Source: Squalus acanthias
Taxonomy: Eukaryota
Length of the DNA: 64,000 nt
Direction of reading: 5' to 3'
Assembly: GCA_030390025.1 (NCBI GenBank)
Contig: CM059427.1
Span: forward strand, 152,024,001-152,088,000
Shown: one piece after another, positions 1-64,000 of the stretch
How positions within the stretch are numbered: position 1 is the stretch's first letter
Layout of the letters: each line of letters begins with the position of its first letter
The notes under the pieces: model-generated
Told to the model about the DNA's origin: nothing
The model's input: only the letters and a program-made list of their open reading frames with translations
Database searches by the model: none
Translations under genes and position numbers: made by a program

Positions 1-874
1 GATGAAAATTGTTCAGGGACTCCAGCACACTACCAATATGTTCTATCATTAAATAATATACTAGATGCTTTTGCTCTGCAATTTTTTTCATATGATGCAT
101 CAGTCCTGTCGTGTCTGCCTTCACCTTAGAAAAAAGATAAATGTAAAAGACTGCAAAATGAAAATATTAATGATGCATTGAAGCACAGCCAAGACATCTG
201 AGACCTTGGATAACCCTATCAGAATCCTTTTACCACTGTTAGTATAATGTATTCCCAGTAATGCTTTTAAGTTTTAAATATCCTTGCAGTTTTGGAAATT
301 TGCCCATTGTTGCAAAAATCTGATCATTGTGACTATTTAAAAGGCATAATTTTGGATGGCAAGTGGAGATCAGACAGGAATACAGTGGGTTAGTGCACAA
401 TTACAAGTGTTCTAAGACAAGCTTAATGGAGCTTATATGTTTTACTATGAGCTAGGAGGGCATTTACAACTCTTTCTAGCATGCAAAATATAATTCTGAC
501 CAATATAAAACTAACTTCATACTTTTTTTTATATTGGTCAGTATCTGGCCTGGTATTTGAGTAGGGGGAACAGAAAAAGAGAGCAGTGAACACATGCAGA
601 AACTTGCATGTGTATAGTTCCTTTAACATAAATAAGTATAAATGGGCAGTGACAAAAAGCATGGTTAAATGGGTAAATTTTGAAGAGGCTTTTAAAGTCT
701 GGGAAAAGAGACAAGGTGATGGGTTTAGGGAGAGTTCAAGAGAGTATGGTTAAGGCAGGTGGGAGCTTTGCCACTGATGAAGATGCACAGGAAGCCAGAG
801 TTGGATGACTGTGAGCTTGGGCCAGGCCATTATATTGGAGGTAATCACAGAGGCAGAGTAGGGCAAATCAATCA

Positions 875-3800
875 GGAACAGTAACAGTGGTTATGTTACT
901 GGACTAGTAATCCAGAGGCCTAGACTAATGATCCGAGACATGAGTTCAAATCCCACCATGACATCTGGGAAATTTAAATTCCATTAAGTAAATCTGGAAT
1001 ACAAAGCCAGTATCAGTGACCATGAAACTATCAGATTGTCGTAAAAACCCATCTGGTTCACTAATGTCCTTTTAGGGAAGAAAATCTGCCGTCCTTGCCT
1101 GGTCTGGCCGAAATGTGACTCCAGACCCACAGCAATGTGGGTGACTCTTAACTGCCCTCTGAAATGGCCTAGCAAGCCACTCAGTTGTAACAAAACCACT
1201 ACGAGAAACTATAATAAGAAAACCGGAAGGACCACCCGGCATTGACCTCTGCACCGGCTTCGGACACGACAGCGGCATACCCAGCCTAGGCGACCATGCA
1301 AAGTCCTCCTCACTAACATCTGGGAACGTGTGCCAAAATTGGGAGAGCTGTCCCACAGACAAGTCGAGCACCAGCCTGACATGTCATACTTGCAGAATCA
1401 TACCTTCCAGCCAATGTCCCAGACTCCTCCATCGCCATCCCTGGGTATGTCCTGTCCCATCCGCAGGACTAGACCCACCAGACGGGGCGGCACAGTGGTA
1501 TACAGTCGGGAGGGCATGGCCTTGGGAGCCCCCAACGTCCACTCCGGATCCCATGAAGTCTCATGGCTTTAGGTCAAGCATGGGCAAGGAAACCACCTGC
1601 TCATTACCACCTACCACCCTCCCTCAGCTGATGAATCAGTACTCCTCCATGTTGAACACCACTTTGAAGAAGCGCTGAGGGTAGCAAGGGTACAGAAAGT
1701 ACTCTGGGTGGGGGACATCAATGTCCATCATGGTAGCACCACTACTGACCGAGCTGGCCGAGTCCTGAAGGACATAGCTACCAGATTGGGCCTGCAGCAG
1801 GTGGTGAGAGAGCCAACACAAGGGGAAAAACCTACTTGACCTCGTCCTCACCAGTCTACCTGTTGCAGATGCATCTGTCCATGACAGCAGTGATCACTGT
1901 ACAGTCCTTGTGGCGACGAAGTCCCATTTTCACACTGAGGACACCCTCCATCATGTTGTGTGGCTCTACCACCGTGCTAAATGGGATGGATTTAGAACAG
2001 ACCTAGCAGCTCAAAACTGGGCATCCATGAGGCGCTGTGGGGCAGCAGCAGCAGAATTGAATTCCACCACAACCTGTAACCTCATGGCCTGGCATATCCC
2101 TCACTCTACCACTACCATCAAGCCAGGGGACCAACCCTGGTTCAATGAGGAGTGTGGAAGAGCCTGCCAGGAGCAGCAACAGGTGTACTTAATGAGGTGC
2201 CAACCTGAGGAAGCTGCAACACATTACATGCATGCTAAACAGCAGAAGCAGCATGCTATAGATAGAGCTAAGCGATCCCACAATCAATGGATCCGATCAA
2301 AGCCCTGCAGTTCTGCCACATCTAGTCGTGAAAGGTGGTGGACAATTAAATAACTAACAGGAGGAAGAGGCTCCATGAATATCCCCATCCTCAATGATGG
2401 TGGAGCCCAGCACATGAGTGCAAAAGACAAGGCTGAAGCGTTCACAACCATCTTCAGCCAGAAGTGCCAAGTGGGTGATCCATATCGGCCTCCTCCTGAG
2501 GCCCCCACCATCACAGAAGCAAGTCTTCAGCCAATTCGATTTGCTCCATGTGATATCCAGAAACGGCTGAGCGCACTGGATACAGCAAAGGCTATGGGCA
2601 CAGACGACAGCCCGGCTGTCGTGCTGAAGATGTACTCCAGAACTAGCCGCGCCTCTAGGCAAACTGTTCCAGTACAGCAACAACATTGGCATCTACCCGA
2701 CTGTGGAAAACTGCCCAGGTATGTCCTGTCCACAAAGAGCAGGACAAATCCAATCCGGCCAATTACCGCCCCATCAGTCTACTCTCCATCAGCAAAGTGA
2801 TGGAAGGTGTCATTGACCGTGCTATCAAGAGGCACTTACTCACCAATAACCTGCTCACTGATGCCCAGTTTGGGTTCTGCCAGGACCACTAGGCTCCAGA
2901 CCTCATTACAGCCTTGGTTCAAACATGGACAAAAGAGCTGAATTCCAGAAGTGAGGTGAGAGTGATTGCCCTCGACATCAAGGCAGCATTTGAACGAGTG
3001 TGGCATCAAAGAACGCTGTAAAATTGAAGTCAATGGGAATTGAGGAAAACTCTCCACTGGCTGGAGTCATACCTCGCATGTAGGTTGTTGGAGATCAATC
3101 GTCTCAGCCTCAGGACATCGCTGCAGGAGCTCCACAGGGCAGTGTCCTAGGCCCAACCATCTTCAGCTGCTTTATCAGTGACCTTCCCTCCATCATAAGG
3201 TCAGAAGTGAGGATGTTCGCTGATGACTGCAGTGTTCAGTTCCATTCTTAAAAGAATGGGTCTTAAAAGAAGTGGCTGCAGAGATAGTGGATGCATTGGT
3301 TGCAATATACCAAAATTCCCTGGACTCTGGAGAGGTCCCAGCGGATTGGAAAACCACTAATGTAACACCCCTATTTAAGAAAGGAGGGAGACAGAAAGCC
3401 GGAAACTATAGACCAGTTAGCCTAATATCTGTCGTTGGGAAAATGCTGGAGTCCTTCATTAAGGAAGCAGTAGCGGGGAATTTAGAAAAACATACTGCAG
3501 TCAAACAGTCAGCATGGTTTTGGGAAAGGGAAACCATGTTTAACAAATTTGCTGGAGTTCTTTGAGGATGTAACAAGCAGGGTGGACAAGGGTGAGCCAG
3601 TGGATGTGGTGTATTTGGATTTCCAGAAAGCATTCGATAAGGTGCCACATAAAAGATTACTGCATAAGATAAGAGCTCACGGAGTTGGGGGTAATATATT
3701 AGCATGGATAGAGAATTGGCTAACTAACAAAGCAGACAGTCGGGATAAATGGGTCATTTTCTGGTTGGCAAACGGTAACTAGTGGGGTGCCACAAGGATC

Positions 3801-5460
3801 GGTGCTGGGGCCCCAACTATTTACAATCTACATTAATGACTTGGATGAGGGGATCGAGTGTAATGTAGCCAAGTTTGCAGATGATGCAAAGATGGGTGGG
3901 AAAGCAAGTTGTGCAGAGGACTCGAATCTGCAAAGGGATATAGACAAGCTAGGTGAGTGGGCAAACATTTGGCAGATGGAGTATAATGTGGGAAAGTGCG
4001 AGCTTATCCACTTTGGCAGGAAAAATAAAAAAGCAAATTATTATTTAAATGGAGAGAGATTACAAAATGCTACAGTTCAGAGGGACCTGGGGGTCCTTAT
4101 GCATGAAATGCAAAAAGTTAGCATGCAGGTACAGCAAGTAATCAAAGACAAATGGGATTTTGGCCTTTATTTCAAGGGGGTTGGAGTATAAAAGCAGGGA
4201 AGTCCTGCTACAACTGTACAGGTATTGGTGAGACCACACCTTGAGTACTGCGTACAGTTTTGGTCTCCTTATTTAAGGAAGGATATACTTGCATTGGAGG
4301 CAGTTCAGAGACGATTCACTAGGTTAATTCCAGAGATGAGATGAGTTTGACTTATGAGGAAAGGTTGAGCAGGTTGGGCCTATACTCATTGGAATTTAGA
4401 AGAATGAGAGGTGATCTTATCGAAACATATAAGATACTGAGGGGGCTTGACAAGGTAGATGCAGAGAGGATGTTTCCCCTCTTGGGGAAATCTAGAACTC
4501 GGGGGCACAGTCTCGGAATAAAAGGTCGCCCTTTTAGAACTGAGATGAGGAGGAACTTCTTCTGAGGGTTGTAAATTTGTGGAGTTCTCTGCCCCAGAGA
4601 GCTGTGGAGGCTGGGTCATTAAATACATTTAAAGTGGAGATAGTTAAATTTTTGCAAGATAAGGGAGTGAAGGGTTATGGGGAGCAGGCAGGGAAGTAGC
4701 TTTGAGCCCAAGATCAGCCATGATCTTATTAAATGGCGGAGCAGACTAGAGGGGCCAAGTGCCCGATTCTTGCTCCTATTTCTTATGTTCATTCGTAACT
4801 TCTAATAATGAAGCAGTCCATGCCCGTATGCAACAAGACCTGGACGACATTCAGGCTTGGGCTGATAAGTGCCATTCGCACCACACAAGTGGCTGGCAAT
4901 GACCATCTCCAACAAGCGAGAGTCTAACCACCGCCCACTGACATTCAATGGCGTTAACATCACCAAATCCCCCACCATCAACATCCTGGGGGCTACCATT
5001 GACCAGAAACTTAACTGGACCAGCCACATAAATATACATACTGTGGCAACAAGAGCAGGTCAGAGGCTGGGTATTCTGCGGCGAGTGTCTCACCTCTTGA
5101 TTCCCCAAAGTCTTTGAACCATCTACAAGGCACAAGTCAGGAGTGTGATGGCAAACTCTCCACTTGCCTGGATGAGTGCAGCTGCAACAACACAAGAAGC
5201 TCGACACCATCCAGGACAAAGCAGCCTGCAAGTTCCCCTCCAAGTCTCACACCATCCTGACTTGGAAGTATATTGTCGTTCCTTCATCGTCGCTGGGTCA
5301 AAATCCTGGAACTCCCTCCCTAACAGCACTGTGGGAGAACCTTACCACAAGGACTGCAGCGGTTCAAAAAGGCAGCTCGCCACCACCTTCTGAAGGGCAA
5401 TTAGGGATGGGCAATAAATGCTGGCCTTGCCAGCGATACCCACATCCCAGGAACAAATAA
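875..5460 (+). mobile_element. CR1-group LINE 'family A': tRNA-like 5' head, frameshifted APE endonuclease-RT, 3' tail; interrupted at 3248-4789
   Basis: Head has A-box-like agtggtta and B-box GAGTTCAAATC (~941). EN motifs follow (PKLGELSHR, RGGTVVYS), then RT motifs (QVCPVHKEQDKSNPANYRPISLLS, GSVLGP, MFADD at ~3213-3227, SWNSLPNSTVG). Tail ends GGGCAATAAATGCTGGCCTTGCC...CCCACATCCC...AATAAAA. Many stops and frameshifts. Confidence 0.85.
3248..4789 (+). mobile_element. 5'-truncated CR1 LINE 'family B' (RT region + 3' UTR) inserted into family A
   Basis: ORF fragments VPADWKTTNVTPLFKKG, VYLDFQKAFDKVPH, PQGSVLGP, KFADD, LERRRMRGDL-type motif; tail TTTCTTATGTT. CATTC is present at both junctions (3243-3247 and 4790-4794). 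Confidence 0.92.
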
Positions 5461-8400
5461 AAATAAGGATTTTAGGATGAGGATGAGATTTTGAAATGAC
5501 TATGTCGGGCGAGATGGAGCTACTGCTGGGCAAACGTTGGGATACTGCAAAGGTAGCAGTGTTCCAGAGCTGCAAGTGGGATTTGAGTTTCAGCTGTAGA
5601 TTGAGCAAGAGACTGGTTGCAGCCTGAGTGAGCAGTTGGTGATGGAACTAGGTGAAGATATAGTGGTTTGTTTTTTTGGAAGCTGTATATGATGGTTTCA
5701 ATTTTCCCATTGAATTTGGCATGTCCACAACTTGGTGTTAAGCGGACGGTCTTGACTGTGCAGAGGAGTTATGTGGTAGAGAGGTGGAGCAGAATGTGAT
5801 CAGTGTACACGTGGAAACTGATCCTATTTCTTTGAATTATGTGATCTTTGAGGGGAAGCAGGTAAATAAGGAAAAAAGAGGGTATGGAGGATGGAACCTT
5901 TGATTATACCAGAGGTGATCTATTAGAGGTGGGAGAAGAAGCCATTGTGAAAATACTCTAGCCACTTTGGGACAAGTATAAGTGGGACCATGGAAGAGCA
6001 AAATATTCCAAGGTGCTTCATGAATGAGTACGGTGGAGGAAGCTGACCGAGGAGAAATTAATGATGTGTAAGGCTGAAAGCATGTTCGAGGATAATTTTA
6101 AGGTGACTTTTGTAGGTGGACAAAGCTGTCAAAAGGTAAAGGAGTTGGAGTGTGGGGAGCATGATAGTTGTTGGAACTAAGGATGGGGTGCTGGGCGTAC
6201 GGTGCGAATGCACAGGCCAGTATAGTTTGGGGGTTTGTATGCCCCCTGAATATAGTAAATGCTATAGTAAAGCTCTCAATGTAGATTATAATTTGTAATT
6301 TTGGAAACACTCGATTTGGTGAAGCCCTGAACTAGTAAGAGTTTAACAAGTGGACGCTGGTTTAAACAGATAGTTTGGGGGTAGATCAGTCTGTGAATTT
6401 CCATGTTTTTACTTGTTGAAGTAGTCCTATAAAACATCTGTTCTGCCTCTGCTCAAAACTAGAGGCTGCATTACTCATTTAAATACGCCAAAACCATTTT
6501 TTTTTCAGTGGCAACAATGGAGGTTAATTTGTTTTGTGCTTGCTGGTAAAGACTATTATAGTAACTTAAACTGCTATTATGCTACAGACATAGCTAGGTA
6601 ATGTCAAATCTTTTTGTTTCTGCCAACTCTTGCAATGAAAAGAATTCAGTGTATCAGCTGGCATTTTTAACTGTTGATTATTCATCTGCCTTTTAATTGG
6701 CGGATATAAAACAGCTGATGGATGGATTACAGCTAGCATTTCCTACTGAACACTATTTACATTTATAGTGCAAGCTTTTCCGAGATAGTCCAGAGATGTT
6801 TTTAAGTATCTAATAAGACAGTTGTATCTATTTGGTGGACAGCATTGGGATATAATGGCCCACTTTCTTTCATAATTATGGATATAACCCCTTCACCTGG
6901 TTCTTTTGATAATTTGACTTGTAACAAATTATATACCATATGTTCATTATGTAACAAGGGGTTAAGATAATTCTGCAGTTTGAGGTTGTAATATGGCTGT
7001 ACCCTTTTGCTTGCTGGCCAGCATAAAAGCCAGCAGTAGTTGGAGGGTACAGCACTGTGTTTAATTTAGAGTTGTCCAACATGTCCTCTAAGACCTGGCA
7101 GCCTGACCAATCCCAGGCAGCTCAGTATTATTTGCACTTGTACTTCATATTTTCTTTTTTGTCCTGTTGCATTTTGTGGGCCTGCAGCTTTATTGGTGGA
7201 AGAATACTAAGATTTGTTTGTATTAGTGACTTCAAATATATGCAAATTAATGAACATGGATTTAAACTTTACATGTGACCCTCAAGACTCTTAAGTGATC
7301 CACAAGGACAAAACTTTTGGCTTAATTGAAGCTCTGAGATGGTGCTGTTTTGTTTTACTATTCAGTATTTTTACTAATACTGAGATAATAGAGGCCTTAT
7401 GTGCCTGTCCTTTTCAAATACACAGAAACAAAGTCTTGTACTCTATTGGATCCAGAATTGGGGTTAATTTCTTCTATCAATAAAGTGCAAGTGTTTTATA
7501 CTGTATGAATGCATCTATTGTACCACAGAAGTATGAAGTGGTTTTAGTGAAAATGACTTGCTTTGTAACTTTCTTCATTCTGTCACTGGTTAATAATGGC
7601 ACTGTTTTTTCAGTAAATGCTGGACCTTCCTTAGTTGGGCTTTCATTTATTAAATTCTGAATCCAACAAAATCATGCCAAATTAATATTTGACACTTTGT
7701 ACTTACACAATGAAGATGTACAAATTTAACAGCTGACTCAGTTCAATTTTTTAATTTTAAAATGTTATTGAGAAATGGATGAATAATTCTTAATTTATAG
7801 CTCTGAATTCTGTACATTGCATATCAAATATACAAGGGGCAATTACCATCATGTTTTGGTACTAGAGAGATTTTTTTTAATAGAAACTAAAAGGAAGGTT
7901 ACAGTTTAGTATGGTAGGTAGATGAAGTGGTTAAGTGCTTACCTTTGGAATTTGAGGTGCTGGCCTTGCTTTCAGTTGAACTAATTTTGCACAGATGAGT
8001 TAGTTTTATCTTTTCTCAAATGTGGGTGGGGGAACAGGAGTAAAGGAAAAAGACCATTATAAGAGAATTCCACCTGTTATCTGGTCAGGCAATGAAGCTT
8101 GTGAACAAACAGTCCCTCTCATCTTAGCTGGAGGTGAATTTGTGGTAAATGAAGGAAGGGGTGGCCGGGAAGAACACTGTTCAGTATGGAAGAAATGGGA
8201 AAAATCTTTTGCTCTTCAGAGTTGGGTCGTAACGTACATAGTTTAAAAAGCACCTACTTCCAGATATGTTTTTCCTCTAAGAGCACGTCAGTTAAAAGAC
8301 AAATTGTTGCGTTTTCAAATAAATGTGTTCATTTATGATATTATTTAAGTTGTTTTTGTCACACAAGGCATGAATCGTGCTGATTGAGTTTGGACCAGTT

Positions 8401-8882
8401 AATTAAAGGTCACGTTACCATAAAATGTATGCCTCCTATTGTATGAATTTTCAAGTTTAACTGTTACGGATGAATGCCCTACCTCAATGTTAAGGCTGCA
8501 AAAGTACTCAAGCTGTCATTTAAAATCTATGCACAAGTATATAATTAAGGGAAAATCCTGAAATGAATTAATGTGGCTGAAGAAGTGCCAGCCAAAGATG
8601 AATTCTTGTACTTGGACAATGGAAGATAATACTTCTAGGCTGTGTGGATAGGATGACCGTGGTTCTGTTACTTCAGAGACAAGTTGGAAAATGTGGGCTT
8701 TTTAAGTAATATGTAAATGCAGGACTGTGCTCCATTTTCTTGTCCAATTTATACCCATATAGTGTGAACTTATTCATGGAAAATTAATCTCAATGACTCG
8801 ATGGTAGAATGCATAAATTAAAATGAAAATATTTGAAGTAAAGGTAGAGTGCTTTACTAAATATTTTTCTTTATCCCAATAG

Positions 8883-9086
8883 AAACAAATAATTGTGGAT
8901 CCCCTGAGCTTCAGTGAGGAACGTTTCAGACCATCTCTGGAAGAACGACTTGAGAGCATCATTAGTGGGGCTGCACTAATGGCAGACTCGTCTTGTACCC
9001 GTGATGATCGACGTGAGCGCATCGTAGCGGAGTGTAATGCAGTGAGACAGGCTTTGCAGGACCTGCTATCTGAATACATGGGCAAT
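8883..9086 (+). CDS. CTNNA1: Catenin alpha-1 (alpha-E-catenin) coding exon, equivalent to human exon 7 (204 nt, phase 0-0)
   Basis: AG at 8881-8882 and GTAAGT at 9087. Translates KQIIVDPLSFSEERFRPSLEERLESIISGAALMADSSCTRDDRRERIVAECNAVRQALQDLLSEYMGN, which matches CTNNA1 rather than CTNNA2 as recalled. Confidence 0.97.
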
Positions 9087-9949
9087 GTAAGTTGGGTGAA
9101 GTTCATTTTAAGACTTAAATGTTTCATGATCCAGTTTAGACGAGGCCGTAACTTTTTCCAAAACACACAAATGAATGTTTAGACTAGTGGTCAAATTATT
9201 TCACAATGCAGACTCCTATTTGGAAAAGATAATCAATGGAGCTATATTTCTGTTAAATAATGCAAACACAGCAAATTGTAAAATGGAGACATTTCACTTT
9301 TTTGAGGGGTGAACTGATTCGCTTGCGTAATTAAATGATAAAAGCTTGCAGAATCCTGGGAGACAGCACAATAAAAGTAGAGGTAGTAAGGTTGTGTAAT
9401 TAGAGTTTGTAGTTGCATTCTGCCCCTAGAGGTGATACGATAGTCACTTCATCCTGAAGTGATCTGACCTTGAATGATGCAGAGCTTTCATTATAAATGT
9501 AGCATAAAACAGCAACTGACATACTTTTTGTTTTTAAAGAATACTTTTTATTTTATGTGGCCATGTTGTATTCTCTTCACGTACGGTATAACTTGCCCAT
9601 AACATTAATTGGATGGTCAATCTACCTATGCTGTCAGGTTATTTTTTAGCTTCCAATGTAAGCTATTGCTCATTGAGATTTTGTGTATCTAGCTTACCCT
9701 ATTGTATGTTTGGAAATTTTATCTTAATTTGACATCCTGGTAATTGGAATTGTGAAGCTGAACCTGCACAGCACATGGATGGCAGCTTCCACCCTTCACA
9801 TTGTAAATATTTTGAGGTAAATTGATTTGTTAACCTTTTTATTATGTAGGTAAATTCCATAATTAAGCAGGTATGTTTACTGTAAATCATGAGACACATT
9901 TTGAATAATATCAACAGATTTACTTAATTTCATCAAAGACACAGAACTG

Positions 9950-11280
9950 TTGCTCTCATCTGTCTTTTGTCCTTCCATATATTCCTTCTGGCTGCTGCCC
10001 CCGACCCAAGCCCATTACTTCAGTCAGCCTTTCATTTTTCATCTCCGTCCCTCCTCCTGTCACCCAGCCGTGATGCCTTTCATTTCTCTGTTACTTTGCT
10101 CTTACCCCAACCCATCACTACTTCACCTTCCTAACTCTCCTGCCAACATTCTAGGCTTAAATCGCCCTTGAATAAGCCCATGGCTACAGTCTGTTCCTCT
10201 CTTTGCATTCTGAAAGGCTCATCAAAGCACCTGTCTCTGCCTCCTTACAAGACCACCGCCCTGTCCACTTTTCCCTCCAGATTATCAATTCATTTGCTAT
10301 CTTACTCTGATGGCATTAACATTCTGGCTTTGACTGAAACTTGGCTCACTGGTGGCAATACCTTGCCCCTTACCAAAGCCTGTCTGTCTTGTGAAACTTT
10401 CCATCACCACTCCTGCCCAAACTGCTGCGGTGGCCATGTGGTTCTTAATACGAAGTCATACTTTTGGTCTCCCCAGCTACTCCTCTCGCACCTTCTCTAT
10501 CAAGCACCTCGCCCTGTTTCAGACCCCTCGCTTCTCCTTTAAAATCATTGTTGTCTGCCTCATCCTGAATTTCTCGCCAGATAGCCTCCTTCCTTTCTTC
10601 CCTCTGCCTCTGTGCTTACCAATGACTCATGCTCAGTGATTTCAATTTCCATCTCTGTTCCCTTTTCTTCCTCCTCCTCCTCTGAATTCATCGCCCTCCT
10701 GTTCTTCTTAAATCTCTTGCTGCGTATAAACTCTGCTACTCATATTTTCTGCTAATCCTCGACTTTGCCATCTCCTGTTCCTGTAGTCTTGATCACTGAC
10801 TAGGCTATTTCTGACCACTTCTTCTCTACCCCTTCCAACACCATTTCCTTCTGCGTCCCCTTCTCCCAGCTCTAGCTATAAATCCCATTTCTCTCATCTC
10901 CCCTTCGTGCCCTCCCTGAACTCATGAGACCCACCTTATGTTCCCTTGTCTCCATTCCCACTAAAGCGCACCAATGCTCCCTCTAATTTTTTTTTCGTGC
11001 ACAGTCCCTTTAAATTGGGTGCCCATGTGCGGTATCTTCCAGCATGTGAGCAACCTGCATGGGACCCCCCGGATTGCTCTGTGGCCGCGCAGCTTAGAGG
11101 GAACGTTGCTGACAACCCAACTTCCTTTCCTATCCTTTGAGTTGATTTTGTAAGTGGTTTCCTCTCCTCAGACACTGCCATCCTCCCTTTCAAAACCGCT
11201 GTCATCGCACTTTCCTTCCAAAAAAAAAACCTCCCCCTCAAGACCTCTGTCCTTGCAAACTACCATCTCCAACCTCCAGT
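9950..11280 (+). mobile_element. Decayed L2-clade LINE (endonuclease and start of RT, internal deletions)
   Basis: CT-rich strand. EN motifs INILALTETWLT and a GGGVA-like site. RT-region remnant ...PFKTAVI...SVLANYH(R)..SNL near 11190-11275. Confidence 0.75.
10972..11108. mobile_element. 137-bp hAT-like MITE inserted in the L2
   Basis: 15-bp terminal inverted repeats CAATGCTCCCTCTAA / TTAGAGGGAACGTTG (2 mismatches). The L2 sequence resumes on both sides. An 8-bp TSD is not cleanly preserved. Confidence 0.7.
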
Positions 11281-14200
11281 TGAACTGCTGTTCCCACAAT
11301 GGTTCCACAGTATGCTTTAAGTGTTAATTGGAAACCCTTTTGGAAGAAACTATTCTTAAAGTGGTAGGTTAAAAGGCTGTCATGGGCTCTTAGAAGAAGT
11401 TAGAGGGGAATAGTGTAGGTAATGTTATACAATAATGTGTCAGGTGAAACACTTTGTGGGTAGTTTTGACCTAAAGTATAGACTTTCCTAATTGTGTGTT
11501 ATGTTTTCCTCTGCTGAAGTCGTGATTGTGACTGTGTCGTCTTCACTATCATCTGCAACAGAATTGGTTTCAAATACAATCATGCGATATTTTTACCCCT
11601 CTGTGCAGTGGCTATGTAAGACCCATTTGCGATCATTCTAGTTTTGGTTCCATTGTTGAAAAGAAAAATATATGTGGATTTAAAAAAAACTGCAGGAAGA
11701 ATAAACTGCTGGAAATGCACAGCAAGTATTGTGACATGAAAAGAAAGGCACAGTTGTCAAAATTTGAAAATAAGCAAACCCCTAAATAGGACTTAAGGAA
11801 AATTTAAAAATGGGGGCTGGGGGAAGCGGAAGAAGGAAGAACAGCAGGTAAAAGTTAAATGAGGAGTGCTGACTCCTTTAGAGGCAGTTCATGGCCTATA
11901 GTTTTTTTGCCATCTAGAAAGAGACGATAACTCTTGGATTACAGAGATCAAGGCCCAAAAATTGCTGTGGCAGGCCAACGAACGGCTCCCACTGTCTGAC
12001 TTCCCCTTGCCCATTTAATGTCGACAATGTTTTGCTTGCTTGGTTGGAAAAGTGTAGGAGGCCATGTGTGTGGAGGTTTATTTAGATCGATTTGTTTTTT
12101 ATGTATCACAATGGTGAATGGACCAGTGATTGCAGTGTCATTGCTGCAAATTCATTAAAGCTGCAGATGATTGTTGTTTCTTTCATAGTAATCATTTGTG
12201 TGCTTAATCAAATTATTATGCTGCATCTGAGATTCGGATGGATGTTGCAGTAAAATCCCCTAGGCTGGTCCAGGCATTCTCAACCTTGATCATGTGTCCA
12301 GTAAATTGCCTAGTTAATGCCTACTTTTTGGTCATGGAATTTGCTTCTATTGCATATTAAACAGTCCCATCGTATCTATCTATCTAGACAATTTGCATTC
12401 TGGCAAAGTAACCAACATGTCGGTGTATGAGGCATGTTCACTTGCTGATCTTACACATTCACTTAAAAAAAAATCAATAAACACTCATTTCCGTTCATCA
12501 ATTGTATTCCTGCTTGTTAAAGTTCCAAAATCTTTTGAGTGGCTCCGTCAGCCTACAGCTATAGGGAGTGGAAAACATTACATTGGTGCAAAAAAACCAT
12601 GATTAGCTCAAATGTCCTGTGTTGGGGGAAGGAATCACACACCACTATCTGTTCAGCAAACCGTGGTGATTGGTTTGTAGTCAGAGATTTATCCAATCAA
12701 AAATGACGCACTCAAAATGTCATTATATCTCCATGAACAACCAACAATTGTCACAGATCAAATTGCTGAAAAAATATTTTTGAAGTCCTTTGAGGGGCAT
12801 GTTTGTTTGTCCCCCAACCCCACACCTTTTTGAAAATTTAAATTATAGCCTAACTATGAAAAAGATTGTGGAAAAATCAAAACTTTCCAATAAATTCCAT
12901 CCTCCAGTAGCTAAAACATCTGTTCAAGCCAAATGTATTCTTTTGTATTCTCATTAGTTTTAAAATCATATGAAAATTTCCTCCCTAATTAGCACTGGAA
13001 CCAAAGTAACTTCCAGGTTCATGCTTTAAACATTTTTAGAACTAGACAAGATTATAAAGTACCTTTTTAATACATAAATATCATTAGACCCTCATTTACT
13101 GAAGCATTCTAAATTTTGATATAATAAAGCTTGCTAAATTTTGATGCAACATTGGGGTATCCGTGACCATATTGCCAATGTTTAGTTTTCCTCATTTCGA
13201 GAAAATCTGCATAAATGCTGATGGGTTTTTATATAGCTATATATTCTTGCAGTTACAATGATTGCAGCTGTCTTTTGTAGAATGTGTATCTAGAAATGCA
13301 TGCAGAGTGGACGAGGCCCACAAGACTAGGCCCATTCTATCTGACTGAGAATATTTTGTTGTTTCACATTAAGTACTTGAGTGTTATACTGTGAATTAAT
13401 GCTGTCCTAGAGAAATTTATTGTAGCCGATGTCATCCAAGCGCATAAGTATATACCAGTCGAGTCGAGGCAATTTCATTCCTAATGACCATATCACATCC
13501 TACTTCATGGGTGGTCTAGTCATGGATATGAATATATTCAAACCCAATGACTTCATTGCATAGTGGTCTCGCGCAGCAGGATAGGTAATGTAGTCTTTTA
13601 TCTGAATTGTCACAAAAATAACCCTCTTTTTAAGATGGTACAGTTTAATGGTTCCATCATTCTAAAAGGAATGCAGTTTGAAGATCTGATTTATTATTGG
13701 TTTACATTTCTGGAAGCTACTTAAGAGTAAATTGTGAACGGTAAAATAGCACTCTGCTTTGTTTGGTCAGCCTATGACTGGACATACCATAGGACAGCAG
13801 ATGCTCAATTTCTGTTTTGTTGTGTCCCTGACCTTCCCTAGAGAACAGCAATTTGTGTTGGCTGTGGTAAGTAATGAATTGCAATATCTTAGTGTTCTGA
13901 TTACTGAAACCATCTATTTCCATGCAAACATAAAATGCACACTACAATGCAGTATTTCATTTCAGGAACTTTCAAGGATACATGCTTGTGTGATGTACTG
14001 CTTTCTGGTGGCAGTTAATAGCAGAGGTGACCTAGATGAATCCTAGTCGAATTGTTTTTGACTTCACATAATTCTGATGTAAATTTGAAGTCCTGAATTG
14101 GTACTGATAACTATCTTCACAGACTGTTGTTGCCTAAAATCTAAATATAAACCTTTGTACTGTAGCTTTAAATCTTGCCTTGACATTTCTGGATCAAACG

Positions 14201-15479
14201 GTTAGTGTATTGAGTAATAGTGTAGAAGTTGCGAATGTAAAGGACTTGCGTTTTAACTATTTGGATGCTAGTTTTCAGCTACTTTCTATTTCTCTCCTCA
14301 GTGTAGTATCTTGGATGTATTTAAACTACAATTGTAGGGTTAGTACAGATAGATTTGTATATTTGTTTCCTCTAATCAAATAATTTGCAGCTATCACTGC
14401 AGTCTCCTTTTTATATTGGAGATACCAAAAGCAAATTGGATGACACCTTTTGCTGAGACCACATTTGTGATTCTGACCTGTCGCTCACTACTTCAACCCA
14501 ACCCCCCATTCCCTTTTTGGCTGCCTATATAGTTGCAGCTAAGCTCAACAGAGTGGTCTGTAGTTATCCAGTATCAGTGGAGTGGCATTTTTTTTCCTGT
14601 ATTGAACCGAAAGTTTATAAAGTGCCCAGGTGGTCCAATAGACTGGGCAGATTTAAAATGTGGTTTTGCACAGGGCTGGAGTTATATTATACTTGGTGTG
14701 AACGTAAACCTGTGAGATGGCTTTCTTTTGTGTTCAAGGCAAAAAGTTGATTTCCATAAGCCATCCTATGATTCAGAAACCTTCACCTTTACACTTGCTT
14801 AGTATGGGTTAGTGTGTTCAAGTTTAACAATTAATGCTTAATTGTGGTATATTCATAGATCATGTGCAATGCCCAGCATATTCCCCTGTATTATTAGAAG
14901 TTGAACAGTGAGGATAGGCTAAATCTACTTAGTGAATTTATTTACATGTTAAACAATACAAAAGGCAAATGTTATAGATTGCCTCATTGCAAAAATGATT
15001 TAGAATCAATTCATAAGGGCTTAAAATACAATTTTTAGAACTTTTTAGACTGGGAAGTGACAATACTTTTAGATAAAAATCAGATTTGTTTCTTTGTAGA
15101 CTTCCAGGTGTGGTGCATGATGACATGGTCCATGGATGTCCTGCCAAGACTGAGGATTTCCCAGTACCTTATCAGTTCCTGAAGTCAGAGCTATCAGTTA
15201 GCTATTGAGGATTCAGGATTGCTCGGTGGCTGGTGACATGCAAAAGTGGTTTTAAAAGCCACAGTAGATTCTGTCTTTGCTCCTGTTTTTTTTTGTTGCT
15301 TTTTCCACCTCAACCTTGCTTACAGGTACAGCATAACTCCTGTTGCTGTGGTCTGTCATTGTCCCCCATCTTTTAGACATTCACCACAGGTGTTTTCCAT
15401 GGAGATTACTCTTTACCTGTGTCATAAGGAGGAATAATGCAGGGAGACCAGGCTGATCAGACACAATAGGAGGCATTTG

Positions 15480-15680
15480 GCATCTAGTAGTAGGCTGTCC
15501 ACATCTCTAATATTGACAGGCCAACACTCCTATCTTTCTTGCCAGTCAGCAATTTTTAAGGCTGTGCTTGCCCAGGACCTAAAGTCCACCTCTACCAAAG
15601 GCACTCTTACCATTATTGGTTGAAGTTAACAACAGCAATGAGCTTCTATGCCATTGGCTCCTTCAAGGTTACATTCCTGG
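15480..15680 (+). mobile_element. PIF/Harbinger (HARBI1-like) transposase remnant
   Basis: From 15623 reads KLTTAMSFYAIGSF, preceded by QDLKSTST. This resembles the Harbinger motif 'DLQP...ALPVAVKVTAALNFYASGSFQ'. Frameshifted. Confidence 0.5.
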
Positions 15681-16622
15681 GGTGTGGTGCCCAGAATTGG
15701 ATACACTACTAGCTAGAACTATTATAACCCCTATATGGCTGTGTGCCTTAAGATTTTTTTGTTCTGTAGAATTTCTCTAGTATCAAACTGGTAACTGAGA
15801 CTTTGTCAATCATCTAACTACTGTAACACCTGTGCTGAACAGTGTATTTGGATTCAAGGACTAAGGAGAATATGTGCAAGATTGATCATTTATTGTGGTT
15901 TATTGGCCATTTACAATACTTGAAATCTGTATCACTGGTGATATTTTGTGGAGATATGCAGTAGTTCATTGTTTTCTAAGTATAAAGCAACATCACTTAA
16001 TATTAGCAGTCACTTTTACATATGCTTATAGCCAAACATCAACAAAGAATAACATTGTCTTCAGGGTTGTTCAGTGGGGCTTGGGGATACAACAGCATAG
16101 TTCACCAAAATGATAAAGTAAGCTGCAAGTTTGAAGATCTTGTATTTTTGGGCAGTCCTGAGCAACCTTTTGCGTGCCAGCCCTGCTGGAAAAATGATTT
16201 ATTCTTGCATCTGAATTCTCGTCACTTCTAACATGAAAATGCTTCATTGCACTTCAACCAATAGATTGGCCTCCTTGTATTTGACATGAGACTGGTCTAT
16301 TTTAAAAGCATGTTTGTGTCCAGGTTTTCACATCTGTAAGAGTGATGTCCCTTCAATAACTGCTGTTTGGACTGTACAAGTAATTTCTCATGCTCTTGAA
16401 TGCCTTTCTGAAAAGGGCATGCTTGAAACTGTCAGCATTAGTTATGTGTATTTGAGTGCTAGTCAGTTTTTAATGTCATTGAGGTGATCTTTATTGGCTT
16501 TTTTAATCCTTTTCTTGGTTCTGTTTGATTTTGAACAGCTAGAAACTACCTAGATACGTTTATGCACCCTTAAATGTACTCCTGCAGTACTGCATTTAAT
16601 GAAATACAGTACATATTTCAAA

Positions 16623-17690
16623 AAGAACAACTTGCATTTATATAGTGCCTTTAATGAAGAAAAACATGCAAGGTGTTTCACAGAAGCAAAGGAGGAGATA
16701 TTGGGATAGGTAACTCGAAGCTTGGTCAGAAGTGGATCTTGAAGGAGGAGGGGGAAGACAGGTTTGATGAAGTCCAGAGCTTGGGGCCTAAATGGCTGAA
16801 GGCATGGCTGCCAGTGGTGGGGGGAAAATAAAGGGATTTTGAGTTGCGTAAGCGGCCAGAGTAGGAGGGATAGAGTTATGAGGGTTGTAGGAGGTTAGAA
16901 ATAGGGAGGAGAGCAGTCATGAAGGTATTTGAACACCAGGACGAGAATTTTAAGTTTGAGGTGTTGGGGGACTGGGAGTCAATGTAAGTCAACAAGTTCA
17001 GTTGTGATGGGTGAGTGGAACCTGGTGTGGATTAGGATACAGACTGCAGAGTTTTGGATGAGCTGATTTTTTTTTAATTCTCTGGATCTGGGTATCTCTG
17101 TCGAGGCCAGAATTTATTGCCCATCCCTAGTTGCCTTTAAAAAGGTCGTGGTGACCTTCTTGAACAGTTGCAGTCCCTGTCATGAAGGTACTCCCACAAT
17201 ACTGTTGGGTAGGGAATTCAAGGATTTTGACTCCGCAATGATGAAGGTACAGCAATATATGTCCAAGTTGGAATGGAGTGTGACTTGGAGGTGATGGTGC
17301 TTCCATGCACTTGCTGCCCTTGTCCTTCGAGATGGCAGAGGTCACAAGTTTGTTGGGTGTTTCTGAAGAAGCTTTGCTGACTTGTTGCAATGCATCCTGT
17401 AGATTAATACATACTGCAGCCATGGTATGCCAGTGGTTGTTTATAGAGGGTGTAGGATGGGAGGATGGCCACGAGAGCATTGGAAATAGTCAAGTCTGGA
17501 GGTAGCATAGGCATGGATGAGGGTTTTGCTGATGGGTGATATTATTTAGGTGGAAGTAGGCTGTCTTTGTGATGGAGAGGCTATGGGGTTGGAAATGCAG
17601 CGCAAGGTGAAATCCAGTGCTGAGGTTTAGAAACATCTGGTTCAATCTGAGACTAGCCAGGGAGGGGAATAGAATTTCAACTAATGTAAA
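16623..17690 (-). mobile_element. L2 LINE 3' portion interrupted by a family A fragment
   Basis: Reversed L2 tail (aacaacttgcatttatatagtgccttt...). The L2 motif 'ttttggatgagctga|gtttatagaggg' is split at 17066/17439. Confidence 0.8.
17067..17438 (-). mobile_element. Family A LINE 3' fragment nested in L2
   Basis: Poly-T followed by the reverse complement of the family A tail (atttattgcccatccctagttgcc...) and the RT C-terminus. Confidence 0.85.
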
Positions 17691-18837
17691 TAGATTTAAA
17701 AAAAAATATATAGCCTGTTCCAAATGATCAAATTGCAATAAATTAAGTGAATTTATTTTGTTTGTGTGGTACAGTTGAAAATAAAAATGATTTGATCTTA
17801 TCAGAGTTGCATCAGTTTTCACACTCTGCGTTCATTGCATGCCAGGTCAATTTCATTCTTCTATAGAGGAGAAATAACATTAGGCTGTCCTAATTGAAAT
17901 TCAGGTCACTTTCCCCACATTTAAATCGACACTGGTAAAATTCCATTAGTCATTTTATGCTGTCCAGGAGACAGGTGGTAAGACTGATGTGCTTCAATCA
18001 TTATTCACTGCTGTACTGGATATGGTAGGCTTCAGTTGCTACTTCCAAATACAGTACAGATTGCTTTTTGAGGATGGATGGTTGGCAAATGAAAGCTTTC
18101 AGGTTTGTACAAAATAGTGCCATATCTGTATACTATACAACCACCTGCAGATAGATTGCTTGACTGATCAAGGTCCACTTTAAACACTACCAAATACTGA
18201 AAACACTTCCATTGTTGCAGCAGCACGCTAATAAGATTAATTTGAGCTAACTGCCCATGTGCCGTTTTACATCAGAAATTCTGCTAATGCTGTTGCAAAG
18301 AATTGCTAAATGTGTCTGGCGGTAAATACATTAGAAATGTATTTTGTCGATGAGAAATGAGATCAATAAGTCCTTCCCAGTAAGCATTTTCTAGATTTAT
18401 TGGTGAACGGTAATGAATACTTGTGTGGCGCTGTTGCCACAGTCCTTGACCCCTTGGGCTTTCTAAAGCCTTGGCCCAGTCTCATTTGTACAGAAAACAG
18501 TAATTTATGTTCTCTCATAAGTGGTGCAGTGTTCGTTAACTCAAACATGGCAATTCGTATTTGCTGAGGAGGATTTTATGTTGGTGTTTAGGCTCAAAAA
18601 ATGGGCAGATCTTGAACACTTACCCATTTGGCTAATCATTTCTGTAGCGCAGTGAATATGCTGAAAATGTTTATGGTGCCTGAGAGCTTTTGTATTGATC
18701 ATTAGTGCTACTGTATTGTGTTCATCTTTGGAGTTTTAATAAATCCCTGCTATATTTGTTGTTGACTCCTAATTAACTGTAGCAAGTACTGCGTTTCCTT
18801 TGGGAAATACTCATTGCCCTTTGACAAAAGTAATAAA

Positions 18838-19215
18838 ACAACAACTACTTGCATTTATATAGTGTATTTAATGTAAAAAAATAAGTCCCAAGGTGCTTCA
18901 TAGGAGCATAAGGCAAAAATTGACACCAAACCAAAGGAGTAGATATTACGACAGATGAACAAAGCTTGGTCTAAGAGGTAGGTTTTAAGGAGGGTCTTAC
19001 AGGGGGAGAGACAGAGAGGTTTAGGGAGGGAATTCCAAAACCTGGGGCCTAGATGCTGAAGGCATGGCTGCCAATAGTGAGGCGAGCGGAGTGGGGATGC
19101 GCAAGAGGCCAGACTTGTGGGGGGTGCGGAGAAACAGAGTTCTTAGGGTTGTAGGGCTGGAGGAGGTTACAGAAATAGGGAGGGGCACGGCCATGGAGCG
19201 ATTTGCACGTGTCCT
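18838..19215 (-). mobile_element. L2 LINE 3' end
   Basis: Same reversed tail (acttgcatttatatagtg) and 'agggagggaattcc...ctgaaggcatggctgcca' motifs as the 16623 copy. Confidence 0.8.
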
Positions 19216-19853
19216 AGAAGGGATGTAATAGTTCAAATGCTGAAGGTCACTTGCAATTTGGATGAAACAATACGGGCACTTTCATGTGATACAAAATGCT
19301 TTCTTTCATATATTCTGTGCAATATTATCGACGTCAGTTCATCATTATCACTGTCATCTGCTAAAATGACATCCATTATATCTAAATTCATATTAAAAAT
19401 TAACTTTCTGCACGATAAAGCTTTCATGGGTGGGAACTTACCATATCTCATTTTAATTTTTTGAGGTAGGTAGAAAAATTGTAGATGGTTTAATTTGGGG
19501 GTGGGCATTGTGCACTATATTGCTTTTTATTTTATATTGTGAAGTATCATTTACTTTTGTTTAATGGTACTTAATCTCTGGAATAATAAAAGAATTCAAA
19601 TTCCTTTTTCCTCTGAATTGCATATATTTACATAATTGATTGCTGGAAGCCTAAAGGCATTTTCAGAAGAGTAAATGCCTGAGTTGTAAGAACATACATT
19701 TTTGCATATTCACTGATTTTTTTCTTCAAACTATCATGATCAGAGAACTTATTCTGGGCATCCTGAATTTCTGGAAATTAAATATATATTTGTGCACTCC
19801 AGAAATGTATTGATATTGCAGCTGACTTGACATGAGACACTGAAGTGTGGCTC

Positions 19854-19854
<1 letters not shown>

Positions 19855-19893
<39 letters not shown>
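19855..19893. repeat. C39 homopolymer
   Basis: Direct count. Confidence 0.95.
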
Positions 19894-22800
19894 TTTTGAT
19901 TTGGCTTGTGCAGCTCAATTATATTCCCTCCAGCATTGGTTGAATTTGTGCTAGCTCTTATCTATTCCATCATTGGCTATCATTGGCTAATGTTGCCTCT
20001 ATTGAGTTGGATGTGGCACTTTAAAAGGAGCAGATCACATAATTGTTCACCGCTCCTTTCAACATCACTGCCCACTCAAAATGGTGAGTAGAACCTAGTT
20101 AATTTATTGCTGTGGGCATGAAAAGGTCTTGGATCCAAAGATAGCACTTTGCCATATAACTTTACAAACATTTAATCACCTACCTAGCATCGGTTTGTGT
20201 CTCCATCTATTTGCTTTCTTTTGTGCCCGTTCTCTCCGCTTGTATTCTCCTCTCCTCCCTCTCACTTGTGCTCTCTGTCGCGCCCTTACCCACCTTTCGC
20301 ACACTTTCTCTTTGATCACTCTCGTTGGAGTAGAGCATTGGTTTCGGTGTGTCGAAGGCATTGGAGCCCAAATTGCTAAGTCTCTTGTACAAAGCCACTT
20401 CAGAAATTGTAAAGGTTGTTTTGTATATTGGAAAGATACTGGACAAACCTGTGACCAAGCAGTGGATAGCCAAATGGAAGGTTGACTACATTCTAAACTA
20501 TAAGGAAGAAGCATGTGGGCCAGTCATGGGTCATTCCACCTGTTTGATGGCTGCTTCCTAAGGATCCCTGAGGTTCTGTATGCTACTTGGAATAATTCTT
20601 AGTACACTTAATAAGGAGTACTATCTGGTGTTAACTGGTACATACAGTAATGTATTTGGCAAATTGGTCTTGGCAGCTGATATGGCACCTCTTTCGGGTC
20701 TACTTGATGTACTCCTATGTGGTGTGAGGATGCTGGATAAATATTTATTTACTTACCTTGTTGGGCCGCCTTTGTTCTTTGTGCAATTTTTGTACATACA
20801 ATCTTGCCTAGCACCTCGGGTCTTGCAAGGTTGTAGTTCTTTTTAGGATTAGAGGTTTGCTAGTTTCAGTTTAGGTTTATGTCAAAATAAACTGGTGCAA
20901 TGGCAGGTCCTGGGGCTTTGTGGGTACAGAGGCGGGGGCACACGTCACACAGTCAACTTAAACATAGACGCATTTTTAGATGCACATTGGTTTCAAAAAC
21001 CCAATCTAGCCATCACTGCTATGGTATGTGGAGGATGCTCATCATTTCAGGAATTAAGACCTTATTTTTCCTTTTTTTTGTGTTCATGCATTGTCTGGTC
21101 CAATAGTGAGGACAGAATAATTTCCTATGTATTTGGATTTTATTCAGTTGGCCAAACCAAATTTTGACCCCTGGAAATTCTGTTCCAAACAACTTGCAAT
21201 TTTGCTTTTTCTTTGGCTTCCTGAAGCAATCTCCACTATTAATACTCCTGAGAATTTATTGCAAGTGCAAAGAATGTACATTAAGTAAATGATGTGTATG
21301 GCTTCAACTTACGCAGCAAAAATGAAAATTTGACTTCTTGAAGTATAATTCAAGGGAAATATTGACCTTTAATGCAGAAATTCAAAATGAGAAATTTTAT
21401 TTATATTATTACTGCATAATATTTGCAGTTGATATGTGCCTAGAAATGATTTTAATTCAGGTCCCAGAAAGCACGCCTTCAGAATTCATGGAATTAATCT
21501 TCTACAGTGCAAGGCTATTAGCCTTTTGCCTATATGCTGTATTACAATTTGCGCATAAACCAAGCTTAGCTGTCTAAGCAAATATTCTAGTTCCATGCAT
21601 CTATAGCAATAAGCCTAAACATGGACAATCATTTAAGAAAAGCACACCTCTAGCACTGGCTGCAAGTCTTGTAACAGTTTACACTCCACTATAGAATACT
21701 AACAGTGATAATATCCCTCTTCTCCCCTCCTCTTCTGTCCTTCCCGTTGGAGGCACCAAAAATCCTTGTGGAGTTTTCAATTGATGCCTCAGATAGGAAT
21801 TGTCACCAGTAGTTCTTGGTGGGTTCACTGTTTGGAATCAGCCCATGCAAGAACTGATGTTTCTGCCCATCCCTAGAGCTGATGTGCTTTTTGCCTTTCA
21901 CATACATCCCTGTCCCTTAAAAGTCTTCTCCGAATCTATCTCTTTGACCATGTTTTTGGTCAATTGTTCTGCTCAGTTTCAATTTCTCCGCTATGAACAG
22001 AAATGGACTACATTAAAAGTTGAATATAAATGTTTGTGTACAGTATTTGGTTACATTGAGTGCTTACTTATCTATAGAAATAAGTAAGGAATCTGACTGA
22101 TTTTACTGTTATAGTTTATACTAACTGCCATTCGTTTAAAATGTTGTTTACTCTCTAGTTTTGCTGAGAGTCAATGCAGGTATAAAAGGGGTATCTAGTT
22201 TCCAAGTGCATTTTCTAAAACATCAGTCCCAGAGGACACTGCAATACTTCTGCTCCATAGGAGTCTGGTAGGTCACAAATGTAAATGCCAAGCAGTTAAA
22301 CTTATCTATTGCCCCAATATCCTTTTCCTCGTTACTGTAAAGTACACTGACATCTTCCTGCATGAGTAAAAGTAGTTCTTTTTCATTATTTTTCATTTCT
22401 CTGCATAAAGCTGCAATTTTAACACCTATATTTAAATGTAGTGGTACATAGTCAGGTGATGGGCCTGTGTCCAGAGTTCCCCTGGGCCATACAAGCGGCC
22501 TAGGGAAGGAAGAATGTGTGCACTGTCTTCCTCTCGGGCACAGTGCACCTGAAGTGTTGGGTGGCCAGTGAGGATAATCTTATCATTTTCAGGTCATGGC
22601 ACATTGTGCAAGTAAAACCAAGGGTACTGATCGTAAGTGGGTGTTTTCTTTCCATATTCCCAGCTCCAGATAGCATATTTGGGCTGAGTTGTAGGATGTC
22701 AGCTAATTTGTGAACTGCCAAACCATAAATATGTGAAATAAAATGAGTGGCTCATCTTGTTCTCCAACACTGAGAGGTTTCAGTGGGTTCTACTTTGTAA

Positions 22801-23004
22801 AGCAATTGCATGGACTTCTATTTCCAAGCATTAGTGCTTTAGATCTCTTCAGAAGGACATGTATCTTGGTTACCCACTACTGTTTTCGGAGCTATTTAGT
22901 ATAATTGTATCTAGCTGGACGATTAACAAATAGGCAAGAAAACAAACTTACCTTGCTACTGTCTTCATTCTCTGAAATTTATTTCCAATGTACAAATCTG
23001 TCCA

Positions 23005-23372
23005 ATTTTGATAGTGTTCAAAATCATGAGGGGTTGAGACAGAGTAGATAGAGAAACTGTTCCTATTGGCTGAAGGGTCGAGAACCGGAGGAGACAGATT
23101 TAAGGTGATTAGCAGAAGAACCAAAGGCCACATGAGGAAAAACATTTTTACGCAGTGAGTGGTTATGATCTGGAATGCAATGCCTGAAAGAGTGGTGGAG
23201 GCAGATTCCATGGTGGCTTTCAAAAGGGAATTGGATAAGTACCTGAAGGGGAAAAAATTTGCAGGGCTACGGGGAAATGGTGGAGTGGAACTAGCTGACG
23301 TACTATTGCAGAGAGCCGGTACGGGCTCGAAAGGCCAAATGGCCTCCATCTGTGCTGTAACCGTTCTATGAT
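23005..23372 (+). mobile_element. CR1 LINE 3' fragment (subfamily different from B)
   Basis: IWNAMPERVVEADSMVAFKRELDKYL; tail ...gtgctgtaaccgttctatgat. Confidence 0.88.
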
Positions 23373-23399
23373 AAATTTTGCATAAGTGCCACTTGCTTC

Positions 23400-24690
23400 C
23401 TTTCTTTTCCACCCATTATCTCTCTCTTCCACCCATTTGTCTCCTGAAGGCCTTGATGACTACTATTGGTACCTTGTCCAAGTAGGCTCCCTTCATATGC
23501 AGGTCTAAACAGTGAGCATTGATGGGCTATTTAACTATAGAGGGCATTGCAGTTGAGCCATATTTTCACGTCTCAATTTGCAAGTTCCTTAGAGATTACT
23601 GAATAATGATAGGAGTAGGAGCCCTGGCCGTCTTTCTCCTTCCTTCTCTTTCCTCCTCTCCCCCACCCCCCAAAGGTGCTGAGGCTAATTGTAAAGCCCC
23701 TACGATACAAAGATAGGTGGGAATGCAACTTGAGGAGGACAGAGTCTGCAAAGAGATATAGATAGGTTAAGTGAGTGGGCAAAAACTTGGCAGATGGAGT
23801 ATAATGTGGGAAAATGTGAGGTTATCCACTTTGGTAGGAAGAATAGAAAAGCAAAATATTATTTAAATGGAGAGACTACAGAATGCTCTGGTCCAGAGGG
23901 ATCTGGGTGTCCTCGTATATGAAACACAAAGTTAGCATGCAGGTACAGCAAGTAATTAGGAAGGCAAATGGAATGTTGGCCTTTATTGCTAGGGGGGGTG
24001 GAGTGTAAAAGTAGGGAAGTCTTGCTACAACTGTACAGGGCATTGATGAGACCACACCTGGAGTACTGCGTGCAGTTTTGTTATTTAAGGAGGGATATAC
24101 TTCCATTGGAGACAGTTCAGAGAAGGTTCACTAGGTTGATTCCTGGGATTGATGGGGTTGTCTTATGAGGAAAGGTTGAGCAGGTTGGGCCTATACTCAT
24201 TGGAGTTTAGAAGAATGAGAGGTGATATTGAAACATGTAAGATTCTGAAGGGGCTCGACAGGGTAGTTGCTAAGAGGATGTTTCCCTTGGTGGGGGAATC
24301 TAGAACTAGGGGGCATATTTTCAGAATAAGTGGTCGCTCATTTAAGACAGAGATGAGGAGGAATTTCTTCTGAGGGTTGTGAATCTTTGGAATTCTCTAC
24401 CCCAGAGAGCTGTGTAGGCTGAGTCATTGAATATATTCAAGGCTGAGATAGACAGGTTTTGAACTACAGGGGAGTCGAGGGTTATAGAGAACAGGCAGAA
24501 AAGTGGAGTTGAGGCCAAGATCAGATCAGCCATGATCTTATTGAGTGGCGGAGCAGGCTCGAGGGGCCGAATGGCCGACTCCTGCTCCTATTTCTTATGT
24601 TATGTACTAATGCCCTGATGAACCCAGTTAATTGAGAGCAGACCCAGAATTGATCTGTTTTAAGCTTTGCAATCAGCTGAGCAACTGAAA
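23400..24690 (-). mobile_element. Ancient tRNA-derived SINE (AmnSINE2-like, tentative), split by a CR1 insertion at 23704-24604
   Basis: Shares motifs with 34780-35085 and 41290-41610. Sequence 'gaggctaattgtaaagcccctac' resumes as 'tactaatgccctg' after the CR1. Confidence 0.55.
23704..24604 (+). mobile_element. 5'-truncated CR1 LINE close to family B
   Basis: Begins DTKIGG; contains [10 protein letters not shown] and LEFRRMRGD; tail TTTCTTATGTTATG. TAC flanks both ends (23701-23703, 24605-24607). Confidence 0.92.
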
Positions 24691-26144
24691 TAGCTTTTAC
24701 CCTATCTTATCAATTCGTATTATCTGATGAGTGAAGGCCAATTATGGGACACTTAAAACAGTCGAGGAATGGGAAGATTGCTGGAATTATGTCAGGTAAC
24801 TTTGTAAAATTGTTAGAATTGCCCCATGGTTTTCTTGTTTGTAGTTGCTTGTCCTGTTTGTATGTGGAGGGTATGCTTCATTTAAAAAAAAAAACTAATC
24901 TCAAATCATACCTCTCTCTGACTTGAATGTTTTCATATCCGTTTGACACACTTAAACATACCAACACCTAATAGCATCTTGGATTCTACAAGCACAGCAT
25001 ATAGATTGGGAATTTGCACTTGCAAATTCAAATGGTCATTAATTCCATAGAAGCAGAACTCTTGTAGTTAGTATTTCAAATTGACAGTGCAAAGAAAGCA
25101 ACTTGTATTTATATAATTCATGCCTAATCATGTCTTCAGGATGTCACAAAGCTCTTCATAACTAACTAACTTCAAACCTAGTTTGTTAAAACAGTTTCAA
25201 AATGTAATTTCGAGGAGGCTGCAGTGTTTGTTATGTATAAACTGCCACACTGGGAGTGTTACGACTGAAATCTGCAATATAACTGAAGTGAAATCCACAA
25301 ACGTGTAATCTTGATGCAAGTAAGAGTAAATCAGGTCAATCCTTTTTGTTTGCTGTGCACTGCTCTTTATGGATTCTACTATATTCAAACAAATACGGAA
25401 GTAAATCTCAAAATTTCCAATCAAACAAAAGGCATGGAATTGCATATTTTTGATTTGTCTTGGATAACATTCCATCGATTTGGGAAAACCTCAGTGCATT
25501 TTTTAATCGTGGTTGACAGCAGTTGGAATGAAGTTTCCAGAGCGCTCAGTCCATTTTTATTGCTCAAATTCTGCCACCAGAGGATGCTAATGAGTTTTAT
25601 AAAGACTTTTAAGATGTATGGAATTATTGGTAAATTAGCTAATAGTGTTGAAAGTTTGCTTAGCGATGGGAAGTAGCTGGCAATACTGGAAAAAGCTCAA
25701 GTTGGAGGGCAGTGATTCTACCAGGTACTGTTCCAGGACCTCTGCTGTTACTGCTAGAAGTGTTGTGAAAAGGAATAAATCAAATGAAATTTGCTGCTAT
25801 GCAGCTGGTCAGATTGTTAAAGGTTGAACAACAAGGGATCTGAACCAATTAAATGGCAGAATAATGGTATGAGAAATGGATTTCTAATGTACATTAATGT
25901 AATGTTTTACATTGGAGCAAGAAACCGGGATCGTTAACTTATTTGTAATCCTCCTTGCATTAACACACACTCATTCCAACACCAGGTTACTCAGCTTTGC
26001 TTTTTTCCTCCATCTAATTCCTGCTCTTTCTGCACTATTCTTTATTCTGTTACTGTTTGTCCCTCTGAGATTTCTATGCACCTTGTCTCCTCTCTGCTGC
26101 TTTGTTTATTTGCAGATAAATTACTAAATAATTTGTTTCTTTAG

Positions 26145-26390
26145 TGGCCTTAGTTAAGGGATAAATATTGGCCAGGACTCTGGGAAGAACTACTTCTCCA
26201 AGTAGTGCCATGGGATGATCTTATCCACCTGATGTGGCATCTGAAAGAGAGCACCTCTGATGGTGCAGTACTCCCTCTGTACTGCATTGGAGTGTCAGCC
26301 TAGATGATATGCTAAAGTCTCGAGTGAGGCTTGAATGTACGACCTTCTGACTCGTATGCCAGCAATGTTAGCACTGAGTCAAGGCTGAGA
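26145..26390 (-). mobile_element. Deu-domain SINE (SacSINE1/LmeSINE1/AmnSINE1-related)
   Basis: Reverse strand reads tRNA-like head, then ggctgacactccaatgcagtacagagggagtactgcacc..., atcccatggcactac..., gtcctggccaatatttatccc. This matches my recollection of the DeuSINE core. Confidence 0.7.
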
Positions 26391-26473
26391 CCCAAGTACA
26401 GATATTATAGGATAACTGCTGTGTGGAACTTAAACTGTTAGGGCCATTTAAATATCATGCTAATAATCAAGGT

Positions 26474-29290
26474 GAACATAAGAACATAAATAGGAGCAGG
26501 AATAGGCCACTTGGCCCCTCGAGCCTGCTTCGCTATTCAATAAGATCATGGCTGATCTTGGGCTCAAAGCCACTTTCCCGCTCGCTCCCCATAACCCTTC
26601 ACTCCCTTATCTTGCAAAAATCTGTCTATCTCCACCTTAAATGTATTTAATGACCCAGCTTCCACAGATTTACGACCCTCAGAAGAAATTCCTCCTCCTC
26701 TCAGTTCTAAAAGGGCGACCTTTTATTCTAAAACTGCCCCCGCGTTCTAGATTTCCCCACGAGGGGAGACATCCTCTCTGCATCTACCTTGTCGAGCCCC
26801 CTCAGTATCTTATGTTTCAATAAGATCACCTCGCATTCTTCTAAATTCCAATGAGTATAGGCCCAGCCTGCTCAACCTTTCCTCATAACTCAACCCCCTC
26901 ATCTCTGGAATTAACCTAGTGAATCGTCTCTGAACTGCCTCCAATGCAAGTATATCCTTAAATAAGGAGACCAAAACTGTACGCAGTACTCAAGGTGTGG
27001 TCTCACCAATACCCTGTACAGTTGTAGCAGAACTTCCCTGCTTTTATACTCCAACCCCTTTGAAATAAAGGCCAACATTCCATTTGCCTTTTTGATTGCT
27101 TGCTGTACCTGCATGCTAACCTTTTGTGTTTCATGCACAAGGACCCCCAGGTCCCCCTGAACTGTAGCATTGTGTAATCTCTCTCCATTTAAATAATTTG
27201 CTTTTTTATTTTTCCTGCCAAAGTGGATAACCTCGCACATTCCCACGTTATACACCATCTGCCAAATGTTTGCCCACTCACTTAGCCTGTCTATATCCCT
27301 TTCCAGATTCTGAGTGCTCTGCACAACTTGCTTTCCCACCCATCTTTGTATCATCCGCAAACTTGGCTACATTACACTTGGTCCCTTCATCCAAGTCATT
27401 AATGTAGATTGTAAATAGTTGAGGCCCCAGCACCGATCCCTGTGGCACCCCACTAGTTACCGTTTGCCAACTGGAAAATGACCCATTTATCCCGACTTTC
27501 TGCTTTCTGTTAGTTAGCCAATTCTCTCTCCATGCGAATATATTACCCCCAATTCCGTGAGCTCTTATCTTATGCAGTAATCTTTTATGTGGCACCTTAT
27601 TGAATACCTTCTGGAAATCCAAATACACCACATCCACTGGTTCACCTTTGTCCACCCTGCTCGTTACCTCCTCGAAGAACTCCAGCAAGCTTGTTAAACA
27701 TGATTTCCCTTTCATAAAACCATGCTGACTCTGCTTGACTGCATTATGATTTTCCAAATGCCCTGCTACTGCTTCCTTTAATGAAGGACTCCAGCATTTT
27801 CCCAATGACAGATGTTAGGCTAATTGGTCTATAGTTTCCTGCTTTGTCTCCCGCCTTTCTTAAATAGGGGTGTTACATTTACGGTTTTCCAATCTGCTGG
27901 GACCTCTCCAGAGTCCAGGGAATTTTGGTATATTGCAACCAATGCATCCACTATCTCTGCAGCCACTTCTTTTAAGACCCTGGGATGCAGGCCATCTGGT
28001 CCAGGGGACTTATTATCTTTTAGTCCCATTATTTCCTTAGTGATAGTGATTGTCTTTAGTTCCCCCCCTTCCTGTGGCCCCTTGATTATCCATTATTGGG
28101 ATGTTGTTCATGTCTTCTACCGTGAAGACAGATACAAAATATTTGTTCAGAGTCTCTGCCATTTCCCTGTTCCACATTGTTAATTCCCCAGTCTCATCCT
28201 CTAAGGGGCCAACATTTACTTTAGCTACCCTCTTTTTTTATATACCTGTAAAAGCTCTTACTATCTGTTTTAATGTTTCTTGCCAGTTTACTCTCATAAT
28301 TCATCTCTTTTTTTAGTCATCCTTTGCTGGTTTTTAAAAATTTCCCAATCCTCTGGTCTCCCACCAATCTTGGCAACATTGTATGCCTTCATTTTCAATT
28401 TGATACCATCCTTTAATTCCTTAGTTAGCCACGGATGGTGCTCCCTTCTCTTAAAATCTATCTTTCTCTCTGGAATATATTTTTGTTGAGAGTTATGAAA
28501 TATCTCAAATTTCAACTGTCTTACCCTTTCATTTATTTTTCCAGTCCACTTTAGCCAGTTCTGCCCTCATGCCACTGTAATTGCCTTTGTTTAAGATCAG
28601 GACACTGGTTTGAGAGACAACTTTCTCACCCTCCAACTGAATTTGAAATTCAACCATGCTATGATTAGTCTTTTAGAGGATCCTTTACTATGAGATCACT
28701 TATTAATTCTGTCTCATTACATAGTACCAGATCCAAGATAGCCTGCTCCCTGGTTGGTTCCATTACATACTGTTCTAGGAAACCATCCCAGATGCACTCT
28801 ATGAACTCCTCCTCAAGGCTACCATGGCCAATTTGATTTGTCCAATCAATATGGAGATTAAAATCACCCATGATTATTACCATACCTTTTTAACAGGCCT
28901 CCATTATTTGTTTTATACTCTGTCCAACAGCATTGCTACTGTTCGGGGGCCTGTAGACTATGCCCACCAGAGACTTTTCCCCTTTATTATTTTTTATCTC
29001 CACCCAAACCGATTCTACATCTTGATCTTCTGAGCCAATATCACTTCTCACCACTGCACTGATCCCATCCTTTACCAACAAAGCCCCCCCACCTCCTTTT
29101 CCTTTCTGTCTGTCCTTCTGAATTGTCAAATACCCTGGAATATTCAGTTCCCAGCCCTGGTCACCTTGCAGCCACGTCTCAGTAATGGCGATCGGATCAT
29201 ACCCATTTGTGCCGTCAACTCATCTATCTTGTTACGAATGCTGCGTGCATTCAGATATAGAGCTTTTAACTTTGTCTTTTTACCATTTCT
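26474..29290 (-). mobile_element. CR1 LINE family B, near-complete but decayed ORF2 (APE + RT)
   Basis: Starts near YLNARSIRNKIDEL (~29257). Contains GIVYRPPNS, MGDFN, KSPGPDGLHPRVLKE, PQGSVLGP and KFADDTK. Tail gaacataagaacataa. Closely similar to 3248-4789. Confidence 0.93.
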
Positions 29291-29479
29291 CCTTGTTTTG
29301 GATGAGAGAGTCTAGAATTTTTCACTTACTTTACTTCTGGGGATAAGAGAAGTGTTGCCTTGTGATTAAATGTATGGAGGCGTCTGATATATAGTCCGTG
29401 GAAAGAACTGGCCTGTTGTCAAATAGCCTTTTTCTATTCCATGCTTATCTTCAATCTCCAGGGTAGTTTTCAGAAATGT

Positions 29480-30000
29480 TGCATAAGAAAGCATGGAATG
29501 AGAAAATGCTATTCATCCCATTGAGCCTGCATCATCTTCAGATCATGAAATGTTTTGAGGGAAAGTTCTGTGTAAATACTTAGATTACCAAAGATAATCA
29601 TAACAGTGGAATACTTATCCCCACACTTCCGATATCTATCTAACTCTGTCCTTCTGCCTTTCATTTTATAGTTTTCCAATCCTGCTCCAAATCAGGCATT
29701 AAAAAAAAAGCCCTCTCTTTGAAACCTGTGGTTTTTACGGTGCATACATGTATATCTATGCCTTTCACCTTTTTAAAGACTTGGATCATGTTTTCCCTCA
29801 ATTTTTCCCCCCCAGTGTAAACCAGTTCAGCTCTGCGTTTCCATCAACCTGAGGCTCCAAGCCCCAGAACTGTCGGTCACTCTTTCCTGAATTGTGCCTA
29901 ATAAGTCGATGTACTTTTGAAAGCATGTTATCCAAAACTGAACATACAATTCTAAATGTGGCCTTACCAATGATTTACAGTTTCACTGAATGCTCATAAC
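29480..30000 (-). mobile_element. Highly decayed CR1 3' fragment
   Basis: 'ccaaaactgaacatacaattctaaatgtggccttacca' is the reverse of the VRPHLE(Y)CVQFW motif. Confidence 0.55.
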
Positions 30001-32059
30001 TAGCTGCTGCAATAAAGGTTTCTAGCTAAAAGTTCCTGGCTGTAATTGTTAATTGTCCACAGTCTGCTTAACTACCTGAGTGATTTTAACTTGGGCTGCG
30101 TTTAGACTGGAATTAAATGTAGTGCTGATGTGAAGCAGTTCATATATTGTGTACGTATGCAGTTTTTTTTTGCCCATTTTGTCTTTTCTAGATTGATTAA
30201 AGCTAGGTTTTATTTTTAAAGTGCCTATTTCATTACATCATTCATCATTTTCAAAACAAGATGCCTTTCATTCCTGTGTCATGGTGCTAAAAATTAAGCC
30301 CTTGGGTTGATTTTCATTAAGTCTTCAAGAAAAATGACTTGGAGTTTACAACCCATTCCCCCTCCCTGTTTTATTGAACATAAGTTTGGGGTTTCTGGTT
30401 ATATGAAGATTGGCCAACATAGTGGATTTATCCACTAGTCAAATTATCTGAAATTCTTCTAATTTTGGATTGTAGGGATTGTGTTTTTCCACCTCGCAGT
30501 GGAGTGAAAACTTGAGCACTGGTGCATTGACTAGAACAACGGGGCAATCACCAGTCTTAATTGTGGATACAGAATTTTACAATGGACAAAGATTACTGCT
30601 TCAGTTATTGCTTCGGTATCAATTTGATATATATATTGGATGCCACCTTGTGAAATTAATTGTATGTTTAAAATAAGCATGTTAGCAACTAAACTTTGCA
30701 CTTACTATGTACCTGCACCACCAATCTTTTAGTCTAGGTGGCGCTCACAGATAAACTTTGAAAGACTATCCCTAACAACAGTGTCCAAAGTATAATATTT
30801 TTTTTCTCCTTTCTAAACTCTAAACATTGTTTTCAGAGGATTGTTGCTCTTTGGAGGGCAGATGCATACATATCTGCTGATTTTTACCACGCTATTTTCA
30901 ACAGTGGTGACATAACAAAAACTTTGTCAAATACATTTCACAAGAACAGACTTAGTTCCTGCTTTAAAATAGCGTTCTGTTTCATTCTTTAAATGTCAAC
31001 TGGTGAAAATGCTAGTCTTTTAGGATTCTAAATTCCAAATGTAGTTACTTTTGTCAAACTAATTTACAGATGTTCACTTTGTACCTTGACAGTATTGCAG
31101 TTCCAGTAACATTAAAACTCAAACTGCAATCCGATCTGATCAGTTTTATGCTGAAGATAAACCGTAGACATGCATTATGGTAGATGCACTCCATGATGAT
31201 TATGGAGTTTCTTTGTCAGACACCAATCAGTATTTCTTTTTTGTAGCTGCATGACTTTTCCCCTTTACACTCTCCTTTTGATAGCACTGCAAGTTAAACA
31301 AAAACTGTAAATTAATTGTAAATTATCACCAGTGTAGTAATTTACAGTATTATAAATACTTTTACTTGTTGCAAGATCCCAATTTCACAACGTTGACCAT
31401 TATTTAACAGCATTTAATGTTCTGTTCCAAAGTCAATTTATAAAAACTGATTTGAGATTTTAGAACAGAGCATCTTTGCACATGAAAGTGAATTTTGCAT
31501 GTTTTTTCATATGAAAGACAGTAGTACAGAAAATTGTTTGTGGCAAGAATCCGTCTTGTGACTATTGATGCATTGTAGTTGGGTCACTGAGATCTCACCT
31601 ATACAATACATCTATCATTTTGAGAATAGTTTTCTGCTTTCTGCTTCTAGTTCCACATCTGTTTTTAGCTGAGCTTCTAAAGAAAGCATTATAACTATTG
31701 TGTGTATCCATCCTGTAGGACATGCCCATTCCAAGATTATTTGGCAGTGTACACATTTGTTTAAAATCTATTTTTGGAAATGGTCAAAACTTCATTCTAA
31801 CTAGTAACAATCAGGTATTAATTAGGAAATTTAGTTTCATTATCTGAGCCATCATTTTTAGTGTCAATTTTGTGATAGGTTGGCCATGTATCTTAAAAAA
31901 TAAAAAATAAAAAATTGTACCAGGTATGAATTTCACCATTTGCCGTTGGTGTTAGAATGCTTAGTGAATGTTATTTTCTTTTACTTGAGATTGGGATAGA
32001 TTTTTCAAAACTGTCCAGTTTACTTAAATGTTGCAACTAAATTTATCGATTGGCATGAT

Positions 32060-32495
32060 AATTTATGATACCAGGGATGGGGAACTTCAGTTATGTGGCG
32101 GGGCTAGAGAAGCTGAGATTGATCTCCTTTAGAGCAGAGAAGGTTAATTGAGGCATTCAAAATTATGAGGTGTTGGGGTAGTGGAAAGGGAGAAACCGTT
32201 TCCATTGGCAGGAGGGTCAGTAACCAGAGGACACAGATTTAAGATAATTGCCGAAAGAACCAGGGGAGATGAGTTTTTTATGCACCGTGTAAGAATCTAT
32301 GATCTGGAATGCACTGCCTGAAAAGGTGCTTGATACAGATTCAATAGTAACTTTCAAAAAGAAATTGGATAAGTGCTTGAAAAGGAGAAAGTTGCAGGGT
32401 TATGGAGAAAGATCAGGGGAGTGGGACTAATTGGATAGCTCTTTGAGCGTAGGCACGATGGGCCGAATGGCCTCCTTTGGTGCTATATGACTGAC
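32060..32495 (+). mobile_element. CR1 LINE 3' fragment
   Basis: LEQRRL, IWNALPEKV and FKKKLDK motifs; tail gggccgaatggcctcc. Confidence 0.82.
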
Positions 32496-33969
32496 TAAAT
32501 TTGTTTATACTGCACAGCTATTTGTTTACAGATCGGTAACAAATACTGCAATTTTTTTTTTCAATCTATAGTTCAAAAGCTAAGACACGATGCATGCAAC
32601 ATTTTGGTACAAATGTATTTTTTGTAGGTCTAGCAAAAGGCTTTTTTTAAAAAAAAACCTCTTTAAAATTCACTATTGCCCATTAAACTTCAACCCATAA
32701 CCTGCAACTTTCAATGTTCTTTAACTTAACAGGATAGCTATAAAAATGGCTTATTTGTAGTAATTTCAGCCAATTTTTCCAAATTCTAAATGTTTGTGAA
32801 ACAGGGCTACACAAGCAAGCTAAACTGCAATATTAATTGTGACAGCTAGTGTTCAATTGTTGGCTTTAGTTGTGCTGGTGTACTCCAGTGGCATTGCACA
32901 CAGGGAGTCTAGATAGCGTGTATCTTCAGGTGAAGTATGGTTGGAGGGCAGGGCAAAATTGCACCAGGACATGTTGACATAATTCAGTCCCCATTTTAAA
33001 GTCATATGTTCTGTCCTTATTTTAATATTTCCATCAAATTCCAATGCCCACTTTTATAATGGAAACTGCCAATGTAAACTTGTCACACTGTCATTATGCC
33101 CTCCTACCAGTGGAGGCACTGCAGTACCACCACTGACAGGAGGCTGTAATTAGTGTGACAAGTTTACATAGGCATAAATATGGACATAATTTATAATGGA
33201 AAAGCTGACAGTACATGCAGACATAAGATGTTGTAGGTTTTTCAACCGAAGTTAATGCTATACTAAAGTTAAATAAAAATTTTAAATGCTGTACCAAGAA
33301 ATAACTTAATTACAGTTTCCTGGGTGGGATTTTCATGGCAAGTTGCCTCCTCTCAATCAGTATTTGCTTTTGGGGTGGGGAGAGCAAAGAAAGAGAATTT
33401 CAAAATGTTGCCAAATTTAAGCACAAATCTAGTATTTGCTGCTTTTATATTATGGAACTATTTCTCACGGAAGCAGTTCTATAATTGAGCTTCCATTACC
33501 AAATTGCATTGTTTGTTCTGCAGGGCAGATTCCGCAACAACTTGGCAATTGTGTAGCTTTATCATCTGGCCAGATGTAGTTCTATACAGGTCAAGAGTGA
33601 CGAATATACTGGCCCGTATGGTTGGGCTGGAAGTTCAGACCCCTGGCTAGAATCAAGATGGTGGACCTGACGCAGGTGCTGCAGGCAGAAGCCATTCAGC
33701 TTTGCTGATGGCACCCCAAAAAACCTCTCCCAAAGAGAATTTCACTGCCTCTGATAGCGAGCGTTGGGTCGTTTACACTACAGGATTGCCTCCGGCAATA
33801 CCAGTTATATTTAAATAGCGCCCACCTCCCCAGACCTGTCTTTTCAGAAAGCCAGCATCAAGGTCTGAATGTTCCTGAGCTGATGGAACTATTCAAAGTG
33901 TAAAGAAATGGTAAATGCTCTTGATTCTATTTCTGCTTTTTGAAACTGATTTTTGGCTTTCACAAATAA

Positions 33970-34370
33970 GGGAACGGTAGCATAGTGGTTACTGAACTAG
34001 TAATCCAGAAGCCTGGACTAATGATCCGGACACAAGTTCAAATCCCACCACGGCAGCTGGGGAATTGAAATTCAGTTAAATTAAATCTGGAATTTAAAAA
34101 AAGCTAGTATCAGTAATAGTGACCATGAAACTACCGGATTGTCATAAAAACCCATCTGGTTCACTAATGTCCTTTTTAGGGAAGGAAATCTGCCATCCTT
34201 TTCTGGTCTGGCCTATATGTAACTCCAGACCCACAGCAATGTGATTAACTCTTAACTACCCTCTGAAATAGTGGCTCACCTTCTCAAGGGCAATTAGGGA
34301 TGAGCAATAAATGCTGGCCTTGCTGGCAATGCCCACATCCCATGAACGAATATAAATATTAAAAAAAAAA
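33970..34370 (+). mobile_element. tRNA-derived SINE made of the family A 5' head (~290 nt) joined to the family A 3' tail
   Basis: 33970-34270 aligns by eye with 875-1165 (A box TAGCATAGTGG, B box AGTTCAAATCC). 34270-34350 aligns with 5372-5455. Ends in an A-rich tail. Confidence 0.9.
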
Positions 34371-34449
34371 TACAGATATCTATTACTCAAAGGGGAAAAA
34401 CTTGAAAGAAAATCGTAGTTTGATTTGCCCCAGAATTCTGGAAATAAAA

Positions 34450-34760
34450 TTTTTCAGTCTTGGGTTGAAGCTCCACACCAGAAATCTGATTTGCTAAACT
34501 GATACATTAGTGGAGTGCTTCTTTGTTGGCGACACGATCCTTTGGATGATGTATTAAGCTGGTGTATTAAGTCTGTTCTTGTGGTGCGGCTGGACATTAA
34601 AGTACCTATGGCATTTTTTAAAGAAAAGTTGGGAGTTCTTCCTGTGTTGCACTGCCAAAAATAAATTCATAGGTTGTTCTTCTCATTGCTGTTTGTGGGA
34701 TCTTGGTCTGTGCAAAATGATTGCTGTTTTTGTCGACATAACAGCAACACATTACAGAAG
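34450..34760 (+). mobile_element. Decayed Deu-domain SINE
   Basis: Motifs 'ctggacattaaagtacctatggca', 'gggagttcttcc' and 'ctcattgctgtttgtgggatcttg...tgtgcaaaatg'. Confidence 0.6.
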
Positions 34761-34779
34761 TCTGTTTCGTTTGTTCTAT

Positions 34780-35085
34780 CCCCTCCCCAAATCCAATTTC
34801 CTCTTGCCCTTCCTGTCCTGAAGATAGTGAATGATGTTGGATATTGTTCTACTGATGCTATTTCTCTTGTGTTCCTGGACAGATGCTGTGGGGCACTGCA
34901 ATCTCCCCTCATTCATTGTCCACATGCAAACTTCCAGCAGCGGTCACTGGATAGCAATCAGGCCCTGGAACACGAGCCGTTTTTCTTCTTTTCCCAATTC
35001 TAGCCCGAGGATACTTGAATCCATCTGCCGTGTCCCACCAACTCCCCATCAGCTACCTCAACACAGACCAGTAATTGACCCCAAT
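34780..35085 (-). mobile_element. AmnSINE2-like SINE copy (tentative name)
   Basis: 'ttccagcagcggtcactggatagcaatcagg' and 'cagctacctcaacacagaccag' match the 23400 and 41290 copies. Confidence 0.55.
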
Positions 35086-36948
35086 CTTTGATTTTGTTTT
35101 GTCTTCTGATCCATTTGGCCATTGAGCTTTGAGGGGTCTTTAAATTTAAAATACAGTCTAATAATGAGAACCCACAATTTAAAAGCTCTATCAAGGAAAC
35201 TATTGAGGGTTTTCATTTGCTGTCCACTAATTACTCTGCCGGTCAGGAATGAGCATTATCCATTCACAGGTGCAGTTTTCACAGAGCTGCATTTTAGACC
35301 TTGAGTAAAAAATATGATGAACATATCTATAACATTAACTGTTTATCTTGCATTTCCATTAGACGCTATTGGCAGATCTGTCAACTGTGTAAACTGGAAA
35401 AAGATTTTGTTTCTCCACAAGAATGGAGTGGAGGAAACAGTACAGCAGGTGGAGTAAAGACTCTACGAAGCAATTTTTAAAACGCTTTCTAGAGGTTGGT
35501 AGAGATTTTAGATGAACATAGATTTAATGCATTAAGAAAATTGCAATATAAGAATAAGTGAAAATTAAACAAAATAAGATTTGTTGGGTAATTTTTAAAT
35601 TTGCATTTTCAGAGAGCACCACTTGCCAGCTATATGTCTGTGATTTCTCAGTATTAATGCTGATGGCCGAGGTAGCACAAAATTAGACCTTATTGTATTC
35701 ATCAATGTAATTAAGTTGAGGCCTGAGAACTGATGTTTTCTCTTTGTACTGATCGGTATTGAATACTCCCAAATCAGGTGTAACGTGAGCTGGATGCAGG
35801 GTAAAGCACCCTGTATGTTCCCAAGCATACGTTAATACCAATGTAAGAAGAGCAGACCTAACTAGCCCAGTAACATGTTCATTTCCCACATGAGTTATCT
35901 TTGTGGCTTATCTGTGAGGCATCCAATTTTGTGCTAAATTACAGGCACTCGTGCTGTGCACTTGATCAATCAGTGTGTTGGTTCCATTTGAGTTGATTTC
36001 AGAATCCTTGTTTCTGAATCTCTATTTGATGTTGGAAATTTTGTACAATTTGAGGTGTGGAGGGAGAATTCATGGCAAACTAGGGAAGCCTTCACCCAAC
36101 TGAAGCGTTGGGTTCTGGTGTGCTTTACTTCTTAACAATCAAATTGCGTGAAGGAGAGAATGCAGATTACAGCTGATTTATGAATCACTGATCTAATGCA
36201 GATATTTGAACTTGGGGTTTTAAACTGCAGTGATTTTAATTAGGAACCTTGCCCATGGCATAGAGAAATTAATCTCATGGGCGGATTTCAACACAGATCT
36301 GAGGTGGAGAAGACATGAGTCTGATGTCTTCACTGTATTTCTCCGGTATACTACTCTACAGCATGTTTACAAGCCATTTAACAAAGCAAATTACATATAT
36401 TAACTCAAGACACTAGTTTGGCCTTTATCATCGCAGATATAGTACATTTTATAGAATTTTATTTTCAAGCCACTTAGTAAAGGGGGCAGCATAGTACTGT
36501 ACTATAAAATCAATGTTACTTGGAATTTGTGAAATCTCTAGTTAATATTTTGTGGATCTGTCTTCTAAAGCACGTTCCATTTCCTACGCCACATTCTTCA
36601 GCTCTTTCTGGTGCCTGGTAATCCTTGCTTCCTGCCTGCCCCTCTACACCATTTGCTCATGCCTGCTTACTGTGACTGTGCCCACTCTAGCTCTTGCTCT
36701 CTTGTATTCTTAGGTAGAGTGACTGCATTTGAGTGCAGGGGGTGTAGCAGGTAATGGTAGGCGTGAGCCTAGGCTGGTGGGCATCAGCATGGAGAAGGAT
36801 AAAAGAATGGTCGGATAGCATCCACATCCCTTTTTGTATTGTTGTAGAACTTTTTTTGTCTATATTTGCGGTCTGCAACCTTTTTTTATTTTCCTGCACA
36901 CTCCTGACTTTTATGATGTCATATCCGGGTCTCCTTTCTCCGTTCTCT

Positions 36949-36949
<1 letters not shown>

Positions 36950-36982
<33 letters not shown>
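36950..36982. repeat. C33 homopolymer (G33 on the LRRTM2 strand)
   Basis: Direct count. Confidence 0.95.
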
Positions 36983-37409
36983 ACACCAAAAATTTCAGAT
37001 GATTCCCACATGCTGTCATTCTTGGATGGGCGGCACTTTAAGTTAATAAAATTTATATCAATTAAAAATTACAGTGGGTTGATTGCACAGTATATTTCTG
37101 TAACATGTTAATTTGTCAGCTGGAACACGACTGCATTTCTGTATTTTTCTGTAATTTGGTTGAAGTCCCAGCAATAGCTTATTCCTTGAATCTAGCCAAT
37201 TGAGCATTGCTGTATGTGTTTGCTTAATGTAGCATTCCATGTGGATACGGTGCCAATTTACTAAACTGCAGCTAAATTTGTTTTACGTGGCAATATTTTT
37301 AACTATCAACTTACTGCAAGGTGTTCCTACTGAAAAGTATGAAGTGCAGATTAGCTGTAACATTTTATGATCCCTTGATCATGGTACTTGACCTTTTTAA
37401 ATGTATCTT

Positions 37410-37439
37410 TTTATTCAAGGTTGAAGAGCAAAATTTATT
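37410..37439 (-). terminator. Candidate LRRTM2 polyadenylation signals (two AATAAA)
   Basis: TTTATT on + at 37410-37415 and 37434-37439, about 0.72-0.75 kb past the stop; another at 38046-38051. Which site is used cannot be determined from sequence. Confidence 0.35.
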
Positions 37440-38160
37440 ATACAATTGAGTGAATTTCACAAACACATTTTATGAAAGCATAGCTATCTGTTAACCGTCT
37501 TAAGGTACTTTGCTTAATTGTAAAGCGTGCTGATCTGCTAACCCAGCAAAAACTTCACTTACCCTGTCAATAAAGATACCCAGAAATCTTGTTTCGGTTT
37601 TACCGTTTAAAAAAACATAGCTCACTATTAATTCCTTCTGATTTCTGCCTTATGAAACAGTTTGGGCACGACTTCAGCTGAGCCCAATATTTAATAACGT
37701 ACAGTAGCTGGCTTATCTAAAGGTCTGATCATTAATTTTTTGTGGAGAGGTTGATGCCAAGGACATAAGACGATAGGATGTTTGATAGCGACAGACTGTC
37801 TAGCTCACTTAAAGTGGCTAAGGAAATTCCTTTTTTAAAATTGTTTCTTTAACTTGTCTTAAAAACTGTGTTGTGAAACCATTACTCAAGTAATTTCTTC
37901 CACCAACAAATAAAATAGCTATTACAAAAATAAATTTAACTTGAATGGCCTGATGCAAATCTAGATTGAGAAATCTAGGCTGAATTTCATTCACAGCATC
38001 AGGTGCAGTCTAGAGTAAGAGAGCCACTGCCAGAATTTTGGTAACTTTATTCTGTAAATAAAAAATATTAAAGTTCAGTTGTGTAGTTAAAAGTTGAAAG
38101 CATTTTACTCACAGATTTCCCATTTCTTAAACTGTATGTTGGTTACATGAGCTCAGTAAT

Positions 38161-39713
38161 TTATACTTCACATTCTTTATAAGGCAGCTGCTGACATTTG
38201 CATTGTCCGTAACCATTTATGATCACCAGTGCGCCTTCCTCATGGGTGGGCTCATATTCATTATAGGGTACTTGTGTAGATAAATCTGCCATAGGCTGCC
38301 TGGCTTGGTGGCGAATTTGCCTTCGGTGTTGCATCATGGAGCAGTGCCTTATACGTCTCAGGGTAGGGGGGCAGCATTTCCGTGAAATGTACACCACGAG
38401 GATAATGAGGAAAAAAGAGAACAATAGAGCCATTGTTCCAGTTATTATCCTGTGAGTAAAGAGAGTATTATCGGGCTCAAGGAAGTCTTCAGCAGTTGTT
38501 TCTATAGTTGGGTTTTCAGTATCCTCTGTACTGGAGTCTGTAGATGTTAATTTTGTTACATATTCAGTAGTTTCTGGCTGTTGTGCAGCATCTGTATAGC
38601 CAGTGGTTATTTGTGTGGTGGTTGCTGAAAGATTACTGCAGATTTGAAATCCATGAACAGCATCTAAGATGTCCTCGCCTTGTGTGTGCTCTGGGCTAGC
38701 ACAGACCATTGAGTTCTCCCATCGACCTTGGAAATTGCTTAGCCAGGAGGCCAGGGCACAAATATTTCTGTTACAAACCCACATGTTGCCAGAAAGACCG
38801 ATGTGAGTTAGAGATTTCCACGAGTTAACAATCTGAGCATCCAGGGTGGTGAGCTTGTTTGAATCCATCAGAAGTATCTTTAGGTTCGGCATTGTAAGGA
38901 AAACAAGAGGGTCAATTGTTCTAATCTCATTTCCAGTTACATCGAGCTTTTCCAGTGTGTCCCAGGTCCATTCCATTCCACATAACAGGATACTAATTTT
39001 GTTCCACTGCAAAAATAGTGTTTGAAGACTGATTAGCCGAGGGAAATGAGCAAAATTAATCTTTGTCAGCTGGTTGTGCTCTAGGTGAAGCTCCTTGAGT
39101 TTGATTAATCCTGCAAAGCCATTACGAGCCAGACTTCGCAAACGATTGTTGCTTATATCCAAAAACTCCAGGCTTCGGCAGTCCCAGAAAACCCTTATGG
39201 GGATGGTCCTTAGTGAATTGGAACGCAGATGTAGTGTCTGAAGTTTCCGTAAGCTGTGGAATTGCTCTGGTTGCAGCGAAGTAATTTGATTAAATGACAA
39301 GTCCAGGTTCTGCAAGTTAATCAGTTGGCTGAATGTAGTATTCGCCAGACGCACAATCCTATTGTAGCTGAGGATTAATTCTTTAAGTTTGTATAGTCCT
39401 TGGAAGGCATCCTCTTGAATAACAGAAATCTGGTTGTGATCTAAATAGAGCCACGTAAGTTGGCTGAAGCTTGTAAGCTGATCGTTTTGCAGTTCAACAA
39501 AACTGTTGTGCCTGAGCGACAAGCCGATAGACCCGTGGGAGACATTATCGGGTACTCCTTGAAAACCTTGGGAATCGCAGTAAAAGAGCAGCTCCTCGCA
39601 TCTGCATTTTTGTGGACATGCTGTGCCTGAGGCAGGCAGCATTTTCAACAACATGCTCATCACACACAATGCCACCGTTGTTGGCCCCCCCAATGGCCAC
39701 TTCGAATGCAAAC
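38161..39713 (-). CDS. LRRTM2: Leucine-rich repeat transmembrane neuronal protein 2, exon 2 (almost all of the 518-aa CDS)
   Basis: Acceptor ...cctacAG|GT TTG CAT TCG AAG TGG. Signal peptide, LRRNT (CPQKCRC), 10 LRRs, LRRCT, Thr-rich stalk, TM (IITGTMALLFSFFLIILVVYI) and C-terminal LPYKECEV. Nested antisense in CTNNA1 intron 7, as in mammals. Confidence 0.97.
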
Positions 39714-39991
39714 CTGTAGGTGGCAATCAAATGAAATTCATTTAGGTTTCCAGCCTAAACAGTCCATCATATATGGTGATTTAGGTGTTTCATCCCCCTC
39801 CCCCACAAAAGCTGTTGTAGCTAACGATGATCAAATTGTAAGACGTGATTTTGTTTTCAAGAAGGAGAAACATTCTATTTGTTTCCAACAAAATAAGTAA
39901 TTTGCTCCTCCTTCCCCCTCCATCCCCTGCAACCCTTGTGTTCCCCTCCCATCTGGGTTTTGAAAATCCCATTTGAAAAGAAAACACTTAC

Positions 39992-39995
39992 CCAT
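39992..39995 (-). CDS. LRRTM2: LRRTM2 exon 1 coding part (ATGG)
   Basis: Minus strand reads AAAAGA-ATG-G|GTAAGT. The 278-nt intron (39714-39991) joins it in frame to give MGLHSKWPLG, like human MGLHFKWPLG. The ORF-track start MPPT at 39726 is a non-ATG artefact. Confidence 0.92.
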
Positions 39996-40399
39996 TCTTT
40001 TCTGCACATTGGAGACTGCATTCAACTATCCTTCTGTTCAGACTCCTCGAGCAGTGAGCTGGAAAGAAGTTCCAGTGGAAGAGGCAGCTTTTGAAAAGAC
40101 ACCGCACAAAAGGATTTCTATTTCCTTTCACAAGACAATGGCGAGTATTCCAGTTGGAGGCAAAAAGAAAAATGCCATAGCAATTCTTCACCTATCCCAG
40201 CTGTAACGTTTCCTCCCAAAGCTTTGCCCTTGCCCTGCTTTGATTTCCACTGGCTTAGGACTATAGTAATTTTTCTCGAGAATGAATGAAAACAAACATT
40301 TCCTTCTCTTGTCCATTCAATTGCTTAATTGAAGCCCAAACCTTCGGCTGCACAGCTGGTGGTCCTGTCCTTAACTTGTTGATGGTAATGAAGTACTTG

Positions 40400-40580
40400 T
40401 GCAGAGACTAGCTAGCGGTGCGAACACATTGACTGAAAGCTTCTTTGGAAAGGAGTGCTGTGCTGGTGCTGCAAGAGCGCAGACTTGCAGATTGGTGGCA
40501 GGCTGGCGTAAGCTTGTGACGTGCAATGTTTTCAGGCTTTTCAGTAGCATGATGATGAGCTTCATGCTGCATGCAGTCTG
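40400..40580. promoter_or_regulatory. Candidate LRRTM2 promoter, possibly bidirectional
   Basis: CCAAT box (ATTGG 40491-40495), CRE/ATF-like TGACGTG (40517-40523), several CpGs and no recognisable TEs, 0.4-0.6 kb upstream of the ATG. Confidence 0.5.
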
Positions 40581-41289
40581 CAAATTGGATGAAACAGATA
40601 CTGAAGCATTGAAAATGACTAATAAATAAAAGGGGAAGTACTGGATATAATATTTGTGCCTATCAATAGAATTATAGCCGATCCTTATTCATTGTTGTAT
40701 TAAATTTCTGTTGTACTTTTTAAAAGAAACCTCTAGGAAGCAAATAGCTTGTCTTTGGGGGGGGAAAAAAAAAATAGCTGTCACTAAAATGCTGTTTTCA
40801 GGTACAAGTCGTTTGACCTGAATATAAAATTGAATAGAAGTTTCATTTAATCTACAATCTGATGTCCCTATTTTTAATCGTTGGGTGCTGTTTTAATATT
40901 AGACAGGAATACTGATAAATGGAAGCATTCCTAAAGATAAGTGATCAAATGGAGAAATCCAAATAATTGCTTTGCATACATTTTCACTGGGTTTCAGGAA
41001 AGTGATGTTTTCTTCTTGTAATCTTAGTATGACATCAGCTTAAAAATATTTGGAAGATTGAGGCAAAATTGTTTTAAAATGGCCTCGAGCAGGATTTTGA
41101 TTTTTGTTTAAAGTCTGTATATTGAAGATGTACACAGATTCATATATTCATTCCTTTTGAAGTAATACTTTTTATGTATTCCCCAGCATGTTTGTATATG
41201 CTATCAGCAAATTTTATATTGGGGGTTAATGTTTAGATTTTTAAAAATGCGATGCTGACAAAACGAGGTTAAACACTTTTTTTCCTCTT

Positions 41290-41610
41290 TCGCCATTTCT
41301 GCTTGATTCTGCAGACAGGTCTTCCTCCAGTACAGTACTTACCAAAGTGATCAGTCATGTGTGTAGCCATGGCAGGGATCACAGCCAAACCTAATCTTGC
41401 CCTACCCTGATGTCCGCAAGTTCACTTTCAGCAAAGGTCACTGCAGAGTTAACGGGAACTCTGGCTGATTTTTATCTTTTCCTTGACCTCCATAACCCAA
41501 GGTGTTTGTCAGTTGTGATGCCTCTACTATATCCTGGCTGGACTCAACTAACTTGGAACAAACCAGAGATTGAATTCTATTTTCTAGGCTCAGCTACACA
41601 GTGAAGAAGC
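41290..41610 (-). mobile_element. AmnSINE2-like SINE copy (tentative name)
   Basis: 'cactttcagcaaaggtcactgc...ctggctgattttt' and a reversed tRNA-like head 'aaccagagattgaa...ggctcagctacacagtg'. Confidence 0.55.
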
Positions 41611-42564
41611 TGGGCAACCCATTGGTGAACCCCTTAAAAAGTTAACATTCAAAATCCTGTTTCAGGATCAACCACTGACCCAATTTATAGAATGTACTTG
41701 TATATTTACTGTGGCAACCACATTTTGAGCATCGAAAAGTAGTTTTCACAACATCTCCTAGAAATGTTGCCAACTCTTCTTTGGGAGAATGTTATCACCG
41801 TACAGCTTTAGTTTATGTATGATTCATAGATAAGTATCTCAAGCTAATGCCAGACATTTTAGTCATTAATTTTGCTTATTAGTTTTTTGACAAGCTCCAA
41901 GAAAGATTTTATCAGACAATATAAATTTTGCAGAATGCTTAGTATTGAAGGAAGCCTTTTGTCGGTAATTCAAATTATGAACCCCACAGCAAGTTTCCAA
42001 CATAGGCTATGTCACCAGGGAAAGATGCAAAGCTATCTTCTCCTTTGGCAAGGTGGGGAGGTAAGCATTTGAAGGACCAGTTACTCTGGGATGGTACTCT
42101 TGCATTTCATAGCAACTAGTTTAAGGGCAGCATTGGTGAAAACTGAGAATGGGACACATGGCTACCCAGTCGGCTGTGGATTAATGCATGGAAACCAAAT
42201 AGGAAAAAAAATCATTTTTTTAACCAATTTAAAAATGGCTGCATACACACTAAAGCCATCACAATTTAAACCGCTAATAATGTGGCAATCGTGAGGGAGG
42301 GAGGGGCGATGAACATGAAATGATCCTTGTGGTTTCTGCGAGCACAGACTTGGAGAAACTAATGAGATAGTAACAAGCAAAGATTTCTTGTGCTCCATCA
42401 ACTCTAGTTGAGCAAACACTAGGTCCTTCAGAAAAATCAGCAAAATAATGGGGGAAAATCTTGTCACCTGAATATTCACACTCCTGCTAGAAATTGAAGA
42501 ATTATGCAGGCTACAAAGTCTTTTGTTGGCCATTTTAGAAATCCTAACTGGTCCGCATTAAAAA

Positions 42565-42705
42565 CGCGTTCTGATGGAAGATCATCGACTTGAAACGTTA
42601 ACCCTAACTTTCTTTCTCCACAGATGCTGCCTGACTTGCTGCATGTTTCCAGAATTTTCTGTCTTATTTCAGATTTCAAGCATCTGCAGTATTTTGCTTT
42701 TTGTT
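42565..42705 (+). mobile_element. Penelope-like element terminal-repeat fragment with a mutated minimal hammerhead
   Basis: gttCTGATGGaagatcatcgacttGAAACGTTaac...cacagatgctgcctgacttgctg; homologous to the reverse complement of 48045-48150. Confidence 0.8.
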
Positions 42706-45278
42706 TTACTGGTCAGCATTTAGATTGGTTCCCACCTTCCCCAAATCTCATTGTCATCTTGATGCTACTTCTAAATGCCTGAACTCCCAATTTAGTGAGT
42801 TTTGTATGGGACTACAGCTAATTGTGACAGAAAATGAAGGCATGTAGACCTGTCCATAGATTCAGGCAGAACAAAACATCATAATTGTACACATTTGCAA
42901 CGCACACTTTGATGCATGATTTTACAGAGAATTTCCAATTGTGGTGAACAGTATCTCTTGCACTGTGCTCCTCGAATTGAGTGTTGAACATTTGAGGTTA
43001 TCCTAGTATGAAATCATTTCTATACGGCAAGGTTTTTTCAGAAGCAAACGATTACTAAACATTTTTTTAAAATGTTCAGGAACTTCTTTACATTTAAGAG
43101 CAGAGTTCCAGGTAGAAGTGGTGATATTCTTTGTACTGTTAGCAATGCAGTGCTCAAAACGTTCAGTACAGCACTGACCAAATGTTGCACCAGGATCATA
43201 AAGAAGTATGCAAGAAGGTACACTCGGCATTAGTGCTAACTGCACTGACAGATGGTAGTGTATGCAGTTAATTTTATGAACATATTTTGCATTGAAATTG
43301 CAATTGGGTCTTGGAGCCCAGTTAAAAGTAGCAATTGATTGTAGAGTAATTATACTTAAGTTTAAGCTGTAGAATATTTTGCAATTTATCTTTGCGCACA
43401 TATGTTTGTGGTTTCTCATCTTGGATATGCAAATACCATTGAAAACCAGGTGTCTTCCTTGCTGTCTTTTGGCATAAGCATATATTGGTGTTTTGCTGCG
43501 ACTTTCTTTCAAACATCCTAGATTCTGTTGTGCCCATTCCTGAGTGAAGGGGCAGATGGACAATTTACTTGCTGATGTTTACTGGTATTACAAGTCTGAT
43601 GTAACTTGTACTTATCGGTCATCTTGGTTTTAAATAGTCATGTTTGTGTGCTATGAAATTTCAAGCAGAAGCCAAATGCTGCTCATTCTTGTGCTGATTT
43701 ACATTTATGGAATGTTCTCCAATACATTTGGATGCTCTCATTCTCATTTTTAAACAAGTTTTAAATGAAAGGTTCAAATAGATTTTTTTTCCATTGGAGT
43801 GTATGTGTTTTTTTTCCACAATGCTACACTTTGGAGCCCATTTTCTTTTAAAAGGTTGTCTCTAATAGCAAATGTATGATTAGAGACAACCTGGCGAAGA
43901 ATGCAATACTGGTCGGTGCCAAAATTCCCTTGAGGTTTTTTTCCTGGTGCATCTGATTTCTATGTACCGCCAACAATAAATATAAATTAGGTCTATATGT
44001 GATGCACGAGATTTGCATCTGTGGTTGCTTTAAAGTTGCAGGTGTCACATCAAAGCAATTCTGGTTGTGCAAATCTCACACATGCGCAGTAATAGCCAAA
44101 TGCACCTGTCCGAATAAACTAGGCAGTTTCAGATTACTCTTATTCGAAGTAGTTCATAATATAAATTTTGTTTTTCACAAGTCCTTGATGGCTTTAATTA
44201 CTTAGAGCTGTCTAGAATCAGGTAACTTTTCAACAAATGGCCTGATATGTTCAGCAGCTTGTCGAGCATGTCTAAATTGTAGAAAGGGTCAGCTCTACCA
44301 TTCATATACAAAAAAAATCCTGTCCCTGAACTTTCTACTTTCATATAGAAGTCCACTAGTGCCATAATCTAAGGTCCCTGTGTATCCTGGCTAGTGTTTT
44401 GAATAGCTGCTAAAATTTAAATTAAGTTGGGGTGCTTTATTACAGAATCTATCTAAATTTAATTTTTTCCTAGAATGGGTATTGTCTGCTACTCTGTTTT
44501 GTACAGTTGTCATTCATAAGTTTCAATGCTACATTTCTGCTTCAGTAGGCTTTATATTACCATCAGTCAAATTTACTGTTCAATGTCTTGCTCTCCTTTT
44601 GCTGTACTGCCCACAATGTAGCCCTGAAGTCAATTTTAAATGGAATTTATACTGTTTGTAGTGAACAGTCTTGGAGTATAGAGACTTTACTATATTCCCC
44701 AGTTTAACTTCAACACAAATAAACATGTAACAGGTACTGACAAATGTAGTAGTAATCGTGCAAGGTTCCATGTGCATTAAATAACTAAAAATGGACCTTA
44801 AATAACTTCACATTAAGATGAGTATTTGGTGGAGAAATGTTTCTGGGGCGATGATTGAATGCAACTTAAAAAAAAATAAAAAAATTATCATTCAGAAGTG
44901 ATTTCATAGTGGCCAAAGGGATCACTTCCCTTAGGCCTCCCCTTTACTTTCTGGGGGTGCGAGTCGAATATTGATGGGTTTATAACTCTTTCGGAGAACA
45001 TCAACATCACTCTTTTTTTCAAGTGGAAGGAAAATTCCCATTCATATATTTTCCTCAGTCTGCTATTTTTATAGAAGAAAATAATAGACTAGAAAAATGT
45101 ACGTTTGATGACAAATGTAACTGGTTTGGAGGCTTTTGAGTTGGTCATCTCCGCTGCTAGGCTGTTTCGGTGACATCGGTGATGGGCCAAATCTGTGCAC
45201 CCCAGATTCATAATGTGTGGTAGGCCTCAACTTTGGACTGGTCTAAAGCCATTTTGTGCACCCTGATCCAAGTCAAAA

Positions 45279-45296
45279 TATATATATATATATATA
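45279..45296. repeat. (TA)9 microsatellite
   Basis: Direct reading. Confidence 0.9.
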
Positions 45297-46599
45297 TTCT
45301 GAGTTTCTTTGTCTCTAAGTAGTGCTAATGAATCCATGGTTAAAATAGTTCATACTACTTTTGACCAACAATAATATACTTTCTGAAAATGGCATCTGTA
45401 CTTTTTCCTTTGACATTTATCTGCTTCAATAGTTACGCAACAGTAAGCATTACTAACCAGTTGTAGATTTAGCCAGTACAGTACTTTCAGCCCATAAATC
45501 AATTTTCAGGAGAAGAAAGTCGTCTTAAATGATTTTTCTTTAAGCTACATGCTGTTACTGACTCAGAGAATGTGGGCTCTTTACATAATATCTTGCAACC
45601 TATCCTTAGGTGACGTGCAGTGTTTATAGCTGGATAGTTATATTTTAACTTGACATAAATTCAGAATTTTTACAAATCCTTTTATTTGGTATTGATTCAA
45701 ATAATACAGTGACGGACACTAAAAGCACGAGCGCATATAGTTAAGAAGTAACTCTGCATTCTGCCTTAATCTAGAATGTTCCACTGGCTGTGTTGACCCA
45801 TGACCATTGAAGTGATGAGACAATACTAATACACTTCATGAATTTTATTAATTTACTGTGTTCTTTCCATCTCTGCTAAACCAGTGTAGTTGCGGGTGTC
45901 CTTTTTTGATACTTAGGGTGGTTAGTGAAGAATAGGAACTAGAAGGTAGGGAGAACTAAGTAAAATAAGAACAGCAGTCATAATGTGGAGAAAGGAAGAG
46001 GCAGGTTAGATTGGATTAAAAAAAAGTCTAATGCTCCCTTTAAATTCGAGGATTATTTCTACTTGATATAATTATCCAAAGGGCTGGAGGATTCCTTATT
46101 TGCAATCTGTCCAGTTACAATTAAATTTCAGAGCACTGGTAAAAAATGAGTTGTTTAAAAGTCGCGATCACCACTTTTTTATTTTTTGCGCATGGGTTTT
46201 CCGCACTGGGGAAGATCTCTATAGACTAGCAAGGTAATAACCACATCACTTACCTATAGAGGCAGGCTGAGCATTCAGCTGGTCCTTAGCCAGAAAACAT
46301 GGCATCTTGGGGCGTGGAGCGAGCCACTTGTTAAAGTGGTACTCCTTGCTGCAGGGGCACTTGTATATAACACTGATACTAAAATCATGGCTGTTGTCGA
46401 CAGCGCTACTGTATTGTAAAGGGAGCCGAAGAAACAGGTCGTTTGTGGAGCAAAATCACAAAGAACTGAACCACAGATGAATGGAAATGGGGATTAACAT
46501 TCCAGCTGTTTTAACATGGTAGTGTTTTGGCTAGGAGACTATTGCAGCCTACATTTCCAAACCGCCCATCAGTTTTCTAACTTTAATTCTGGAACTAAC

Positions 46600-47215
46600 A
46601 TTTAACGCAATCCATCCCCTTTTCTAACATCTTTTATAGAAAAAAAACCCTCCATGATCTTCTGTACAGGCTGGTAATCTGTTCCACGGTTATATCGCCC
46701 TTTTACTTTATAAAATAAAAATTGCCTAAATTTTCTATTTTCTTTTCATACCTTTGACTTTAAAAAACGTCCCTTAATTCTTGAATCGTATGCCGCACAG
46801 AAGAATTTATCTGGACCCAAATTTTCTATACCAGTGGAAAATGTTGACTATAAATTCCTTTCCATCACTCTCTCTTCCCATCCTTCTCTTCAGAAAATAA
46901 AGTACGCGGGAAGATTATCTTTTCTCAAAACTAAGCCCTACAATGTTTAGGAATCATCTTCATAGTCCTCTTCTGGGCTCTCTACATTAATTCTAAGTCG
47001 TTCTTGTAATACGGAGGCCAAAGCCTTGCACACTTCAACCAGCATTGAGTTGAAACTCGCAAGTTTGTAATTTGAGTGTTCATCACTTGCCCTTTTCTTA
47101 TAAATGGGGGTCATATTTGCTACTTTCCAATCCATTGGGACGCTTTCTGATTCTAGTTAGCTTTGAACAATGTCGATAAGAGGATTTGAAATTTCAGTCT
47201 ACTCCAGAAACACCC
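46600..47215 (-). mobile_element. Old CR1 RT fragment
   Basis: DWKVANMTPIYKK...NYKLAS on the minus strand. Confidence 0.7.
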
Positions 47216-47945
47216 ATGAAAATGGTCATAGCCTGGACCTTTGTTTTTTTAGCTTTCTAAATTGTAATACTAAGGTTTTTCAGTCCGCTTTCTTCCTTAT
47301 GCTCCTCTCAATGGAGGCATCTTTCTGCCCTTCACCTCCCATTCCTTTCAATGTAGGGGTTTTGATGATTCAGTAACTTTACTTTCGCTAAAAATTCATG
47401 AAATTTGAAGTGAACGTAATTGGCAGTATTTTTGAGTTTAGCCAAATGCTATCAAGTGCTGTTGAGCAATTTTAACTGCTGGAATATCTTGCTACACTGA
47501 GATTCTGAAAGTTGCATTGCAGTGAATAGTTTCTAATCAAGCCAGGGAATTTCCAAGTCTGTATTGAGACTGATTTAAAGTTCATGGCAGTGATTGGAGC
47601 ATATTATATGAAGTTTTTTCTGCTAAAAGTTTCTTGTCTTTGCAGTGAGGATCTAATCTTTATACTTGGTGCCTAGTTGATCTAGGATCAAAAGAAAAGT
47701 TATTAATGAACTTCAAATTAAAGATGTGTAAATCTTCATATTGTATTTTCCTTCTAATCACTGAGATTAAATGGTTTGAAGAGAATACTGTTAATTCAAT
47801 AGCTGAAATTGTCTGTTTGATATTTGAATGTCTGATAACATTTTACTTGCTGATGTATAACCACTAGTCATGTACCACTGTGACTGTAACCACTTCACAT
47901 AAGTAAATTGTGGCATTTTTTTTTTCTGGCCAGGACCTCCTAGAG

Positions 47946-48023
47946 CAAGGGCAATGAGGGACGGGCAATAAATGCTGGCTTTGCCAGCGACGCCCACATC
48001 CCATGAACAAATATTAAAAAAAC
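47946..48023 (+). mobile_element. Family A 3' tail only (extreme 5' truncation)
   Basis: caagggcaatgagggacgggcaataaatgctggctttgccagcgacgcccacatcccatgaac followed by an A-rich tail. Confidence 0.85.
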
Positions 48024-48109
48024 AACCTGAATGTTCAAATGCTAAAATAAAAACCGAAAATGCTGGAGACACTCAGCAGGTCAGGCAGCCTCTGTGAAGA
48101 GAGAAACAG

Positions 48110-48146
48110 AGTTAACGTTTCAGGTCGATGACCTTTCGTCAGAACT
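48110..48146 (-). ncRNA. Minimal type-I hammerhead ribozyme
   Basis: AGUU-CUGACGA-A-AGGUC-AUC-GACCU-GAAACGU-U-AACU: core CUGANGA and GAAA, 4-bp stem I, 5-bp stem II, palindromic ACGU in place of stem III, GUU cleavage triplet. Confidence 0.75.
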
Positions 48147-48400
48147 GGAAAAAAGCAGGAAATGGAACAGATTTTTAAGCAAGTGCAGGGGCTGGGAAAG
48201 GGGGGAGGGGATGAAAGAACAAAAGGGAAGGTCTGGTGGGATAGAAGGCAGGAGAGGTTAAGAGATATTCAAGGCAAAAGGAGATGGTAATGGGACAGGT
48301 TAAGAAACAAAGGATGGCTCTAGATGAAGTGTGAATTGCGCTGGCAGAATGAAAGACAGCTGCCATGTGGGAGAGAAGCAAAAAAGACAAAGTGTGGATG

Positions 48401-48404
<4 letters not shown>

Positions 48405-48444
<40 letters not shown>
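48405..48444. repeat. (TA)20 microsatellite next to the MITE
   Basis: Direct reading. Confidence 0.95.
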
Positions 48445-48446
<2 letters not shown>

Positions 48447-48449
<3 letters not shown>

Positions 48450-48797
48450 GAAACTCTTTATTAACCGGGACCGGCGTGGTGCCGGTTAATCAAAGTCTGG
48501 ATAATGGAGAGTTATATCTCCCAACGTACGAGAGCCCCGTACACATTGACATGCGCCTGCATTCGGAACTCCGTCTCCCCGGGGACCGCCAGCTGACCAT
48601 CTGTCGTGTCCGCTGCCTACCCGGGCTGCACATTCCCCTCCCAATCTACACGCTCCGATACAAGGCAAACGCCTCGGTTTCTTTTAAAGTTAATTTTAAA
48701 CGAGAGATGAAGGAAAACCCCGGTTACCTACTCAAGAATTTTGCCGGTTAAGAGAGATTTCCGGATATTTGGGTGCCGGTTAATAAAGAGTTTCCTG
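48447..48797. mobile_element. 351-bp Tc1/mariner (pogo/Tigger-type) MITE
   Basis: 26-bp TIRs CAGGAAACTCTTTATTAACCGG(G/C)ACC, with the first 22 bp perfect. TA on the right flank, (TA)n-CA on the left. Repeated subterminal CCGGTTA motifs. CpG-rich. Confidence 0.9.
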
Positions 48798-62371: not shown

Positions 62372-62822
62372 GTTTGACAAAACTAGTCTAAAATTTAATC
62401 AGATATTTTCTTTGCTCTTAAAATGTTTTGCCTACTAAAAGGAAATGCTAAGTTCTATTTTCTTTTGATAAACACTTTTGTCAGGATGCATTTGGGTGGC
62501 TCCAAGTGTTGTCTTTTGTCCTTTTTCAATTTTCAGCCATAGATACTTCATATTGGTCCATAACAAATTTTAACAACTGGACGATAACACTTGCAGCAGC
62601 CTTGAATACTGTTGGCTTTGTTGACTGGTGACTACTGCATCACTAATGTTTGCCTTATTGGTTTAAACTACTGTAGTATGTGACAACTTTAAAGTGGATT
62701 TTCTGTAAATTTCATGAACTTGCAAATAACATTGACTTCATTATTTATGCATACAATTGATTCTTTAAAATAATAGTGCAAACACATTGGTAACTCTAAT
62801 TTATTTGTGTTGCTCTTTTTAG

Positions 62823-62979
62823 GTCATAAATGCTGCATTGGCCCTGGCTGCTAAACCTCAGAGTAAAGTGGCTCAGGACAACATGGATCTCTTCAAAGAA
62901 CTATGGGAGAAACAAGTGCGCGTGCTGACGGATGCTGTGGATGACATTACTTCCATTGATGACTTCCTATGTGTTTCAG
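62823..62979 (+). CDS. CTNNA1: CTNNA1 coding exon equivalent to human exon 11 (157 nt)
   Basis: TAG acceptor; VINAALALAAKPQSKVAQDNMDLFKELWEKQVRVLTDAVDDITSIDDFLCVS+G; GTATTT donor. Confidence 0.97.
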
Positions 62980-63056
62980 GTATTTCTGTTGTAATAAAGC
63001 AGTTTAATGTAGTTATGGAACATCCTTGCCAGCTGATTCCAAATAAAACCAGGATT

Positions 63057-64000
63057 AACATAGAAACATAGAAAATAGGTACAGGAGTAGACCATTCGGT
63101 CCTTCGAGCCTGCACCGCCATTCAATGTGTTCATGGCTGAACATGCTACCTCAGTACCCCATTCCTGCTTTCTCGCCATACCCCTTGATCCCCCTAGTTG
63201 TGAGTGTTATATCTAACTCCCTTTTGAATATATTTAGCGAACTGGCCTCAACAAGCTTCTGTGGAAGAGAATTCCATAGATTCACCACTCTCTGGGTGAA
63301 GAAGTTCCTCCTCAGCTCAGTCTTAAATGGCTTCCCCTTAATCCTTAGACTGTGACCCCTGGTTCTAGTTTTCCCTAACATTGGGAACATTCTGCCCGCA
63401 TCTAATTTGTCTAAACCAGTCAGGATTTTAAATGTCTCTCTAAGATCCCCCCTCATTCTTCTGAACTCCAGAGGATACAAGTTCAGTTGACCCAATCTTT
63501 CTTGATATGTCAGTCCGGCCATCCCAGGAATCAATCTAGTGAACCTTCGCTGCACTCCCTCAATAGCAAGAATGTCCTTCCTTAAGTTAGGAGACCAAAA
63601 CTGCGCACAATACTCCAGGTGTGGCCTCACCAAGGCCCTGTACAACTGCAGCATCACCTCCCTACTCCTGTACTCAAATCCCCTTACTATGAAGGCCATC
63701 ATTCCGTTTGCTTTCTTGACTGCCTGCTGCACTTGCATTCCCACCTTCAGTGACTGATGTACCATGACGCCCAGGTCTCGTTGCACCTCCCCTTTCCCTA
63801 ATCTGCCACCATTCAGGTAATAGTCCGCCTCTCTATTTTTACCACCAAAGTGGATAACCTCACATTTATCCACATTGTACTTCATCTGCCATACATTTGC
63901 CCATTCACCCAATCTGTCCAAGTCACTCTGTAGCCTCCTAGCATCCTCCTCATTGTTCACACTGCCTCCCAATTTAGTGTCATCCGCAAATTTGGAGATA
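63057..64000 (-). mobile_element. Young CR1 LINE 3' end with an uninterrupted RT C-terminal frame, running off the window
   Basis: Open frame from the window edge (ISKFADDTKLGG) to the stop at 63151; (TTTCTATG)n tail at 63057-63074. Confidence 0.93.

Follow-up and report, generated by a model that had tools for sequence, protein, structure and literature searches.

The window, a stretch of 64,000 nucleotides of Squalus acanthias DNA analysed over its whole length, contains at positions 875-5460 what is, judged from its sequence, a decayed copy of an elasmobranch Zenon LINE with a single endonuclease-RT ORF, split by a nested CR1 (3246-4790). This copy and its relatives within the window are arranged as follows:

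875..965, plus strand: tRNA-like head, with an A box remnant (882-890), two short hairpins and a B box (944-952)
966..1190, plus strand: conserved body or 5' UTR, common to the SINE; 895-1165 is 85% identical to the SINE
1191..1296, plus strand: linker coding for a basic leader in the same frame as the endonuclease, with a stop at 1243 in the window copy
1297..3245, plus strand: 5' part of the ORF, with the APE endonuclease from 1297, a tether and the RT at about 2704-3239
3246..4790, plus strand: nested, canonical, 5'-truncated CR1 of family B, 90% identical to 26473-27980
4791..5404, plus strand: 3' part of the ORF, with the stop codon at 5402-5404; about 180 nt are gone near 5230 as compared to the second copy
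5405..5465, plus strand: short 3' UTR with an A-rich tail, common to the SINE
17063..17440, minus strand: third LINE copy, 5'-truncated, recognized by sequence match within the window
33970..34360, plus strand: SINE in which this head and body are fused to the LINE 3' end; both the A box (33978) and the B box (34036) are intact
47946..48025, plus strand: 3' tail fragment of the Zenon family, 91% identical over 67 nt
58602..59451, minus strand: second LINE copy, 5'-truncated, 83-87% identical

The 5' part of the ORF is interrupted by several frameshifts and stops, and Pfam recognizes RVT_1 in its RT part with an E value of 3e-9 and Exo_endo_phos_2 in the endonuclease with an E value of 0.0012, a match below its cut-off. 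The nested CR1 is foreign to the Zenon element and is bordered on both sides by ATTC, and in contigs the family sequence lacks it and runs uninterrupted through the 3246 site (loose end at 3231). Zenon copies end in A-rich tails (5455-5465, 58602-58610, 17063-17075 and 48010-48025) rather than in a microsatellite, a T4 run lies in the flank 3' of the tail at 5470-5473, and no target-site duplication enclosing the 875-5460 element was found. The linker is also present in the published Zenon consensus sequences, within their accessible portion (PMC13343379), and is bridged by contigs in 4/4 runs, while the sequence AUG-GCC-UAG is located at 1164-1172 within a hairpin of the body.

Assignment to Zenon is based on the presence of a single APE-RT ORF and no ORF1, and on a 12-nt window motif found exactly in 6/7 elasmobranch Zenon entries, whose accessible first 400 nt match the window element by eye. 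The preliminary description had placed the APE domain about 430 nt downstream, in agreement with the endonuclease start found near 1297, which leaves 422 nt between it and the 5' end. Its argument that LINEs normally have an ORF1 carries no weight here, as all Zenon elements lack one according to the accessible parts of PMC13343379. The element is also not a canonical CR1, having no ORF1 and an RT that stands apart from those of the nested family B CR1 and bird CR1. In a quick IQ-TREE analysis, with no named Zenon RT included, the RT of the window element groups with single-ORF invertebrate elements (SH-aLRT 96), and the nested CR1 with bird CR1.

The tRNA-like head with A and B boxes reported at the start of the element was confirmed, the B box lying at 944-952 and the A box at 882-890. 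The A box has lost 2 nt in the window copy but is whole in the sister SINE (33978). Type-2 Pol III promoters carry an A box near +8 and a B box 35-90 nt downstream. Such a layout was found by script in the SINE copy and by eye in the accessible portion of the elasmobranch Zenon consensus sequences, with the A box intact in 7/7 and the B box in 6/7, the stingray B box being short by one base. The inter-box sequence of these consensus sequences is variable, and part-deleted in the stingray, with the boxes kept. ARAGORN with default settings identified no tRNA in the head and with a relaxed threshold made one weak call, and Rfam gave neither a tRNA match nor anything else relevant. By these standard tools the likeness to tRNA is weak; what speaks for it are the two boxes, the distance between them and their place at the 5' edge. 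ARAGORN also called no tRNA in any of 84 loci, which is weak evidence because it misses the Zenon head too. Using as comparison 48 relatives from other hosts, with near-duplicates among them, the A and B box pair was present in 0/31 distant relatives having at least 400 nt upstream. A descriptor of HDV-like ribozymes found no such pattern in the head or the SINE; with this descriptor, the pattern occurs in 5/48 relatives versus 0.3 per shuffle set.

Searches with Deu, V and UCON3 motifs detected none of these SINE superfamily domains in the body. Identity of the body with the SacSINE1 Deu domain was rejected, with 0 window matches at 2 mismatches for a motif taken from the printed alignment (no positive control in the window) and a body unlike that alignment by eye. 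The V motif was absent from the head and matched only at 56611, a separate SINE that provides a positive control, and UCON3 gave 0 matches at 3 mismatches. Metagenome and viral contigs revealed no shark DNA, and a search with a longer protein gave no result.

Beyond the window, the head opens 7/7 elasmobranch Zenon consensus sequences from five species (PMC13343379, by eye in their accessible portion). According to the Methods of that article, as accessible, these were built by upstream extension from RT seeds, and hence the starting point that led to the head was sequence of the LINE only. In whale shark, gene models P0026 and P0010 extend from the body to within the endonuclease. Among contigs from three further organisms, head, linker and endonuclease are deeply covered in 4/4 runs with the flank near zero, and loose contig ends stack at the 5' edge of the head, before 886, again in 4/4 runs; no alternative 5' end occurs among the loose ends listed, with 9,669 further ends beyond these, and contigs cannot reveal transcription starts or the polymerase. 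The three Zenon entries from hagfish and coelacanth are headless in their accessible portion, and inspection by eye shows a run of T4 or longer within the first 400 nt of each.

These data bear on whether the head belongs to the family. A chance SINE insertion ahead of a truncated LINE at a single locus, raised in the preliminary description, might be favoured by the free SINE with the same head within the window and by the missing target-site duplication, but is refuted because the head occurs in five species (in the accessible consensus portions), in whale-shark gene models and in the contigs from three further organisms, and so is the usual 5' end of the family in sharks and rays. Of the suggested check for a head fused to EN-RT within shared target-site duplications, the fusion is seen in the accessible sequences of five species, and no duplication was found at the window copy. 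A headless master LINE, with a SINE head added by RT template switch in the body or by later gene conversion, we consider improbable. Template switching is a known origin of chimeric retroposons, as described in the accessible part of PMC5499810, and LINE and SINE bodies are common over about 280 nt; however, the layout is the same in all seven accessible consensus sequences, the listed loose ends offer no other 5' end, and SINEs fuse to the tail at differing points (window SINE; contig loose ends 1188 and 1189), as expected of deletion products. By their sequences, the related SINEs seem to have arisen from the LINE by deletion.

Reported counts of T runs were reproduced in full: two T4 (1070 and 1927) and no T5 over the 3,041-nt sense strand, no T4 in 841 nt of the second copy, six T4 in 1,545 nt of the nested CR1, and a T5, besides a T4, in the SINE. 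As evidence, T4 scarcity in a single copy nevertheless loses its force, since it lies within chance versus shuffled controls (P 0.07-0.19). Base composition predicts 4.5 T4 for the two observed in the window copy (P 0.19) and 1.3 for none in the second copy (P 0.25), 1 is observed versus 3.9 expected when the protein is held fixed (P 0.07), and dinucleotide shuffles give an expectation of 2, exactly as observed. The contrast with the nested CR1 is partly compositional, because T content is 0.21 in Zenon versus 0.25 and the CR1 has 6 T4 versus 4.6 expected. TT is depleted on the Zenon sense strand (z about -3.9; 101 versus 130.5 expected with z -3.35), as is TTT (11 versus 21.5, P 0.001), while AA on the same strand (z -0.82) and TT in the nested CR1, which comes from this genome too (z -0.1), are not. 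TT loss in the Zenon sense strand is strand-specific. The T4 deficit sits at this TT level, and codon or amino-acid bias could also produce a TT deficit; Phe content of the Zenon protein is 2.1%. In the family, the T4 at 1070 is T3 (or T2), and the accessible first 400 nt of the seven elasmobranch consensus entries contain no T4 by eye. The distant relatives have a median of 5.5 T4 per kb as compared to 0.44 in the window Zenon, and only 1/48 has an equally low TT observed/expected ratio. Relative L074, a contig without its 5' end, is equally TT- and T4-poor (T4 1 versus 4.1), and for several relatives the same null likewise yields TT z values lower than -3.

A new feature apparent by eye in the accessible consensus frames of 5/5 elasmobranch species is the lack of any in-frame AUG ahead of the endonuclease leader; 32/35 relatives do have such an AUG. 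Two ATG codons were rejected as starts: ATG 1135 is in frame in the window copy only, with the published consensus, where accessible, out of frame or stopped by eye, and at ATG 1296 the family has C at that base in contigs. Homology of the hairpin at 1161-1186 with a hairpin seen in the 5' UTR of relatives L001 and L002, suggested by eye, is not supported: in local alignment 689 and 320 of 1000 shuffles reached the score, and the shark head was absent from 26 matches up to E 10 of a two-sequence covariance model. The apparent lack of an in-frame AUG in these accessible frames fits non-canonical translation.

Polymerase III usually produces short non-coding RNAs only, and it counts against a coding Pol III element that, to our knowledge, there is little precedent for uncapped Pol III transcripts being translated efficiently. 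Because the published family sequences, in their accessible portion, all start with a tRNA-type promoter, we consider it likely (probability roughly 0.55) that the A/B-box head of Zenon serves as an internal Pol III promoter for the whole 3.3-kb RNA. A tRNA-derived head would have joined the Zenon 5' end prior to the shark-ray split, and its boxes would be bound by TFIIIC, with Pol III traversing a coding strand nearly free of T4 and stopping at the first T run in the flank. Translation of the uncapped RNA might then begin by other means than a normal AUG, as none apparently lies in frame ahead of the endonuclease leader. The protein would bind the 3' tail and copy the RNA by target-primed reverse transcription, as is established for LINEs, and internal deletions sparing head and tail would yield SINEs. 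The earlier idea of a captured SINE-type Pol III promoter is retained insofar as the head is the family 5' end, but capture from a pre-existing SINE is unsupported, because no known SINE domain (Deu, V or UCON3) was found and the SINEs look like deletion products. For the complete picture, namely an autonomous protein-coding retrotransposon of sharks and rays, made end to end by Pol III and translated free of cap and AUG, a SINE-LINE hybrid predating the shark-ray split and parent of its own SINEs, the odds appear about even.

It is also possible, if rather less probable, that the head is a real part of the family while full-length RNA is made by Pol II, from an internal promoter or by host read-through. 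The boxes, which are the D- and T-loop sequences of the tRNA fold, could then be kept as RNA structure, mimicking a tRNA in 5' processing or in initiation that needs no AUG, or to mark a boundary bound by TFIIIC, and T-poverty could reflect codon or amino-acid bias. Such an explanation agrees with the dinucleotide shuffles that reproduce the T4 count and with an AATAAA-like tail and poly-A that suit Pol II. According to the accessible parts of the respective articles, other single-ORF LINE clades set their 5' ends by RNA structures and ribozymes (PMC5786205), and lepidopteran Zenon derivatives exist without a Pol III promoter (PMC6740152). However, the head scores poorly as a tRNA fold, yet its promoter boxes are near-perfect, SINE-type copies are presumably driven by the same head, TT loss is confined to one strand and not shared by the nested CR1, and no HDV-like ribozyme pattern was found in the head.

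The divide between LINEs and SINEs is that Pol II makes the coding element and Pol III the short parasite. If Pol III transcription holds true, an enzyme-coding family with thousands of near-full-length copies would break this rule, and Zenon RNA would be a natural 3.3-kb Pol III messenger with cap- and AUG-independent initiation in a vertebrate, from which SINEs could originate in one step by deletion from a promoter-bearing parent. Even with Pol II RNA, the accessible text of PMC13343379, the article that catalogued the family, does not comment on the fact that an autonomous LINE bears a conserved tRNA-type head; its main text has 0 matches for tRNA, polymerase and promoter. In the openly accessible literature covered, no description of a Pol III-driven autonomous LINE or of the Zenon head was found.

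Among known systems, as far as the accessible parts of the respective articles extend, the closest are the elasmobranch Zenon elements themselves (CarCar, HypSab, RhiTyp, ScyCan and SquAca_Zenon; Stuart et al. 2026, PMC13343379), SquAca_Zenon-1 being nearest by eye. Like the window element they have a single ORF, no ORF1, an A tail and about 3.3 kb, with no family-level difference over the 5' 400 nt, and the article counts 2,313 near-full-length copies for white shark and 1,419 for whale shark (denominators, Table S3) and lists a few natural copies that are intact, such as 3 of 612 in the stingray. SacSINE1 (Deu; PMC5499810) and the HE1-type V-SINE similarly combine a tRNA-derived head with a LINE-derived tail in a shark host, but the LINE partner of SacSINE1 is an L2, and no match to its Deu motif occurs in the window. 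SINEs with tRNA heads that build on bipartite RTE or Vingi LINEs are non-coding (Kojima 2018, PMC5786205), and their parents are described as very likely transcribed by Pol II; RTE-1_DAn, an element with a tRNA-like part, is among the systems compared. Lepidopteran Zenon (PMC6740152) is likewise a 3.3-3.5 kb single-ORF CR1-group LINE that repeatedly yields short derivatives of its 5' and 3' ends. Persaeus, which arose from that LINE by internal deletion, shows neither tRNA homology nor a Pol III promoter, whereas the shark derivative is a tRNA-headed SINE whose parent LINE carries the same head.

By its nearest protein matches, which come from Heterodontus and Rhincodon, the window DNA is of shark type, and the repeats in it that bear on the LINE with a tRNA-like 5' end are the following.

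Features of the window
875-5465 (+): decayed Zenon LINE, interrupted by frameshifts and stops; head with A and B boxes 875-965, body 966-1190, linker 1191-1296
from ~1297 (+): its endonuclease
~2704-3239 (+): its RT
5404 (+): end of its ORF
3246-4790 (+): nested canonical CR1, younger than its host LINE; Zenon family contigs run across the site uninterrupted
23704-24601 (+), 26473-27980 (-), 63065-63909 (-), 57500-57908 (+): other canonical CR1 copies, kin of the nested one (67-90% identity)
56478-56790 (+): tRNA-headed V-SINE carrying an A+B box pair; its exact V-domain motif (56611) is the positive control of the V motif search
16620-16934/18837-19208, 23017-23293/32156-32429, 42568-42679/48034-48145: three further unclassified repeat pairs

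Comparison with the second copy (58602-59451, -) revealed that ~180 nt are absent from the window LINE, whose restored length, with the nested CR1 subtracted and this gap added, is ~3.2-3.3 kb. A free SINE at 33970-34360 is 85% identical to the first 290 nt of the LINE and also has its 3' tail in common; both boxes are intact in this SINE, and the A box of the LINE is 2 bases short. The head also contains a tandem pair of similar hairpins (899-936), perhaps a duplicated anticodon arm, for which a 13-of-17 test of duplication in the window LINE was negative. In the published family entries, by eye, the stem of the second hairpin is preserved via two-sided changes across species, and the hairpin is missing in stingray. 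Elsewhere, a 191-codon open frame at 43003-43578 (-) has a weak C2HC zinc-finger match (E 0.0035). LRRTM genes usually lie within alpha-catenin introns. Since a single 521-codon open frame at 38161-39726 (-) matches LRRTM2 (E 7e-177 to PDB 5z8x), the window may be intronic.

Three independent sequence routes show that the head belongs to the Zenon family: contigs, whale-shark gene models and the 5' ends of all seven published elasmobranch entries. In four of the 24 listed contig runs, compared by best-supported matches with depth not equated to copy number, head, linker and endonuclease were deeply covered in each, with 0-20 in the left flank. Among the matches listed, the strongest left loose end lies at 886 (935, 675, 923 and 104 contigs), and every one of the four runs has contigs that link 1194 with 1293 or 1297. 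Whale-shark gene models P0026 and P0010 carry the body continuously into the endonuclease. Two other shark models, P0006 and P0004, in which Zenon pieces are fused with host genes (in Heterodontus, a homolog of CWC25; also a PF06534 protein), are probably annotation artefacts. Stuart et al. 2026 (PMC13343379) described the Zenon LINEs of five shark and ray species; their consensus sequences are extended outward from RT seeds, and all these elasmobranch elements lack ORF1 and end in poly-A. Over the leading 400 characters per entry, head, body and linker open 7/7 elasmobranch sequences; a 12-nt window motif matches exactly in six and differs by one base in the seventh. Inspection by eye gives seven intact A boxes and six intact B boxes, with variable sequence between them. 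The three hagfish and coelacanth entries start differently over the same span, without the head. The words tRNA, polymerase and promoter do not occur in the main text of that paper, and a literature search, with Repbase and Dfam outside its coverage, found no description of the head or its implication; the family itself is already published.

The absence of ORF1, noted in the preliminary description, is a trait of Zenon that does not follow from the head. A protein search yielded distant relatives, most of them with ORFs of 930-990 residues on contigs of 3-4.8 kb. In a rapid tree with 77 rows, two from the window and 75 retained out of 87 candidates (no named Zenon among them), the window LINE groups with such single-ORF elements, one of them from amphioxus, and lies away from canonical CR1. 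Since an A+B box pair upstream of the endonuclease was found in 0/31 relatives (those among 84 fetched loci whose long ORF has an endonuclease start that could be placed, preceded by at least 400 nt) by a scan that picked up two control SINEs and missed the broken head of the window LINE, the head is, on this comparison, an elasmobranch novelty. Two invertebrate-type relatives share a 10-bp hairpin 5' of the ORF, preserved via G-U changes (L001:608-640, L002:450-482). Four eukaryote-type LINEs within bacterial MAGs (L081, L082, L083, L084), one on a 716 kb contig labelled Endozoicomonas (L083), are likely contamination.

As for terminators, the counts of TTTT (T4) given earlier were correct, and their scarcity by itself is not significant: 2 against 4.5 expected (P 0.19), or, when the protein is held constant, 1 against 3.9 (P 0.07), and dinucleotide shuffles predict the 2 observed. 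Each of the seven entries, within its 5' portion, has T3 or T2 in place of the T4 at 1070, and loose-end contigs have T3, which identifies this T4 by comparison as a decay product of the window LINE. The TT shortage is the clearer signal, with 101 against 130.5 expected (z -3.35; AA unaffected) and, under a codon-aware null, 70 against 103 (z -3.9; nested CR1 z -0.1). Against 48 relatives with ORFs of at least 2,000 nt, from other hosts and partly redundant, T4 density is 0.44 versus a median of 5.5 per kb, and equally low observed/expected ratios occur in 1/48 for TT and 2/48 for T4. Several relatives also have TT z < -3, and distant relative L074:2-2074, on a contig without its 5' end, is as strongly depleted in TT and T4 (TTT:TTC 2:20).

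By eye in the published 5' ends, some tens of open codons precede the endonuclease in its own frame and encode a basic leader, and in all five species no AUG follows the last stop of this frame, which was followed directly to the endonuclease in stingray and anchored on the leader in the others. AUG-GCC-UAG precedes the frame in white shark, catshark and stingray and is out of phase in whale shark and dogfish; the only AUG that the five species share in the linker lies out of frame. Among the relatives, however, 32/35 have an upstream in-frame Met. The missing AUG fits an RNA translated otherwise than by ordinary cap scanning, and is a lead only, because the stretch is A-rich and errors in the consensus there could change the phase.

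Four features, namely the conservation of the boxes precisely at the 5' edge, the scarcity of TT on the strand, an outgroup that is T-rich and lacks the head, and the unusual start, together favour Pol III, which would transcribe elasmobranch Zenon from the A and B boxes of the head; as the best explanation of the combined features we give this a probability of about 0.55. The main rival, a real though distinctly less probable one, is that Pol II makes the RNA and the head acts as RNA structure or boundary. Template switching onto SINE RNA as supplier of the head is improbable. Chance insertion upstream of the LINE, set beside the recurrence of the head in the published entries, is exceedingly improbable.

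A motif search found no Deu, V or UCON3 motif in the body of the Zenon LINE or SINE. The window SINE passes from body position ~1165 straight into the tail, near 5384. In one contig run (X15), loose ends 1188 and 1189 lead into two different further tail positions; these several junctions suggest that internal deletion of the LINE happened repeatedly. The head itself may first have come either from a tRNA directly or by way of a lost SINE. Repeated internal deletion is likewise described for lepidopteran Zenon and its derivative Persaeus in passages of PMC6740152, where Persaeus differs in having no Pol III promoter.
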